This document shows, one piece after another, positions 1-64,000 of a stretch of 64,000 nt of DNA; the stretch's first letter is position 1, and each line of letters opens with the position of its first letter. The position numbers and the translations under genes were made by a program. The notes under the pieces were generated by a model that was given only the letters and a program-made list of their open reading frames with translations, searched no databases and was not told the DNA's origin. Source of the stretch: an uncultured Alphaproteobacteria bacterium (GTDB taxonomy: Bacteria > Pseudomonadota > Alphaproteobacteria > Rhizobiales > Beijerinckiaceae); NCBI GenBank assembly GCA_963808645.1, contig CAWEGU010000005.1, positions 93,442-157,441 on the forward strand, written 5' to 3'.

Positions 1-1
1 C

Positions 2-991
2 ATCAGCCGAGGCGGCGTCCTGCCAAACGCGCAGTACCTGTCGCTTTCGGGAGGCGGAGACAAGGGCGCCTTTGGCGCTGGACTGCTCGTCGGTTGGACC
101 GCACATGGCGACCGTCCGAAATTCAAGCTCGTCACCGGAGTGAGTACTGGCGCTCTGACCGCGCCGTTCGCTTTCCTGGGCCCTGAATATGATGCGGCTC
201 TCACTGACGTTTATACCAACATCGACCCATCGAAGGTCTTTAAGAAGAGGTTCCTGCCCCTCGCCGCGCTTATGCAGGACGCGATGGCCGACACGAGTCC
301 GTTGTTTGGAACTATTTCACACTATATCAACGAAGAGATGCTCGCGAAGATCGCCGCGGAATACGAGAAAGGACGACTGCTGCTGATCCAGACCACCGAT
401 CTCGATGCCGGTCTGCCAGTCCTGTGGAACATCGGAGCGATCGCCGCAAACGGACATCCAAGCGCGGTTGATCTCATCTGTCGAATCTTGCTTGCGTCCG
501 CATCCATACCAGCGGCGTTCCCACCGGTGTTGTTCGACGTCACTGCTAATGGCAAATCCTATCAGGAAATGCATGTCGATGGCGGCGCTGTCAGCCAAGC
601 GTTTCTTATTCCGCCCAGTCTCGACGTGCGCATTGCACAAGAAAAGTCCGGGTTCCGCAGAGAGGCCTACGTTACTTATACCATTCGCAATTCCCGCTTG
701 ACAACCGAATGGAGCGATGTGCAGAGGGCAACCCTTCCGATTGCCGGCAAGGCCGTCTCGATAATGATCAACTATGTAGGCCTTGGCGATCTCTATCGGA
801 TTTATCTGGAGGTGCAGCGCGCTGGCGCAGGCTTCAATGTCGCTTACATCGGCGACGACTTTCAGGCAGAGCACAAGGAGCAATTCGACCAGGGATACAT
901 GCGCGCTTTGTATCGCTTCGCCTACGAGAAGGCAGCGAGGGGTTATTCGTGGGAGCATGCGCCACCGGGGTTTCAAGCCGAAGACCGGTGA
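2..991 (+). CDS. Patatin-like phospholipase (5'-partial)
   Basis: Frame is open from the window edge: SGGGDKGA glycine loop, GVSTG nucleophile elbow (G-x-S-x-G), HVDGG catalytic Asp motif. Confidence 0.85.
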   Translation: MSRGGVLPNAQYLSLSGGGDKGAFGAGLLVGWTAHGDRPKFKLVTGVSTGALTAPFAFLGPEYDAALTDVYTNIDPSKVFKKRFLPLAALMQDAMADTSPLFGTISHYINEEMLAKIAAEYEKGRLLLIQTTDLDAGLPVLWNIGAIAANGHPSAVDLICRILLASASIPAAFPPVLFDVTANGKSYQEMHVDGGAVSQAFLIPPSLDVRIAQEKSGFRREAYVTYTIRNSRLTTEWSDVQRATLPIAGKAVSIMINYVGLGDLYRIYLEVQRAGAGFNVAYIGDDFQAEHKEQFDQGYMRALYRFAYEKAARGYSWEHAPPGFQAEDR

Positions 992-1066
992 CGACGTTGG
1001 ATCAATAAGAGCTGGTCTACGACGCCATCGTGGCGCGAGTGAAAGAGTACGTCCTCTGACGCTTCC

Positions 1067-1771
1067 TTATCCTCCTTCCGTCGACCCTAATTTATTCGAG
1101 CCACGCAAATTATCGATCAGGATGTAGACGCTTACCAACAAGACCCATGCAGGAAAAATGAACAGGGCCCAGTCAAGATAACCGCTGCCAATAAGAAGGA
1201 ACAGAGCAGACGCGTATCCCAGATAGGCAATCAAACGTGCGACAAGCTGGGTCTTTATGGCTAGCGTAGACGTAGAGATCATAAAAACCGCAGCCATCTT
1301 GAATGCGTAAATCTGCATGGCGTCAAAAGCGAATGCGCGGCCGAATGAAAATGAAGGAGAGCCGACTAGCGCGCCGGTTGCAACTGAATAGGTATGGATG
1401 AGACCTCCCATAGCCGAAGCTGAAACGAATATCATTCCAAGGAACAAGAGACCGCTTCCCAAGAAAACAGTCGCAAAAAACTGGTCTTCCTTCTCCCCCA
1501 GGCGATCACGCAACACGCCGAGAAACCACAGGAAAGCAACTCCTGCAAATGGAAGGAGGTTCAAGGCAAGAGACACTCTTTCCGAACCCGTCTTTAGCCA
1601 TGAACCGGTCTCGTGGGGGCTAACGGGCACTGACTGCCAAAATAACCAGAGGCTGCAACTGAGGAGGAGAGAAAAAAGGATACCGGCGATGGCAGCCGCT
1701 CGCGGCGTTTTGAGCCCGGGATGAATTAGGGGCGGTTTAGGATCAATTATGTCGGGGGATGGATTTTGCAT
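1067..1771 (-). CDS. Hypothetical multi-pass membrane protein
   Basis: 234-aa ORF with about 5-6 hydrophobic segments; no family recognised. Confidence 0.7.
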   Translation of the reverse strand: MQNPSPDIIDPKPPLIHPGLKTPRAAAIAGILFSLLLSCSLWLFWQSVPVSPHETGSWLKTGSERVSLALNLLPFAGVAFLWFLGVLRDRLGEKEDQFFATVFLGSGLLFLGMIFVSASAMGGLIHTYSVATGALVGSPSFSFGRAFAFDAMQIYAFKMAAVFMISTSTLAIKTQLVARLIAYLGYASALFLLIGSGYLDWALFIFPAWVLLVSVYILIDNLRGSNKLGSTEGG

Positions 1772-2006
1772 TGTGTCACACTCCCAAGGGCAACGCGTGC
1801 GCGACGCATAAGTGACAAATTTTCGTTATTTGGGCCGTCGCGGCGCGGTGTCTTCGAATTCCGCCGAATAGCTCTCGCGAGCCGCGTCCGTATCCAGAGC
1901 GGCAGATGTTGCAGCAGTCGCCTGGGCGTTGGCTGGCTTATTGGCCGCGATGACCAACGCCTCGCCGATGAAGGCCGATGCCGCGATCACCTGAACCGCC
2001 GCTCAG

Positions 2007-3001
2007 TAGCACATCGCGACGCTTGATGCCGTAGCAATTCTTCGATGCATTGTCTTGATCTGTTTGTCGATAGTGGTCCTTGCTCATGTGTCTCTCCTAA
2101 ATGCGAGCTCGCCGCGCATTTCAGCGTGTCGGTTTCTTTCGTCGTCAGGCTGATGAAGTCTTTTCGGGCGACCGGAGCGCTCGCTCCCAAGCCGAGCGGC
2201 GGACGCCGCCACGCCAAGCTTGATCCGCATCGGGCGTTTCTGCTCGGCCGCGTCGCCGAAAAAGCCGACATTACAATGCCGGAACTCTCGGCTGAACTCG
2301 CCATGGCCAGCGGCACGAAGGCTGATCCCGCCTCACTGTCGCGCTGGCTCATCCGCACCGGTTATCGCTTCAAAAAAACTCTGCTGGCGGGCGAGCAAGA
2401 TCGTCCCGACATCAAAGCGGCGCGCGAGGAATGGACCACCACACGCCAGCCGCGCATGCGCCTTGAGCCGCATCGGCTGGTCTTTCTCGACGAGACCGGA
2501 ACGACAACCAAAATGACCCGTCTGCGCGGCCGCTGCCCGAAGGGCCAGCGGCTCCGCTACAAGGCGCCTTTCGGGCATTGGATGACCCAGACCTTCGTCG
2601 CCGGCCTGCGCTGCGACAAGCTCACCGCTCCCTTCGTCGTCAATGCCCCGATGAACCGGCGCATCATCGAGACCTATGTCGAAAAAGAACTCGCCCCCGC
2701 CCTCGACAAAGGCGATGTCGTCATCATGGACAATTTGGCGGCCCACAAGAGCAAGTCCGCCGAGAAAGCCATCAAGGACAAGGGTGCATGGATCCTGTTC
2801 CTGCCACCCTACAGCCCCGACCTCAACCCCATCGAGATGGCGTTCTCAAAACTCAAGGCTCATCTACGCGCCAAGGCCGTCCGGACCATCGATGCCCTCT
2901 GGCAGGAGATCGGGCACATCTGCGATCTCTTCGAGCCTGCCGAATGCCAAAACTACTTTACCGCCGCCGGATATGGATTCAGCTGAGTGTCCGGCGCTCT
3001 A
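2007..3001 (+). mobile_element. IS630-family insertion sequence (left end degenerate)
   Basis: Transposase inside; right end ...GTGTCCGGCGCTC-TA at 3000-3001; a TA at 2007-2008 with only weak similarity to the right inverted repeat. Confidence 0.65.
2045..2986 (+). CDS. IS630 transposase (N-terminus eroded)
   Basis: DDE motifs [29 protein letters not shown]; HTH region [13 protein letters not shown]. Confidence 0.9.
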
Positions 3002-3050
3002 GCCAATTCAATCCAATTTTTTTCGCCTGCTGTTCATCGTGTTGGAAGTG

Positions 3051-4268
3051 TCACAGGCCGGCCAATTTGTTAAGGACCCTTTGGACCAGCTCCGCAATGG
3101 GATACTTGAACAGAAATAGCGGCAACATCGGCAGCAGCGCAGCGATCACGACAGCTATCAACAGCCGCGTGCTTACCGGGACCCAGCGCATATTGCGCAC
3201 GATTCCGACGCTGCTGGACAAATCAGCCAGAGACTGCAAATCGGCTGTGCCCAACAAAGGATCCGCCGGGATAGTGGACGCGTTCAGCCATTTGTTCTCG
3301 AAGTCGTTCACGTAACGCGTCGCGAACACCATGTAGTCGCTCAATCCTTTCTCCTGGCAGGCCCTGAGCTTGAATGCGAAGACGCACGGGGGGAGAAATA
3401 TCAGCGCCAGTTCCACGATAAGAGTGAGCGCAAACGCGGGGTAAATCACCTCGAAGACCGTCTTGCCTGAAGAAATTTCCTCGGCGAACGATGCGGACAC
3501 AACGATCGAGATCGCCAGCACCAAGGCGGTGAAATGGGTCTGCACAACTTCCAGATATCCGAGCCCCGCGGCGCCATCGGGATGAACCGGCACGAGGTGG
3601 AGATCCAGTTTCGCCAAGCGCCAGAGGAAGCGACACCAGAGGGCGATTCGCCAAATCCAGCGAAACATCAGGAAGCGAAAGAGCGGCAGGCAAACGATCC
3701 AATACCACAGACCGGCTAAGGGAACATCGCTTAGGGATCGGGTCGGGTCGAGCGCCGCCGTTTTTCCCGACAAGTGTAGCTCCGCCGCAAACAACGATAA
3801 CAGTGCAGCAGCCAACAGGCACATTGCTTCCGGCAGCCACGCGTCTTTCCATCGGACTATGCGTGCGATTTCGGATTCCAGGGTCGGCAGCGCGTTGCTG
3901 GGCACGACCCCGGAACGCACGATCGTGCTGACAAAGTCCCTCAATCGAGGGTCCAACGACGATTCGCACAAGAAGAACAGCGGAATGACCACCAGCAAGC
4001 GAACATTCGCGGCGATCGCCGAAAGCGAAAACAACTTGTCACTGACACCCCCGATGGACGCTAACGCAAGCAAAATTGACCATGAGAGCAAACCCAGAGC
4101 TAGCCCCAACGCGACCGTGTTCGTTTCCCCGCGGACGAGGCCCAGGCGCCGCCCAAGCCGGTGAAGCGGGCCGCCGAGCAGTGAAAAATTCTCAAGTCTT
4201 CCGCGTTCTTCCATACTTCGTGACTCGATTGCCAACGAACTCATGTTTTGCCGTGGCGCAGCGCTCAA
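3051..4268 (-). CDS. Hypothetical integral membrane protein
   Basis: 405-aa intact ORF with many TM segments. Confidence 0.7.
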   Translation of the reverse strand: MSAAPRQNMSSLAIESRSMEERGRLENFSLLGGPLHRLGRRLGLVRGETNTVALGLALGLLSWSILLALASIGGVSDKLFSLSAIAANVRLLVVIPLFFLCESSLDPRLRDFVSTIVRSGVVPSNALPTLESEIARIVRWKDAWLPEAMCLLAAALLSLFAAELHLSGKTAALDPTRSLSDVPLAGLWYWIVCLPLFRFLMFRWIWRIALWCRFLWRLAKLDLHLVPVHPDGAAGLGYLEVVQTHFTALVLAISIVVSASFAEEISSGKTVFEVIYPAFALTLIVELALIFLPPCVFAFKLRACQEKGLSDYMVFATRYVNDFENKWLNASTIPADPLLGTADLQSLADLSSSVGIVRNMRWVPVSTRLLIAVVIAALLPMLPLFLFKYPIAELVQRVLNKLAGL

Positions 4269-4364
4269 AATTCGCTCCCGTCATATGAACGATTTCCCGC
4301 CAGTGATAAAGGATATCCTGCCGGAGGCGTTTCCACACTGCTCCTCAAACGCGACGAGTGCGCC

Positions 4365-4496
4365 GACGCTGGACCATTGTCGGCAAAGCTGCTGCAGAAC
4401 GGGACGCTGAAGACCTACAAGGGCTTCCCGCACGGCATGCCGACCACGCAGGCAGACACGATCAATGCCGACCTGCTAGCGTTCCTCAAAGCCTGA
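4365..4496 (+). pseudogene. C-terminal remnant of a non-heme chloroperoxidase-like alpha/beta hydrolase
   Basis: DAGPLSAKLLQNGTLKTYKGFPHGMPTTQADTINADLLAFLKA carries the catalytic-His PHG motif; the rest of the gene is absent. Confidence 0.75.
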
Positions 4497-5050
4497 CGCT
4501 GAGGTGATGGCACTGGCGACAAAGCAATCTCTGTCCTAGGGACTAAAAAAGGCATCGTTATTTGATGACGTCACGTCTGCTTGTGGCGCAACTCGGACTC
4601 AACCTGACGTCCGGCTCGGGTCCCCAAAGCGCCGCAAAGCGGACATCGGTCAGGCCGCCCTAAGCTCTATTTATGAGTTCACGCTGTAGTACAATTTTAG
4701 CCTGCACTAAATTTCCACTTATATATACTTACAATTGGGAAAATTTAGCAAAATTCTATGCGCGATGATTGAGCGCGCCGCCCGTATGATCCTCGAATCC
4801 CCCTGGCCTTTGTCTGGGACTAAAAGAATTACTAAGACCATCCACGCCGATGGCCAGCCAATCAAACAGTCGCGAGACGACGGCGATCGGCTATGCAGAT
4901 TAAGCGCGGTGCTGCAAGCACTCGGAAGATGACACGCCGACTGCACGAGCGCAGCGTCGGAAAACCCCGCCGTTGCTTCCCATGTGCTTCCCAATCGAGG
5001 TTTCTGGGAAGCAGCGCATCGCACTTAACGAGCTAACTAGGTGATTTCAT

Positions 5051-5097
5051 TGGTGAGCGCGATGGGATTCGAACCCATGACCTCCTGATTAAAAGTC
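5051..5097 (-). other. 3' half of tRNA-Lys(UUU) = putative att site (not a full tRNA)
   Basis: Reverse complement GACTTTTAATCAGGAGGTCATGGGTTCGAATCCCATCGCGCTCACCA: anticodon loop TTT, T-arm GGTTCGAATCC, CCA end. No D-arm or 5' acceptor strand upstream; integrase starts 170 bp away. Confidence 0.85.
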
Positions 5098-5108
5098 CCG
5101 CCGCGCCT

Positions 5109-5248
5109 CATATCGCTGGTTAACACTGAGAGGCATTCTAACAAAAATAAGGCCACGTAATCAGACTAGTGAAGGATAATCCTATAGCATCGCATATCAC
5201 GGGCTAACACCAGTTGACAGGCCGCGATGTTTGCCCTATCGTTGCCCT
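5109..5248. repeat. Candidate integrase arm-type sites
   Basis: CATATCGCTGGTTAACAC (5109-5126) vs CATATCACGGGCTAACAC (5193-5210), 15/18 identical; TTGCCCT twice, 11 bp apart (5231 and 5242). Confidence 0.45.
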
Positions 5249-5268
5249 TAATCGCCATCTGATTTTCG

Positions 5269-6531
5269 GTGCAACCTGTGACTCAACTATTGACAGACCG
5301 AACCTTGCGGGGACTGAAACCGGCGCCGCTGGGCAAGCGGACCGTCCTTTGGGACAGCGCGGTTCCGAGCCTTTGTGTCCGCGTGACCGATAAGGGCGCA
5401 GCGTCCTTTAATGTCATGCGGCGCCTTCATGGACGCGTCATTCGCCGGATGATCGGCGTGGCGTGGCACCTGCCGCTCTCGGCCGGTCAACCGCTCCCTT
5501 ATTCGCTTGCCAATGCGCGAGACGATGCGCGGGCCGCGATCCTCGATATTTCCCGTGGCATCGATCCAAAGGCGAAACGGGAAGCGGCGCGGCATGCTAA
5601 GGCACAAACCGCGCGCGAGACGTTTGCCGCCGTGGCGAAAGAATTCTTGGCCGATCATGTCTCCGGCCTTCGATCGGCCCGCGAGGTTGAAGCGGCCTTC
5701 AATAACGAGCTTTCCCCAGTTTTTGGCAAGAAGCCGATCGCGGACATTTCCGACGCGGACATTGCGCGCCTGCTCAAGAGCATTGCAAAAAGCCGCCCGT
5801 ACATGGCCCGGCATATTTTTGCCTATCTCTCGAAATTCTTCCGTTGGGCAATCGCGCAGCGCTGTTACGGCGCTGCCGTCTCGCCTTGCGCCGGGTTGTC
5901 GGCAAAGGATCTGCTCGGCAAGCCGAACCCCCGAACACGCGTCCTAAATGATAGCGAGCTGGCGGCCGTGTGGCGGGCCACGGCTGGACTTACCTATCCG
6001 GCCGGCCCGTTCGTACGGTTGTCGCTTTTGACCGGCCAGCGGTTGCGGGAAGTGGCGGAAATGGCATGGGATGAGGTCGATCTCGAAAAACGGCTTTGGA
6101 TTATTCCGCCAGGAAGGATGAAAGCCGACGCGGCGCATATCGTCACGCTGGCGCCGGAAGCCGTCGCGATCCTTGAAGACTTGCCCCGATGGGCCGGCCC
6201 GTTCGTCTTTTCGACAACTAGCGGCCGGCGGCCTATCGCAAATTTTTCCGGCATTAAGGAAAAACTCGATGCGCTTATGCCTAGCGTCGAGCCGTGGCGG
6301 TTCCATGATTTGCGGAGGTCGATGCGAACCGGACTATCGGCCTTGCGTGTCCCCGACACGGTTTCGGAGCTCTGCATCGCGCACACGCAAAAAGGGCTAC
6401 ATAAGATTTATGACCAGCACGCCTATTTTGACGAAAAGCGGTCCGCCTTCGATGCTTGGGCACACCACTTGTTCGCCATTTGCGAGCCGGACACGCCGGC
6501 CAATATCATTTCATTCGCGGCGCGAGGATAA
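5269..6531 (+). CDS. int: Tyrosine recombinase/integrase (P4-like, arm-binding N-domain)
   Basis: LTDRTLRGLKP N-terminus; catalytic residues LLTGQRLREV (R), FHDLRR (H-x-x-R), HTQ...IYD (H, Y). Confidence 0.92.
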   Translation: MQPVTQLLTDRTLRGLKPAPLGKRTVLWDSAVPSLCVRVTDKGAASFNVMRRLHGRVIRRMIGVAWHLPLSAGQPLPYSLANARDDARAAILDISRGIDPKAKREAARHAKAQTARETFAAVAKEFLADHVSGLRSAREVEAAFNNELSPVFGKKPIADISDADIARLLKSIAKSRPYMARHIFAYLSKFFRWAIAQRCYGAAVSPCAGLSAKDLLGKPNPRTRVLNDSELAAVWRATAGLTYPAGPFVRLSLLTGQRLREVAEMAWDEVDLEKRLWIIPPGRMKADAAHIVTLAPEAVAILEDLPRWAGPFVFSTTSGRRPIANFSGIKEKLDALMPSVEPWRFHDLRRSMRTGLSALRVPDTVSELCIAHTQKGLHKIYDQHAYFDEKRSAFDAWAHHLFAICEPDTPANIISFAARG

Positions 6532-6612
6532 GGGCCGCTAACGAAAACACGCGGATAGCCCGACGGGGCGACAAGTCGAGAGTGCATCGCTCGATTTCCG
6601 CGTGTCCTTACG

Positions 6613-7125
6613 ATGCGCAGATGCACGCAAATGGAAGACGAAAGACAACTTGTCAGGGATCTCGCCAAACGGCCCTACAGCAAACAAGCTCTTCACGACG
6701 TTCTCGATGCTTTTAATGACCTGTCCGGCAGGGACAAGCGCGCCCTCGTGGCCGAGGCCATGTCCAATCTAAACATCACGTCAGAAGACTTGGCGAAAGC
6801 CGGCTACGCCTTTGCGAGGCTAGGCGCCGGACTTGAGCGTCTTGCGAGGACTCTTGCGAGGATTGATCTAGAGCAGGTGATATACCACTATGCTCTACGG
6901 CTCGCGCCTTTGCTGGCGCGCGAGAGAAAGGCCGCGATCTTTGACGCCGCGGTGATCGATGAAGCGAAGAAGCTCAACATAACGCCAGCGATCAGCTCAA
7001 AATTCGCCGAGACCGTAGGTCCCGGACTCGAAAAGCAAGGGTTTAAAGCTGGTCGCGTAAAAATCCTAAATTCAGTACGCAGATCAAAATCGATGCGCAA
7101 TCGCCGCAATAGTACCGGTTCTTAA
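6613..7125 (+). CDS. Hypothetical protein
   Basis: 170-aa ORF between int and alpA, same strand. Confidence 0.5.
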   Translation: MRRCTQMEDERQLVRDLAKRPYSKQALHDVLDAFNDLSGRDKRALVAEAMSNLNITSEDLAKAGYAFARLGAGLERLARTLARIDLEQVIYHYALRLAPLLARERKAAIFDAAVIDEAKKLNITPAISSKFAETVGPGLEKQGFKAGRVKILNSVRRSKSMRNRRNSTGS

Positions 7126-7161
7126 GTACCCGCATTCATGTAGTACATGTTCTTAAGAACC
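7110..7161. promoter_or_regulatory. Direct-repeat operator upstream of alpA
   Basis: TAGTACCGGTTCTTAAGTACC (7110-7130) and TAGTACATGTTCTTAAGAACC (7141-7161), 18/21 identical, 31 bp apart; the second contains the palindrome GTTCTTAAGAAC. Confidence 0.5.
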
Positions 7162-7214
7162 GATATTTCAGCCTCGCTCAACGTCGCTTATCTCATTGCA
7201 GAAACTAACTTACG

Positions 7215-7466
7215 ATGGGAAGATCGCGCATGACATTAGTTCGTTTCCGCTATCTACAAGAGCAGGGAATTTTCAACGACCGGGTCGCGCTGTCCCGGGC
7301 AATCGATCATTACGATTTCCCGAAACCAATTGCGCTAGGTAACAACACGCTCGCCTGGGATCTTGAGAAAGAGGTCGAGCCCTGGCTAAAGTCGCGACCA
7401 CGGAGGACGCCAAAATGCTCATCTTCAAAATCAAAGCGACTTCCCGCTATCGTGGATGCCGGTTGA
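7215..7466 (+). CDS. AlpA-like regulator/excisionase
   Basis: FPKPIALGNNTLAW...EVEPWL resembles the AlpA consensus FPxPxxLG...W; size and position fit. Confidence 0.75.
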   Translation: MGRSRMTLVRFRYLQEQGIFNDRVALSRAIDHYDFPKPIALGNNTLAWDLEKEVEPWLKSRPRRTPKCSSSKSKRLPAIVDAG

Positions 7467-7469
7467 AGC

Positions 7470-7928
7470 ATGGGCTTTCAGAATGCTGGGAGGGCCGCCC
7501 TTGATTCACCAAGGAACGGCCCTCTTGATGCACACAGCTTGGCGGCTTGTTGTTGCAACCTTCCTAATAGCGCCTCCGGCCCAGCGGAGCAAGGCAAAAA
7601 GCGCGGTGGCCGCGCGTCGCGCCAAAAAGGCAACCGTCTTGAACGCGCGATCGTGCGCCTGTTTCAAGATCACGGCGTTGGCGCCGTACGCGTCCCGCTT
7701 TCCGGATCTGCGGGCGGTTCCTATTCAGGCGATTTAACCGTCCCGATCCTCGGCCGCAACCTTGTCGTCGAAGCCAAGGCCCGCGCCAATGGATTCGCGC
7801 AGTTCTATTCGTGGCTCGAAGGCCGCGACGCTCTCATTATCAAAGCTGATCGGCGCAACTCGCTTGTCGTGCTGCCTTTGCGCGTGGCTGTTGGAATTGC
7901 GATTGCGGCGAAAACGCGGAAACCATGA
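7470..7928 (+). CDS. Holliday-junction-resolvase-like (Hjc, PD-(D/E)XK) nuclease; true start probably later
   Basis: SRQKGNRLERAIV...RVPLSG...GDL...VEAK pattern. Confidence 0.65.
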   Translation: MGFQNAGRAALDSPRNGPLDAHSLAACCCNLPNSASGPAEQGKKRGGRASRQKGNRLERAIVRLFQDHGVGAVRVPLSGSAGGSYSGDLTVPILGRNLVVEAKARANGFAQFYSWLEGRDALIIKADRRNSLVVLPLRVAVGIAIAAKTRKP

Positions 7929-8347
7929 GCTGCGCCTTTCCGCCTATCCTTGCGCGGTTGATCCCGAGACTTGGTTCAACATTCGATGGCGAGGTCGTAG
8001 CGACCGCGCGAGCGATCGAGCGTGTCTTAAAATCCGAAAGACGCGATTGGCACGACCTCGCCCGAGCGCTTCCTGCGCTCGCTCCGCCCCCGCGAGCCAC
8101 GCGCGAAGCTGCGGACGAAGGCGCGCCACTGTGGGGCAATCTCGATAGCGAGGAGCGCCTTCAGTGGCTTGCTGCACTCGCCTCGGAGCCGGGGCTCAAC
8201 AACTGGTCGAGATCATTTGTCGACTCCATAGCGGCACAAATTAGATCAGGGTGCCGGCTTAGCCCGAAACAACTTGGGTGCATCGACAAAATTTTAGCCG
8301 CGGCCTGGCGACGAGGCTTCCGCCATGATGCAAGGCGGCGCGCATGA
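7925..8347 (+). CDS. Hypothetical phage-type protein
   Basis: ATGA overlaps at both ends couple it to its neighbours. Confidence 0.6.
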   Translation: MSCAFPPILARLIPRLGSTFDGEVVATARAIERVLKSERRDWHDLARALPALAPPPRATREAADEGAPLWGNLDSEERLQWLAALASEPGLNNWSRSFVDSIAAQIRSGCRLSPKQLGCIDKILAAAWRRGFRHDARRRA

Positions 8348-9150
8348 TCGCTCCTCATTTTGCCACCTGCGCGATGTGGTGGGCGCGGCGAGGCTTTGCG
8401 GTTTTCCCCGTTGTGCCGCGGGGCAAGCGCCCGCTCGGCAAGCTCGTCCCGCACGGTGTCAAAGATTCCTGTCGCGAGCAGGAGACGATAGCGGAATGGT
8501 GGCGCCGTGCACCAAAGGCGAACATTGGGCTCGCGGTCCCAAATGGCGTTTTAGTCGTCGATTTAGATGGCGACCAGGCCTGTCGGAATTGGGTTAATTT
8601 ATGTGGCAGGAACGGTGAGCCGGACCAAACGCTTTCCGTCACAACCGGGCGCGGGCGGCATGTTTATTTCAAAACGTCCGTCCAAATCGGCAATTCGACT
8701 GGCCGGATAGGCCCCAGCATCGATACTCGCGGCCCTGGAGGATATACTATTGCACCACCGTCAATACATCCTGGAGGCGCAATTTATTCTTTAGATGGAC
8801 ACTGTATCGAGATTTCCGAGGCCCCGCGCTGGTTAACCGATTTGGCGCTTGCGGGCATCAAGCCCGGCGAGATGGAAATTCCGCCCGCTCCCCCATTACG
8901 TGCGACGCATGGCTTCGGAACCTTGCATGCCGTTGAGGGCATTGTCCGCGCCGTCGCGGGCGCCAAGCCCGGGGAGCGAAATTCCCTGACCTATTGGGGG
9001 GCATGCCGAATGCGGGAGAAAATTGCGGAGGGAGCAATCTCCTGCGTGCTCGGACAGGCTCTGCTTTTCGAAGCCGCGCGGCGGACGGGACTTCCAAAAA
9101 TTGAGGCGCACAAGACGATTGCCAGCGGGATTTGGGGCGCACATGGATGA
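8344..9150 (+). CDS. Bifunctional DNA primase/polymerase (Prim-Pol) domain protein
   Basis: GFAVFPV, PKANIGL, VVDLD, TTGRGRHVYF, IDTRGPGGYTIAPPSIHPGG motifs. Confidence 0.88.
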   Translation: MIAPHFATCAMWWARRGFAVFPVVPRGKRPLGKLVPHGVKDSCREQETIAEWWRRAPKANIGLAVPNGVLVVDLDGDQACRNWVNLCGRNGEPDQTLSVTTGRGRHVYFKTSVQIGNSTGRIGPSIDTRGPGGYTIAPPSIHPGGAIYSLDGHCIEISEAPRWLTDLALAGIKPGEMEIPPAPPLRATHGFGTLHAVEGIVRAVAGAKPGERNSLTYWGACRMREKIAEGAISCVLGQALLFEAARRTGLPKIEAHKTIASGIWGAHG

Positions 9151-10507
9151 CACCCCAGCCAATGTGGCCGATTTTGTCGAAGCGTGCACGAAGCGAGGGG
9201 CGCGGGAAGGAGTTTCCCTCGATGACTTCCACGCGTACATGCCGCTACACTCCTACATCTTCACGCCGTCCCGCGAAATGTGGCCGTCAACAAGCGTCAA
9301 TGGACGAATTCCGCCGGTTCCTCTTTTGGATAAAACAGGGAACCCAAGGCTCGACAATGCTGGTAATCAAAAAACAATGCCGGCCGCTGCTTGGCTCGAT
9401 AAGAATAGGCCAGTGGAACAAATGACCTGGGCGCCGGGCGAGCCCATGCTGATTTCGAATCGCCTCATTTCGGACGGCGGATGGATCGAGCGAGCGGGCG
9501 TTACCTGCTTCAATCTCTATCGGCCGCCGACAATCAAGCTGGGCAACGCGACCGAAGTCGGGCCGTGGCTCTCACATGCCGAAAGCGTTTTTCCAGACCA
9601 TGCGAGCCACATCATCAAATGGCTTGCCCACCGGGTGCAATGCCCACAAGAGAAAATCAATCACGCGCTCGTTTTGGGCGGCAATCAAGGCATCGGCAAA
9701 GACACATTGTTAGAGCCGGTAAAACGGGCGATCGGTCCGTGGAATTTCGCCGAGGTTTCCCCAACGCAGATAATGGGTCGCTTCAATGGTTTTCTGAAAT
9801 CCGTCATCCTGCGCGTGAGCGAAGCGCGCGACCTTGGCGACGTCGACCGCTTTCAATTCTATGATCACATGAAGGCTTACACGGCCGCGCCGCCGGACGT
9901 GCTGCGTGTCGATGAAAAACATTTACGCGAGCATTCCATGTTCAATTGCTGTGGCGTCATCATCACATCAAACCACAAGACCGACGGCATTTATCTGCCG
10001 GACGACGACCGCCGCCATTTCGTGGCCTGGTCCGATCTCGCAAAGGAAGAATTCGCGCCGGCGTATTGGAACGGGTTGTGGGAATGGTACGCGCGCGGCG
10101 GCTATGGCCACGTCGCGGCCTATCTCGCCAAGCTCGATCTATCGGCGTTTGACCCGAAAGCGCCCCCGCCGAAGACCCCTGCTTTCTGGGATATCGTGGA
10201 CGCCAACCGCGCACCCGAGGACGCGGAACTAGCGGACGTGCTCGACAGCATGGGAAACCCAAACGCCACAACCCTGAGCCGGATTACCGCCGCGGCAACC
10301 GGCGACATCATGGCGTGGCTCAGCGACCGCAAAAACCGACGCGCTATACCGCACCGCCTCGAAAAATGCGGCTATGTCCCGGTCCGCAATGGCGACGCCA
10401 AAGATGCATTTTGGAAAATCCGGGGCGCGCGACAAGTCGTTTACGGCAAGAGCGCCATCTCAATCAGCGACCGCTTCCGCGCCGCACGCAAGCTCACAGA
10501 AGGATAG
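9143..10507 (+). CDS. Primase-associated SF3/D5-like helicase (DUF5906-type NTPase)
   Basis: Walker A GNQGIGKDT; IITSNH...DDRR motif; ATG at 9143 overlaps the Prim-Pol stop. Confidence 0.8.
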   Translation: MDDTPANVADFVEACTKRGAREGVSLDDFHAYMPLHSYIFTPSREMWPSTSVNGRIPPVPLLDKTGNPRLDNAGNQKTMPAAAWLDKNRPVEQMTWAPGEPMLISNRLISDGGWIERAGVTCFNLYRPPTIKLGNATEVGPWLSHAESVFPDHASHIIKWLAHRVQCPQEKINHALVLGGNQGIGKDTLLEPVKRAIGPWNFAEVSPTQIMGRFNGFLKSVILRVSEARDLGDVDRFQFYDHMKAYTAAPPDVLRVDEKHLREHSMFNCCGVIITSNHKTDGIYLPDDDRRHFVAWSDLAKEEFAPAYWNGLWEWYARGGYGHVAAYLAKLDLSAFDPKAPPPKTPAFWDIVDANRAPEDAELADVLDSMGNPNATTLSRITAAATGDIMAWLSDRKNRRAIPHRLEKCGYVPVRNGDAKDAFWKIRGARQVVYGKSAISISDRFRAARKLTEG

Positions 10508-10589
10508 GTGAAATCACTGTAGTCACTGAAAAACCTATTATCATTCTATACCGTATCCATAACTGTTTAGCTTTAGTCTGTATAATCGC

Positions 10590-10764
10590 AAAGCGTCACG
10601 CGCGCGTAGTGCGCGCGTAGTGATAAAGCGTCACGCGCGCGTAGTGCGCGCGTAGTGATAAAGCGTCACGCGCGCGTAGTGCGCGCGTAGTGATAAAGCG
10701 TCACGCGCGCGTAGTGCGCGCGTAGTGATAAAGCGTCACGCGCGCGTAGTGCGCGCGTAGTGAT
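10590..10764. repeat. Perfect 5 x 35-bp tandem repeat (putative replication origin)
   Basis: Unit AAAGCGTCACGCGCGCGTAGTGCGCGCGTAGTGAT at 10590, 10625, 10660, 10695 and 10730, with no spacers. Confidence 0.95.
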
Positions 10765-10885
10765 AGTGAGAATTTCAGTGACTTCACTGATTTCACTGCC
10801 CGGAAACTCCAGCCAAGAAAATTGAAAATGAACTGCTAAGCTTACCACACATTTTTTCGTGCGCCAGCACTGCCGCTAAAACAGT

Positions 10886-10945
10886 CATGCCATAGGTTCC
10901 TATGGCATGTTTAGCTTAAGGTTACACGTGATCTTCAATCACGTG
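10886..10945. repeat. Two inverted repeats before the terS-like gene
   Basis: CATGCCATAGG-TT-CCTATGGCATG (10886-10909) and CACGTGAT-CTTCA-ATCACGTG (10925-10945). Confidence 0.8.
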
Positions 10946-11036
10946 CTCTAAAATAATAAACCAATGTTAATCAGTGTTATGTGCGTTACTTGCCGCGCCC
11001 CTTGACATTCAGGGCAACGTTAGGGCTACTTTGAGT

Positions 11037-11438
11037 ATGGAAACAGCCGCAGAAACTATCGCGCCGGTCGCTTCGCGATCGTCAAGGCTTCGAAGCAGGT
11101 TGAGCAACGGAAGCAAGCTACTCCCGATGACTGACGGCCGTTCGGCCACGGCTCGCCGGTTCAAGGATCTTGTCGAGGATATCGCCATGGACCTCGGCGG
11201 CCGGGACCGCCTGTCGGAAGGGCAGCGCCAGCTTATCCGCAGGGCCGCCATGCTGTCCGCTGAATGCGAGCGCCTAGAGGCCATGTCCGCCAGGGGCGAA
11301 GCCGGGTTCGATATCGAACTTTACGGCCAAATTTGCGACCGGCTCGGCAGGCTGTTCGGACGGCTCGGCCTTGAGCGCAAGTCCCGCGACGTGACACCGT
11401 CGTTGCAGAGCTACCTACAGGCAAAGGCGGCGCCATGA
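11037..11438 (+). CDS. Small helical protein, putative terminase small subunit
   Basis: 133-aa ORF just upstream of terL. The TerS role is inferred from position and size only. Confidence 0.45.
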   Translation: METAAETIAPVASRSSRLRSRLSNGSKLLPMTDGRSATARRFKDLVEDIAMDLGGRDRLSEGQRQLIRRAAMLSAECERLEAMSARGEAGFDIELYGQICDRLGRLFGRLGLERKSRDVTPSLQSYLQAKAAP

Positions 11439-11653
11439 CACGAGGAATCCCCAAGAAACGCGCCAATACCGAGCAGCTACGCAAGAAGTGCCTCCGGGCT
11501 TCGGGGGTATGGCTAACGGCGGATAAGGCGCCGGCGCTCTCGGCCGTCTGTGGGCCGCGCTGAGCCTTTGCCGCCAGCCCACTATCCGGCAAAGCGTGTC
11601 CAGCTTGGCAAGCGTCAGGCTCCAAGGGGCGCTGGCGGCGAGGGCGCTGGCGC

Positions 11654-13117
11654 ATGAACATTCTCGCCGCGCTCGACGATCGCAACTTGCTTGGCGCCTC
11701 GATCCGCGACGCGGAGTCCTGGAAGCCTTGGCGGGCGTTGCTGGCGGCTGCTTTCGGCCTGGAGCTATCTGCGGACGAATTAGCGCTTTATCGCCAGTGT
11801 ACGGGCCGCGCTGTGGCGCCTAGCGCGCCTGCCGCATATTTGTGGCTTGTGATCGGGCGCCGCGGTGGCAAATCGTTTGCTATGGCATTGATCACCGTGT
11901 TTCTCGCGGTGTTCCGGGACTGGCGCCCAAAGCTATCGCCGGGCGAACGAGCGATTGTGTTGTTGGTGGCGGCCGATCGCGAACAGGCGAAGATATTGCA
12001 TCGGTACTGCCAAGGAATTCTCAGTCCGTCGATTTTGCAAAGCCTAGTTTTGAACATCACGGCAAGTGAGATCGAGTTAAAGGGCGGCGTAACGATTGAA
12101 GTTGTGACGCGCTCCTATCGCACAGTTCGCGGGCGTTCGGTTTGCGTTGCGGTTTTGGACGAGCTTGCTTTCTGGCGTGATGATGACAGCGCGAATCCCG
12201 ATAGCGAAGTTTTGAATGCCGTGCGCGCCAGCATGGCGACGTTCGGTTCCGATGCGATGGTGATTGCGGGCAGCTCGCCCTACGCGCGCCGCGGCGTGTT
12301 GTGGGATGCATTTAGGCGCTGGTTTGGCAAGGACGGCTCGCGGAATCTTGTTTGGCGGGCGCCGACGCGGGTTATGAACCCGACGATATCGCAAGACTTC
12401 ATCGATGCTGAATTTGAGCGCGATCCGGCATCGGCCAATGCCGAGTATGGTGCCGAGTTTCGTTCCGACGTTCAGGAATTTGTCAGCATGGACGTGCTTG
12501 AGGCATGCACCGCCGATGGCGTGTTTGAGCTGCCCCCAATATCCGGCGCGAGTTATGTCGCTTTCGTCGATCCGAGCGGCGGCAGTTCCGACAGCATGAC
12601 GCTTGCGATTGCGCATCGGGACAAGTTTGGGTATGGAATATTAGACGCTATTCGCGAATGCAGGCCGCCATTTTCGCCTGAAAATGTGGTTGAAGAATTT
12701 TGCAACACGCTAAAGCAATATCACATTACCAAGGTTACGGGCGATCGCTATGCGGGCGAGTGGGCGCGTGAGCCATTCAGAAAGCGCAATGTCACATACG
12801 AGCTAAGCGAGAAGCCGAAAAGCGACATATATCGCGATATATTGCCGCTATTGAATTCCCGAAAGGTTCAACTTCTCGACGATCGCCGGTTGATATCGCA
12901 ATTGCATGGCCTTGAGCGCCGGACGGCTCGCGGTGGCAAGGATTCGATTGATCACTGTCCGGGGGCGCATGACGATGTTGCGAATGCGGTTGCCGGAGCG
13001 CTTGTGCTAGCGTCTGGCCGGGTGCCTCTCGTCATAACCGATAGCGTGCTTGCCTGGTCGCGCAGTTCGACGCCGGCAATGCAACGCACATTTCATAGCT
13101 TTGAGGGGGGATATTGA
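11654..13117 (+). CDS. terL: Terminase large subunit-like protein
   Basis: Walker A GRRGGKS, Walker B VAVLDELAFW, coupling motif GSSP, RNase-H-like VDPSGGSSD and HDDVANA. Confidence 0.85.
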   Translation: MNILAALDDRNLLGASIRDAESWKPWRALLAAAFGLELSADELALYRQCTGRAVAPSAPAAYLWLVIGRRGGKSFAMALITVFLAVFRDWRPKLSPGERAIVLLVAADREQAKILHRYCQGILSPSILQSLVLNITASEIELKGGVTIEVVTRSYRTVRGRSVCVAVLDELAFWRDDDSANPDSEVLNAVRASMATFGSDAMVIAGSSPYARRGVLWDAFRRWFGKDGSRNLVWRAPTRVMNPTISQDFIDAEFERDPASANAEYGAEFRSDVQEFVSMDVLEACTADGVFELPPISGASYVAFVDPSGGSSDSMTLAIAHRDKFGYGILDAIRECRPPFSPENVVEEFCNTLKQYHITKVTGDRYAGEWAREPFRKRNVTYELSEKPKSDIYRDILPLLNSRKVQLLDDRRLISQLHGLERRTARGGKDSIDHCPGAHDDVANAVAGALVLASGRVPLVITDSVLAWSRSSTPAMQRTFHSFEGGY

Positions 13118-13330
13118 TGAGCAGACAACCCCCGTACCTTGCGATGGATGGCGTTTTAATTGACCGGCCGCAGCCGGGGTGCGTCGTCGGCAAATTCCGA
13201 GACAACATTAGCAACACAACCAAAAATGGAACATCGAAAATGAAAACAATGTCAAATTCTGACGCTGCCACTTATGGGAGCATGTTCGTCAAAAACCGCG
13301 CTGCTGCAAATCGGTTTTTGGGCTAAGTGC

Positions 13331-13678
13331 ATGGGGCAGGATGCTGCGATGGATGATGAAACCACCGCGCGAATCAAGGAATTTTTGAGCGACAAGTTAA
13401 GCGACAAAGACCACACGAAACTCTGCTCCATGCTCGCGGGCGATGTCGAGGCGCAAGATACCGAACCGCCGCCGGGTGGGGCAGAGCCGCCAGCGAAATT
13501 TAGGGGCGCGGCTGAAGACTCGATGGCTGATTTCCTTCGGCGATTTCCCGCCGCCGCGAGAATAAGGATTGATAATTCTGGAATCCAGCCCCCCGCGCGC
13601 GCCGCAAGTTATTCGGCGAATCCTGCCAGCGTTGCTGTGCGCTCGCGATCATCTGCAGATCGCTTGTCGCCGAACTGA
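13331..13678 (+). CDS. Hypothetical protein, 3' end replaced at the trbJ junction
   Basis: ORF after terL runs into antisense trbJ sequence near 13620. Confidence 0.35.
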   Translation: MGQDAAMDDETTARIKEFLSDKLSDKDHTKLCSMLAGDVEAQDTEPPPGGAEPPAKFRGAAEDSMADFLRRFPAAARIRIDNSGIQPPARAASYSANPASVAVRSRSSADRLSPN

Positions 13679-14039
13679 TCGCGACAGGGTAGCGTTGCGA
13701 GTACGCCTGATTCATGGACTGCACATTGTAAGTGATACCATTGGCTTGTTTCAGCAGGTTCTGGATCTGCGAATAGTCCCGCTCGACGTCTTTCAGTACC
13801 GTCGTCGGCAGCTGTTCGAGCTGTTTCGCTTGATTGATCAGCATCTGCGCCTGGTTCTGCAGGCTTGTGATCTGATTCTGGATCTGCTGCAGGGAGCGAG
13901 CGGCGGTCAGCAAATTCTGACTGTAGTTCGAAGGGTCAAAGACAAGCATTTGGGCACGCACGGGCTCGACGACAGCCATCGCGAGGATCATCGCAAGGAG
14001 TGGGGCGACCACGGCGACATGAGTTTTGTGGGACATCAC
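13620..14039 (-). pseudogene. trbJ: Conjugal transfer protein TrbJ, 3'-truncated
   Basis: Signal peptide, VFDPSNYSQNLLTAARSLQQIQNQITSLQNQAQML; similarity ends after QQRWQD. Confidence 0.85.
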
Positions 14040-16249
14040 AATACCTCTGGAGTCATGCTGGGGAGAAGATCGGCGGCCCAGGCAACACCCTTGGCAGCCA
14101 GCCAGGCGGACGCGAAGTTCTCACGGCCGGCGGTGGCGAGAGCGACGGCAATGGCGGCCTGGTCAGATTTTGAGGATGCGGCGGTCAAAGCGAGCGCAAC
14201 CTCGCCCAGTCCGAGTTCGAATAGACGGTTACCGCGCCGGGACTGGCAGTAGTAATCGCGCTTGGGGGTGGCGCGGCTGATGATCTCGATCTGCCCGTCG
14301 TTCAATCCGAACCGCCGATAGATGGCGGTGATCTGCGGCTCGATCGCCCGCTCATTGGGGAGAATATTCGAGTCGGGCAGCTTTCGATGAGGGCGGGTGC
14401 GATCGCGCTCGTCTCGATATCGGCGAGCGATTGCGTGGCGAAGATGACCGACGCATTCTTTTTGCGCAGTGTCTTCAGCCACTCCCGAAGTTGTTGTGCG
14501 AAACCCGTGTCGTCGAGCGCGAGCCAGCCTTCATCGATGATAAGAAGCGTCGGCCGTCCGTCGAGCCGGACTTCGATCCGATGAAAGAGATAGGCGAGAA
14601 CAGCCGGCGCCGCGCCCCTGCCGATGAGGCCTTCCGTCTCGAATACCTGAATGTCGGCCGCACCAAGCCGCTCGGCTTCGGCGTCAAGCAGCCTGCCAAA
14701 GGGGCCGCCGAGACAATAGGGTTGAAGCGCCTGTTTCAGGGCGTTGGATTGCAACAGTACCGACAGGCCGGTGAGCGTGCGCTCCGAGGCCGGAGCCGAA
14801 GCCAAAGAGGTAACGGGGGACCAGATGTGCTCCTTGGCGTCCGGGGTAATTGTAATGCCTTCCCGGGCAAGGAGGGCTTCGACCCATTCAGCGGCCCAGG
14901 CCTCTTCGACATAATTCGTCGATCCGTGCGAGCGGCTGCAGAGCCACGGGTTCTTGCGCATCCTCCGAAAGTGCGCCGCCCAGATCATGCCAGTCGCCGC
15001 CCATGGCGAGCGCCGCTGCCCGGATAGAGCAGCCGAAATCGAAGGCAAAAATCTGCGCGCCAACATAGCGGCGAAACTGCAGGGCGGTCAGCGCCAACAG
15101 CACGCTTTTTCCCGCGCCGGTCGGCCCGACGATCAAGCAAGGAGCCGAGCCACGCCTCGATCGCATTCACCGTCTCATGGATGCAGGTGAAATCGCGGCC
15201 CTCTAAGACCTTCTCGACAAGCCGGAGCTTTTCGTTGGTCGTGCCGGCATCTTCATCCCAGACGGTCACCGTGGCGGTGACATAGGCCTGACCGATCTCG
15301 TCCGATCCCAACTCCTGCAAGGCCAAATCCGCGTCGGCAGCCTTGTTGGCGGCGTCCGTGTCGAGCAGCGTCGAGGCCTCGTTGGTCATCACCTCCTTCA
15401 GGATCGCGGCGATCGATTTGCGCTTGGCGAACCATTGCCGGCGGATTTTTGTGAGCAGCCTTGTCGCATCGGTCTTGTCGAGCATGATCGCCCGGGTCGA
15501 CCAGCGATAGGGAAAAGCCAGGCGATTGAGTTCCCGGGAAAGGTCGTGGTCGGGAACCCAATGATGGTCAGGGTTCGCAGATAATGCGCGCCAAGCCTCG
15601 GCTCGAGCCCGCCGGTTAGCGGCTGATCCGCCAGAAGCGCGTCGAGATAGATGGGCGTCTCGGGCAGGCGCACGCGATGGCGCTTTGTCGAGACGCAGGC
15701 ATGGAGATAAGTGAGCGTCTCCTCGTCATCGAGCCAGATGGCTTCGGGGACAAAGCCTTCGATGAGCTGCAGGATTCGCTCGGCGCGATCGGCAAAGCTC
15801 TTGAGAAGCTCTTTGCCGTCGACGCCTTCGCGCGATTTTCCCTCGTAGAGCCAGCCCTCCGCACGGGAAGAATCCTCGGCCGGTGGCATCCAGACGAAAG
15901 TCAAATAATAGAAGTTCTCGAAATGCGCACCCTCTTCCTCGAATTGTTGGCGGCGCTCATAGTCAACGAGCGCGGAGACGGGTTCCGGAAATTGGCTTCG
16001 TGGATAGTTTTGGGCCGGAACCCGGCTCGCTTCGACGAAAATCGCCCAGCCGCTCCCCAACCGGCGCAAGGCGTTGTTCAGCCGCGCCGTGGTGCCGACG
16101 AGTTCGGCCGGCGTGGCACCGCGAAACCGCGCCGTCTGCTGAAACGAGCCATCCTTGTTGAGCACGATCCCCGGCGCGATCAGAGCGACCCAGGGCAGAA
16201 AATCGGCGAGGCGTTGCGGCTTCTTGCGATATTCGGCGAGATTCAGCAT
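14036..16249 (-). pseudogene. trbE: TrbE/VirB4 ATPase, frameshifted with an internal deletion
   Basis: Pieces in several frames: MLNLAEYRK, RRQWFAKRKS, IEAWLGSL joined directly to LIVGPTGAGKSVLL, LIIDEGW, WLKTLRKKNASVIFATQSLAD. Confidence 0.9.
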
Positions 16250-16532
16250 CGGTTCCCGCCCCGAAATGCGATGGGTAGCGCAGATGGCGGCGCACCACGT
16301 CGACGAATTGCGCATCGCGTTTCGCGGCCCAGACGGCCGCCGCATGGCCGATCGCCCAGATGAAAAGGCCAGGAATCCAAAGCCGCAGGCCTAGGCCGAC
16401 CGCGGCTGCCAGCGTGCCATTGGCGATCGCGACCGCGCGCGGCGCGCCGCCGAGCAGGATCGGCTCGGTCAACGCCCTGTGGACGGGCGCGTCGAAACCA
16501 GCCAGGGGTTCATAGGACAAGATTCCGCCCAT
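16250..16532 (-). CDS. trbD: TrbD/VirB3 (stop codon apparently lost)
   Basis: FDAPVHRALTEPILLGGAPRAVAIANGTLAAAVGLGLRLW. Confidence 0.8.
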
Positions 16533-16873
16533 CAGATGAGCGCCCCGCCGCCGAATGAAAAGAACGTCAGGAAAAAGCTCGACGCGGCGAAAGCGATCGA
16601 CAGGCCGAAGATGATCTGGATGAGCCGGCGGAAACCGCCCGACGTGTCGCCGAAGGCGAGCGTCAGGCCGGTCGTGATGATAATGATCACCGCGACGATT
16701 TTCGCGACCGGCCCTGCGACCGATTGCAGCACCTGCTGCAGCGGCTGCTCCCAGGGCATATTCGAACCAGCGGCATGCGCCGAACTCGTCGCCAGCAAAG
16801 GCATCGAGACAGACAGCAGCGTGGTGAAAACGATTTGGGTACAGTCGCAATGCGAGAGGAAAGGCTTGTTCAT
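16532..16873 (-). CDS. trbC: TrbC/VirB2 pilin
   Basis: AHAAGSNMPWEQPLQQVLQSVAGPVAK...LAFGDTSGGFRRLIQIIFGLSIAF. Confidence 0.9.
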   Translation of the reverse strand: MNKPFLSHCDCTQIVFTTLLSVSMPLLATSSAHAAGSNMPWEQPLQQVLQSVAGPVAKIVAVIIIITTGLTLAFGDTSGGFRRLIQIIFGLSIAFAASSFFLTFFSFGGGALI

Positions 16874-17855
16874 ACGGGATCTCCAAGGGAAGCGAGCTTG
16901 GTTATTGTGACGAGGCGATAGTCACCACGCTTATCGAGGCCTTCAACAGTGGCGAGCGCGATGAGGCGGCGTTGGCCGCCACGTCCGGCCAGGACCGCAA
17001 TGACATTGATCGTCTCAGCGATCAGCGCGCGGGGAACGGTTACCACGGCTTCCTGGATGAGCTGTTCGAGACGCCGGAGCGCGCCGAGCGCGGACCCCGC
17101 ATGGATCGTCCCGATCCCGCCGGGATGTCCGGTGCCCCAGGCTTTGAGAAGATCGAGTGCTTCGGCTCCCCGCACTTCGCCGATCGGAATGCAGTCGGGA
17201 CGCAATCGCAACGAGGAGCGGACGAGATCGGAAAGCGACGTCACACCGTCCTTGGTGCGCAAAGCGACGAGATTTGGCGCCTGGCATTGAAGCTCGCGCG
17301 TATCTTCAATCAGGATCACACGGTCGGATGTCTTCGCCACCTCGGCGAGCAACGCATTGACGAGGGTCGTCTTGCCGGTCGAGGTTCCACCTGCGACAAG
17401 CACATTTCGGCGTTTCTCGACCGAGAGCCGCAAGATTGTCGCCTGTTCGGCCAGCATGATGCCGGCGGCGACGTAATCCTCCAGCGTGAAGATGGCGACC
17501 GCTGGCTTGCGGATGGCGAAGGCCGGAGCCGCGACGATCGGCGGAAGCAGGCCTTCGAACCGCTCGCCTGTTTCGGGCAGTTCAGCAGAAACGCGCGGGC
17601 TACCGGGATGGACTTCGGCGCCGACATGATGCGCGACGAGGCGAATAATTCGTTCGCCGTCGGCTGGCGCCAGGCACTCGCCCGTGTCCGCCAGACCATC
17701 CGTCAGCCGGTCGATCCAGATGCGCCATCCGGATTGAGCATGACCTCGATGACGCCAGGGTCTTCAAGCCATGTGGCGATCGCGGGTCCAAGCGCCGTGC
17801 GCAGCATGCGCGCGCCGCGCGTGAATGCTTCCGAACGAAGAGAATGTGCCCCCAT
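16870..17855 (-). pseudogene. trbB: TrbB/VirB11 ATPase, frameshifted
   Basis: MLRTALGPAIA N-terminus, GGTSTGKTT Walker A, IEDTRE, LRLRPD, TGHPGGIGTIHA; split across frames. Confidence 0.88.
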
Positions 17856-18189
17856 GGCTGCCCCCGCGTGTCACAGGCGCGAGATGCGACCCATGAACGG
17901 GGATCATTAGAAGAGGTAGGAACTCGGACTATGCAACAAGCTTGAAAGTGTCGTAGCGCTCTGGCGCGGAAAAACAGGCAATCGGCGAACTCTATTATGC
18001 CATTAAATGGCATCTCTCCGGTCGTTATCGACAGCGAGACGATCAAGGTCTCTCACACGGTCCGTGATCCCGGTACTTGCCCATCGGCAGAGCTGCGCGG
18101 CGCTACGGTGGGGTGCATCCATGGCGTCTGCTCTTGTCGACGCCTTGGCGGAGTCGCGGACTGTTTCAGCAGCCGTTGCCGGCGGCCTA

Positions 18190-19407
18190 TCAGGAAAGAC
18201 CCCGTGGGAACAATGCCCAGGTATGGCGGGCGATCTGCTCGTCTTCCTGCGAGGCGAGAACGAGCACCGAGCAGCGCGATACGGGATTGTTGATGGGATT
18301 GTTCGCGGACCGGTTCCGAGCTTCATCAAGGCTGAGTCCGATCCAGGACAAGCCGCCGCAAATCGCGGCGCGAGCTTCCTCATCGTTTTCTCCAATGCCG
18401 CCGGTGAAGACGATTAAGTCAACTCCATCAAGCGCGGCGATCATCGCGGCCACCTGCTTCCGCACGGAATAACAGAACAATTGAATGGCAAGCCGTGCAT
18501 CGGCATTTGACGGCGCGGCTTCATGCAGATGCCGCATATCGCTGCCAACGCCCGAAATTCCCAGAAGGCCGGAACGGCGATCGACCAGCTCTTCAAGCAT
18601 GGCCGCATCGAACCTCTTTTGACGCATCAGATAAACCAGAACACCGGGATCGAGGTCGCCGCTGCGCGTGCCCATGATCACCCCGCCGGTGGGCGTCAAT
18701 CCCATGCTGGTGTCGATCGATTTGCCGCGTTTGACCGCGGTGACGCTTGCGCCGTTGCCGAGATGGGCGATTATCAGGCGGTTCGGCAAACCGTTCCCAA
18801 GCTGGTGCACGATCGATTCGCACGAAAGGCCGTGAAACCCGTAGCGTTGGATACCTTCCAATTGCAACTCCTTGGGGATCGGAAGGACGCGTGCGACCTC
18901 CGCCAATTCGGCATGAAAGGTGGTGTCGAAACAAGCCACCTGCGGAAGTCCCGGAAAATGCTCTTGCGCGAAGCGGATGACTGCCAGAGCCGATGGAATA
19001 TGCAGCGGCGCGAAGGCGGTGGCGGCTTCAAGTTGGCGTAGGACAAAACCATCAATGAGGCAATGCTGCCGGAGCTTCGGTCCGCCATGCACGATTCGAT
19101 GTCCGATGGCGGCTGGTGCCGGCGATTTGGAGTCGGCAAGAAGTCTTCCGATGCGGATGATCGCTTCCCGTTGGCTGGGAATGAATACCGTCTCGGAGAG
19201 CAATGCATTTCCGCGCGAATCCTGCGCATAGAATTTGCCTTTCTCGTCGCCGATCGACTGAGCCTCGCCGGAGATCTGCGTTTCGGCCCGTGAAGAGCCG
19301 ACGAGGTACAATCCGAATTTGAGCGAGGAAGAGCCGCTGTTCAGCGCGAGCACGTTCAGCCCTGGCTCGGCGTCTTTCATGCCGTGTCCCGGCTGAAACA
19401 CGCTCAC
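18190..19407 (-). CDS. ackA: Acetate kinase
   Basis: [47 protein letters not shown]. Confidence 0.93.
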
Positions 19408-21767
19408 AAGTTCCAGCGCCAGTTGCGGACCTCCGGCATGTCGTCGCCATGCTCACTGACATAGAGCTTGTGACGCTCCATGGTCGTCCAGTAACGCGCC
19501 GTCGCCGTCTCCACTTGATCGCTGAGCCGTGGAATTCGCTGGATAGCGTCCAGCGCGAGTTGATAGCGGTCGAGATTGTTCAGCACGACCATGTCGAAGG
19601 AGGTCGTGGTGGTGCCTTCCTCCTTGTAACCGCGCACATGGATATTGTCATGATTGTGCCGCCGATAGGTCAGCTTGTGAATCATCGCGGGATAACCATG
19701 AAAAGCGAAGATCACCGGCTTGTCTGGCGTGAACAGCTTGTCAAAATCCTGATCTTCCAGACCGTGGGGATGCTCGGACTGAGGCTGCAATACCATCAAA
19801 TCCACCACGTTGACGACACGGATGCGGATATCGGGGACATACGAGCGCAAGAGGGTCACGGAAGCGAGCGTCTCAAGGGTCGGCACATCTCCGGCACAGG
19901 CCATGACCACCTCGGGATCGCCGCCATCGTTGCTGGCCCATCGCCAAATACCCGCGCCGACGGTGCAGTGGCGAACGGCCGTATCAATGTCGAGCCACTG
20001 CCACTCCGGCTGTTTGCCGGCGATGATCAAGTTGATGTAGTTGCGGCTGCGCAAACAGTGATCGGCTACCGACAGGAGGCAGTTTGCATCCGGCGGCAGA
20101 TAGATGCGCGCAATATCGGATTTCTTATTCGCGACATGATCGATAAAGCCGGGGTCCTGGTGGGAAAAGCCATTGTGATCCTGTTGCCAGACATGCGAGG
20201 TGAGCAAATAATTCAACGATGCAACCGGCTTCCGCCAGGGGATTTTTCTGCTAACCTTTAGCCACTTTGCATGCTGATTGAGCATCGAATCGATGATGTG
20301 GACGAAGGCCTCGTAGCAGGAGAATAGGCCATGGCGTCCCGTGAGCAGATATCCTTCGAGCCAGCCTTCGCATAGATGCTCGCTCAGCACCTCCATGACA
20401 CGGCCCTTGACATCGAGATTAACGTCGACTTCTTCAACTTCGGCCATCCATTCCTTGCCGGAGACTTCGTAGACGGCCTCCAATCTATTCGACGCGGTCT
20501 CGTCCGGGCCAAAGAGCCGGAAATTATGTTTGTCGAGATTGAGCTTCATCACGTCGCGCAGAAATTTTCCGAGAACCCGCGTCGCTTCCGCCTTGACGCA
20601 GCCGGGCTTAACTACGAGCACGGCGTAATCTTCGAAGTGGGGCATCGCTAGAGGCTGTAACAATCCACCGCCGTTGGCGTGTGGATTGGAGCCCATGCGG
20701 CGATGGCCCGTGGGCGCGAGCGCAGCGAACTCGTCGCGGAACTTGCCGTGTTCGTCGAACAGTTCGTGCGGCCGATAGCTCTTCATCCAATCTTCGAGTT
20801 GCTTTAGATGTTCGGGATCTTTGAAATCCGCGATCGGGACTTGATGCGCGCGCCAGGTGCCTTCGACCGGCTTGCCGTCGACGAATTTCGGCCCTGTCCA
20901 ACCCTTGGGCGTGCGGAAGACGATCATCGGCCAGCGCGGGCGCTCGAGGGTTGCCGTCTCGCCGCGAGACCGCGCGGCGCTCTGAATTTGGCGAATCTGC
21001 TCCAGAATCGCATCGAGCGTACCGGCAAGACATTGATGCACGGCCTCCGGATCGTCGCCCTCGACGAAACGCGGATCGTATCCGTAGCCGCGCAGCAGCT
21101 CGATCAGCTCCTGGCGGCTGATGCGAGCCAGCACCGTCGGATTGGCGATCTTAAAACCGTTGAGATGAAGGATCGGAAGAACCGCGCCATCACGCGCCGG
21201 GTTCAAAAATTTGTTGGAGTGCCAACTGGTGGCCAGCGCGCCGGTTTCCGCTTCGCCGTCGCCGACGATGCAGGCGACGATCAGATCCGGATTGTCGAAG
21301 GCGGCGCCATAGGCATGGGTCAACGAATAGCCCAGTTCTCCGCCTTCATGAATAGAGCCGGGAGTTTCCGGCGCCACGTGACTGGGAATTCCGTAAGGCC
21401 AGGAGAACTGGCGAAACAGCCGCTGCAGTCCGTTCCGGCTGCGCTCAATCGCCGGATAGTGCTCCGTGTACGAACCCTCCAGATAAGTCTGGGCCACTAG
21501 GCCTGGGCCGCCGTGACCCGGACCAATGACGTACATCATATTCAAATCGTTTTCTTTAATCAGCCGGTTAAGGTGGACATAAAGAAAGTTCAATCCCGGT
21601 GTCGTGCCCCAATGCCCGAGCAAACGAGGTTTGATATGTTCGAGCCTCAGCGGGGATTCGAGCAAGGGATTGTCTTGCAGATAGATCTGCCCGACCGACA
21701 GGTAATTCGCGGCGCGCCAATAGGCGTGCATTTTCCTGAGGAGGTCAGGTGATAAGGAGTCGGGCAT
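19404..21767 (-). CDS. xfp: Xylulose-5-P/fructose-6-P phosphoketolase
   Basis: [39 protein letters not shown] motif GDGEAETG...[15 protein letters not shown]; overlaps the ackA start. Confidence 0.95.
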
Positions 21768-21990
21768 CAGGGTCTCCGAGATTGATTGCTGCTCTCTTGC
21801 CTTGTGGGTCTGGGCGAGGCATGAGGTGGCCTTCCGACCGGCGCGCTGAGGGAGGCTTCCTGCGACAGGTTTCGCGCCGGCGGCGACATCGGCGTACGGC
21901 CACATCCCCACCGGTCGGATAGAGGCAACCCGTCGGCAGGCGACCATCGCCGCGCCTGAGGAAGCGCGGCATATTCAAACGCCGCGCTCC

Positions 21991-22004
21991 TTGCAATTGA
22001 TCAA
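21991..22004. promoter_or_regulatory. FixK/FNR-type box upstream of xfp
   Basis: TTGC-AATTGA-TCAA matches TTG(A/C)-N6-(T/G)CAA; adjacent 8-bp stem AGCGCGGC/GCCGCGCT at 21963-21988. Confidence 0.45.
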
Positions 22005-22246
22005 AGTGGCGCTATGCATGGCGCATCGCATCAGCAAAGAGGATCGAGGGCGCTTCGGATCTCGCTCGTCACCAACATTTGATCATTGCCCACGTTGATG
22101 GCGTGGTTCCGGGGCCAGCCTCGCGTAATTTCGTGTCGCAACCGAAGTAAGACCACGATAGGGACCTTGATCTTCGTCCTGCCGTCCTTTTCGCGGCTCC
22201 GGCTTTAAGCCCATCGCTTGCGTTCATGCGAACCACTGGACGACCG

Positions 22247-23062
22247 TTAGTGAGACATCAGGCAGCAAATCGAGTTTGTCGCAAGCAGGTCCCGGGTCAT
22301 CCCGCCAAAGATCCATTCGCCGAGGCGGCTGCGTCCGTAAGCACCGGTCACAAGTAAATCGGCGCCGTCGTCTTGGGCGAGCTTGATGAGCTGAGCCGCA
22401 CCAGATCCCTGCTGATTAGGAATCACGCGAGCACTGCCGTTGATCCGGTGCTGCGTCAAATAGCGGACCACGTCACCGACGTGCTCCTGCGCGGCGCCTT
22501 CCTCGCCTGACCCGCAGATTTCAACGACCGTGACCCATGCGGCCTCGTGAAGGAATGGAAGCGCGTCCTGTACGGCCCGGCGCGCTTCGCGGGTATCCTT
22601 CCAGCCGATCACGACACGTTCTGCTCGCAATGAACTCACTCCCTCGGGGACAATCAGCGTCGGACGGCCGATTGTTAGAAGCGATCCACCTGGATCAAGT
22701 GACCTGTAAGCATCTCCCGCGCCCATGGTATGCCCGATTACGATGAGATCGGCACTCCGCGCCTCGCGCGCCAGCGCGTCAGTCGGGAAGTCCAATATCG
22801 GTCGCCACTCGAGCCTACGGTGATCATCGCCCGCAATGCTGCGAAACCAGTTTCCCTTGGCAGCAAGCAACGCCCTCATTTCTTTGATGTCGGATTCAGT
22901 CACTTCCTGGAAAACAACGCCCTTACCGAGGAGTGGCGGCCCAAGGGCCGACAACCCGATCAGGGTTGCGTTGAACTTGTCGGCGAGGCTTGCGGCAAGG
23001 TGCACCCGCTTTTCCGGCATGCCGTCGGCGTCGACGTAGGCCATCAGCACTGCATAGGACAT
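22247..23062 (-). CDS. Universal stress protein (tandem USP domains)
   Basis: EARSADLIVIG, RVVIGWKDTREARRAV, ADLLVTGAYGRSRLGEWIFGGMTRDLL. Confidence 0.88.
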   Translation of the reverse strand: MSYAVLMAYVDADGMPEKRVHLAASLADKFNATLIGLSALGPPLLGKGVVFQEVTESDIKEMRALLAAKGNWFRSIAGDDHRRLEWRPILDFPTDALAREARSADLIVIGHTMGAGDAYRSLDPGGSLLTIGRPTLIVPEGVSSLRAERVVIGWKDTREARRAVQDALPFLHEAAWVTVVEICGSGEEGAAQEHVGDVVRYLTQHRINGSARVIPNQQGSGAAQLIKLAQDDGADLLVTGAYGRSRLGEWIFGGMTRDLLATNSICCLMSH

Positions 23063-23279
23063 AGCAAAGCCCTTTCAGGACGAGACAATAATTAGGCATC
23101 GTCTTTGATAGGCATCGCTTCGAGCCCAATGTTGCTCCCATTCGGCTTTCCCCGCAACGCTGAGCCGTTCTCCTCGTTTATAGACGGGTCGCTCTTCCGG
23201 TCCGGAGCATCCTGCGCCAAGAGTTGCTGATCTTCCCGTCGTCATGACGCACCCCTCCCGTGGGTTTCGCTTGGACGCG

Positions 23280-23560
23280 TGACAACCGAACGCTTCACGC
23301 TAGCGCTGGATCAGCCGGCGGGCGCAATTCCGCGATCAACCGCAGAATGTCAGATTTCTCGGAAAGGGAAGCCGGAAGCGAACCGCATTGGCGGTAAAGG
23401 AACGGCACAACAACAGTGATCATTTGATCGCGCCTTTTCCCTCTTTGATCCATTGCTCACAGCTCCCGCGCTTGCTGTAGAGGCGACGACATTCTCTGCA
23501 AATCGCGCCATGTTCGTCACGACGAAGCCGATGTGCGGATAGAGTTCGCCGGGATGGAAA
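23280..23560 (-). mobile_element. IS1380-family transposase remnant
   Basis: GELYPHIGFVVT...LYSKRGSCEQWIKEGKGAIK and C-terminal ILRLIAELRPPADPALA*. Confidence 0.75.
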
Positions 23561-23565
23561 GCCTG

Positions 23566-24948
23566 TCAGAATGCAATCCAGCTGTAGAGGAAAACGGTGT
23601 TGTTCTGCGAGGCGTTGTGAAAGGTGCCATCGAAATTGTTTACCCCCCCGAAGAGCTTCAGATAATGCGTGTAGGATAGGCCGATACGGGCATTGGCCCA
23701 AGGCCAAACCGATGGCCCGCCTTTGCTGAACGGCAAATAGGCGGCGTCAAATATGATTCCTTGACCGTCGGGACTGTTGGCGAGCGAAGTGGGGCCGAAC
23801 AGCAACGCATCCGCTGACCCATAGACGCTAAAATAAGCTGCCGTTAGGCTGATCGTGTGGTCGTAAACGTAGCCGAGCGAGGCCTTGAAGCTCTCGAGCG
23901 TGTTGAAATTGTTGAATGAAAGTCCTTGCAGAAAGGACGAATTGAGATGCTGCAGCTCGTTTATGTGCGTGATTTTGGCCGTAACGATATGTGGATCGCC
24001 AATGTACTGGTACTGCGCATCAAATCCGATATCCAGAATCTGATCGAACCCAAATCCGGGGACCCGCCCAGGCAGCTCATTGACTGATAGACCAAACGTG
24101 CCAAATTCAAACGAGTGCTCGCCGTAGTTGAATTCAAGAGCGGCGCGCCAGTAGGGCGCGGCGCCACACATCGAGAGATCGCCGATGCCTGGCTCGCCGA
24201 GTGCCTCCAATGCTTGCCGGGAGAGGTTTTGGTAGACGCTCCCTTCGAGGTAGAGCATGTCGTTCCAGAAGGTATAGATTCCTGTTCCGACGACTTTCCC
24301 CCCAAGAGCCCCTTCGATCGTTGTTCCAGGGGGCGCAAACTGCGGGGCAATCGTGGATGCGATGTAAGGAAAACCCCAGGCGGGGGTCGTGTTCCAGACG
24401 TCTTGAACGGTCGGATTGTTGTTGACCGACACGCCATAAATCAGATCGAGACCAAAAAGGCTTGCCGTATCCGCATAGCGGATATCGGTGTTATCCAGAA
24501 ATGTGTGGTTCGATGCCCTGTCATAGGTGCCCTGAATCAAGGCGCCAATATTTCCGTAGATTTGGCCGCCGTAAAACACGCTCACTTGCTGCAGGATCGT
24601 ATTGTTGTTGGTATGGGCGTCTCCGAGCGGCGGCGTATCCTGGTTTCGGGCGGTGTGGGTGAAAGTTGGGACGAGCATCGCGGCAAGTGGCGGTGCCTCC
24701 TCAAAAGTCAGACCGCCGCCCATCGTATAACCGGCCAATTTGAACCGGCGCCCGAATGGCGTGAGTTCGGGAAAAGCGGTATGACACGTCGCACAGGGCT
24801 GACCGGTTTGCCGCGCGAAACTCGGTACCGCCGATGCCATGGGCGGTTTGATCAAGATCCCCGCTCCGGTCACCATCACGGCAAGGAACGCTACCCCTCC
24901 AACAGCAGCCGCGGCTGGCCAATCACGCCGCGCGTAACGGGCTGTCAT
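23566..24948 (-). CDS. cyc2: Cyc2-like fused monoheme cytochrome c / outer-membrane porin (start could be as far up as 25020)
   Basis: After a signal-like segment: AVPSFARQTGQPCATCHTAFPELTPFGRRFKLAGY; about 400 aa of aromatic-rich beta-type sequence; ends YSWIAF (outer-membrane C-terminal Phe). Confidence 0.82.
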   Translation of the reverse strand: MTARYARRDWPAAAAVGGVAFLAVMVTGAGILIKPPMASAVPSFARQTGQPCATCHTAFPELTPFGRRFKLAGYTMGGGLTFEEAPPLAAMLVPTFTHTARNQDTPPLGDAHTNNNTILQQVSVFYGGQIYGNIGALIQGTYDRASNHTFLDNTDIRYADTASLFGLDLIYGVSVNNNPTVQDVWNTTPAWGFPYIASTIAPQFAPPGTTIEGALGGKVVGTGIYTFWNDMLYLEGSVYQNLSRQALEALGEPGIGDLSMCGAAPYWRAALEFNYGEHSFEFGTFGLSVNELPGRVPGFGFDQILDIGFDAQYQYIGDPHIVTAKITHINELQHLNSSFLQGLSFNNFNTLESFKASLGYVYDHTISLTAAYFSVYGSADALLFGPTSLANSPDGQGIIFDAAYLPFSKGGPSVWPWANARIGLSYTHYLKLFGGVNNFDGTFHNASQNNTVFLYSWIAF

Positions 24949-25465
24949 GGTTTCACTGCCGATGCCAGCTTTCGGACGCGCGGCTTTGTCGAAATCAGCG
25001 TTCATTGGAGTATTTTGCATGGGCCAGCGTTGCCGCCGCGATCGAACCGCTTCGAAAAGGGAGGTGAACACACGCGACCTTTCAAAACGTCCGGTTACGC
25101 TAACAGCCCTTGCGCGTTGGCGGCAAGCGAAATTAAGCCATACAATTTGGTCTTTTTTGTATGTGGTCGTAAAGCAACACAGCTGATCAGCGCAGTTGGT
25201 GAACAAATTCGCTGAAGAGCCTAAAGCGCCCTCTCAAAGCGGCTCGCTGGGCTTGCCGCAAAGCTATCGCAGCGCGACACTTCTACGCATTGATTTCGGA
25301 GGCTCGGGCGCGATGATCCGGAGCCTCTGTTGCGTGGCGATGCAATCCGGGACTTCTGAGCGTCACTCGCCGTGCAGCGCCTCACTGGAGTTGAGGCGCT
25401 GCTACTTTTCGCCCGAGGCATGGCAAGCCAATTCCGTCATCGGCGTTTGCCACGCAATCCCGCGC

Positions 25466-26077
25466 TCATTGTAGGCGATCGTACTCGACAAAGCTTAGGT
25501 ATGAAGCGAGGGCTTCAATTTCGTTTGGGGATAATTTGTTTGCGATATTAGGCATGGGCTCTGCGGCCGCGTGAAACCCTTCGCCCCACTGTTCAAGCCT
25601 TCTTTTTAAGTAGGAATACGCCAGCCCCCCCAGCCTTGGAATTTCTCTTACCCCCTCGGCATTCGGGCCATGACAGACGAGGCAGGACACAATATTGGAA
25701 TTCGGAATTCCCTGTTCATAAATCGTTCTACCTACGGCGACCAGATCCCTGTCTCCGTCATTGGCGGCTTTGGGGGGCAACATCGAAAAGTAGGCAGCTA
25801 GATCATGCGCCGTCTCGGGACTGAGATTTGCCACGGCACCCCACATATACTGCTTTGAATAGGGGTTATCCCGGCTGCGATTGCTAAAGCTCAGAAGCTG
25901 ATTCGCGATATACTGATCTCTTTGTCCGGCTAGGCGTGGCGCAGTCGCAAACCCTTCTGCCGACGTTCCATGGCACCACGTGCAGTTCCGGACGGGAATG
26001 GGCTCACCTGCCAACAGCGGACCGGCAGCACAAGAAACGATCGCCAGGGTTGCCACTTTTGAGGTGATGAGTTTCAT
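25466..26077 (-). CDS. Diheme cytochrome c4 (Cyc1-like)
   Basis: Signal peptide; CTWCH and CLVCH; PRLAGQ; distal Met in YMWG and PMP. Confidence 0.9.
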   Translation of the reverse strand: MKLITSKVATLAIVSCAAGPLLAGEPIPVRNCTWCHGTSAEGFATAPRLAGQRDQYIANQLLSFSNRSRDNPYSKQYMWGAVANLSPETAHDLAAYFSMLPPKAANDGDRDLVAVGRTIYEQGIPNSNIVSCLVCHGPNAEGVREIPRLGGLAYSYLKRRLEQWGEGFHAAAEPMPNIANKLSPNEIEALASYLSFVEYDRLQ

Positions 26078-26129
26078 GATTCGCGTTCTCGCGCTTATGC
26101 AAAACTGGCACCCTGCTAAGCGATCAAAA

Positions 26130-26777
26130 TCACTTCAGAGAGCTGATGTAGGCTGAGATGGCAGCAATCTGGGATTGGGTCAGGTTGTGGGTGGTCGGCA
26201 CCATAATGGCCGATGTGTCTTTCGCCGAGCGTTGCCCTCGCTCTTTGCTCCAATTCGTCAATACTTTCACCGTGTACGGAAAGAGCTGGCCGGCAAGCCG
26301 GGGAATTTCGTCTTTACCCTTAGCCGCCGGACCATGGCACGCTGAACAGGCAGGAACGTTGGCTTCAGGTAATCCTTCATCGAAGATTGTTTTTCCTATG
26401 GCCAGGTTTTCCTTCGGAGCACCGCCTATTGGATTGGGATCGAGATCCCTAAAATGTGCGGCCAGGGCCGCGATCATCGACGGACTGAGAGCATGCGCCA
26501 CGTTAAACATGGCGGCGTTCATCCGCCTGTGCTCAATGAAGGCCTGTAACTGGTTCTCGATGTATTTGGGCTGTTGCCCTGCGAGTCGGGGCATGGGAAA
26601 ATATCCGCGATAACCCTGCCCAGACAGCCCGTGGCAGGCTTTGCAATATTCCAACTTGGCCTGAAGCTCCGGCTTCGAAAAGGCGGCCTTGCCCCGATCA
26701 TCCGCGCGGCTCGCTGCGGAGAAAAGAATAGCAAGGGCTGCTGTTTGCAACGCCAATTGTAAACGAATGAACTTCAT
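26130..26777 (-). CDS. Diheme cytochrome c4
   Basis: Signal peptide; CKACH and CSACH; PRLAGQ twice. Confidence 0.9.
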   Translation of the reverse strand: MKFIRLQLALQTAALAILFSAASRADDRGKAAFSKPELQAKLEYCKACHGLSGQGYRGYFPMPRLAGQQPKYIENQLQAFIEHRRMNAAMFNVAHALSPSMIAALAAHFRDLDPNPIGGAPKENLAIGKTIFDEGLPEANVPACSACHGPAAKGKDEIPRLAGQLFPYTVKVLTNWSKERGQRSAKDTSAIMVPTTHNLTQSQIAAISAYISSLK

Positions 26778-26818
26778 AATCCGGCCTCCCCGCCCTTCCT
26801 TTCGTGTCATCGCCCAAT

Positions 26819-26950
26819 TGACCTTCCTGCAACTTCCTGCACGCCGGACTCAAACGGCTTTTCACTCATTTTCATTGTGCGCGATGGAGCCAAGGGCAGA
26901 GTGGAGCCGCGGACGATTATAATATCTTCGGTATAGGCAAACAGCTCGCG
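26819..26950 (-). mobile_element. IS3-family right-end remnant
   Basis: RELFAY / YYNRPRLHSALG C-terminal motif across a frameshift; terminal ...GGAAGGTCA-3' at 26819. Confidence 0.65.
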
Positions 26951-27160
26951 TTTTGTTACTTACCGTGGGGAAACGGATCGGATCGACGAGTTCAGTGCAA
27001 AGTACCCGGGTGGAACGGAAAACAACAAACCTCTCCCACTGCGCGCATTCTGCTCCAACGCACAAAAGGCCCACCAACCCCGTCATTATTAAACAGCTGG
27101 CGCATATGGTCTAGATCTGCGTGCCATGGCGTAGCGTCAGATAATATCGGAGGGCGGAGC

Positions 27161-27817
27161 ATGAGAATCATTTTGGTGCCCGCGGCAATTCTCGCAATTG
27201 TTTTCACGACCGCGGGTCGCGCGGAAGAAACGAGTCCAGTCACCGTTTCGCAGCAAGAGCTTCAGGCTAAAATAGCATATTGCAAAACATGCCACGGATT
27301 GTCGGGGCAAGGTTTTCGTGGAGCGTTTCCGATGCCGCGACTCGCGGGGCAGCAACCCGAATATCTTGAAAATCAGTTGCGGGCCTTCAATGAGCGCAGG
27401 CGGACAAACCCAATTATGTTTAACGTCGCGCACGTCTTGAACCCGCAGATGATCACGGCTTTGGCAGCGCATTTTAAGGATCTGGACGCAAAACCGTTGG
27501 GTGGTGCTCCAAAGGAGCTCGTGGCCGCGGGAAAGACACTCTATGCGGGAAAGACACTCTATGAGGAGGGAGTGCCTGACGCCAACGTTCCTCCATGCTC
27601 TTCCTGTCACGGTCCAGAGGGTAAAGGCGACGGGGCTTTTCCCCGGTTGGCCGGTCAGCTCCGTGACTATATTTTTCGCAAGCTGGTGAATTGGAACAAG
27701 GAGCGAGGTCAAGATCGGTCAAAACCAGACACTTCAGCTATTATGGAGCCGATTGCGCACAGCCTGACGGAGCCGCAGATTGAAGCAGTTGCGGCCTACG
27801 TCAGCTATCTGGAGTAA
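27161..27817 (+). CDS. Diheme cytochrome c4, paralog of 26130-26777
   Basis: CKTCH and CSSCH; shares ELQAK..YCK.CHGLSGQG.RG.FPMPRLAGQQP with the divergent copy. Confidence 0.9.
   Translation: MRIILVPAAILAIVFTTAGRAEETSPVTVSQQELQAKIAYCKTCHGLSGQGFRGAFPMPRLAGQQPEYLENQLRAFNERRRTNPIMFNVAHVLNPQMITALAAHFKDLDAKPLGGAPKELVAAGKTLYAGKTLYEEGVPDANVPPCSSCHGPEGKGDGAFPRLAGQLRDYIFRKLVNWNKERGQDRSKPDTSAIMEPIAHSLTEPQIEAVAAYVSYLE
27527..27562 (+). repeat. In-frame 18-bp tandem duplication
   Basis: GCGGGAAAGACACTCTAT x2 gives AGKTLY-AGKTLY. Confidence 0.9.
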
Positions 27818-28002
27818 CCTGTTCCGGCATGCCGCACATGCTCGTTGACCGGAGGTAGGCCCCGCGAGTCCGCTTGGAAACTGAGAAATGTTCGTGGCGA
27901 GCATTTCTTTTCACCGACTATGTGCTCGCGGTGGCTGCCAAGGGAGCGATTGGAACCGGCGACGCTGAACCCTTGGCGCGCGCCTAGGACAGCGTCGAGT
28001 TG

Positions 28003-28233
28003 ATGTACGAGCACCATGCGGCGCGCGAGGACACAATCGTGTTTCCGGCGTGGAAAGACGCGCTTTCAGCGCATCAACTCGACGAAATGGGCGAGTTGTT
28101 CGAGGAAATCGAGCATCAGCAATTCGGCAAGGATGGATTCGAAGACGCCGTGGCGCAAATCGGACGCATCGAACAGGCCCTCGGCATTGCCGACATCGCG
28201 CAATTTACCGCGCCGCCACCACCAAAGACTTGA
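28003..28233 (+). pseudogene. Hemerythrin-like domain protein, C-terminal fragment
   Basis: MYEHHAAREDTIVFPAW (H-x3-E motif); N-terminal half missing. Confidence 0.65.
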
Positions 28234-28240
28234 GGTTCTT

Positions 28241-28950
28241 ATGGGCACGGATAGCAACGCGGTCCCGTCCAAAGGGCATCGCTCCTTTCTGGAAGTGCTT
28301 TCTGTCTTCCTTCGGCTCGGGGTCACAGGCTTCGGCGGGCCAATCGCGCATCTTGGCTATTTCCGCGCCGAAATCGTCGAGCGCCGCAAGTGGCTCGATG
28401 AAGCAGCCTACACCGATACTATCGCGCTCTGCCAGTTCCTTCCCGGCCCGGCAAGCAGTCAGGTCGGTATTATTCTCGGCATGGTGCGCGCCGGTCTTCC
28501 GGGCGGATTCGCGGCGTGGCTCGGCTTCACAATTCCTTCAGCGCTCGCCCTCATCGCCTTCGCTTATGGCGTCGGCAGCCTCGGGGAGATATCGCATATT
28601 GCATGGCTGCACGGCCTCAAGATCGTCGCCGTCGCTGTCGTTGCGCAGGCGGTTTGGCGCATGGCGGAAAGCCTCTGCCCTGATCGGGAAAGGGTGACTC
28701 TGGCTATCGCGGCAACTCTGCTCACCTTGGCGATTCCTTCGGCAACCGGCCAGATCGGAGCCATTGTGGCGGGCGGTATCATTGGCTGGCGATTTCTTCC
28801 CGGCATGAATAACGCCGAAGCCACGCCGCCCTCGATTCCTGTCGGTCGCACAACCGCGATTGCTTCGATTGCAATGTTTGCCGCCTTGCTTTTCGGGCTG
28901 CCGTTGCTTGCATCGGCAACGTCCGATCACACAATCGAGCTTATCAGCCG
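28241..28950 (+). pseudogene. chrA: Chromate efflux transporter ChrA, C-terminal half missing
   Basis: FLRLGVTGFGGPIAHLGYF...CQFLPGPASSQVG; similarity stops at IELISR. Confidence 0.88.
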
Positions 28951-30444
28951 CCTTGATATAGGTTTCCACCGGCGCGCAGGTGCAAACGAGGTTGCGGTCT
29001 CCATAAACATTATCCACGCGGTTGACCGGCGGCCAGTATTTATCGACCCGGAAGGCGCCGGCCGGAAAGCAGGCGGCCTCGCGGGAATAGGGCCTGTTCC
29101 ATTCGCCCACGAGGTCTTCGACGGTGTGCGGGGCGTTCTTCAAAGGATTGTTCTCTTTGTCCATGCGCCCTTCCGCGATGGCCCGCGCCTCCTCGCGAAT
29201 GGCGAGCATCGCGTGGCAGAAACGATCGAGTTCCCCCTTCGTCTCCGACTCAGTGGGCTCCACCATCAGCGTCCCCGCGACGGGCCAGCTCATGGTCGGG
29301 GGGTGAAAGCCGCAATCGATGAGCCGCTTGGCGATGTCGTCGACGGTGACGCCAGCCTCCTCGAGCAATGGCCGCGTATCAATGATGCATTCATGCGCGA
29401 GGCGACCCTTGGCGCCCGAATATAGCACGTCATAGGCGCCCGCGAGGCGTTTGGCAATGTAATTCGCGTTCAGGATCGCGACGCGGGTCGCTTGCGCAAG
29501 GCCTTCGCCGCCCATCATCAGGCAATAGCTCCAAGAGATCGGGAGGATCGACGGCGAACCATAATGCGCCACTGAAACCGTTACGGCGTTTCCGCCCGTC
29601 TCGGGATGGCCGGGCAGGAACGGCGCGAGGTGCGCCTTGACGCCGATAGGCCCCATGCCCGGGCCGCCGCCGCCGTGCGGAATGCAGAAGGTCTTGTGAA
29701 GATTCACGTGGCCCACGTCGGCGCCGAAGTCGCCAGGACTTGCGAGCCCTACAAGTGCGTTGAGATTGGCGCCGTCGAGATAGACCTGGCCGCCGTTCGC
29801 ATGGGTGATCGCACAGATCTCGCGGCCGGCGGCTTCAGAAGCGTGAGCGCTAGCGGATCGGCCGCGATGACGGCGATCGCCTTCGCTGCATGCAACTTGG
29901 CGATCGGCTCCGCGAAATCGTGGAAGTCGCCGGTGACGCCTGGGTATTGAAAAAGCGCGCCGAAGACCTGGTCTGGCTCCAAGTCTTTGAAGGGATCTCC
30001 GACGATGATCCTCCATCCAAGTGGCTCCGCGCGCGTGCGCGCTACCGCAATCGTCTGCGCCAGGCAATTTTCATCGACAAAGTAAGCTGTCGCCTTCGAC
30101 TTCGTGACGCGATCGGCGAGCGCGATCGCCTCTGCCGCCGCGTCGCCTCGTCGAGCAGCGAAGCGTTGGCGATAGCGAGCCCGGTCAGGTCCGAGACGGC
30201 CGTCTGAAAATTGAGCAGCGCCTCAACCCTGGCTGACCTCCGGCTGATAGGGCGTGTAAGCCGTGTACTTATAGCCTTGGCCGATGAGCGACGTCAGGAC
30301 GCGGTTCTTGTTCGCGGTCTCATCGATCTGCGCGTCGAGACTCGAAACGCCCACGACCCGCAACATTTCGGCGATCTCCTCGGGCGCCGGCCCTATGTGG
30401 CGACAATTCGCGATGTCGTAGGGTTCGTATGCGTCGGCGCTCAT
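28940..30444 (-). pseudogene. gcvP: Glycine dehydrogenase P-protein with several internal deletions
   Basis: [70 protein letters not shown] in only about 1.5 kb. Confidence 0.92.
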
Positions 30445-30597
30445 CTCGTTCCCATCGGCCATCGTATCATTTCACTTTGAAATGGCTTGTCTGAGCACTA
30501 ACGGCAAAATGGCCTCAAGTCCGCAATTACGGAATTGACGTACTCCAAGGCGGCGGTTGCTGCCGCCGGGTTGCTGACCGATCGGGGCCATCGACGA

Positions 30598-32127
30598 TCA
30601 ACCCAATATCGCTGCTGCGCGCGAGGCGATTACTTCGACAGGATCCGTGGCGTCTACGCGCAGCCAGTCCAACACTCCTGTTGGCTGCTTGGCCTGTGCG
30701 GACACAATCTCGGCCGTCGCGTCCGATGCATCCTTCTTGCGTTTGGCTATTCGCTCCGTAAGCGTGTTGATCGGCGCTTCGAGCCAGAGGCCGGTAAAAA
30801 GGGCTTTGCTCCGGCTCGCGACCCGCTCAACCGCGACGCGCTCTTCCGGCCTTAAATGCACGGCGTCGATTACGACGCTCTGGCCAGCATCAAGCGCGGT
30901 TGCAGCCAAATCGCGGAGACGTTGATAAGTCCGTGCCGTAGCTTCAGGGCGATAGGCCTCGCCCGGCAGGCGGTCGAATTCGTGGACATGGAAGAGCCGC
31001 TTGCGTTCAAAGTCGCTCCGCAGATACACGGCGCCGGGTGCGCGTCCTACCGAACCGGAGAGCGCGGCGGCAAGCGAACTTTTGCCGGTCCCGGACAGAC
31101 CGCCGATGGCGACCAAATCGAGCCGGCGCGGAGCGAGAAATCGGCATGCGGCTTCGAAATGCCGGCGCGCGTCTTTTGCGTGATCGTCGTCTGTTCCAGG
31201 CTGGAGAATGGTCACCTTGGCACGAATAGCCGCGCGCAAGGAAAGAAAAAGCGGAAGCAGGGAAAGGCCTTTGAGCTGCTTTTCCACGCTATCGCAGATC
31301 CATAAATACCGGTTGAGCAGCAGGTTCGCGTGGCTCCTCAATCCGCGTGTCCACAGATCCATCAGAAGAAACGCGAGATCGTAAAGCACGTCGCACGTCG
31401 CGATCGTCTCATCGAATTCGATCGCATCAAACAAGACTGGCCGGTCTTCGATCAAGACGACGTTGCGCAAGTGGAGATCGCCATGACAGCGGCGGACTTG
31501 ACCATGATTTTCGCGCTCCGAAAGCAATGGGGCGAGCCGCGCGAACGTTTGTTGCATTGCCTGGCGAAGGCCCGCGACCGCTTGCGCCGCGAAGTTTTCG
31601 GGCGCCGCTTCAAGCGAGATGAGGGTCTCTTCAATCTGGTGTTGCAATGCTTTGCCAGCATTTGCGCCTCTGATGATCGGCGCGCGCTGGTGCGACGCGG
31701 CGACAACCCCCGCCAATTTGGCGATGATTTCTAGACTGAGCTCGTTTCGCTTGGCGACCCGGTCGAGCGTGCGGTTTTCGTCAAAGCGGCGCAGATGGAC
31801 CGCCCATTCGACGATCGTGCCTCCGCGGCCGAACTTCAAGTGGAAACCGTGTTTCGAAATCGGAACGACGCCTAGGTAAAGGCCCGGGGCATCGACTCTG
31901 TTGACGGCAAGCTCGCGCTCGCAAGCCCGGCGCCGCTTGTCGAGAGTCGAGACGTCCATGAAAGGAAACCGCACCGCCCTTTTGACCTTGTAGACATTCT
32001 TGCCAGCGAGGAACACCGCGGCGCCATGCGTGTCGATGCGAATGATGGGCTCGCGAAGCTCATGGGTCGCGGGGTCGGCCAGGAAAGCGAAGACGTCGCT
32101 TTGGTCGAAGCAGGCCTGCTGTTCCAT
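30598..32127 (-). CDS. Aminoglycoside-phosphotransferase-like + AAA_33 kinase (Rv2004c/COG2187-type)
   Basis: RIDTHGAAVFL, RRCHGDLHLRN, LFDAIEF, GGLSGTGKS, RSDFERK. Confidence 0.88.
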   Translation of the reverse strand: MEQQACFDQSDVFAFLADPATHELREPIIRIDTHGAAVFLAGKNVYKVKRAVRFPFMDVSTLDKRRRACERELAVNRVDAPGLYLGVVPISKHGFHLKFGRGGTIVEWAVHLRRFDENRTLDRVAKRNELSLEIIAKLAGVVAASHQRAPIIRGANAGKALQHQIEETLISLEAAPENFAAQAVAGLRQAMQQTFARLAPLLSERENHGQVRRCHGDLHLRNVVLIEDRPVLFDAIEFDETIATCDVLYDLAFLLMDLWTRGLRSHANLLLNRYLWICDSVEKQLKGLSLLPLFLSLRAAIRAKVTILQPGTDDDHAKDARRHFEAACRFLAPRRLDLVAIGGLSGTGKSSLAAALSGSVGRAPGAVYLRSDFERKRLFHVHEFDRLPGEAYRPEATARTYQRLRDLAATALDAGQSVVIDAVHLRPEERVAVERVASRSKALFTGLWLEAPINTLTERIAKRKKDASDATAEIVSAQAKQPTGVLDWLRVDATDPVEVIASRAAAILG

Positions 32128-32269
32128 GTTGGATCACCACAGCGGATGTCGTAACAACGTTGCTCCGTCGGCTTCGCCGCGATGGCGCCTCATACCGAGC
32201 GGCCACTATGCGAAATCTGGTGGTCCGGTATCTCAACTCCGGCGCGGCGCCAAGCGCACGGCGCGCCGG

Positions 32270-32450
32270 AAGGATGGAATCCGCGAGAGATTAGGGAATA
32301 TTCGATCTGCAGGTCGGCGATCGGATGCACGGCCCGCCCTGCGGATCGTCGCCGCGACCTCAGAAAGCCCGATATAGCGGTACCGGCCTTCACCGTTTCG
32401 GCGATGGCTCCGACCGTGTCCTCGACTGGCACGTTCGGATCGACCCGCAT
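32270..32450 (-). pseudogene. Aldo/keto reductase internal fragment
   Basis: RVDPNVPVEDTVGAIAETVKAG and HPIADLQIEYSLISR. Confidence 0.75.
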
Positions 32451-32558
32451 AATCGGCGGATCGGCGACATTTTCTGACGTCGGCCGTTTTATTGCGTATG
32501 ATGCTGGCGTACAATTGAAATTGGGTGCCCACAGTTAGACCAGGGATGGAGTGCGTCA

Positions 32559-33041
32559 ATGAAACTACCGAGTTTGTGGTCTCGCAACCACGACCTAATG
32601 TACGACCCATTCAGATCACTCCGGCGCGAGATGGAAGACATGTTCCGCGTGTTCGATCGGAATTTGCCTTCGTTGAACGTTGGGGCAGGCGTGCCGACGA
32701 TCGATGTGGCCGAAACCAAAGACGCTATTGAAGTAAGCGCCGAACTCCCAGGTGTTGACGAGAAAGATATCAAGGTCAGCCTGGATGGCAACCGGCTGGT
32801 GATCTCCGGCGAGAAAAAGGGGGAGACCAAGAAGGACGAAAAAGACTGGCACGTGGAGGAGCGTAGTTACGGCTCATTTTACCGGTCGATGTCCCTACCC
32901 TTCAAACCGGAGGATGGAGCTGTCGAGGCTCACTTTGACAAGGGAGTTCTCCACCTCAACATCAAGAAGCCCGCGGAAGTCGCGAAAAGCGCCAAGACTA
33001 TAGACATCAAGCCTGGCGCACCACCGAAGGGAGCGCGATAA
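32559..33041 (+). CDS. Small heat-shock protein (Hsp20/alpha-crystallin)
   Basis: PTIDVAETKDAIEVSAELPGV, LVISGEK, ERSYGSFYRS, FDKGVLHL. Confidence 0.92.
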   Translation: MKLPSLWSRNHDLMYDPFRSLRREMEDMFRVFDRNLPSLNVGAGVPTIDVAETKDAIEVSAELPGVDEKDIKVSLDGNRLVISGEKKGETKKDEKDWHVEERSYGSFYRSMSLPFKPEDGAVEAHFDKGVLHLNIKKPAEVAKSAKTIDIKPGAPPKGAR

Positions 33042-33294
33042 AGTTTATCCTTGTGCGGTGCCGCAAGCGAGGATTGGCGATAGTTTGTCGTTGATCCATT
33101 CGCTTTCGATCAGAATGGTCTGGCCGCACCCGAAGTTCAACGGCTTTATACCCGGGGGTGTCTTCGTATTTTGCCATGCCCACACGTCCTACGCACCGTC
33201 CACGTGACCCGCGGCACCGGGGGACGTCGGCCGGCCCAGGAGACGTGCTAATTATAGCGACCTTCCATGCTCGTTTTGATCATGGCAGGTTGAT

Positions 33295-33504
33295 TTACCA
33301 CTTGTCATAGTCGCGCGCCGGGCCGGAATAGGGGTCGCGATCGAACTTGGCGCCCTGCACCTCGAGGATCGCCAGCACCTCTCTCAGGGAGGCGACGGTG
33401 TCGTGGAGCTGGGGGTAGCCTGCCAGCATGTCAGCTATTTTAGTGAGCTCGCGGCACGCTACGTCGATAATGTGGGCAACGGTATTATCGCATTTAGGGG
33501 TCAT
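33295..33504 (-). CDS. Small hypothetical protein
   Basis: 69-aa ORF just downstream of the receiver gene, same strand. Confidence 0.35.
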   Translation of the reverse strand: MTPKCDNTVAHIIDVACRELTKIADMLAGYPQLHDTVASLREVLAILEVQGAKFDRDPYSGPARDYDKW

Positions 33505-33532
33505 TTCGGGGTCCAGACGTTGGCTTTTGGTT

Positions 33533-33994
33533 TCAATTGAGAACTTCGCGAATCGTGCGCCGGATCGCTGCGGGCGATACCGGTTTCGGCAGCGAGGCAT
33601 ATTGCCGAGCAAGGGTCGGCACCACGTCATCTTCAGCGTTTGTGGTGAGGAAAATAATTGGCGTTGATTGCAGCGCTGGGTTAGATCGGAGCCATCTCAT
33701 CGCCTCGCGGCCAGGAACGTCGCGAAGCTGCACATCCACGAGAACGAGATCGGGAGGGCTTTCGCGCGCGGCAACAACCGCGGCAATGCCGCTATCCACG
33801 GCGTCGGCGGCGAACCCAGAACTCTCGAGGGCATCACGACACAGCTGTAGCGTTGCAGAATCCGCTCCCACGACGAGCGCGCGCCGCGCCGGCAAGCCGG
33901 AGGAAGCCTTCTGAGGCGTTTCCACGTTTGCCGCTTCGATCGCATCCTTCGAGCAGTTGGTGGCCGAGGGCCGCCGCAGGCGGGTTTCTTTCAT
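33533..33994 (-). CDS. Single-domain response regulator (receiver)
   Basis: PDLVLVDVQL, DVPG, TPIIFLT, LPKP; the first acidic pocket is degenerate (VGAD). Confidence 0.75.
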   Translation of the reverse strand: MKETRLRRPSATNCSKDAIEAANVETPQKASSGLPARRALVVGADSATLQLCRDALESSGFAADAVDSGIAAVVAARESPPDLVLVDVQLRDVPGREAMRWLRSNPALQSTPIIFLTTNAEDDVVPTLARQYASLPKPVSPAAIRRTIREVLN

Positions 33995-34135
33995 TACCGT
34001 TCTCGTTTAGCTGCTTGTATTTGTTTGGACGTTCGTCGCTGGGATATGCTTTCGATCGTGAGGCCGAGATAGTCGGCGATGTCACTCCGTGTCATTGGCA
34101 CATCCACTCTTCCACGCAGTCCCCGCCTTGCTGCA

Positions 34136-34435
34136 TTATTCCTGGCAGATTAAGCCGCGTGTGACATAGACCCGCCCGTCGGGACCCGCCATGCGTGTGA
34201 CTCTTACGCAATCCTCATCCTCGCCCGCTGCCGCGCGGCCAAGCTGGAACGCCGGGCCCTTACCAAGCGGCGCATAGACTGTTTTCGTTTTGGCGGTCCG
34301 CTGCGAAGGGCTAAAAACCTTCGGGGTGATCATCATCGGCGCTGCAAACCCCGCCGCACCGAGACAGGAGACCGCAATGCCCGCCATGGCATACCTAAGT
34401 GCTTGTTTCCCGATAGCGTTGCGCGACCTGATCAT
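34136..34435 (-). CDS. Small exported hypothetical protein
   Basis: Signal-like N-terminus; C-terminal Cys pair (EDCV...LICQE). Confidence 0.5.
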   Translation of the reverse strand: MIRSRNAIGKQALRYAMAGIAVSCLGAAGFAAPMMITPKVFSPSQRTAKTKTVYAPLGKGPAFQLGRAAAGEDEDCVRVTRMAGPDGRVYVTRGLICQE

Positions 34436-34815
34436 GGTTTCCACTCCCTCCAACCGGCGACACCGGCGGGCGTTGTTCGTCGTGTCGCCCGTCTCGCCGG
34501 GAACCTTTCTCTCGAGCGAGTTGATGGCCACGAGAGCGCCAGTCCTTTGGCGGCCCAGGCCCCCAGAGGCAGCGAGTCGCGCTAGACCATTCTTGGCGGT
34601 GGCCTTAGAAATGGCTTGTGCATCCATCGCTCAATCTCCCCTCATGATGGCGGGCCTCGAATCGGTCCGACGAGGACTAGGTTTACAGAAGCCATGTCAC
34701 CGGTTGATGCCAGAAGCCACGGCTTTTGATGTCTGAAGGAGGTGAAATGTGACGCTTTGTGACAGGTTGAACATGCTCGCTTTTCCCCCGGGTAGGGCTC
34801 GATCCCGGCCCTTGG

Positions 34816-35559
34816 ATGACTGACCCCCTTCATGTCCTGATCGTGGATGACGAGCCCGGCATCCGGAACATGCTGCGGCGTTATCTCGTCGAGGAGGGCT
34901 TCAAGGTGAGCGATGCCGGGGACGGTGCTGGCGTGCGCGCCGTGCTCGCGCGCGAGGTGATCCATCTCGTGCTGCTCGATCTGATGATGCCGGGCGAGGA
35001 CGGGCTTTCCCTAGCCCGTTATATCCGGCAGCACTCCGAAATCCCGATCATCATGTTGACCGGAAAGGGCGATTTGATCGACCGCGTGGTTGGACTCGAG
35101 ACCGGGGCGGACGACTACATCCCCAAGCCATTCGAACTGCGGGAGGTCCTTGCGCGCATCCGGACTGTCATGCGCAGGGCAGGTCCGCGCGCCGCACCTG
35201 CTGCGCCTGCGCCCGCCCCGGCCGCCAGTGGGAACACCAGCGAGGTTCTCGTCTTCGAAGGCTGGCGGCTCGACGTGCTCAGACGCGAGCTGCGACGGCA
35301 GCCTGGCGACCTCGTGCCCCTCACCGCCGGAGAATTCGAGCTGTTATGCTCCTTCGTCCGCCATCCCAATCGCGTGCTGAATCGGGATCAGCTGATCGAT
35401 CTCGTCAAGGGCCGGGAATGGGCTGCTTACGAGCGGGGTGTCGACACCCAGGTGATGCGGTTGCGCAAGAAGATCGAAGTTGATCCTAGTAACCCCAGCC
35501 TGATCAAGACGGTTCGTGGTTCCGGCTATGTTTTCGCCGCGGCCGTGACGGTTGACTGA
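34816..35559 (+). CDS. OmpR-family response regulator
   Basis: VLIVDDE, LLDLMMPGEDG, GADDYIPKPF, winged helix IKTVRGSGY. Confidence 0.92.
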   Translation: MTDPLHVLIVDDEPGIRNMLRRYLVEEGFKVSDAGDGAGVRAVLAREVIHLVLLDLMMPGEDGLSLARYIRQHSEIPIIMLTGKGDLIDRVVGLETGADDYIPKPFELREVLARIRTVMRRAGPRAAPAAPAPAPAASGNTSEVLVFEGWRLDVLRRELRRQPGDLVPLTAGEFELLCSFVRHPNRVLNRDQLIDLVKGREWAAYERGVDTQVMRLRKKIEVDPSNPSLIKTVRGSGYVFAAAVTVD

Positions 35560-35580
35560 ACTGAATGCTGTCGCCGGTGC

Positions 35581-38190
35581 TCAGTGCGCAAGCAGCTCGC
35601 GTAGCTTGGCGCCAAGTTCGTTGGTGCTATGGGGCTTGCCGAGCCAGCTCACATTCGTCGTTAGCATGCCGACCTTGAGCGCCGCAGGCTCAGCGTAACC
35701 GGAGGTAAATAGAATTTTTAGCTCGGGGCGCCGCCGCCGCGCCTCATGCGCAAGATCGAGCCCCGTCATGCCGCCGGGCATCACAATGTCGGTAAAGAGC
35801 ACGTCGATCGGTTCTTCACGATCGAGCACAAGCAGTGCAGCGGGGCCGCAATCCGCCTCAATAACGGCATAACCAAGCTCTTTCAGCCTGCGAACCGAAA
35901 CCCGGCGCACACGCTGATCATCCTCGACAACGAGAATCGCCTCCCCCAATGCTACACGCGCAATCGAAACGGCGGCCCGCTGTTCCGCCGCGTTCGAGCC
36001 GGCGTGCTCCGGTAGATATAGCCGCACGGTCGTACCATGCCCAAGTTCACTGTAGAGCTGGACATGGCCGCCAGATTGTTTCACGAAGCCATAAACCATG
36101 CTCAAGCCGAGCCCGCTGCCCACGCCAGCTCCCTTCGTCGTATAGAAAGGTTCGAAGGCGCGCTGCCGTACTTCCGGGGTCATACCAGTGCCGGTATCGG
36201 TCACCGCGAGAGTGATATACCGGCCGGGCACCACATCGGCGCCGGCGGCGGCATAGTCCTCATCGATCTCTGCCCGGGCCGTCTCGATAACAAGTTGTCC
36301 CCCGTTCAGCATCGCGTCGCGCGCGTTGATCGCCAAATTCAAGAGCGCGTTCTCGACTTGGCCGGGATCGGCGATGATCATGGGCAGCTCCTCCGCAAGG
36401 CGGGTCTCGATCGTCGTTGTCTCGCCGAGAATGCGCCGCAGCAGTTCGACCATGCCACCGGCAAGCGCATTAAGTTCGGTCGGCTTTGGGTTGAGCGATT
36501 GGCGGCGCCCGAAGGCGAGCAGTCGTTTGGCGAGTTCGGCGCCAAGCTTGGACGCCTCCTGCGCTTCATTGAGCATTTCGCGATGCTCCGGATCATTGAT
36601 CCGACGCTCCAGCATCTCGAGATTGCCAGAGATCACGGTCAGAAGGTTGTTGAAGTCGTGAGCGACGCCGCCGGTGAGCTGGCCGATGGCCTCCATCTTC
36701 TGCGCCCGCCGAAGATCCTGCTCCATCTTGATGCGCGCCGTCAGGTCGCGGATGAAGCCGGTGAATATATGAGTCCCGCCGAGCTTCACTTCGCCAACGG
36801 CGAGTTCCATCGGGAAGATGGCACCATCCTTGCGCTGCGCCTCCACCTGCCGGCCAATGCCGATGATGCGCTTCTCGCCGGTCCGTAGGTATCGGGCCAA
36901 GTAACCATCATGGTTCTCGCGATGCGGCGCGGGCATGAGCATCTTGACGTTGCGCCCGATTACCTCTCCGGGAGCGTAGCCGAACAGCTTTTCTGCGGAT
37001 TTGCTGAAATACTGGATAATGCCGCGCTCGTCGATCGCGATGATCGCGTCGGGGGCGGTCTCAAGAATGGAGCGGAGCCGTGCCTCTCGCTCCTGAAGCA
37101 TCGATTGCGCGCGTTTTGTCTCCGTCACATCCGAGTCGAACTCCAGGACCGATACCGGATCGCCACCATCACGCCGGTACAATGCCCATCGGCTTGCCAC
37201 TATCACTAGGCGGCCATCGAGATGAGTGCGCACGAGTTCACCCTGCCATAGTCCTGTTTCCAGCAGCTCAGCCTGAATTGCCGGCAAAGGCACCGGAAAC
37301 TCAGTCGCGAGGAGTTCATGGGAGATGCTTCCGACAGCCTTTTCTGCCGGCCAGCCATAAAGCGCCTGAAGGCCGTGACCCCAGAGCATGATTTCACCAT
37401 CGAGTTTGCGTACCATCGCTGGCACCTGATCCAAGGCATGCGCGAGTATTTCGAACTGGTCCGGTTTCGCTTGGAATTGCGCTTCTGTGTTCCTCCGGCC
37501 CGTAATGTCTTGCGCGATCTGAGACGCACCAACAATGCGCCCTATCTCGTCATGGATAGGTGACACGGTGAGCGAGATCTGAACGATGCGGCCATTCTTT
37601 CGCAGCCGGTCCGTCTCGTAGTGCTCGACGCACTCCCCGCGGCGAATGCGGTCCAGGATCTGCCCCATCTCTTTTGGATTGCTTGGCGCCGTGATGATAT
37701 GTATTGGCCTGCCGACCATTTCGGACGTGGTGAGGCCGAATATCCTTTCTGCGCTTTGGTTCCAGCTCGTCACGATCCCATCCAGCGTCGTGCCGATGAC
37801 CGCCGCTTCCGACGATTGGACAATCGCGGCGAGCAGCGGCGTTGCCATGCTGTCACGCTTGCGAGAATCGACAGCGCGGCGGGAGGCCCCATGCTTGCGG
37901 GATAGGCGGACCGGCGGCCTCTTCGCGGCCGTAGGCTTGGCAGGCTTGGCGGCGCTCCAACTGGACTTGTTCGTGATCCCCTGACGGGCCTTGGATGGTT
38001 GCTTGGCACCGGCGCCTCGCACATCCTTGCTGGCGGGCTTGTCTCTGTGTACCTTTGGCTTGGACTTTCCGGTTTTCTCTGCCGAGGCAGGCGCCGCTGC
38101 GTCATTCTTCGGCACCGTTCGGCGGCGCCTCGTGTCGTTGTTGCCACTATTCATCCTGCGGCGCCTCGTGTCGTTGTTGCCACTATTCAT
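35581..38190 (-). CDS. Hybrid sensor kinase: PAS-PAS-heme PAS (FixL-like)-HK-receiver
   Basis: NHDGYLARYLRTGEKRIIGIG (FixL heme-PAS), GGVAHDFNNLL H-box, GLGLSMV, C-terminal receiver LFTDIVMPGG. Confidence 0.9.
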   Translation of the reverse strand: MNSGNNDTRRRRMNSGNNDTRRRRTVPKNDAAAPASAEKTGKSKPKVHRDKPASKDVRGAGAKQPSKARQGITNKSSWSAAKPAKPTAAKRPPVRLSRKHGASRRAVDSRKRDSMATPLLAAIVQSSEAAVIGTTLDGIVTSWNQSAERIFGLTTSEMVGRPIHIITAPSNPKEMGQILDRIRRGECVEHYETDRLRKNGRIVQISLTVSPIHDEIGRIVGASQIAQDITGRRNTEAQFQAKPDQFEILAHALDQVPAMVRKLDGEIMLWGHGLQALYGWPAEKAVGSISHELLATEFPVPLPAIQAELLETGLWQGELVRTHLDGRLVIVASRWALYRRDGGDPVSVLEFDSDVTETKRAQSMLQEREARLRSILETAPDAIIAIDERGIIQYFSKSAEKLFGYAPGEVIGRNVKMLMPAPHRENHDGYLARYLRTGEKRIIGIGRQVEAQRKDGAIFPMELAVGEVKLGGTHIFTGFIRDLTARIKMEQDLRRAQKMEAIGQLTGGVAHDFNNLLTVISGNLEMLERRINDPEHREMLNEAQEASKLGAELAKRLLAFGRRQSLNPKPTELNALAGGMVELLRRILGETTTIETRLAEELPMIIADPGQVENALLNLAINARDAMLNGGQLVIETARAEIDEDYAAAGADVVPGRYITLAVTDTGTGMTPEVRQRAFEPFYTTKGAGVGSGLGLSMVYGFVKQSGGHVQLYSELGHGTTVRLYLPEHAGSNAAEQRAAVSIARVALGEAILVVEDDQRVRRVSVRRLKELGYAVIEADCGPAALLVLDREEPIDVLFTDIVMPGGMTGLDLAHEARRRRPELKILFTSGYAEPAALKVGMLTTNVSWLGKPHSTNELGAKLRELLAH

Positions 38191-38195
38191 CCTGC
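38122..38195 (-). repeat. 36-bp tandem duplication of the kinase start region
   Basis: MNSGNNDTRRRR encoded twice, each ATG preceded by AGG. Confidence 0.92.
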
Positions 38196-38514
38196 TGCCC
38201 CTCTACGTGTTCCACCGTCCGCTGAGGCATGACAACGTTCCTAGTGAGTTAGCCTCACCGGTCATAGCGGTAACGAGATTCAACCTTGTCCGCCGCCCTG
38301 ACTGATTTACCAGCGGAGACCAAGCGGGTCCATCATCTTTAAACCCGCGATAATTCTGAGATGGGATTTTAGATGAAGCGGGCGCTTCGGTGATCGCGCG
38401 TGAGGCAACTTCGCCTGCATTGGTCATTTCCTGACCAGAATTTACACGCCCCATCGGCGGACGAACCAGGTTTTGACCAGATGCGTCAGGATTGCGTAGC
38501 TCAATAGCGATCCC

Positions 38515-39066
38515 GAGGTAGAAGGGCTCCGGCCGCAGGCCATAGCGTTCGGCAAGATAGCCGGTGAGGAAGGCCGTGACGCCGACGGAGAGATATCCGG
38601 CAAACTCGTTCAGGCCGACCGCAAGCCCCCGCGACTTAGGACCGACGAGGTCGACCTTCATGATGACGGTCATCGACCAGGCAAGGCCCTGGTTGACGCC
38701 CAGAAGCGCATTCGCCCGCGATCACCCACCCCAGCTCGGTCCCCAGGCGATCATGAAAGGAACCGGCAGCCCGACCAGCCAGCCGAGGACCAGCACATGT
38801 TTGCGGCCGTAGACATCGGCGAAGTGTCCAGAAACCAAATTCGCGACCGCCTTGACGATGCCGAAGCTCACGATGAAGGAGACAATGATCGTGGTCGAAG
38901 CAATCTTGAATACTTCCGAGCCGATAAGCGGGACCACGGTCCGCTCCAGCCCCACCATGCCGCCGACGAACGCATTGATGAGGACGAGCAGCGAGAACTG
39001 CCGCCAGTTCTCGCGCAAGCCGAGCTCGATGCCGGATGAATTGGAGGCGTGTTGTCGTGTCGGCAA
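38515..39066 (-). pseudogene. MFS transporter, frameshifted and 3'-truncated
   Basis: LGLRENWRQFSLLVLINAFVGGMVGLERTVVPL; MKVDLVGPKSRGLAVGLNEFAGY. Confidence 0.8.
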
Positions 39067-39339
39067 GATTATCCCGCCCGAACGTCCGCGATCATACGCA
39101 CCCGAGGAACTCTACGTGAAAGACCGTCGGGATCAATTCGCGTCGCATTTCGCCGCGCAACAGCGACTACTTACGCAGATGCAGAACTTGCCTTCCAAAT
39201 GGGGACGCATGACCTCGACGACGTCGAAAGTGGCCACCGTGCCACTGTAGAGGTCGAGGCGGATCGGCGCAGTGCCCGCACTTCATTCGCGCCCTGACAT
39301 AAGGTATTTCATGAGCGCCGCGTGTTTTGAGGACGTCCT

Positions 39340-39924
39340 CTAGCCGGGCGATTCTTCGCCTGGCGCCGTCGAGGTGTGCCCACCGCTCAGGCGCCACCAA
39401 AACGTCATGCCAATCCCGATAAGAGCTACGACCCCCAAGACCAAGAACAGAGCAGATTCTGCGAGCCATGCGATCGCCGGCACGAAAAGTGCCATGGCGA
39501 TGCCGAGTGCGCAGATGTGCCAGGATACATGAACGCCCGCGACAAAAGTGCCAAGCGCCAGCAGCATCAGAAGCGTTAGCCCGGTCGCGGGCGCAGTAAG
39601 CATTATTTGAACATCGGGCAAAAGCACTATGTTCATCGCAATCAAGAAAGCCAGCCAATGGAGGGCTTGCGTCCAAACCATCCGAAATCGAGCTTTGGGG
39701 TCGTGAATATGAAGCCATCCCGTGGTTACGCAGACAAGCCCGGTCGCCACAGCAAGAAACTCCCAAAAGCCGATGAGAGGCTGGTGCGACACGCTGGTAT
39801 AGGCCACGCCCAATATTGTGAGCACCAGCACCACGATATAAGGCAATTCCCTAAGCCAGAACCTTGCTACCCGCGAATGGGCCAAGTAACCCGCCGCATT
39901 TTGCGACTTTTCCAGTTCGCTCAT
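39340..39924 (-). CDS. Hypothetical membrane protein (copy 1, intact)
   Basis: 194 aa with about 6 TM segments. Confidence 0.7.
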   Translation of the reverse strand: MSELEKSQNAAGYLAHSRVARFWLRELPYIVVLVLTILGVAYTSVSHQPLIGFWEFLAVATGLVCVTTGWLHIHDPKARFRMVWTQALHWLAFLIAMNIVLLPDVQIMLTAPATGLTLLMLLALGTFVAGVHVSWHICALGIAMALFVPAIAWLAESALFLVLGVVALIGIGMTFWWRLSGGHTSTAPGEESPG

Positions 39925-40190
39925 GGCGATGTTCCGATCATACTTCGTCTTCTACGGGATCCGGCAAGCATCGACATCCACCCGATGACCAGATTTCGAA
40001 ACTGAGATTGCCGCTTTGGACGAGCATTGGCAAGGCCGAACGATCGCCGTGATGCTCCGGCACACCAAAGGACGGTGACCCAGATCGGCAGCCGATCGGT
40101 CGGCGAGAAGACCGAGACCGAATCGCTACCGGCGATGGTCCCTCGAAGCGGGTCTAAGGGTCGGAGTATCCAGGTGCAGAAGGTCACGCT

Positions 40191-40248
40191 TTGCGGGAGC
40201 TGCGCGGGCGCGACTATGACGGCGCCCACGACAGTGTGCATCGGTTCG
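40191..40248 (+). mobile_element. Possible IS21 istA fragment at the duplication end
   Basis: ELRGRDYDGAHDSVHRF resembles the IstA HTH segment as recalled from memory. Confidence 0.4.
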
Positions 40249-41706
40249 CCCGCGTCCCTGCGGGTCCGCCGCCTGCTTCACATCGTCATGGAGTTGGCGG
40301 ACGGCTATCGGCCGTTCATGGTGCTTCTCCCACCAGGTCGCAAACAGGTCGGCGACCGCCTGTCGGCGCCCGTCACGCTCCTTCGCCTCGCTCACCCGCT
40401 CGGCCGGGTCCTGACAGCCAAGAGCGAGCAGCGGATCACGTACCCACCCGCACCATTGTCCGAAGCTGCCGAGCGCGAGGCCGGGCTTGATGTCGGCCGC
40501 GACCCTCCCCCACCGCCAAATTGTAAGCAACGCTGCCAGCAGCTCCGTGCGCCGGTCCGTCACCTCGACACGGATGTCGGTCGTGAACGGTCGCGCCTCC
40601 GGGTCCTCGGTGCGCGGATCGAAATCCACCGCAACGAAGCGGCGCGCCAGGTCTTCCGAGAGGGTGAGGCCATTGCCGGTCAGGATCACAAAGGCAGATG
40701 CATTTAACGGCACCATCTGCGACTTGCCGAGCAGCCGCACACGTGCCGGCCGTTCCGTGATCGCGCTCGCGAGCAGATTGGACTTGAAAGCGGTGTTGTT
40801 CAGGTTATCGAGGAATAAGGCCGGACTGCCCTCGATCAATTCGGCGGCGATCCGCTTCTCCAGTTCGTCTGCCGTTGCACCCGCCGTCACGGCGTGCGGC
40901 TCGCGCCCGAACGCGATGATGCAGATGCAGCGGGCGAGCAGGTCCTTGCCGGCGCCAGCGCCCGACATGGGCGGCGCCCGCAGCAGCACGCCTGGAGCAA
41001 GGTGCAGGCTCGGCCGACACACAGCAGTCAACAATGCGACCAGAAATGAGGACTCGTCCCTGCCCGGGGCCTTGCTCGTGTCCACCGTGGCCACGCCACC
41101 GGCGGCATCGTCCATGGTCTCGGCATCGGCGAAGCAGAACGTCTTGAATGTCTCGCGGATCAGCCGAAGCGCCGCCGCTGCGTCATCTTTAGTTGGCCGC
41201 GCCGAAACGAACCCAGCGAGATTCGGCAGGTTCTCGCACCACATCCCTGAAACCGGATCGTGGCCCTCGGCGCTGTTGACCGTGCCGTCGTCCTGCAACA
41301 ACGGCGCCGACGCAATGCCGTTGAGCGAGGCCAGCCGCCATTCGCCGCGCCAGTCGAGATACATGACCGCGAACGAGCGCGGCAGTCGGGTGCCATCCGG
41401 CTTCGCCTTCAGCACGTAGGGCCGGCAGACCGCGTGCGCCATCAGCACAAGGGCATCAGGTGTCATCACCTGCGCGACGGCGCCTCGCTGTATTTGGTCG
41501 AAGGCGAGACGAACTGGAATGCCCCGGTCATAAAGCCCGCCAGCCGCAGAGAGGGTGTCCCGCAGCGCCGCGACGGTGCGATCAGGGTTGCAGTCCTCGA
41601 TCAGCAGCCGCGGCTTTTGGCCCAGTGTCTCGGCGATGGGCGGATCGCGAATTTCCTCGGCGCTATCGATCGCGTTGACGATCTGGTTCTCGGTCCCGGA
41701 GGTCAT
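40249..41706 (-). pseudogene. Primase-associated replication ATPase-like protein, 3'-truncated
   Basis: P-loop-like MSGAGAGKDLLA, LFLDNL, LTGNGL...DLARR; similarity breaks at 40249. Confidence 0.65.
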
Positions 41707-42596
41707 GCCGCTCCCTCCACGTGGCCGAAGGTGCGGCCCAAAAGCACGTCGTTGAAATCAAACCCTCGCGGTGGGCGGGCGATGCGAACGCGCCGCCCTC
41801 CTCGTTTCCAGCGCCGCGCCGCGTCGTGCGCTGCCGTCTCGCCGGGCTCGTCGCCATCGGCAAGCACAACGACATCGCGAGCCTCCACCGGCAATTCGAG
41901 CGTGCGCAGCCCGGATGTCGAGAGTGCGGCCCATGCCGCTTGTCCGGTCGCCTGCATGGCCGAGAGCGCGTTTTCGATGCCCTCCGCGACCAACAGCCGA
42001 TCCGTGATCGGACCAAGCCGCACCGCGCCCCCACGACAAGGGCCAAGCATCATCTTCGCCGATTCGACCGGAGCCTTGCTGGTGCCGTCGCTGGACATAA
42101 AGGTGCGGTGGATCGCCAATGGCGCGCCGTCGCTGCCGCGCACCACCAGCGCGACCATCGCCGGCCAGATGCCACCCGAAGGATGTTTGAGCCCGGCATG
42201 GAAGCGGAGCGTCGTCGGCGGCGGAACATGCAGGCCGCGCGAGGCGAGATAGGTCTCGACCGGCGTGCCGTCTGCCGGCGTCGCAGACTGCCAGATGGCG
42301 AGCGCGGCCTCGGTGCGCTTGGCGTCGTCGTGATCCGATCGGTCGTTTGCAGCGACACGTGACGCGGCGCGCGTGAGCCGGCAGTGGCCGTTCTCCTCCC
42401 ACAGCCCGCGCGAGCGGAGGGCCGCGATTACCCGCCGTTGGTCGCAGCCCGCATGGCAGCGGACCAGCACCTTGCCGTCGTTCACATCGCGGATCGACAG
42501 GCTCGGGTCGCGATCGTCATGGGCCGGGCAGCGCGCTATCCAACCGCCGCCCGCCTTCCGCCCGCCGAGGGCCTTGGCAATGGTCTCAGCGGTCAT
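41703..42596 (-). CDS. Zn-finger + TOPRIM primase (P4 alpha-like N-region)
   Basis: [40 protein letters not shown]. Confidence 0.85.
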
Positions 42597-42831
42597 CGCG
42601 GGCCTCGCCGCGCGATTGTTGCTTGTTCGTTTGGCCGGCGGGCTTCACCTCGATTGCCGGGAGTTGTTCAATCCAAGCACGCAGGTCGCCCGCGAGCACA
42701 AGGGTGCGGCGACCGCGCTTGACGGCGCGCAGCTCGCCCAACTTGATCGCCTCGTAGAGAGCCGTCCGCCCGGTGCACGCGACGGCGCACGCCTCGGCGA
42801 CGGTGTAGGCCAGCGGTGTATTCATCTTCAT
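42586..42831 (-). CDS. Excisionase/HTH_17 DNA-binding protein
   Basis: [39 protein letters not shown]. Confidence 0.85.
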
Positions 42832-42927
42832 TTCGCCATTGTCGGGCCGGGATGGTCCCGGCGGCCATGTCCGCATATTCGCGAGCGATGGCGAAATGAG
42901 TAGGGTTCGCGAGGTGATTTTGCATTC

Positions 42928-42981
42928 CGCAAATACGGCAAATACCGCAATGCCGTACTTGCGTTATTTGCGTTATTTGCG
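42928..42981. promoter_or_regulatory. Symmetric 9-bp repeat operator upstream of the excisionase
   Basis: CGCAAATAC-GGCAAATAC-CGCAA...TTGCG-TTATTTGCG-TTATTTGCG. Confidence 0.55.
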
Positions 42982-43150
42982 CCGCCCGGCGGCTCTCAAA
43001 ATCGTATCGTCCGAAACGTTCGGCAACTTGGCTTCCTTGAGCTTCGCACTGACCTGCCGGCATAAACTCGCGTTGGGTTCAGAGGCTTGGTCAGGAACGC
43101 CGTCGGGATAAAGCTCCTTGATGACAATCGCGCTCGGGTCTCGGGGGAAA
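42973..43150 (-). pseudogene. C-terminal remnant of an element-borne hypothetical protein
   Basis: IKELYPDGVPDQ...VSDDTILRAAGRRK*, joined to the CoA-ligase remnant. Confidence 0.45.
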
Positions 43151-44129
43151 GTTCCGCGACCGCGCCGCCGAGATCGACCAGGCGATCGACCGCAAGCACG
43201 CCGATGCCACCGCCATTGGTCAATATGGCGAGCCGTCTGCCGGAATACGGCTGTAGCCGGCCGAGCGTCTCGGCCGCGTCGAACAGCTCCTCGAGGTCGC
43301 GGACGCGGAGCAGGCCGGCACGACGGAAGGCCGCATCGTAGACTGCATCCGAGCCGGCAAGCGCTCCGGTATGGGTGGCGGCCGCCTTGGCCGCTTGGGC
43401 ATGGCGGCCCGATTTGATCACGACAACGGGCCTGGTGCGCGCGGCTCCGCGGGCCGCCGACATGAATTTTCGCGCGTCTTTTATGGACTCGACGTAGAGG
43501 AGGATCGCGCGCGTAGCTCGGTCCATTGCGAACAAATCGAGCAGATCGCCGAAATCGACGTCGACTTGATCGCCGATCGACACCAGTGCTGAGAACCCGA
43601 TTGAATGCTGCGTCCCCCATTCGGCCAATCCGGCGACGATGGCGCCAGATTGGGAGATCAGGGCGAGGTCGCCAGCGGGCGGCATGTGGGCCGCGAAGCT
43701 GGCGTTGAACCTGGCGGAGGGGACCGTCACGCCGAGGCAGTTGGGGCCGACAAGCCTCAGGCCGTGCGTCCGCGCGGCTTGCTTCGCGGCGTCGGCGAAC
43801 GAGTTGGTGCCGTGACTCAGCCCCGCGGTGATAATGATCGCTGCCGCTGCACCCTTCGCACCCGCCGCCGCGACGATCTCGGGTACCGCCGCCGGGGGCG
43901 CTGCGATCACGACAATGTCGGGCACCTCGGCAATCGCCTCGACGGAATTGACCATCGGCAAGCCGTCGATGTATTCGTAATTTGGATTGACGATATGAAG
44001 TGAACCACCGAAGCCGCCGGCGCGCAGATTACGGGCGATCGAGCGGCCCAGTGACCGCTCACGCGGACTCGCGCCGACAATCGCGATTGAGCGGGGGCAG
44101 AACAATTTTTCAAGTCGATAGGTTGACAT
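43140..44129 (-). pseudogene. Acetate-CoA ligase (ADP-forming)/Pat-type CoA-binding protein, 3'-truncated
   Basis: PRSIAIVGAS, RLVGPNCLG, LISQSGAI, HTGALAGSD, LTNGGG; ends at ELSPETRA. Confidence 0.85.
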
Positions 44130-44229
44130 TTGGCACTGAAATTCACGTTAGTATTTCCCGCTTGCATCAGATAGGCTCAGAGCTGGGGCAAATGGAAAGC
44201 TGACTGCTCTCGACTGAAACGCGGTCTCT

Positions 44230-44350
44230 TCCAAACCACACGATCCGCAGCACCACAGCACGCGCAGGTTGGCGGGGACCGCGAAGGCGAACCAGAATGG
44301 CAGCACGGCGAGGAGATCGATGATGCCGGTGATGTACCCCACCGCGCGGT
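44230..44350 (-). pseudogene. Ion-channel (S3-S4) fragment
   Basis: GIIDLLAVLPFWFAF...NLRVL. Confidence 0.5.
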
Positions 44351-44666
44351 GCGCGAGCGCAAGTGCTGCTGCCCTGGAAATTCGCCCTCGACCCAGATCC
44401 TGGCCAGACACTCGAGGGTGACAGCTACGAGCGAGGCAGCCTCGATGATGATGGCAAATTGCGCGCGACAACCAGGGAGGTATCATAGCGCCCAATACGC
44501 TAGCGGACACTTTTGCGTGAAGAGGCCGTCCGCGCCTCCCTGTACGGAGAATCGAATTAATCGAGCGCAGCCATGCTGCAATCGAATGCGATCGAATGAA
44601 GTTCGTGCCCTTCATGTGGTGAAATGTTGCCCTGTTCAGGGCGCGCTGAATAACCGTCAACATGGC

Positions 44667-45635
44667 CTAACCTTGGGATCGGGTCACGTCGCCGGGGCAC
44701 GTGAATTGGCGAAGTTCCTTAGTCATTTTGCAGCAGATTTTGAGGATTTCTCGTCGTAGCCACTGATGGGCTGGCTCTTTTTCCTCTCGAGGATGCCATA
44801 TCATAATCAGATTATATGTCGGTAAGTCGATTGGAATCTGTAGTATTTTGAGCGGGGCGAGACGGACAAATTGTTCTGCAATCCTCAATGGGAGCGAAAG
44901 CAGCAGGTCGGTGTTCGCAACGATCCATGGTGCGGGCAGAAAATTCGGAATGACGAGAGATATCTTTCTGGCCAACCCTCGCGCCGACAGATAGTCGTCA
45001 ATCAAACCCGTTCCGGTTCCAGTGGGGGATATCAGCATGTGTCTGCTTGCAATAAATTGTTCAAACGAAACTTCATTTCCGATAATACGCGGATGTTCTT
45101 TTCTTGTAATGCAAACAATTTTGTCGTTGAAGAGTTTTTCGTGGCGAATATACAATGGAAGATTGAAGATCGCATCAAAGCCAATAACAACATCGATCTC
45201 ATCTTCTTCGAATGCTGTTTCTGGTAACTTTTTAATTGGTCGCTTAACGTGAATTTCAATATTTGACCCATCCTTATTAATTGACTCGACCAGTTTCGGC
45301 AAAAGAGTGAACTCGACATAGTCGCTGGTCGCAATCACAAATCGTCTTTGACTAGTCGTGGGCGAAAACTCTTCCGGACTCCGAATTATCTGTTCGACTT
45401 CATTCAAGACTGTTTTGATCGGTTCCAATAGTGCCTGAGCCCGGAGGGTTGGTTTCATTCCGGCGGCGGTTTTTACCAAGACGGGATCATCGAGCTGGCT
45501 ACGGAGTCTTTGCAAAATGTGGCTCATAGCCGATTGGCTGATGAACAACTTTTCCGCAGCTCGTGATACGCTCCGCTCTTCCATGAGTAACTTGAATGCG
45601 TGGAGCAGATTCAGGTCGAAATTCCTTTTCGTCAT
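44667..45635 (-). CDS. LysR-family transcriptional regulator
   Basis: FDLNLLHAFKLLMEERSVSRAAEKLFISQSAMSHILQRLR. Confidence 0.92.
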   Translation of the reverse strand: MTKRNFDLNLLHAFKLLMEERSVSRAAEKLFISQSAMSHILQRLRSQLDDPVLVKTAAGMKPTLRAQALLEPIKTVLNEVEQIIRSPEEFSPTTSQRRFVIATSDYVEFTLLPKLVESINKDGSNIEIHVKRPIKKLPETAFEEDEIDVVIGFDAIFNLPLYIRHEKLFNDKIVCITRKEHPRIIGNEVSFEQFIASRHMLISPTGTGTGLIDDYLSARGLARKISLVIPNFLPAPWIVANTDLLLSLPLRIAEQFVRLAPLKILQIPIDLPTYNLIMIWHPREEKEPAHQWLRREILKICCKMTKELRQFTCPGDVTRSQG

Positions 45636-45814
45636 TTGTCATACCGATGCTTGTTCCTGGGTGAACCATCCACAGTACGGCATGAAGGGACTCCTGGCCT
45701 GGATTTGCGACGCTGATGAATTTTTTGAACGCTTTCATGAAAACTATGCAGTTTACTGACCAACGGTTACATTTTACAAATTCGAATTACGGCGGGGGCT
45801 GTGCTGCCGGAAGA

Positions 45815-45840
45815 GCAGGACTTGGCTCGAAGCAGCCAAG
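45815..45840 (+). promoter_or_regulatory. Leader hairpin 1
   Basis: AGGA-CTTGGCT-CGAAGC-AGCCAAG directly before GAGGAGG and the ATG at 45853. Confidence 0.55.
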
Positions 45841-45852
45841 GAGGAGGAGCTA

Positions 45853-45939
45853 ATGTCCGCACTTACCCCGGAACTGATAGGGTTTGCAATCATCTCAGTT
45901 CTGCTAATTGGCATGGCCGTGTTTCTTAGCAGATCATAG
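45853..45939 (+). CDS. 28-aa single-TM small protein
   Basis: MSALTPELIGFAIISVLLIGMAVFLSRS*, strong RBS GGAGGAGG; too short for the ORF track. Confidence 0.6.
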   Translation: MSALTPELIGFAIISVLLIGMAVFLSRS

Positions 45940-46005
45940 TGCGGGGATATGAAATAAATGCTCGCGATTTTCCTGCCGCCTATGCCGTCAATCCGATCCC
46001 CGAAG

Positions 46006-46028
46006 AGGACTTGGCTCGAAGGAGCCAA
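46006..46028 (+). promoter_or_regulatory. Leader hairpin 2
   Basis: AGGAC-TTGGCTC-GAAG-GAGCCAA before GGAGG and the ATG at 46044. Confidence 0.55.
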
Positions 46029-46043
46029 ACAGTGGAGGAACAA

Positions 46044-46703
46044 ATGTCCGCAAACCTAGCCCTGGACCGCCCGCCCATCGACCCTTATCCGCTTAGCCCT
46101 TATGTCACCTGGGCGGGCGATCGAAACCGCGATCCGATTCTCAAAGTTTTTAAAGAGATATTCCCAAAAAGCGGGAATGTTCTCGAACTCGCAAGTGGCT
46201 CTGGCAACCATATCAACTATTTTGCGCCCCACTTTCCGCAATTGCGGTTCCAGCCTTCCGACTATAACCTCGATGTGTTCGAGACGATCAAGCAGAAACG
46301 AACTGAGCATGGCAACGCCAATGTTGCCGATCCGATAAAGATCGATCTGACCGCACCCGAGACTTGGCCCGACCCGAAGGATCGGCTCTATGACGCGATA
46401 TTCGTCGTCAATTTGTTCCAGGTCGCGCCGGTCAATATCGCCGATGGCATCGCGCAAGTGGCGGCCCGCGTTCTGACCAAAGACGGCATAGTTGCGATCT
46501 ATGGACCGTTCAAGGTCGAGGGGAAATACACGACACAGTCCAATGAAGCCTTCGATAAGGAAATTCGCGCCGCCCAGGTTCCTGAATGGGGCCTCAAAGA
46601 CGTGAGAGACCTCGAAAAAGCTGCAAACAAGCATGGCGTCGCTTTGAAGAAAATCATAGATATGCCCGTCAACAACTTCATTCTCGTCTTCGGTCACGCA
46701 TGA
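46044..46703 (+). CDS. DUF938 family (class I SAM-methyltransferase-like) protein
   Basis: RNRDPIL, VLELASGSGNH, FQPSD, IYGPFKVEG, SNEAFD, WGLKD, MPVNN. Confidence 0.88.
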   Translation: MSANLALDRPPIDPYPLSPYVTWAGDRNRDPILKVFKEIFPKSGNVLELASGSGNHINYFAPHFPQLRFQPSDYNLDVFETIKQKRTEHGNANVADPIKIDLTAPETWPDPKDRLYDAIFVVNLFQVAPVNIADGIAQVAARVLTKDGIVAIYGPFKVEGKYTTQSNEAFDKEIRAAQVPEWGLKDVRDLEKAANKHGVALKKIIDMPVNNFILVFGHA

Positions 46704-46740
46704 ACGCAGCGCGAAAGGAACCCACTGGCTGCCGTCCCGC

Positions 46741-47505
46741 ATGCGATCAGCTTGGGCCGGGGCGAAGGCGAGCTGTTTGAGCCAAGGCACAGCACTCGTT
46801 GTAGGCGTCGGGGCGGAAACTGGACTCGGCGCAGGGGTGGCCCGGCGTTTCGCGCGGGAAGACTTGCGCATTGTCATCGCCGGCCGCACCGAGCAGCGGC
46901 TACATGCGGCTGCCGCCAGCATTCGTTCTACCGGCGGCAGCGTCGTGGTCAAGGTAGCGGATGCTTCTCGCGAGGCGGATGTCATTGCGCTATTCGATGA
47001 AGCCGCCGGAGAGAACGATCTCGAACTCGTCGTTTATAATGTTGGCAACAACTTCGCTGCGCCCGCTCTCGAAACGAGGGCAAAACTTTTCGAAGATTTG
47101 TGGCGGCAGAACGCCCTGGGAGGATTTCTGGTGGGCCTCGAAGCCGTCCGCCGACTTATGCCTCGCCAAAGAGGAACCATACTCTTCACCGGTGCGACCG
47201 CCTCGCTTCGCGCGCGTCCGCCATTCCTTGCCTTCGCCTCCGCCAAAGCGGCGCTACGCGCCGTGGCGCAGGGGTTGGCGCGTGAATTTGGACCGCAGGG
47301 CGTCCATGTCGCGCATATTGTCATAGACGGCGTCATCCAGGGCGAATACGCGGCCACCAACTTCTCCGACTATGTTCGCTCGAAAGGCGAGGAGGGCCTG
47401 CTCGCCGTCGACGCCATCGCCGATGCCTATTGGGCGCTGCATCGTCAATCCACAAGTGCCTGGACTCACGAGCTCGACCTGCGGCCATTTAAAGAACCGT
47501 TTTGA
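46741..47505 (+). CDS. Short-chain dehydrogenase/reductase (start uncertain)
   Basis: VVGVGAETGLG, VVYNVG, TILFTGATASLR, AFASAK, HVAHIVIDG. Confidence 0.85.
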   Translation: MRSAWAGAKASCLSQGTALVVGVGAETGLGAGVARRFAREDLRIVIAGRTEQRLHAAAASIRSTGGSVVVKVADASREADVIALFDEAAGENDLELVVYNVGNNFAAPALETRAKLFEDLWRQNALGGFLVGLEAVRRLMPRQRGTILFTGATASLRARPPFLAFASAKAALRAVAQGLAREFGPQGVHVAHIVIDGVIQGEYAATNFSDYVRSKGEEGLLAVDAIADAYWALHRQSTSAWTHELDLRPFKEPF

Positions 47506-47658
47506 CATTGAGTCGCCTGAAACGCGGGCACGCCGGAACAGTGATGAGGGGCTTTCGTTCATTGATCCAAGGTGGACAGCGGTCTCTTCTGAGATCGATG
47601 AGGGTGCCCATCTGTCGTATTAAACGCAGCTTGGACCCTCGGCCAAAGGAGATCTCCG

Positions 47659-48054
47659 ATGACATTGCCACACGTGCTAAAGCGCATTAGGCTCAATCTC
47701 GCCCGATCGAAGGAGTTTCCAGAGGGTTCCGCCCGCCGCGGCTACGAGTTCGTGGCTCCGCTCGACGCCGCTGGCCACATCGATTCGTCCCTGTGGCAGG
47801 AGTACCGCGAGCATTGCCGCGTCCACCGATTTTGGGACGGCGAACAGGACGAGAATGGCCGCCTTGTTCACAAGCCCGGTGGATCGGAGCATGCACGTTG
47901 GGTGTTTCACTACGAAGCTACCGGAGACAACGACGAAGCGGGCTATAGGTTCGGCGCACATGCGTTCAAGCTCGCCGAATATGTCTCGATCCGGGACCAT
48001 CATGATGAGATACACACCTTCAAGGTCGCCTCGGTGGAGCCTGCAACGAACTAG
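47659..48054 (+). CDS. Hypothetical protein
   Basis: 131-aa ORF with an AGGAG RBS. Confidence 0.65.
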   Translation: MTLPHVLKRIRLNLARSKEFPEGSARRGYEFVAPLDAAGHIDSSLWQEYREHCRVHRFWDGEQDENGRLVHKPGGSEHARWVFHYEATGDNDEAGYRFGAHAFKLAEYVSIRDHHDEIHTFKVASVEPATN

Positions 48055-48097
48055 TACCCATAATGTGACGGGCGGGCGCCGCACTGGGGAGAAAGCG

Positions 48098-48569
48098 ATG
48101 CAAGACAACCGACCGGACAGACCCGATGTGATCACCCTGCCACCTTTGATCTTGGCCGCGACGATCGCGCTGGGAGTGGTGTTGAATTTTTTCTGGCCCG
48201 CGAGCTTATTGCCGAGCGCGCTTGCTGCGCCGCTCGGTATTCTGATCACCCTCGGCGCCATTGCCCTCGGAATTTCGGCGATCCGGGAGATGTTTGCGGC
48301 GAATACGCCCTTAGATGTCCGCAAACCCTCGACCGAGATTGTAAACCTCGGGGGTCTTTCGAAAGAGTCGAAATCCCATTTATCTCGCCATGCTTCTACT
48401 TTGCGCCGGCGTTGCTTTTCGCGCAAATTCGTTATGGATTTTGGTTTTCGTCCTGCCACTTGCAATTATTCTGCAAAAAGGCGTGATCGAACCGGAAGAA
48501 TCCTATCTCGAAAAGAAATTTGGCGACAAATATTTGCACTACAAAGCCAAGGTCCGGCGCTGGATCTAG
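48098..48569 (+). pseudogene. Isoprenylcysteine carboxyl methyltransferase family, single frameshift
   Basis: PPLI N-terminus; after an extra A near 48345: SGVFRKSRNPIYL...EESYLEKKFGDKYLHYKAKVRRWI*. Confidence 0.8.
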
Positions 48570-48669
48570 CCCCATAGCGACAAGCCGACCGTTTCGTTCC
48601 TAGCCCCCATCGAACCCTTTCACCACAAGCAGGATTTTGATGTCACCGCGTCGGATGATCAGGCGGTAG

Positions 48670-48766
48670 CAGCCTATCGGCTATTGGGAATTTCTTGCTG
48701 TGGCGACCGGACTTGTCGGCGTAACCACGGGATGACTGCATTTTCACGATCCCAGCTCGATTTCGG
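48670..48766 (+). pseudogene. Third, inverted fragment of the 39340-39924 membrane gene
   Basis: IGYWEFLAVATGLVGVTTG*LHFHDP vs IGFWEFLAVATGLVCVTTGWLHIHDP. Confidence 0.85.
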
Positions 48767-48937
48767 ACCGACCTCCCCATCCTCAAAGGTAATGTCCCGT
48801 CATGCGCGCCCGGGGGCATCCTCGGTCACGAACGGGTCGACGCGGCACTAGCAAAAGGCCAGCGCCGATTACCGAAAAAGGTTGATTCCGAATTTATTCA
48901 AAATGTTTCATATATTTCTCTGGGGTTTGGCACCAGG

Positions 48938-49301
48938 TCAGGCGCCGCTTGCGGCCGCCTGGCGTTTAAACTGGTCGTAAGCTTCGATAGCTTGTGAGGC
49001 ATACATGACCGAGGGTCCGGCACCCATATAGATCGCCATTCCCATCGCTTCCATGACCTCGTCGCGGGAAGCTCCTTGCCTTACGGCGGCCTGCGCGTGA
49101 AACGCGATGCAGGGATCGCATCTGACGGCGACCGAAATGGCAAGCGCGATCAATTCCTTGGTCTTGCTGTCGAGCGCTTCCGGTCCCGAGGCCGCCATTG
49201 CCATGGCTGAGAACTCTTTGCATCACGTCTGGCGCCCCGGTGCGTAATATCTTCACTTCGGCCGACAGCTCCGTGACCATATCAAGCCAATTCTTAGCCA
49301 T
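48938..49301 (-). pseudogene. Carboxymuconolactone decarboxylase/AhpD-like protein, frameshifted
   Basis: ALDSKTKELIALAISVAVRCDPCIAFHAQAA; N-terminus in another frame. Confidence 0.85.
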
Positions 49302-49439
49302 TATCTCCCTCTCGTTGCCGCCAATGCTCGATGCGACTGGCAGTCTGATAGATTGCTTCGGAGCCGATCCGATGTCCTAGCACATGGCTATTCACGATAA
49401 GAGAGACCTGCAGTTTAGCCCATATATCGCGCATGATCG

Positions 49440-49985
49440 TCACATCAGACCCATGGAACCAATTCGCAACCCGTCCGCGATTTTCTTCTGTTCGTCGCTG
49501 AACGAAGCGTAAAGCGGGTCGAGCGCAGCCTTAATCGCCTGCAGACTCGCGAGATGTCCAGCGGCCATTTTCGCATGGCGTTCGAGCTTCTCGGGAAGGC
49601 TCGCTGTGCCGCCAGACTGCATCATCTGTTTGTGCATGCCTTCCATCAACTCTTCCATCGACTTGGCCGCCGCGAGGAGCGCATCGGCGAATTTATTCCA
49701 TGCCGGCATTTGCGCCTCGGTGATTTTGAGATCGGCCTTGAGCGTGGCGACACGTTCTCCGGCACGGGAAAGTCTCTCGCGCATCATCGACATCATATGC
49801 GACATATGCTCTGGACTGCCGCCCATCATGTCGCAGCCCTTCATCATGTCCTCGCCCTTCATTTCGCCTCCCATCATGGGGGTAGTCTGGGCGGACGCCG
49901 CGAACGCCGCGAATGCGATTGTGGCCGCGATGGAAAGAGCGGACAAAGGACGTGGGACTTGAACTTTCATGACCAAGCTCCCCAT
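49440..49985 (-). CDS. Spy/CpxP-like (LTXXQ) periplasmic protein with Met-rich N-terminus
   Basis: Signal peptide, LKITEAQMPAW, FSDEQKKIAD; MMGGEMKGEDMMKGCDMMGG. Confidence 0.75.
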   Translation of the reverse strand: MGSLVMKVQVPRPLSALSIAATIAFAAFAASAQTTPMMGGEMKGEDMMKGCDMMGGSPEHMSHMMSMMRERLSRAGERVATLKADLKITEAQMPAWNKFADALLAAAKSMEELMEGMHKQMMQSGGTASLPEKLERHAKMAAGHLASLQAIKAALDPLYASFSDEQKKIADGLRIGSMGLM

Positions 49986-50545
49986 TCATATCTCCCTTGG
50001 CGTTTCAGGTTCGTCACGCTAGAATTAAGACCTAATAAACCGACATTCCCCAGATAGCCGTAGGTTTCATCCCCATCCTGCTTCCTTTCCGCTCTCCTGA
50101 CAAGGCGGAACGGTGCGCTTGGAAGCGGACCCGTCGGGATTCAAGCCGCCGACCCGTGCCTCTGCTGCAAAGACACGCCCGCCGTGACAAAAGGAGGAGA
50201 GCCGACAAGGCAAGGCAAGGTCAAAACCCAGGCCAAGTGCGAGACTGCGCAAGGTTAACACCCGCGCTCCGGAATCATTGGCGGCCATCGGCCCGCGACG
50301 CCCAAAGAAAAACACTTGGATCGTGTAGAGACCGGGCGGCCAAAGCTATCCGCCGCCGCGATCCATCTCGTTGACGCCGGGTAGCGATCCGTTGCTGTCG
50401 GAATGCGCCGAGGCGTCGCGCGTTGCCAGAAGGGGGCGACTGGGAAGCCCTGCGCTGCCATTTGTGGCCATCAGGTGTTCTTGGTGCGGTCTGCGGAGAT
50501 TCGAGACCGCACCGATCGTGATGGTTCGTGAATACTGCCTTTGAT

Positions 50546-50950
50546 CTACTTGACCTGTTCCAGATGCGTTAGCGCGGCTTCGGCGTGAGTCGTAGCCGCG
50601 TCGGCATGGCCCTTCTTGCCCTCATCGATTGCTTGTTCGAGATGTTTGATCGCTTCTTTGCAGTGAGGATTAGCCTTCGCCTTCTCACCGGCCTGCGCGT
50701 GGGTCAGCGCGGCCTCAGCGTGAGTGGTGAGGACATCGGCATGTCCCATCTTGCCATGGTCAATGGCTTGCTTGGTGTGCGTTATGGCTTCCGCGATATG
50801 ATCTTCCGCAGCCAGCGGAACTTGCGGTATCAGAAACAGCGCGAGGCCGACACCCAACATGGTGATGATGAAAGGCTGGCTGAACCTCTGAGCGTTTTTA
50901 CCGACGATGATGCGCGCCGCGCGGTCGATGCTGCCGACATTTTTAATCAT
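50546..50950 (-). CDS. Small metal-binding protein SmbP-like, with a chimeric DUF2892-like N-terminus
   Basis: His repeats EAITHTKQAIDHG...HAEAALTHA and EAIKHLEQAI...HAEAALTHL; starts MIKNVGSIDRAARIIVG. Confidence 0.75.
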   Translation of the reverse strand: MIKNVGSIDRAARIIVGKNAQRFSQPFIITMLGVGLALFLIPQVPLAAEDHIAEAITHTKQAIDHGKMGHADVLTTHAEAALTHAQAGEKAKANPHCKEAIKHLEQAIDEGKKGHADAATTHAEAALTHLEQVK

Positions 50951-51831
50951 GGGCCTCTACTTTGATGGATGCCTAGAGAAGATTCACCGGAATCTTTGAG
51001 GTAAGTGACGCCATTGTCTTCCGCGGGTGGAAGATGCCCAGCCCGCATGTTCACCTGCACCGACGGCAGGATGAGTTTCGGCAAGGGCAGAGTGGCGTCG
51101 CGCTGCCTGCGCATGGCGACGAAATCCTCTTCGCTCACGCCGTCATGGACGTGAACGTTTCTCGTCCGCTCGGCGCCGACCGTTGTTTCCCACACGAACG
51201 CGTCCCGCCCCGGCGCCTTGTAGTCGTGACATAAGAAAAGCTTGCTCTCGTCAGGCATAAACAGCAGACGACGGATCGATCGGTAGAGTTGCCGCGCGTC
51301 TCCGCCGGGAAAGTCGGCGCGGGCAGTGCCATAGTCGGGCATGAACAGCGTATCGCCGGTAAAGACGAAGTCGCCGATAACATAGGCCATGTCCGCCGGC
51401 GTGTGGCCAGGAACATGCAGCGCGATCGCCGGGATGTCGCCAATCGAAAATCGGTCGCCATCGTCCAAGAGCCGGTCAAATTCCGAGCCGTCGCGCGCGA
51501 ACTCGGTTCCGACGTTGAAGATCTTTCCGAAAACGTTCTGGACCGTGATGATCTCGCGGCCAATAGCGAGCTTCCCGCCCAGTTTTTGCTGGATGTATGG
51601 CGCGGCCGATAGGTGATCGGCGTGCGCGTGCGTTTCGAGAAGCCAATCGATCGTCAGCCGATTGCGTTCCGCATAGGCGATTATGGCGTCGGCGGAGGTT
51701 GTCGACGTCCGGCCCGCGACTGCGTCGAAGTCTAGGACGCTGTCGATCGCGGCACCGCGCTTGGTAACCGGATCATGGATGACATAGCTCACCGTATTAG
51801 TCGGCTCGTCGAAAAAGCTCTCGACGACCAT
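50947..51831 (-). CDS. MBL-fold persulfide dioxygenase (Blh-like)
   Basis: FFDEPTNTVSY, IDSVLDFD, ETHAHADH, GHTPAD, GDTLFMPDYGTARADFPGG, PSVQVNMRAG. Confidence 0.88.
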   Translation of the reverse strand: MVVESFFDEPTNTVSYVIHDPVTKRGAAIDSVLDFDAVAGRTSTTSADAIIAYAERNRLTIDWLLETHAHADHLSAAPYIQQKLGGKLAIGREIITVQNVFGKIFNVGTEFARDGSEFDRLLDDGDRFSIGDIPAIALHVPGHTPADMAYVIGDFVFTGDTLFMPDYGTARADFPGGDARQLYRSIRRLLFMPDESKLFLCHDYKAPGRDAFVWETTVGAERTRNVHVHDGVSEEDFVAMRRQRDATLPLPKLILPSVQVNMRAGHLPPAEDNGVTYLKDSGESSLGIHQSRGP

Positions 51832-52152
51832 CCTCGCGCCGGGTCCAGCCCGCGTGGCGTCAACAACCTGCTCAATCGCGAGGGTTAGATTTGGATCGAA
51901 AATGGGCCTCTCCCAAAACTTTCATTTCACACGACTCATACACAAATCGTGTAATCATATGCGATCGAAGCTGGGCGCGCAGAATGATCATCTGGGCTAG
52001 TATATTCGGAGTCTACCGCCGTTTGCTACGCTGTCCGCAAGCCGCATCACATTACAAACCAGACGAGCCAGAGACTCTCTTAATTTAAACCGGTCCTTGT
52101 GCCAAAAACTCTGACGACGGACATTTCAATTCGATGGGTAGGAGTAATCGGC

Positions 52153-52620
52153 TTACGCACCGGCGTCCGCATCGAGATTCCGTTGTGCGGCCAACCGCGG
52201 CCTTTGCGACAAATTGTCGTGGATGAGCATTCCGGCAAGCATTGTCGCGGCGAAGACGTATGACGGCATGAGTTCAAGTGCAAGGGAGGCGATCGCCGGC
52301 CCGGGGCAAAGTCCGCTCATGCCCCAGCCAATGCCGAAGATCGCGGCGCCGGCAACGAGCGGCAGGTCGATGTCTTGTTTCACCGGCAGATGAAACGTGC
52401 TGTCGAGGAGTGGACGGTGCAGCCGCCGCGAGATCAGATAGCCGGCGCGCGAAACCGCCACCGCTCCGGCGAGCACAAATGCAAGACTAGGGTCGAAATG
52501 ACCGGCACCGTCGAGAAAACCGCGCACGCGTGCTGGATCCAGCATGCCCGAAAGAGAAAGGCCGAAGCCGAACATCCCGCCAGCGGCGAGCGCCACGAAA
52601 ATTCGTGCGACAATGATCAT
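52153..52620 (-). CDS. YeeE/YedE-family sulfur-transport membrane protein
   Basis: FGFGLSLSGMLDPARVRGFLD, FGIGWGMSGLCPGP. Confidence 0.88.
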   Translation of the reverse strand: MIIVARIFVALAAGGMFGFGLSLSGMLDPARVRGFLDGAGHFDPSLAFVLAGAVAVSRAGYLISRRLHRPLLDSTFHLPVKQDIDLPLVAGAAIFGIGWGMSGLCPGPAIASLALELMPSYVFAATMLAGMLIHDNLSQRPRLAAQRNLDADAGA

Positions 52621-52627
52621 GGCGTCG

Positions 52628-53047
52628 TCAATCCCCCACGCGGTTCATCGCGGCAACGGTGATTATCCCAACGGCAAGAAATGTCGCGACCGCAATGATC
52701 GATCTTCGCGAAAGGCGCGCCAGACCGCACACGCTGTGACCGCTGGTGCAGCCAGAGCCAAACCGCGTGCCGAAGCCGACGAGAAGACCGGCAAGCGCAA
52801 GAATCCAAAGGCTGGTTGGGAAATGGACAATTGGCCAGCCGCCGAAACCGAGATGATAAATCATTGGTCCAAGAAATAGACCAAAAAGAAAGGACAGGTT
52901 TCGCAGCTGATTTTCGTTGGCAGTCCGGAAACTGCCTCCGATGATCCCGCTCACCCCGGCGATGCGGCCATCCAACAGCAAAAACAGAACGCTGGCGAGA
53001 CCAATCAGCGCGCCGCCAATCAGGGAATCCAGATAAGTCAGTGGCAT
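52628..53047 (-). CDS. YeeE/YedE-family sulfur-transport membrane protein
   Basis: GRIAGVSGI, GFGTRFGSGCTSGHSVCGLARLSRRS. Confidence 0.9.
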   Translation of the reverse strand: MPLTYLDSLIGGALIGLASVLFLLLDGRIAGVSGIIGGSFRTANENQLRNLSFLFGLFLGPMIYHLGFGGWPIVHFPTSLWILALAGLLVGFGTRFGSGCTSGHSVCGLARLSRRSIIAVATFLAVGIITVAAMNRVGD

Positions 53048-53302
53048 AACGCCGCCTTTGACGAGATTGAGGAGTTGCGGGATACACGCTCGTTTCGAAT
53101 CTATAGGCCAACTTGTGAATTTGCAACATCGAGGCGAGACCCATGCCCCAGCCCATTCCCTCCATATTGGGTGTCCTTAGGACACTACCCCCATATTGCT
53201 CATCATTAACGAAATCCCTTACAATCGGTCAAAATTCTAGCGTCATGTCGGCAGCGAGCGCAACCAAGGCAAGCTCACCCAAAGCGCCAGGACCTCGCAA
53301 TT

Positions 53303-54225
53303 GTTTTGAGAACCTCTTTTAGCTGGGCTATTCCTCGCCTGGCGCCGTCGAGATGTGCTCTCCGCTCAGGCGCCACCAAAACGTCATGCCAATCCCGATA
53401 AGAGCTACGACCCCCAAGACCAAGAACAGAGCAGATTCTGCGAGCCATGCGACGCCGGCACGAAAAGTGCCATGACGATGCCGAGTGCGCAGATGTGCCA
53501 GGATACATGAACGCCCGCGACAAAAGTGCCGAGCGCCAGCAGCATCAGAAGCGTTAGCCCGGTCGCCGGCGCAGTAAGCATTCTTTGAACATCGGGCAAA
53601 AGCACTATGTTCATCGCAATCAAGAAAGCCAGCCAATGGAGGCTTGCGTCCAAACCATCCGAAATCGAGCTTTGGGGTCGTGAATATGAAGCCATCCCGT
53701 GGTTACGCAGACAAGCCCGGTCGCCACAGCAAGAAACTCCCAAAAGCCGATGAGAGGCTGGTGCGACACGCTGGTATAGGCCACGCCCAATATTGTGAGC
53801 ACCAGCACCACGATATAAGGCAATTCCCTAAGCCAGAACCTTGCTACCCGCGAATGGGCCAAGTAACCCGCCGCATTTTGCGACTTTTCCAGTTCGCTCA
53901 TGGCGATGTTCCGATCATACTTCGTCTTCTACGGGATCCGGCAAGCATCGACATCCACCCGATGACCAGATTTCGAAACTGAGATTGCCGCTTTGGACGA
54001 GCATTGGCAAGGCCGAACGATCGCCGTGATGCTCCGGCACACCAAAGGACGGTGACCCAGATCGGCAGCCGATCGGTCGGCGAGAAGACCGAGACCGAAT
54101 CGCTACCGGCGATGGTCCCTCGAAGCGGGTCTAAGGGTCGGAGTATCCAGGTGCAGAAGGTCACGCTTTGCGGGAGCTGCGCGGGCGCGACTATGACGGC
54201 GCCCACGACAGTGTGCATCGGTTCG
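53303..54225. repeat. About 0.92-kb direct duplication, copy 2 (membrane gene frameshifted)
   Basis: 1-bp deletions vs copy 1 (GATCGCC to GACGCC; GGAGGGC to GGAGGC) plus substitutions near the gene 3' end. Confidence 0.92.
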
Positions 54226-54316
54226 TCAGCAGCGATTGCGATAAATCCTCCGTTGGCATCTAACCACTGGCGGCATATTCTGGAATGAAATGATGAAAGG
54301 ATCGGAGCGAAGTGTC

Positions 54317-54760
54317 ATGTACAAGCACATTCTCATCCCTACCGATGGCTCAGAGTTGTCCATGAAGGCCGTCGAGCATGGTGTCCTTTTGGCAAGGGCG
54401 CTGAAGGCCAGAGTCACAAGCATAACAGTCATATCGCTATCCACACTCTACGAAATTGAACCGGCTAGTTTTATGGAACTGCCGGAAGAATGGGGATATA
54501 AGAAGCTAACGGAAAGATTTGCGAACAAATGCCTCGACCAAGTGAAGACAGCGGCATTGGCGAAGGACGTGAGCTGCGACGTGATGTATGTGGAGCACGA
54601 GCTTCCGTATCAGGCGATCATTGATGCCGCGAACAACCAACACTGCGACCTGATCGTCATGGCCTCGCACGGCCGGCACGGGATCTCCGCTATTGTGCTC
54701 GGCAGCGTGACTGTCAAGGTCCTCACCCACAGCACGATCCCCGTCCTCGTCTATCGTTAG
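54317..54760 (+). CDS. Universal stress protein
   Basis: MYKHILIPTDGSELS...CDLIVMASHGR...LGSVTVKVLTHSTIPVLV. Confidence 0.92.
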   Translation: MYKHILIPTDGSELSMKAVEHGVLLARALKARVTSITVISLSTLYEIEPASFMELPEEWGYKKLTERFANKCLDQVKTAALAKDVSCDVMYVEHELPYQAIIDAANNQHCDLIVMASHGRHGISAIVLGSVTVKVLTHSTIPVLVYR

Positions 54761-54812
54761 AGGCAACGTCGACCAGCGTGTTGCGCGGATGTTGACATCG
54801 GGGCTGGTGATC

Positions 54813-54975
54813 GTCCAGCTTTTCGCTCAATCTTCGGTGACACGAGGGGTCAGGCGGCAGCAGTTTGAGCTTGCGGCTGACAACCTCGATTCCGTCAGTG
54901 AACTTTAAACCGAGGATAACTTTCGGCGACTGGTTTTGGCCGTCGAGGCGACGCCAGCTTTGCCAAGCGCACAAC
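54813..54975 (-). mobile_element. IS256-family transposase C-terminal remnant
   Basis: SWRRLDGQNQSPKVILGLKFTDGIEV, then PQAQTAAA* in a shifted frame. Confidence 0.75.
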
Positions 54976-55029
54976 CCTCGAAATCGAGCTGCAACGTCGC
55001 TGTGTCAGGCATAGCGCTTTCGCGAAATT

Positions 55030-55043
55030 TTGCTATTATTCAA
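55030..55043. promoter_or_regulatory. FixK/FNR-type box upstream of DUF1476
   Basis: TTGC-TATTAT-TCAA, centred about 52 bp before the ATG at 55089. Confidence 0.5.
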
Positions 55044-55088
55044 AGTTGCTGCTTAAACGCGTACACGCAACAGTGCCATGGGGGTATC

Positions 55089-55442
55089 ATGACGACCTTC
55101 GACGAGCGGGAGCATGCTTTCGAAGCGAAACTCGCCCATGACGAAGAACTGAAATTCAAGGCGAGGGCGCGGCGCGACAAAAGGCTCGGACTTTGGGCCG
55201 CTGGAAAACTCGGCAAGACCGGCGCGGCGGCGGAAGGTTACGCAAGCCGCCTCGTCGCTACCGAAATCGAGAAAGACAGCGCGAGCCAGATTTTTAAAAC
55301 CATACGCGCCGACTTTGACCGCGCCGGAGTGGATATACCGGACCATGAGATACGCAGGAAGATGGATGAACTTCTCGTCGCGGCAGTCGAGGAAGTCATG
55401 AAAGTGGTCGCTCTGGAAAAGGCCCATCGCGGCGAGGCCTAA
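55089..55442 (+). CDS. DUF1476 family protein
   Basis: MTTFDEREHAFEAKLAHDEELKFKARARRDKRLGLWAAGKLG. Confidence 0.88.
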   Translation: MTTFDEREHAFEAKLAHDEELKFKARARRDKRLGLWAAGKLGKTGAAAEGYASRLVATEIEKDSASQIFKTIRADFDRAGVDIPDHEIRRKMDELLVAAVEEVMKVVALEKAHRGEA

Positions 55443-55736
55443 GCAGGGAGTCGCTGCCTGTCTCGCGGTTTCGTTTGTAAGTTGAATTTTGCCGTGGCGT
55501 CTTTCGTCAGGCGCGCCGCGGTGTACAGGGCGGTTCGGCGATGGGCGCGTGCGCCGCGTCGCCCCGGCGGAGATGGCCGGGATTTCGGAATGGCTGTGAA
55601 GCTGACGTCGCAATCGAGGCGCTTGGAACACAGGGACTTTCGAGGCGGCATTGCGAGTGCTCAGGCCGGGTGGCACGCTTTTCAAGCCTCGGCGTTTATT
55701 CGAGCGACCTTCGGATACCGCTCGATGCCTTTGCCG

Positions 55737-55942
55737 CGGGCCTTGGGGAACACATGATCGTCACAACGCTGTGCCCGGGCGGGAAAGAACGGATGCGCCG
55801 CCTTATGGAGGTCATTGCGTCTAACCGGGTCGACCTGACGCCCCTTGTCACCCACCGCGTGAAGCTCGACGATATCGAGAAAGCCTACGATCTTTTCTCC
55901 CATCAACGAGACAGCGGGTTGAAGGCTGCCATCACTCCTTGA
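55737..55942 (+). pseudogene. Zn-dependent alcohol dehydrogenase C-terminal remnant
   Basis: IVTTLCPGGKERMRRLM...LVTHRVKLDDIEKAYDLF. Confidence 0.8.
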
Positions 55943-56222
55943 CCTGGGGTGAACAGCGAAGAATGCGAATGGCCAAGATCGAGGGGGGGTTGTCGACGCT
56001 TTCCAGTATCACGCGTGCGCTGGTGAACTTGACGAATCGCTGTGTTGCCGTCGAGTGGAACTAGGGCGCGCGCCGATGTCACCGGCTTGGGTGCTAGGAG
56101 CTCCCGTGTCGAGGACTTGGCATTGCGAAAATCCGTCGAAAGCCGGAATCTCAGCGTCAAGAAGGCCGCCGTCCGGTGGATGTTGGTTATGTATTCGTGC
56201 CAAACAAAACTGGGAAACGGCG

Positions 56223-57966
56223 ATGGACGATGAGGTGGCGAACGCAGGAAAGACGTCTCGTGCGAACTTCCCGTGGCTCGCCGCCTATCCGGCCGGCGTT
56301 CCGGCACGGATCGAGACGTTGCCTTACGGTTTGCTCGGCGAGTTAGCGCCGGACCTGGCGGTGCGGAAGCCGGCGGTCCGGGCATTTACCACCATCATGC
56401 CGAACGGCATGGCGGCAAGCCTTACCTTTGCGGAAGTCGATCGCTATTCGGACGCCTTCGCCGCCTATTTGCGCGAAACGCTGCACCTCGAGCCAGGAGC
56501 CAGGGTCGCGATCCAGATTCCCAATGGGCTCGCCTATCCGGTCGTCGCATTCGGCATTTTCAAGGCGGGGTGCGTGCTCGTCAATGTCAATCCGCTCTAT
56601 ACGCCGCATGAAATGGCGCACGTCTTGGCGGACGCCGAACCGTCCGCGATCGTTGCGATCGACATATTCGCGGAAAAGCTCGCGGCGGCGATGGAACAGG
56701 TTCCGGTGCCGCATATCATTCTGACCGAGGCTGCGAGCCTTTTTCCAATCGCGTCGCGGCGTCTCATCGGTTTCGTGCAAAAATACGTCAAGAAGCAGAA
56801 TTCCGCGGCCGCGCTTCAGACATGCGAGCCTGTCGAAAGCGCTTGCGTTGGGCGCGGCCAGCATTGGCGCCGGACTCAATGTTAGAGATTATATGAGGGG
56901 CTTGGAGCCGTCAGCCAACGCGTGCCTGCAATATACGGGCGGCACCACGGGGGTGAGCAAGGGGGCGATGTTGACCCACCGCAATCTGCTCATGAACGTG
57001 GCGCAATTCCTTAGTTTCAGCGGCGACAACATGCGGGAAAGCGATCATGTGCTGACCGCGCTTCCGCTCTACCATGTCTTTGCGTTCACCGTGAACTTCC
57101 TCGGCTTTGTCATACGTGGCGCGCACAATATTCTGATCCCGAGCCCACGCCCGCTGACCAATCTCCGCAAAGCCTTCGAGAAGGAACCAATCTCCTTCAT
57201 AACGGGGGTGAACACCTTGTTCAACGGCCTGTTGAACCAGCCTTGGTTTTGCGCGAGTCCGCCAAAGAGCCTGCGGTTATCGCTTGCCGGCGGGATGGCT
57301 TTGCAGGAGGCGGTGGCCCTGCGCTGGCGGAAGATCACTGGAACCGAGGTGGTCGAAGGCTACGGCCTCACCGAATCCTCGCCGGTCCTCACCTGCAATC
57401 CGGTGGGACGCGCGAAGCCCGGCTCCATCGGCGTGCCGCTTCCCTCGACCGAAATGAAATGTGTCGACGACCAGGGAAACGAGGTCGCGACCGGCGAGGC
57501 CGGCGAAATTATCGCGCGCGGGCCACAGATCATGCCCGGTTACTGGCGCCAGCCCGGCGAAACCAGAAATGTCTTGCGTGATGGCTGGCTGTTCACCGGC
57601 GATATCGGGAAAATGGATGCCGAGGGCTATTTCACCATTGTGGACCGGCGCAAGGACATGATCCTCGTCTCCGGCTTCAATGTCTATCCCAATGAGGTGG
57701 AAGCGGTGCTCGCCGGGCTTGCGGGCGTGAAGGATTGCGCCGTAATCGGTGTGCCGGACGCGGCCAGCGGGGAAGCCATCAAGGCTTTTATCGTGCGCGG
57801 TGATCCGGCGCTTGACGCCAAGACGGTGCGCGATTTCTGCAGATGCGAACTCGCCAGCTACAAAGTGCCGAGATTGGTCGAGTTCCGCGAGGATTTGCCG
57901 AAGTCGAACATCGGCAAGGTCCTGCGCAAGGATTTGCGCAAAAAAGCCGCTCCCGAACGCCCGTGA
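56223..57966 (+). pseudogene. fadD: Long-chain fatty-acid-CoA ligase, split near 56820-56880
   Basis: NVNPLYT, LQYTGGTTGVSKGAMLTH, EGYGLTE, GWLFTGDIG, DRRKDMILVSGFNVYPNE, GKVLRK in two overlapping ORFs. Confidence 0.85.
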
Positions 57967-58335
57967 AGGGAAGATCGGAGCAGCGCGGCGATCCGGCCGG
58001 CTTGTGTGCCGGGAGCCTGACCCTGCTCAAAAACCTATCCGTTCTGGGAATCGGGTTGCCGATGAAGATCGCGACTGACGGGTTTTAATAGGTCTTCCGC
58101 GGAAGGAAGCACGGTCTGCCCGTTGCTTGAACTCTTCATGCAGTCGCTCGATCGAGGATCGATTTCCATTGGCTTATCGGAAAGCGCGTGAAAGTGAAGA
58201 GTTGTTGGTGCATTAGAAGGGCCAGCAACTGCCTCGAAGATTTTTTTGCCAAACCCCCTTCTCGCGAGGAGCGCGCGCACGATCTGGCGACGGGATCGAA
58301 CCCCAACACTGGCTGTTCAAAGCAATCTGGTTGCA

Positions 58336-58422
58336 AACGTGCTGCCTGCAACAGTGGTCTATGACCTGCACGCGAAGGTTCAGGCGCTGAATGCCGCGTT
58401 GCCGGTTGGATATACGATTGTG
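58336..58422 (+). pseudogene. Possible RND permease fragment
   Basis: NVLPATVVYDLHAKVQALNAALPVGYTIV resembles an AcrB periplasmic segment. Confidence 0.3.
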
Positions 58423-58456
58423 CCCGGCCGGCGACCGCAACGACGGAAGACGTCGA

Positions 58457-59734
58457 CTAGGTTAACAGGAATCCGAACCATACCGCCGTGCCGGAGAGCA
58501 GGACGAGTGTGCCAACAACCGGCAAACCCCTGCGTTGGCCGGTGAAACCGACGGTGTAGGCTGCCTTCAAGAGATTGTTTGAGGCGGTCGCAGTGAGCAC
58601 CGCGACCGCGGCGTCCGCTCCCGTGAGCGACGAGGCCTCGCCTTGGGCTATGCTAAGCACGAAGGGATCGATATCGGTCACCCCAACAATGGCAGCGATG
58701 GCGTAGAGGCCAGTGGCGCCGAAATGGTTCGCTGCCCAGGTAGACGCGATGGAGATCGCAACGAACAGAACCGCGAACAGAACTGCGGCCGAGAGCTCGA
58801 GTGGGTTGCTCGGTACTACGCACCTCGATGTCTGCGCCGCAGGACGTCCAGCATACCAGTCATGCAGGCCCGCGAGCGCGAACCCTAGAAGCGATAGCGC
58901 AAGCAAGCTTGGAGTTAGTCTCGCGGCGAGGCTCCAGTTGAAAACGGCGATTATCGCCAGGATGCGCAGATACATCACTGCGGTCGCTAACGCGATACCG
59001 ACTTGCGCGCGGGCCAATGGAATCTCACCGGTGCTGGCACGGCGTGCTAGCACCACGGTGGTCGCTGTGGACGAATAGAGACCGCCGAGGATTGCGGTCA
59101 CGAATGCACTTCGGTTCGACGCCCAATAGCGCTGCAGCAGGTAGCTCCCGTAGGACAGCGTGCACACCGCTACCAACGCGAGCCACGCCTGATAGGGCGT
59201 GACTCTCGTCAGCGGGGTGATCGGCTCGTTCGGCAGCAGCGGAAGGATAATACCGGTTAGGATGAGAAACTTGCCGGCGGTGACGACCTCTGGAAGCTCC
59301 AGCTCGCGCGCCATTGTGTGGAGCCGCTCGCGGCCTGTCAGGAGCAGCACTGCTGTCACGGTCAGGCCGACCGCAACCCAGTGCGGCTGAGTGAGTGCGA
59401 TTGGACCAAGCAAATAAGCGAGCAGATTGCAGACGGGAACGGTGAGCCCGACATTCGGCACACCCTCTGCGTCGCGCTCTGCCACGGCGCTGCGGTAATA
59501 GGCATAGAGCCACGCACCCAGCACGAGCACCCCTACAGAGACGGGGATGAGATGGGTCGCATCGAGCAGGTAGAGCATGGCGCCAGCCAAGGCGAGCAGC
59601 GGAAAGGTACGCACGCCTCCTGGCTGGGTCCGGCCCTGGTACGGTTCGAACTCCTCGAAGGCGAGTCCGAAGAACAGCGACAGACCCAGAAGAAGCGCGA
59701 GATCGGGATTAATCGGGCGTGGATCCAGCGACAC
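58457..59734 (-). CDS. MgtC/SapB + DUF4010 membrane protein
   Basis: [43 protein letters not shown]. Confidence 0.85.
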
Positions 59735-59802
59735 ATCCTTGCCTAGCCGGTCTGCGAGGATCCGAAACGCGACGATCCGGCCGGCTTGTGCGCCGGGAGT
59801 CT

Positions 59803-60175
59803 ACCGCGGTAAATAGACTAGCCACATACCGGGTGATCACCGGATCGTTCGGCTTGGTGCGGCGATCCTTTCGCGCGTAGCAGAGGTAAGGCACCACGGC
59901 GGTGACGCGCGCTGCCCCGGCGTCCTTGAGCGCGCCGATGAAAAACAAGAGCCGGCAGAGCTTGTCGTTGGCGCTTTCCGAAGGGCCGGCATGGAGGCTC
60001 TGCACGACATAAACATCCATCCCGCCGACGGTCTCGAGCGGCCGCGTTTTGTGCTCGCCATCCTCGAATTGGCGTTCCTCATGCGCCGCAAGCGGCGGGC
60101 CGAGAGCCGATGCGATCGCTTCTCCCAGCTCCGTAGTTGCGCGCAGCGCGAACAGCCGTAGACGCGCACTCTCCG
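59803..60175 (-). pseudogene. prs: Ribose-phosphate pyrophosphokinase N-terminal remnant
   Basis: [42 protein letters not shown]. Confidence 0.85.
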
Positions 60176-60254
60176 GAAGGCCTCATCGCCTCGTTGCCGG
60201 CGACCACAGCGGGTGTTCTTGCCGCATCGCTTTGTCCCCCGGCCCAAGCGCGAA

Positions 60255-60590
60255 TCATAGATGGCCCATTTCAAAATCATCGCAGGACCGGTCAAACAGC
60301 GACAGAGCCTCCTCGAGGTGATCGGCGAGGAGCGGCATGCCAAGCAGATATGCGGCCGTACGCTTATTATGAGCCCGCGCGGCTTCCGCACGCAATTCGT
60401 CCCAATCGTCGACCGTGCCGTCGCCGCGCCCAAGCCATGCCAGCGCGACGAGATCGATTTGTTCGTCCACGTTCAAGGCTGCGATAAAGCCACGGATCTC
60501 GTCGGCCACACGATCTTCCCGGTGATCCTCCAAGACCGACACCATGCTATCATCCGTCGCGTTGGACGCATCATCTGGGTTCAACTGGCC
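60255..60590 (-). pseudogene. DUF3775 family protein lacking its N-terminus
   Basis: SNATDD...DEQIDLVALAWLGRGD...AYLLGMPLLADHLEEAL. Confidence 0.75.
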
Positions 60591-62892
60591 GGACCTCGCC
60601 ACCCCAATTTGCAACAGCGGTCTCGTAAATGTCCTCCTCTTGGGCATTGTGAATGCGCACGAGGCATTCGATGGATTCGATGATCCGCTGCGCGTCCCTG
60701 ATCATATAGCGGTCAAACTCGTCTGGGCGCAGGCCATCCGACAGGCGCGCCAAGAGCCTCGCCAGATGACGAATCTCGCGATGTGCGCGGCTCATCGCGA
60801 AAAGGCCATTGCTGTCGGAGAGGAAACTCGATAGCCGAGGATAAACGGAGTTCTCGTCCTCGCGTTCGTGCTCGACGATCACCTTGCCGACGATGCGATT
60901 GGCTTCGACAATATATTCCATAGCCGTCCCCGCCGCGGCATCGTCCAGTGCGTCCGCGATCTGGCGCAAGCGGTCAAGGCTCGCTTCGAGTCTTTGATGA
61001 TCCCGGTGCAGATTCCGTGCTGCCGCCGCTGGCATCGAGTGCCGGTGGGGCGCCCGGCCTGGGCTCAGCGCCCGAAGCGCATTGAGGATCACCGCGACAT
61101 CTATAGCCTCTTGTGTGAGCGCTCCCGCGACCGGGGTCAGCCATCCGAACGCAGCGGCCCCCATGGCCGTCCCGGAAAGGGCCATTCCGACAACGATGCT
61201 TTGCAAGGCGATGAGTCGCGTGCGCCGCGCTATGGCGATCGCATCCGAAACGCGATCGAGTTGATCGACAAGGATGACGACGTCGGCCGCCTCGGACGAC
61301 GCGCTTGCGCCGCGAGCGCCCATGGCGATGCCGATGTCAGCTGCCGCCAAGGCCGGAGCGTCATTAATGCCATCGCCGACCATCACAGTCGGGTTAAGGC
61401 GCTGCTCCATTGCGACGGCCTCGACCTTGTCGGATGGAACACGATCAGAGAGCACGGCGTCGAGGTCGAGCGCGGCGCCGATCGTCGCGGCCGCGTCGGC
61501 CCGGTCGCCTGTCACCATGACGATTCGCGACACGCCTGCGCCGCGAAGCGCTCGGACAGCCCGAGGCGCCTCACGGCGCAGTTCGTCCGCAAGCAGCAAA
61601 GCGCCGATCGCGCGCCCGTCCACTGAAACGAAAACGCTGAGGGCGGAGCGCCAGGAGGCCCGCCGTAGCGCTCTGCCCGCCCACTCTTCTGGCCGCCCTC
61701 CGCCATAGACAAGCTGATGCGAACCGACGCAAACCTTTCGCCCGTCGACGACGCCCTCGAGCCCGGACCCCATGGTCTCGCGCACCTTCGCCGGAATCTG
61801 CAAAGAGAGGCCCTTATCCAGCGCAGCGGAGACAATGGCCGCCGCCACGACGTGCTGCGAAGCTTGCTCGAGGGAGGCCGCCAGCCTCAGCGCTTCATCG
61901 GGGTCTTCGCCGGGAGCGGTCTCGACGGCAACCAGCCGGGCTCCACCAACGGTTAGAGTGCCCGTCTTGTCGAACATCACCGTGTGCGCGCGGGCGAGCG
62001 TCTCGAGAGGTCTCCCGCCTTTGATCAAGATGCCGCGGCGGGCGGCCTGGGCGGCGCCGGAAATAAAGGCCACGGGCGCAGCCAGGATCAAAGGACATGG
62101 CGTCGCCGCGACAAATACAGCGAGCCCTCGAATGGGATCGTGCGAAAATGCCCAAGCGGCGCCAGCCACGACAAGCGTCACAGGCAGGAGAAGCAGCGCA
62201 TAGCGATCCACCATTCGAATGAACGGAGCCTTGGCTGTTTGCGCCGCCGTGACCATTTTGATGATGCCAGCGCAGGTGCTTTCGCCCGCCGTCGCCGACG
62301 CCTGCATCTCAAATGTCTCTCCCCCATTAATCGTGCCGCTCCGCACTGCTTCGCCTGCCCGCCGCGTGACCGGGATGGGCTCTCCCGTCACGGCCGATTC
62401 GTCGAGCGACGCGCTCGGACTGGTGATCTGTCCATCGACAGGAATCACCTCGCCAGCGCACACCAGAAGCGCATCTCCGATCGAAACCTGGCCGATCGGC
62501 ACATCTTCGAAAGATTCTTCTATTCTCCGGTGCGCCACGCGCGGCGCGCGGTCAACAAGAGATTTCAAGTCCCGCTCGGCGCGCCCGACTGCAAAATCCT
62601 CCAGCACATTCCCACCGGCATACATGATGGCGACGACCACTCCGGCGAGTGTCTGGCCGAGCGCCAGTGCGGCTGCCATCGATACGAACGCAACCGCATC
62701 GACGCCCATTCTTCCCGCCAGAACATCGCGAACGATTGCGATCGCAAGACCTGCGACCACAGGAATTGTGCCCGCCGCCCAGATCCACCGCGCAAGCCCA
62801 TTATGTCCCGCGAAAGCGGCCGCGAGCCCGATGGAGAGCCCCGCCAACGCGATCATTATCAGGGCGCGGCGTGTGGTCTGCTCGTTGATCAT
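60571..62892 (-). CDS. P1B-5-type heavy-metal ATPase with C-terminal hemerythrin domain
   Basis: TGEP, ATPCP, DKTGT, GDGINDAP, QEAIDVAVILNALR; tail LHRDHQRL...EHEREDE...HREI...HNAQEE. Confidence 0.88.
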   Translation of the reverse strand: MINEQTTRRALIMIALAGLSIGLAAAFAGHNGLARWIWAAGTIPVVAGLAIAIVRDVLAGRMGVDAVAFVSMAAALALGQTLAGVVVAIMYAGGNVLEDFAVGRAERDLKSLVDRAPRVAHRRIEESFEDVPIGQVSIGDALLVCAGEVIPVDGQITSPSASLDESAVTGEPIPVTRRAGEAVRSGTINGGETFEMQASATAGESTCAGIIKMVTAAQTAKAPFIRMVDRYALLLLPVTLVVAGAAWAFSHDPIRGLAVFVAATPCPLILAAPVAFISGAAQAARRGILIKGGRPLETLARAHTVMFDKTGTLTVGGARLVAVETAPGEDPDEALRLAASLEQASQHVVAAAIVSAALDKGLSLQIPAKVRETMGSGLEGVVDGRKVCVGSHQLVYGGGRPEEWAGRALRRASWRSALSVFVSVDGRAIGALLLADELRREAPRAVRALRGAGVSRIVMVTGDRADAAATIGAALDLDAVLSDRVPSDKVEAVAMEQRLNPTVMVGDGINDAPALAAADIGIAMGARGASASSEAADVVILVDQLDRVSDAIAIARRTRLIALQSIVVGMALSGTAMGAAAFGWLTPVAGALTQEAIDVAVILNALRALSPGRAPHRHSMPAAAARNLHRDHQRLEASLDRLRQIADALDDAAAGTAMEYIVEANRIVGKVIVEHEREDENSVYPRLSSFLSDSNGLFAMSRAHREIRHLARLLARLSDGLRPDEFDRYMIRDAQRIIESIECLVRIHNAQEEDIYETAVANWGGEVRPVEPR

Positions 62893-63039
62893 CGCTGCCA
62901 CTCTTTGATAGACGCTCAAAATTATAAAGGTTCAACATTCGGCGCCGGAAATTCGTTTAGCTGCGGGCGTCATCCGCGTCGCGGCCAGCCTCAGCTGTTG
63001 TGGCTATCTCCGTTAGTCAAGGCAAAACTTCGCAAAGGG

Positions 63040-63230
63040 GCGCTCATGAGAACGATCCTCGCGCGTATGGCGACCTTCTGAGCCGTGTTCCCGTCGGCGA
63101 GCAGACGCTCGAGTTCAGTGCGCGCTTTGCGTTGGAACACGATTTGCGGTTGCCTGTCCATCAGGCCGCAAATGAACCATATTCGCACCGAATCTGGATT
63201 CAAACGTTTGTGACGAGCACCGCACGACGT
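63040..63230 (-). mobile_element. IS630-family left-end remnant
   Basis: ELERLLADGNTAQKVAIRARIVLMS N-terminal HTH fragment. Confidence 0.6.
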
Positions 63231-63972
63231 CCCAGCTATGGCCTGCGATCATCAGGTCCTCGTTTGTTGGGATGACGAATGCGGAGACGCGGGGATTGGT
63301 GAGGCGGGGAGCGCCGGCCGCATTGGCGGCCGCGTCCAGGTCCACGCCGAGCCAGCTCGCGCCCTCCAGAACCCGGCGCCGGACCTCGGCCGCATGTTCG
63401 CCGATACCCGCCGTGAAAACCAGCGCATCGAGCCCGCCGAGCGCGGCGGCGAGCGAGCCCAGTTCGCGGCCGATGCGATAGACGAAAAGATCGATCGCCC
63501 GTGCCGCGCGGATCATCGTTCGCGAGCAGCGCCCGCATGTCGTCGCTGATGCAGCCGCGCCAGCGCCTCGATCGCCGCGATATTATGTGGCTGATGCAGC
63601 GGCGCAAGTGGAACGAGTTCGCGCAAACTCGCGATGACCGCCGCATCGATCAGGATGGGGGCGGCAAAACGGCTTCCGCCATGGACCAACCACCGGTGTC
63701 CCGCGGCGCCCAAATCATTTTGTGGTGAACTTTTGTTCGAGCCATTTCAGCAAGATGGAAAGCGCCGTCTCATGCGTTTCTGGCTCGCCGAGATTTGATT
63801 CTATCGGCACGTCCCCTTGGCCTACGGCCGCATGGAAACGGGCGTCATGACCAATGCCGTCGACCGCACCTTCGCAAAGCGGGGTTTCGTCGGCGGTATC
63901 TTTCGTTACGGCGTAGAGCGAGAACTTGGTGCTGGACGACCCGGCGCTGAGGACGAGGATGTTGCCGGTCAT
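63230..63972 (-). pseudogene. ackA: Second acetate kinase with a large internal deletion
   Basis: ILVLSAGSSSTKF, GHR..HGG, LAPLHQPHN, then directly ISDDMRALL, FTAGIGEH, IPTNED. Confidence 0.88.
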
Positions 63973-64000
63973 GATTTGGCCTTCTACACGCGGCGAACCA

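Follow-up and report, generated by a model that had tools for sequence, protein, structure and literature searches.

Gene content of the element

From 5051 to ~13630, the window (the whole stretch of 64,000 nt analysed here) contains an element whose genes were called from Pfam and PHROGs matches to the window ORFs (Table 1). These matches confirm the integrase, Hjc-like endonuclease, Prim-Pol, helicase and TerL genes named in a preliminary description, as well as alpA, for which the match is weak, its PF05930 score barely exceeding the Pfam gathering score. Homologs of the AlpA-like protein are present in L006, L012 and L013, and AlpA or HTH_17 was found at the equivalent position in relatives. 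The integrase of L013 has 86% identity with that of the window across residues 4-419. In the slot after the integrase, relatives have an ORF of about 185-220 aa that shows no relationship to the 170-aa ORF of the window. The genes from the integrase to TerL are open and closely packed, as had been reported; however, the reported lack of frameshifts does not extend beyond them, since a frameshift lies directly after TerL.

The repeat array noted earlier was also found, with the five perfect units at 10590-10765 and the inverted repeats at 10508-10543 and 10761-10796. Many relatives have iterons of 9-11 bp period at a position matching that of the array, which is probably the replication origin and possibly a packaging recognition site.

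Table 1. Features of the element and of the adjoining DNA (window positions)
Feature	Position	Strand	Remarks
tRNA-Lys(UUU) 3' fragment, 47 nt	5051..5097	-	anticodon loop to CCA end; distal att repeat
Tyrosine integrase	5269..6531	+	full length; Arm-DNA-bind_3, Phage_int_M, Phage_integrase domains
170-aa ORF	6613..7125	+	no family match (Pfam, PHROGs, NCBIfam, PADLOC)
AlpA-like excisionase or regulator, weak match	7215..7466	+	PF05930, E = 2e-4; phrog_2790
PDDEXK_15/Hjc-like endonuclease	7470..7928	+	phrog_244
140-aa ORF	7925..8347	+	conserved in L013
Prim-Pol primase-polymerase	8344..9150	+	PF09250, 7e-37
DUF5906 (D5/P4-type SF3) helicase	9140..10507	+	start overlaps Prim-Pol stop
Inverted-repeat-flanked array	10508..10796		five perfect 35-bp units, ten GCGCGCGTAGT motifs
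c2, small helical protein, basic disordered N-terminus; putative TerS	11037..11438	+	position only
42-aa ORF between c2 and TerL	11435..11563	+	conserved in L003
TerL, large terminase subunit, intact	11654..13117	+	phrog_2, 6e-26
ORF-A pseudogene, acidic post-TerL protein	13117..13630	+	frameshift ~13316-13326; last 17-20 codons gone
TrbJ-like gene, truncated	13620..14039	-	abuts junction; start of foreign decayed conjugative-element DNA
Decayed trb/virB operon	14036..17457	-	TrbE/VirB4 in pieces, TrbC pilin, truncated TrbB/VirB11

TerL and the putative TerS

TerL is under purifying selection (dN/dS = 0.14-0.20), with its reading frame open in nearly all loci. Of 27 sequences compared, at least 26 keep the acidic residues of the nuclease as well as Walker A and Walker B. 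The tree of TerL sequences places the window in a 12-member clade of small elements with 100% support, adjoining a clade of phages that have portal, protease and capsid genes. The closest relatives share 78-89% TerL identity with the window. Those at 42-53% identity come from phages in which TerL adjoins other head genes (portal, protease, major head protein); thus, the earlier caution that intact homologs might prove to be ordinary prophages applies to these sequences and not to the clade of the window. Among isolated phages, the most similar TerL is only 29% identical. Homologs of TerL in soil metagenomes number in the thousands.

For the small ORF c2, 531 homologs were found, every one annotated as hypothetical. 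It precedes TerL at 19 of the 30 loci and has a dN/dS of 0.2-0.45. It had no match in Pfam, PHROGs, NCBIfam or PADLOC, nor in a profile search against PDB sequences. The AF2 model of c2 (pLDDT 75) gave nothing better than E ~1 against the PDB, and known small terminases appeared in the fold search only at E = 5-6 and TM ~0.33; identification as TerS by structure was rejected for want of a significant fold match. The ORF had previously been called terS-like, for which there is no sequence-family or fold match; it is its position and its co-conservation with TerL that suggest a small terminase subunit. Because the TerS role of c2 is unproven, the full terminase of the preliminary description is itself inferential.

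Relatives of the element

Ten relatives are bounded by tRNA direct repeats of 29-55 nt and measure 13.1-19.0 kb, with the same spacing from integrase to TerL. In IMG/VR, where a single-protein query returned nothing and an alignment query returned matches, two contigs of circular type with terminal repeats have 9.4-9.8 kb. The order integrase, replication genes, small ORF and TerL is common to these ten elements, the two circular-type contigs and a contig of 16.7 kb, and no capsid gene was found in any of them. The c2-TerL pair is kept while its surroundings are swapped. The family occurs in ~11% of the sampled Beijerinckiaceae genomes.

Close relatives (those with TerL at 78-89% identity) have the order integrase, replication, c2, TerL and ORF-A/B, and neither portal nor capsid was found in them with Pfam and PHROGs. 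The same is true of every examined member of the 12-member TerL clade, including the att-bounded L006 of 14.4 kb, and of the window, as had been stated for the latter. In the nearest relatives, TerL is followed by ORF-A, an orphan of 223-227 aa and then cargo. ORF-A has a repeated F-x-x-x-F-P-x-x-A-x-I/L motif, which is also present at the C-terminus of the head protease of one relative. A capsid protein hidden in ORF-B was considered and rejected, this protein being all-alpha in L006 and having no fold match.

Some relatives add genes for portal, head protease, Neck1, tape measure and baseplate hub. A portal gene lies directly 3' of TerL in the distant members L054, L057, L093 and L098, and portal, protease and adaptor/connector genes were found singly, in some distant members. 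In no small element examined, nor in the window, was a major capsid protein found. The patchy presence of virion genes in many small elements is also compatible with decay from prophages.

The 16.7-kb contig corresponds to virus Rctr16k (KX853514), from a virus-particle metagenome of a bioreactor (Gambelli et al. 2016, PMC5099504). It was recovered from concentrated particles, and its depositors call it a virus genome, not a satellite (PMC5099504). Its contig ends are identical, and it shares the gene order of integrase, replication protein, small ORFs, terminase, an ORF of ~200 aa, protease and tape-measure-like protein, with no recognised capsid or portal. In the literature, its presence among particle DNA is the one indirect hint of packaging by a helper. 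However, its TerL is only 28.7% identical to that of the window, and Rctr16k could be contaminating circular DNA, not encapsidated DNA.

Junction and composite island

The att(tRNA-Lys) of the preliminary description is a 3' fragment, and ARAGORN predicted no tRNA in the window. The identical 47 nt occur beyond the window, at the equivalent of ~67640-67686, inside an intact tRNA-Lys (67640-67715), which places the direct repeats ~62.6 kb apart and not 8.5 kb. A search of the window for a shortened or degenerate internal att copy with up to three mismatches found none, which rules out that elements simply lie in tandem with an intact att between them.

The junction proposed near 13620 is real, since both ORF-A and the minus-strand TrbJ-like gene are cut there; the end of ORF-A, ORF-B and the cargo arm were lost, and the trb/virB operon lies outside the terminase element. 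The right-arm proteins of the relatives were sought in the island and in the whole genome, and ORF-B was found only in a separate, degraded copy on another contig (C15); the right arm was therefore deleted and not displaced, and an insertion at 13620 was rejected. Both copies of the family in this genome are degraded. When 57 congeneric genomes were searched for the two flanks of the island, neither synteny nor an empty site was found, so that reconstruction of the empty site failed; in one of these genomes (G631), the left flank, tRNA-Lys and right flank are at 2.0, 0.6 and 3.5 Mb. The copy in the window is no discrete element of 8.5 kb, being instead a truncated remnant joined to the remains of an ICE within a tRNA-Lys island of 62.6 kb.

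Proposed identity of the element

Here it is proposed that the region from 5051 to ~13630 rather likely represents a decayed element, of which the integrase-proximal arm remains. It would belong to a PICI-like satellite lineage of 9-19 kb that integrates at tRNA genes, is concentrated in Beijerinckiaceae and is equipped with its own terminase, a reading drawn from sequence comparison. The family core consists of the integrase, an AlpA/HTH regulator, an exchangeable set of replication genes with its iteron origin, the putative TerS and TerL, followed by a variable downstream arm of orphan helical or acidic proteins, sometimes virion genes, and cargo. A satellite bringing both terminase subunits was one of two options offered in the preliminary description; the small size, the att-bounded or circular forms, the selected TerL and the absence of capsid agree with it, whereas its second subunit would be c2, a putative TerS.

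To judge from the gene content, intact relatives most likely travel in the capsids of helper phages. Such an element would excise from its tRNA site and replicate from its own origin while a helper phage is active, and its terminase would cut the element DNA and pump it into the proheads of the helper. In the window copy, a deletion joined ORF-A to the truncated trbJ of the neighbouring conjugative-element remnant, and this copy is now disabled as a satellite, with its right arm lost and a patchwork island of 62.6 kb between its att repeats. Related portal, protease and tape-measure genes were sought elsewhere in the genome and not found, and a resident helper-type prophage was rejected.

Of the other explanations, the one that survives best, unlikely as it is, sees the family as decaying prophages in which TerL was left by chance or because the decay is recent. 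It would account for the TerL relatives at 42-53% identity inside real head modules, for the scattered portal, protease, Neck1, tape-measure and hub genes of the small elements and for the visible degradation of both copies in this genome. However, ten independent elements of 13-19 kb keep both att repeats and the same spacing from integrase to TerL, circular-type contigs of 9.4-9.8 kb exist, and particle DNA yielded the 16.7-kb member. Chance retention also agrees poorly with a TerL that is open nearly everywhere, keeps its catalytic residues and has the low dN/dS given above, and with the conservation of the c2-TerL pair amid swapped surroundings.

A more doubtful explanation is that TerL was recruited for a role other than packaging, for example against phages (blocking of portals or cutting of DNA) or in processing the element's own replication products. 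Interference genes are frequent in satellites and islands, the TerL of the window is intact though the element is no longer mobile as a small unit, and the low identity to any isolated-phage TerL (29% at best) would fit. Yet TerL nests among phage terminases adjoining portals and is paired with a small upstream ORF in the gene order of terminases (c2 in 19 of 30 loci), and members of the family were found as circular-type contigs and in particle DNA. PADLOC gave no matches, and a known defence system was rejected.

The other option of the preliminary description, a cf-PICI-like element that lost its head genes (portal and capsid) through the deletion at ~13620, is very improbable, and so is the same loss from a small phage. 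The junction at 13620-13630 is truly a truncation, and four distant members (those named above) have a portal directly after TerL; however, the examined members of the 12-member TerL clade, with the att-bounded L006 among them, have neither portal nor capsid, and the nearest relatives continue after TerL with the same ORF-A, the orphan of 223-227 aa and cargo. Because relatives of the same layout have no capsid gene, head genes were not deleted from the window copy. That these are autonomous miniature viruses with a capsid and portal too divergent to recognise is scarcely credible: several of the proteins encoded after TerL are orphans that match nothing in sequence or fold, but the largest post-TerL ORF of L006 has 244 aa and is all-alpha, broken up by disordered linkers, and the 9.7-kb IMG/VR contig L088 (all ORFs of at least 100 aa and one of 76 aa annotated) is filled by integrase, c2, TerL, Neck1 and a tape-measure-like protein, so that genes for capsid, portal and tail would not fit.

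Satellite classes now known either borrow the motor of the helper (PICI, P4, PLE, PICMI) or have their own motor and a full head (cf-PICI). The literature searched contains no description of TerL-bearing, capsid-less satellites. If the proposed reading is true, a family with only the motor would mean that TerL-portal compatibility can itself be exploited, would account for many of the defective prophages called in methanotroph and methylotroph genomes, and would offer a testable route of gene transfer among uncultured methane oxidisers of soil, where the family is common in Beijerinckiaceae. The value of the window itself is lower, because what it contains of the element is only a truncated remnant, set in a composite island.

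Comparison with known satellites

P4-like satellites share with this family the integration at tRNA genes, the D5/P4-type primase-helicase, a size near a third of that usual for temperate phage genomes and, as predicted here, the dependence on a helper for the capsid. P4 has no TerL; it encodes Sid, Psu and Delta and uses the terminase of its helper, with which it has a cos site in common. PHROGs and Pfam gave no match to Sid, Psu or Delta in the window or its relatives, and the possession of a TerL argues against reliance on that of a helper. Nor are the att-bounded relatives complete prophages, with 13-19 kb and no capsid gene.

PICIs are defined in SatelliteFinder by an integrase, an AlpA, MerR or Stl regulator, a primase-replicase and TerS or Rpp, with no TerL (de Sousa et al. 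2023, PMC10085698). Classical Gram-negative PICIs share with this family the site-specific integration and the order of integrase, AlpA-type regulator, primase-replicase with origin and packaging genes (PMC10085698), as well as a size of ~10-15 kb, the lack of a capsid gene and a variable cargo arm. The window has the integrase adjoining the att fragment at the element end (in a copy that is no longer small), the AlpA regulator (E = 2e-4) and Prim-Pol and DUF5906 helicase genes with the adjacent iteron array. However, PICIs lack TerL and structural genes, whereas an intact TerL is present here and virion genes in some relatives. Classical PICIs have at most TerS or an Rpp-type redirector and depend on the TerL of the helper, while this family has its own TerL, predicted to be catalytically intact, and a putative small subunit outside known TerS families, with portal, protease, neck, tape-measure and hub genes in some members.

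As in cf-PICIs, a satellite backbone is combined with an own TerL. The definition of cf-PICIs calls for a complete head (major capsid, portal, protease, head-tail adaptor, connector), unlike the small elements found here, which have no major capsid and, in few cases, a portal; the cf-PICI portal, protease and adaptor/connector are absent from the window and its TerL clade. The TerL of cf-PICIs was apparently taken from phages more than once (PMC10085698), and the interleaved TerL tree obtained here fits repeated uptake from phages. Taken together, with chances that we consider about even, these elements may represent a kind of satellite between PICIs and cf-PICIs, which would have its own TerL together with a small helical partner of a new kind and, in some cases, parts of the neck or tail tip, with no capsid protein. 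Their TerL would have been drawn repeatedly from a high-GC phage lineage, into whose proheads the 9-19-kb genomes would be loaded, with ORF-A acting as a protein for capsid-interior targeting or size redirection.

Gene content and boundaries of the element

The gene list that the preliminary description gave for the window was borne out by Pfam and PHROGs.

Features of the element in the window
Feature	Window position	Strand	Evidence
3' 47 nt of tRNA-Lys(UUU), anticodon loop to CCA end	5051-5097	minus	
Tyrosine integrase	5269-6531		Pfam/PHROGs
170-aa ORF, no family assigned	6613-7125		Pfam/PHROGs
AlpA-like	7215-7466		Pfam/PHROGs, weak match (E = 2e-4)
PDDEXK_15/Hjc-like nuclease	7470-7928		Pfam/PHROGs
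140-aa ORF, no family assigned	7925-8347		Pfam/PHROGs
Prim-Pol	8344-9150		Pfam/PHROGs, 7e-37
DUF5906 D5/P4-type helicase	9140-10507		Pfam/PHROGs
Small ORF, 133 aa (first called "terS-like")	11037-11438		
Large terminase (TerL)	11654-13117		phrog_2, 6e-26

No tRNA was found by ARAGORN in the 64-kb window. A whole-genome search gave exactly one further copy of the 47-nt tRNA-Lys fragment, inside the intact tRNA-Lys(UUU) at C5:161081-161156 (the same contig in genome numbering; window-equivalent 67640-67715), and no third copy lies between the two (up to 3 mismatches on the 25-nt core). The direct repeats therefore enclose ~62.6 kb, as had been predicted separately for the tRNA-Lys fragment. The integrase adjoins the fragment, with the intact tRNA at the opposite end, the same polarity as in the att-bounded relatives. 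Directly left of the island is an intact IS630-family transposase (2045-2986), followed by a flank (3051-4356) that is conserved in the genus, yet at unrelated genomic positions. A repeat of ~190-225 bp at 4361-4585 is dispersed: it has a 93% identical copy at C15:541377-541565 of the source genome, recurs on many contigs of congeneric genomes, and may be a small mobile element of the non-autonomous kind.

After the helicase and ahead of the packaging genes, the window has an array of five perfect 35-bp units, each with 2 GCGCGCGTAGT motifs (ten in all), bracketed by 36-nt inverted repeats. Many relatives carry short iterons of 9-11-bp period 200-700 bp upstream of the small ORF, of which the ten-motif array is an expanded version. 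This array is most likely the replication origin, because it directly follows the helicase gene; a role as terminase recognition site is possible.

Right-hand junction and further copies in the source genome

In relatives, TerL is followed by an acidic ORF (ORF-A, ~185-190 aa), with overlapping stop and start codons. In the window, ORF-A is split over two frames (13117-13335 and 13316-13630) and its match to relatives ends 17-20 codons before the gene end. An opposite-strand TrbJ-like ORF meets this break point and loses its C-terminal part there, and beyond it are TrbE/VirB4 in pieces, the TrbC pilin and a truncated TrbB/VirB11, followed by acetate kinase, phosphoketolase, cytochromes and other metabolic genes. 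The island contains neither the second ORF after TerL in relatives (ORF-B) nor their right-arm genes, and the sole ORF-B homolog in the genome belongs to another copy of the element, on contig C15, that has degraded separately. Since both genes are cut at one point and ORF-B and the right arm are absent from the island, a deletion has joined the terminase element and the remains of a conjugative element; the window copy is a remnant, non-functional as a small mobile unit though the integrase and both att repeats are intact. The trb/virB operon itself (14036-17457) is heavily decayed, with VirB4/TrbE in at least four ORFs and TrbB/VirB11 down to 195 aa.

The C15 copy (C15:55050-63900; locus L009, 10051-18937) is differently degraded and has tRNA-Asp, an integrase 55% identical, a TerL 64% identical that lacks the first ~70 residues, an ORF-A-like piece, an ORF-B of 225 aa, part of a tape measure (272 aa) and a baseplate hub of gp41 type. 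Further genes that are 55-79% identical to cargo in the right arm of the relatives L006, L013 and L016, one for a PLD-type nuclease and one a small ORF, lie at C3:22366-23365 and are possibly what is left of a third element of this kind.

ORF-A has two copies of F-x-x-x-F-P-x-x-A-x-I/L (window 13117-13630; relatives L003 11467-12036 and L005 11464-12021), and in the relative L048 both an ORF-A-like protein and the head maturation protease end similarly, in F-P-x-x-x-R-L (oriented 9937, 10404). This looks like a shared capsid-interior targeting peptide.

Relatives of the element

More than 7,600 TerL homologs were found in the protein collection, dozens at 80-89% identity, and the few named ones are from Methylocella or Beijerinckiaceae MAGs. 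TerL was present in 23 of 201 sampled genomes of the GTDB family, with a maximum of seven copies per genome, and in only 3 of 400 from the rest of the class. In a genome of the same genus with a single 5.2-Mb contig (G128), the seven separate TerL matches include two near-identical pairs (L061/L062 and L049/L050), suggesting that these elements have been active or duplicated recently.

On long contigs, three close relatives are organised alike: integrase, a ~200-aa ORF, AlpA/HTH, a replication module, the same small ORF as in the window (~140 aa), TerL, two coupled ORFs (~190 and 225-245 aa), small cargo genes (ParB-methylase, PLD nuclease, HTH) and a minus-strand tRNA. The replication module varies per element (Toprim/D5_N/DUF5906, AAA_25 or small ORFs). 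Among 29 loci with gene maps, a search for repeated tRNA 3' ends gave 10 elements bounded by direct repeats of 29-55 nt, with sizes of 13.1-19.0 kb. As the genes after TerL in the close relatives are ORF-A, ORF-B and cargo, with no capsid gene by Pfam or PHROGs, the proposal that head genes had been deleted from the window element is rejected.

Terminase genes

The small ORF belongs to a family of 531 proteins, every one annotated as hypothetical, and precedes TerL in 19 of 30 loci. In the structural model, the core is helical and confidently predicted, and the N-terminus, rich in arginine and serine, is disordered. Searches of Pfam, PHROGs, NCBIfam and PADLOC gave no match to it, and the fold search gave nothing better than E ~1, with known small terminases at E = 5-6. 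From its position and its co-conservation with TerL, we therefore infer that the small ORF is a putative TerS.

The main rival to the satellite reading is that the small elements are decaying prophages. The Walker A (G68-R-R-G-G-K73) and Walker B (D169-E170, aligned to T4 gp17) motifs and three acidic nuclease positions (D306, D364, D440/441) are kept by at least 26 of the 27 family members compared, which span 40-100% identity. Pairwise dN/dS is 0.14-0.20 in TerL and 0.2-0.45 in the small ORF. No isolated phage was found with a TerL more than 29% identical. An IMG/VR profile scan gave 79 loci at 24-57% TerL identity, and several at 42-53% belong to real phages, in which TerL is followed by portal (phrog_146), protease (phrog_2229) and major head protein (phrog_264, 283 or 10). 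In a 93-row TerL tree (quick search, SH-aLRT support alone, arbitrary root), the window is inside a clade of 12 small-element rows (100% support) whose neighbour is a clade of five phage-type rows (100% support), and over the whole tree the two contexts interleave, with at least 10 changes on well-supported branches.

Search for virion genes

A major capsid protein was not detected by Pfam or PHROGs in the mapped or bounded small elements. In the bounded 14.4-kb L006, the biggest ORF after TerL has 244 aa. AF2 predicts for it an all-alpha protein in which disordered linkers join three helical modules, and no fold match was obtained. Single virion genes were found in some more distant members, namely portal (phrog_145) in L054 and L057, head protease (phrog_2229) in L048, Neck1 (phrog_222) in L055, and a tape measure with lysozyme domain and the baseplate hub phrog_196, each in at least five loci.

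Many small elements (L048, L053, L055, L056, L060, L061, L062, L066, L067, L085, L090, L095, L096 and L120) combine the phrog_196 baseplate hub with a tape measure, in which a lysozyme domain is frequent, and have no tail tube or sheath; a satellite providing tail-tip parts would be unusual.

Two IMG/VR contigs with terminal repeats (9,819 and 9,398 bp) represent whole genomes of circular type. Among the scanned ORFs of one of them, L088 (all of at least 100 aa and one of 76 aa, with five shorter ones of 54-78 aa omitted), there are only integrase, small ORF, TerL, a Neck1-type protein, a tape-measure-like protein and orphans. KX853514 (Virus Rctr16k), a 16.7-kb contig assembled with identical ends at 219x depth from concentrated virus-particle DNA (PMC5099504), matches the gene order of the family, and no capsid or portal was recognised in it. 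A different minimal arrangement is seen in L116 (IMG/VR, 9,545 bp, 123-bp terminal repeat), a circular-type contig with a family TerL and a 384-aa protein matching a major head protein marker, and without integrase.

Comparison with known satellites

The preliminary description is confirmed in part: its gene list holds, with the window copy being a remnant and TerS a putative assignment. A satellite with only the packaging motor was not described in a 2024 review (PMC11389934) or in further literature searches. Marine virion-encapsidated elements have TerS, and their TerL is assumed to be helper-derived (PMC9618062). In the SatelliteFinder definitions, PICIs have integrase, regulator, primase-replicase, a capsid-morphogenesis gene and TerS, with no other structural genes, and cf-PICIs add TerL, capsid protein and head-tail connectors (PMC10085698). 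The family differs from PICIs in having TerL and from cf-PICIs in having no recognised capsid protein, and its best reading, which we consider moderately probable, is a satellite with its own terminase.

Follow-up and report, generated by a model that had tools for sequence, protein, structure and literature searches.

We analysed a window of 64,000 nucleotides from an uncultured Alphaproteobacteria bacterium, in which a cyc2-like gene lies beside three cytochrome genes. The features of the locus are as follows, with positions counted from the first letter of the window.

23566–24948, minus strand: cyc2-like gene, predicted outer-membrane porin of 16 strands with a fused monohaem cytochrome c (open reading frame, translation, AlphaFold2 model, hhalign)
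24949–25465, minus strand: long spacer between c4A and the cyc2-like gene, its sequence poorly conserved even against the closest relative
25466–26077, minus strand: c4A, dihaem cytochrome c4, 203 aa, CTWCH and CLVCH (two PF00034 domains; PDB 1H1O)
26130–26777, minus strand: c4B, dihaem cytochrome c4, 215 aa, CKACH and CSACH (two PF00034 domains; PDB 1H1O)
26778–27160, no strand assigned: intergenic region between the divergent genes c4B and c4C
27161–27817, plus strand: c4C, dihaem cytochrome c4, 218 aa, CKTCH and CSSCH (two PF00034 domains)

The cyc2-like reading frame was intact and encoded 460 aa from an ATG at 24948; an in-frame ATG at 25020 would give 484 aa, the length at which most homologues are called. 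Its translation contained PPMASAVPSFARQTGQPCATCHTAFPELTPFGRRFKLAGY and ended in WIAF. A hydrophobic N-terminal segment, with a predicted signal peptide to about PPMASA, was followed by AVPSFARQT-GQP-CATCH-TAF-PEL, and CATCH (residues 52–56) was the only CxxCH in the protein. An earlier note on this DNA had described an intact frame of about 460 aa with AVPSFARQT, CATCH, PEL and a terminal Phe, and the translation contained each of them. Sequence searches of Pfam, NCBIfam and the PDB returned no match for the product. The AlphaFold2 model (pLDDT 86.6, pTM 0.82), a check proposed in the same note, placed 16 long strands after helices at residues 42–71. When this model was submitted to Foldseek, OmpT, OmpF and DcaP porins were retrieved, and the best matches were 16-strand barrels (E ~1e-8, target TM-scores 0.5–0.59).

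The products of all three neighbouring genes began with a signal-like segment and contained two PF00034 domains and two CxxCH motifs each; c4A and c4B were co-oriented with the cyc2-like gene and lay directly upstream of it, while c4C was divergent. This agreed with the claim that three signal-peptide dihaem c4 genes are present, two of them co-oriented upstream. The c4B start was placed at ATG 26777, which is preceded by GGAGG (the listed frame reaches 26810). The most diverged of the three was c4A, with 35–36% identity to c4B and c4C, compared with 61% between c4B and c4C. PDB searches were run with c4A and c4B, c4C being represented through its 61% identity to c4B. Both returned Acidithiobacillus ferrooxidans Cyc1 (1H1O) as the top match (E 3.6e-22 for c4A, 3.1e-25 for c4B), ahead of Pseudomonas/Vibrio-type c4 and TsdB structures. 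The Cyc1 segment with which the earlier note compared 25466–26077 was correct, as HMMER paired nrsrdnpyskqymwgavanl with dhsradqngeiymwpvaqal of 1H1O. These results identified all three neighbours as predicted periplasmic dihaem cytochromes c4 of the Cyc1 type known from A. ferrooxidans. Gene c4C also carried an in-frame 18-bp tandem duplication in the inter-domain linker (two copies, 27527–27562, AGKTLY AGKTLY), which was specific to the window: neither four orthologues nor a soil metatranscriptome contig contained it.

Two non-coding regions separate these genes. In blastn against the related genome L004, window positions 25213–25478 in the spacer before the cyc2-like gene stayed unaligned; the spacer also contains a GC-rich palindromic hairpin with an 11-bp stem (25374–25402), and the contigs of metatranscriptome run X27 break within it. 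The spacer or its hairpin may mark a transcript boundary or a site of processing. The region between c4B and c4C presumably holds promoters. It includes a 74-aa reading frame that matched rve_3 at 21.4 bits, below the 26.5 cut-off. A single continuous blastn alignment (83%) joined L004 to window positions 27874–25478, and a recent IS insertion between c4B and c4C was ruled out because the DNA at 26778–27160 is conserved in L004.

The module is bordered on one side by Usp, xfp and ackA, and on the other by hemerythrin-like, ChrA and gcvP fragments. No rusticyanin, cupredoxin or coxBACD/oxidase genes were found in the module or adjoining it. The flanking debris comprises a truncated chromate transporter, type IV secretion remnants and a C-terminal glycine dehydrogenase (gcvP) fragment, a copy of a gene found elsewhere in the genome. 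The description of an intact module amid decayed neighbours thus fitted this debris, but not the adjoining xfp, ackA and Usp, which are intact. The surroundings, with xfp-ackA, Usp, Hsp20 and a PAS kinase, point to low-oxygen or stress physiology.

We compared the cyc2-like product with the Cyc2 family of outer-membrane cytochromes. According to Keffer 2021 (PMC8406198), AXPXFAR[Q/K][T/Y] upstream of CXXCH is unique to Cyc2. In the window protein AVPSFARQT stands 3 residues ahead of the first Cys of CATCH, a spacing identical in the proteins of Mariprofundus ferrinatatus and M. aestuarium (AIPAFARQTGAACLACH). A PXL follows as well, with 3 intervening residues (CATCH-TAF-PEL) versus 4 in Mariprofundus (CLACH-HLSF-PAL). 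The porin family comprised 3272 clusters (50% identity, E ≤ 0.001); across 52 members at 43–84% identity, the block AxPSFARQTGxxCxxCH..PxLTxFGRxFK was invariant or almost so, with L62 invariant and P60 nearly invariant, and the motif is therefore not a chance occurrence. The product, at 460 aa (484 aa from the upstream ATG), is longer than the FeGenie/Keffer cut-off of at least 365 aa. Lastly, hhalign matched the family profile to 12 Mariprofundaceae Cyc2 proteins, the two named ones being those of M. ferrinatatus and M. aestuarium, over 310 columns (probability 99.3, E 4.4e-20), which places the product in the Cyc2 family. The Cyc2-like assignment made in the earlier note was thus supported by its defining motif, its length, the modelled 16-strand barrel and the profile-profile match. 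We concluded that sequence and model together show a predicted Cyc2-family protein, in which a small N-terminal monohaem cytochrome c is joined to a 16-strand outer-membrane barrel.

As judged from alignments, the product appears to fall outside Cyc2 Cluster 1, with Clusters 2 and 3 as the candidate placements in the published tree. M. ferrinatatus CP-8 is among the Cluster 1 carriers in Keffer Fig. S7 (PMC8406198), and the protein used here is probably its Cluster 1 Cyc2, since it was the sole match in that genome. In sequence searches against zetaproteobacterial Cluster 1 proteins the alignment was limited to the N-terminal ~120 residues; BLASTP to Cluster 1 Cyc2 covered 29 residues, and similarity was weak beyond the N-terminus. 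One Mariprofundaceae genome (G366) contained a full-length homologue at 38% identity together with N-terminal-only matches. This full-length homologue hints at the non-Cluster-1 Cyc2 type of Zetaproteobacteria (McAllister 2020), with which it is consistent. For Cyc2 homologues far from the tested proteins, function is uncertain according to Keffer 2021 (PMC8406198). Carriers of the cyc2-like family are mostly not known iron oxidisers.

A synteny survey of 80 related loci bore on the claim that these genes form a module. In at least 27 of the 80, including a Methylocystis plasmid, the porin gene had orthologues of all three c4 genes next to it, and a c4 and/or HiPIP-like gene was present at 44 of 57 loci with complete flanks. 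Orthologues of c4A beside cyc2-like genes were 59–81% identical. At 26 of the 80 loci the porin was accompanied by a HiPIP-like partner with a Tat signal and four Cys, whose best PDB match was PioC (E 3.9e-17), and at some loci this PioC-like HiPIP stands in for the c4 genes. In Rhodopseudomonas, PioC serves as the HiPIP in Fe(II) oxidation. The survey showed that the four genes constitute a conserved module and are carried together by many Alphaproteobacteria.

Neither of the two other species in the genus had the module, whose GC content was 55% versus 60% for the genome. Homologues are borne on a Methylocystis plasmid and on a conjugative plasmid of Acidiphilium cryptum JF-5. Together with the mosaic surroundings, these observations are circumstantial support for the mobile, island-borne status that had been claimed; as read from the DNA, the four genes are one putative horizontally mobile electron-transfer module in acquired patchwork DNA. 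All four reading frames were intact, the c4C duplication being in frame, and dN/dS against the closest relatives was 0.15–0.2 for every gene (a value that averages both lineages), in keeping with the selection suggested earlier. Soil metatranscriptome contigs from three studies contained parts of the module at 92–99% identity, and run X27 covered all four genes; these are assembled contigs of related strains, with DNA carry-over possible. The host genome encodes one PQQ alcohol/methanol dehydrogenase and lacks RuBisCO, as expected of the heterotroph/methylotroph-like organism that had been proposed. It holds two CuA-bearing oxidase operons, one on contig C1, of the caa3 type and adjoining an alternative complex III, and the other on C7. 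No HiPIP was detected in the genome, either by tblastn with three HiPIP-like partners or with PF01355.

The A. ferrooxidans rus operon has the order cyc2-cyc1-cup-coxBACD-rus. It likewise pairs an outer-membrane Cyc2 with a Cyc1-type dihaem c4, but the window has three c4 paralogues rather than one, and its oxidase genes lie on other contigs. PioABC, the photoferrotrophy system of Rhodopseudomonas palustris, combines a decahaem PioA with a separate PioB porin, whereas the window family is a monohaem fused porin; the likeness lies in the PioC-like partner at related loci. The window protein resembles A. ferrooxidans Cyc2, M. ferrooxydans Cyc2PV-1 and Leptospirillum Cyt572 (PMC8406198) in having a signal peptide, a single CxxCH between AxPxFARQT and PxL and a 16-strand barrel, in exceeding 365 aa and in ending with an aromatic residue. 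It differs in its 460 aa versus about 404 aa, with long loops, in a PxL one residue nearer the haem motif, and in its host, a methylotroph-like heterotroph without RuBisCO.

The closest precedent is in Bradyrhizobium. He et al. 2017 (PMC5566968) report, after Percak-Dennett et al. 2017, a Cyc2 clustered with three cytochromes c of the periplasm and a HiPIP, and name strain STM 3843 as a Cyc2-like carrier; horizontal transfer has been inferred in the literature for that cluster too. The window porin was 42–44% identical to those of Bradyrhizobium sp. STM 3843 and B. diazoefficiens, and the same three c4 orthologue types lay beside the porin in both (loci L072 and L050, respectively) at 59–70% identity. 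Gene order differed, being c4C(divergent)-c4B-c4A-cyc2 in the window and c4C(divergent)-cyc2-OMP-c4B-c4A in Bradyrhizobium; the window module has no small 8-strand OMP gene, and its genome no HiPIP. Because He et al. 2017 report this Bradyrhizobium set, the module is of a kind already described, of which the four genes here are a further example. The novelty implied earlier was overrated, as Cyc2 homologues in Hyphomicrobiales and other non-iron-oxidisers, and the Bradyrhizobium three-cytochrome cluster, are published (PMC5566968, PMC8406198, PMC10654088).

We infer the substrate and direction of the conduit as follows. The module probably serves surface electron uptake, with dissolved Fe(II) the leading candidate donor and the CuA oxidases as the destination. 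At the cell surface, the porin haem would be reduced in one-electron steps by a small soluble donor; by analogy with the three biochemically tested Cyc2 proteins, all of which are Fe(II) oxidases (PMC8406198), this donor is most probably Fe(II) in solution. Electrons would then pass to the c4 cytochromes in the periplasm and from these to the CuA-type cytochrome c oxidases. A corresponding reading of this cluster type has been published for a pyrite-oxidising Bradyrhizobium (PMC5566968). Since RuBisCO is absent, the pathway would supply supplementary energy or Fe(II) detoxification in an acidic-soil methylotroph/heterotroph, and it would not sustain autotrophic growth via the Calvin cycle. The distance from tested Cyc2 proteins, the scarcity of known iron oxidisers among carriers, the lack of RuBisCO and HiPIP, the stress-type neighbours and the closer PEL run against Fe(II) uptake.

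An outward conduit is unlikely. In acidic soil or peat that is hypoxic or anoxic, quinol would feed electrons through bc1 or ACIII into the c4 cytochromes, and the haem-porin would pass them to an oxidant outside the cell, such as Fe(III) in soluble or chelated form or humic quinones, as a survival respiration for an aerobe. The low-pH Fe(III)/Fe(II) couple has a potential high enough to take electrons from c4-type cytochromes, and A. cryptum JF-5, whose conjugative plasmid bears a homologue, is an acidophilic Fe(III) reducer. Such a role would also suit the hypoxia/stress-type genes around the module (xfp-ackA, Usp and Hsp20, together with response regulators and a kinase of PAS/haem type) and the Methylocystis plasmid copy, which lies ~2.5 kb away from a gene for a Crp/Fnr regulator, a single unrelated gene intervening. 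However, an exact FNR/FixK-type box (TTGA-N6-TCAA) was absent throughout the window, c4/Cyc1 and PioC-like HiPIP partners are both known from oxidative pathways, and the tested Cyc2 proteins oxidise Fe(II) (PMC8406198).

We consider it distinctly unlikely that the conduit runs inward from some substrate in place of Fe(II), for instance Mn(II), Cu(I), iodide, sulfur species or reduced humics, or that its role is redox sensing and not energy supply. The family also occurs in the nitrifiers Nitrosospira and Nitrosomonas and in Methylomirabilis, none of which has a known iron metabolism. The sub-family is distant from tested Cyc2 proteins, and other functions have been raised for homologues in non-iron-oxidisers (He 2017, PMC5566968; Keffer 2021, PMC8406198). 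Nonetheless, the cytochrome motif is strictly conserved with iron oxidases, a single haem enclosed by a narrow porin speaks for a small ion in solution, and sensor or chemotaxis genes were not conserved at related loci. It is highly improbable that in this host the module is merely carried along as a relic of a decaying island and contributes nothing, while the family functions elsewhere. In favour of that reading, gene fragments (truncated or duplicated) and type IV secretion remnants flank it, c4C has its own duplication, a ~1.5 kb insertion splits the porin gene of the related genome L013 and two sister species do without the module. Against it, the four frames are intact, the duplication is in frame and dN/dS, averaged over both lineages, shows no relaxation.

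Beyond Fe(II) uptake as the favoured function, we entertain one broader proposal as a long shot. The cyc2-like gene and three c4 genes may be a self-contained cassette, borne on plasmids and islands, that moves between Alphaproteobacteria living in acidic peat and soil, aerobic C1-utilisers included, and works there in both directions: Fe(II) oxidation with oxygen, and export to Fe(III) or humics without it. Were this true, the repeated exchange of the c4 trio for a PioC-like HiPIP, or the reverse, would tune the conduit to the local redox potential, and in methanotrophs and methylotrophs the cassette would link the iron cycle directly, at the genetic level, to the C1 cycle.

The cyc2-like gene and its neighbours form a compact module, and the earlier note, which had read the ORFs, motifs and orientations directly from the sequence, described it correctly in every particular. 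The four genes are as follows.

Genes of the module, with window coordinates
23566–24948, minus strand: intact cyc2-like ORF (the porin gene), 460 residues
25466–26077, upstream of and co-oriented with the cyc2-like gene: c4A, 203 aa
26130–26777, upstream of and co-oriented with the cyc2-like gene: c4B, 215 aa
27161–27817, divergently transcribed: c4C, 218 aa

An alternative in-frame ATG at 25020 would extend the cyc2-like protein to 484 residues, the length called in most homologues. The protein has a hydrophobic signal-like segment ending in PPMASA, followed by AVPSFARQTGQPCATCHTAFPELTPFGRRFKLAGY; it contains exactly one CxxCH and ends in WIAF. All three cytochromes start with a signal-like segment and contain two CxxCH motifs and two Cytochrom_C domains (Pfam) apiece. 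Genes c4B and c4C encode proteins that are 61% identical, and c4A is 35–36% identical to either. The top solved match was 1H1O, the c4 cytochrome Cyc1/CYC41 of A. ferrooxidans, for both c4A (E = 3.6e-22) and c4B (E = 3.1e-25); Pseudomonas- and Vibrio-type c4 structures and TsdB ranked below it for these two proteins. Alignment with 1H1O also confirmed the Cyc1 segment that the earlier note had quoted.

Three local features of the module were noted. Gene c4C carries a perfect in-frame 18-bp tandem duplication (27527–27562; GCGGGAAAGACACTCTAT twice, encoding AGKTLY AGKTLY) in the linker joining its two haem domains, and this duplication is missing from four orthologues and from a soil metatranscriptome contig. 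A GC-rich palindromic hairpin with an 11-bp stem (25374–25402) lies 64 nt past the c4A stop, within the long and poorly conserved spacer between c4A and the cyc2-like gene, and may mark a transcript boundary. A candidate IS3 remnant between c4B and c4C gave only a sub-threshold rve_3 match, and a recent insertion was rejected because the entire intergenic region is conserved in a close relative (locus L004).

The porin protein returned no matches in Pfam, NCBIfam or a PDB sequence search. Because none of these resources holds a Cyc2 model that reaches the protein, we tested family membership by motif, fold and profile comparison. Cyc2 has been defined by a signal peptide, one CXXCH with PXL just downstream, and a 16-strand porin in a protein of 365 residues or more, and the motif AXPXFAR[Q/K][T/Y] just upstream of CXXCH was stated to be unique to Cyc2 (Keffer et al. 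2021, PMC8406198). The window protein shows all of the sequence features in this definition. Its AlphaFold2 model, built with 52 homologues, was confident (mean pLDDT 86.6, pTM 0.82) and comprised short helices at residues 42–71 followed by 16 long strands, in agreement with the barrel expected by the earlier note. Foldseek against the PDB matched 16-strand general porins (OmpT, OmpF, DcaP and PorB, E about 1e-8), with no solved Cyc2 structure among the matches.

As a Cyc2 yardstick we used named Mariprofundus proteins, reached by genome search and exact look-up. A search of 401 genomes from the phylum turned up one family of small genomes whose matches covered the N-terminal ~120 residues only, and exact look-up of two of the matching proteins assigned them to Mariprofundus ferrinatatus (WP_100266303) and M. 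aestuarium, which are Zetaproteobacterial iron oxidisers. Both proteins read AIPAFARQTGAACLACHHLSFPAL. The window protein shares this motif and its spacing to the haem site, whereas PxL is one residue further from that site in the Mariprofundus proteins. M. ferrinatatus CP-8 appears among the carriers of Cluster 1 Cyc2, one of the clades of the published tree (Keffer et al. 2021, PMC8406198, Fig. S7). BLASTP aligned only 29 residues of the window protein with M. ferrinatatus Cyc2 (E = 4e-7), a match too weak to stand alone. Profile–profile comparison settled the question: a profile of the window family matched one of 12 Mariprofundaceae Cyc2 proteins with 99.3% probability (E = 4.4e-20) over 310 columns, extending well into the barrel. 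We therefore assign the porin protein to the Cyc2 family, but not to its Cluster 1. A plasmid match labelled ‘Acidithiobacillus’ was considered as a rus-operon cyc2 and rejected; its identity, score and covered range equal those of the match to Acidiphilium plasmid pACRY03.

We then surveyed 80 loci from a public genome collection whose porin relatives were 41–89% identical to the window protein. Hosts included Beijerinckiaceae (Methylocapsa), Rhodoblastus, Bradyrhizobium, Xanthobacteraceae, Stellaceae and Rhodomicrobium, as well as Nitrosospira, Nitrospiraceae, Methylomirabilis and others. The linkage seen in the window proved to be conserved, with all three c4 orthologue types adjoining the porin gene in at least 27 of the 80 loci (tblastn, 53–86% identity). 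The order c4C (divergent), c4B-c4A-cyc2 is common to the window and its closest relatives (L003, L004 and L013); Bradyrhizobium and Xanthobacteraceae loci have c4C (divergent)-cyc2-small OMP-c4B-c4A, and other loci have cyc2-c4C-c4B-c4A. The small OMP is a 258-aa outer-membrane beta-barrel (PF13505) encoded between the cyc2-like gene and c4B in loci of the Bradyrhizobium/Xanthobacteraceae type (L047–L080); it is kept inside the module in 18 loci and is not present in the window. In one alphaproteobacterial locus (L065:9499–12358), about five c4-like units in tandem, with roughly ten haem domains, come after the cyc2-like gene; they replace the three separate c4 genes and could represent an expanded periplasmic wire. 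In locus L013 of an uncultured alphaproteobacterium (8001–10911), the cyc2-like orthologue is interrupted by an insertion of ~1.5 kb and the three c4 genes are retained.

Clustering of flanking ORFs revealed a second recurrent partner in 26 of the 80 loci, a protein of ~90 aa with a twin-arginine (Tat) signal and four invariant cysteines. Its gene lies about 0.3–1 kb upstream of the cyc2-like gene (L005–L054). One such protein alone scored below the Pfam threshold for HiPIP (19.4 bits), but a profile of 12 of them had as its best match PioC (E = 3.9e-17), the HiPIP that serves Fe(II) oxidation in Rhodopseudomonas palustris, and other HiPIPs ranked next. Partners were tallied in the 57 loci where the porin gene has 3.5 kb or more of sequence on each side.

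Partner genes beside the porin gene (57 loci)
c4 genes only: 27
HiPIP-like gene only: 14
c4 and HiPIP-like genes: 3
neither: 13

On the porin-protein tree, partner type changes at least a dozen times. The c4 and HiPIP carrier families are both known from iron-oxidation pathways. From the tally and the tree we concluded that this Cyc2 branch is nearly always accompanied by a soluble carrier of a high-potential family. The window’s genome has the c4 trio only; no HiPIP was found in it by tblastn or with PF01355.

The proposal in the earlier note that the module lies on an island was reasonable, on evidence that is circumstantial: absence from congeners, mosaic flanks, low GC and homologues on plasmids. 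A cyc2-like homologue occurred in 13 of 121 sampled genomes of the same family (9 of 53 genera). The genomes of the two other species of the window’s genus had no such homologue and no syntenic match to window 16–36 kb. The GC content of the module is 55.1%, compared with 59.7% for the genome, and TraG- and VirB11-like fragments lie at 14–17.5 kb. Homologues are carried by the conjugative plasmid pACRY03 of Acidiphilium cryptum and by Ralstonia megaplasmids. On a plasmid of the peat-bog methanotroph Methylocystis sp. MJC1, three c-type cytochrome genes follow the porin gene; an IS66 element lies about 3.5 kb away, separated from this set by an autotransporter gene. Any transfer of the module was probably between relatives, because the window protein nests within a Methylocapsa/Beijerinckiaceae clade on the porin-protein tree. 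ARAGORN found no complete tRNA gene in the whole window.

The flanks themselves are composite. An xfp (phosphoketolase)-ackA pair (18190–21947) adjoins the module and has a second copy at 98% DNA identity elsewhere in the genome (contig C2, 174809–178478), which is a recent duplication or an island/chromosome transfer. At 28016–30067, half of a chromate-transporter ORF passes into an out-of-frame stretch, and on the opposite strand (28.5–30 kb) is a C-terminal glycine dehydrogenase (gcvP) fragment, a 96–99% copy of part of a contig C3 gene. This segment looks like mosaic debris directly adjoining the intact module.

Comparison with the two closest relatives gave dN/dS values of 0.10–0.21 for all four module genes, showing at the sequence level that the module is under purifying selection. 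Contigs from three independent soil metatranscriptome studies matched the module at 92–99% identity and represent related strains; in one run, contigs spanned all four genes. Expression is poorly measured by contig depth, and some of the signal may come from carried-over DNA. The contigs thus indicate that such module genes are probably transcribed in soil, not that this strain expresses them.

We suggest that the porin haem would take electrons from a small soluble donor. Dissolved Fe(II) is the most probable one, because each of the three Cyc2 proteins studied biochemically oxidises Fe(II) and a lone haem enclosed in a narrow barrel fits a dissolved ion (PMC8406198). The c4 cytochromes would ferry electrons through the periplasm to cytochrome c oxidases. 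The genome encodes two oxidases with a CuA-type subunit II, one of which carries a fused cytochrome c domain and is encoded next to alternative complex III genes; on reading the sequences, CuA sites were seen in both, with Q or A replacing the usual E of the motif. Two short adjacent ORFs (C15:527390–527789; 167 and 104 aa) correspond to the beginning of haem-copper oxidase subunit I and are probably a broken third oxidase gene.

The main rival is that the same wire conducts outward under low oxygen, as suggested by stress- and hypoxia-type neighbour genes and by a homologue in Acidiphilium cryptum JF-5, an acidophilic Fe(III) reducer. However, no exact TTGA-N6-TCAA (FNR/FixK-type) site was found in the whole window, and thus oxygen control through such a box is not supported. 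Under inward flow from Fe(II), the pathway would supplement energy or remove Fe(II) rather than sustain Calvin-cycle autotrophy, since no RuBisCO large subunit was found in the genome. One PQQ alcohol/methanol dehydrogenase is encoded.

Systems of this kind have already been published, together with this interpretation and their patchy distribution. He et al. (2017, PMC5566968) reported a Bradyrhizobium cluster that combines Cyc2 with a HiPIP and three cytochromes c, suggested its horizontal acquisition and cited Bradyrhizobium sp. STM 3843 as possessing a Cyc2-like gene; this strain is our locus L072, with the full c4 trio. A. ferrooxidans Cyc2 and Cyc1 have been linked to Hyphomicrobiales homologue clusters (Zhou et al. 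2023, PMC10654088), and Burkholderia, Ralstonia and Xanthomonas homologues were thinned from the Cyc2 tree (Keffer et al. 2021, PMC8406198). Thus, no new kind of system is described here. Motif, fold, profile match and conserved linkage bear out the observation in the earlier note and support its reading as a Cyc2 module. The window contributes an example from a methylotroph-like Beijerinckiaceae relative, located in an acquired mosaic region and lacking the HiPIP. New from the survey are the alternation of c4 and HiPIP partners and the methanotroph’s plasmid copy.

To our knowledge, no genetic marker for bacterial iron oxidation other than Cyc2 is in wide use, and what it means beyond the classical iron oxidisers is still an open question. 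The pairing with either three Cyc1-like c4 cytochromes or a PioC-like HiPIP helps in reading soil metagenomes and annotations of the FeGenie type, an HMM set. The locus is a clean, intact and apparently selected example of Cyc2 in a methylotroph-like member of a family of acid-soil bacteria, with a sister copy on a plasmid of Methylocystis. The classical iron oxidisers have, as far as we know, so far been resistant to ordinary genetics. Methylocystis sp. MJC1, Methylocapsa palsarum NE2 and Bradyrhizobium sp. STM 3843 are among the cultured carriers, and the function is therefore testable by ordinary genetics in an easily grown organism.
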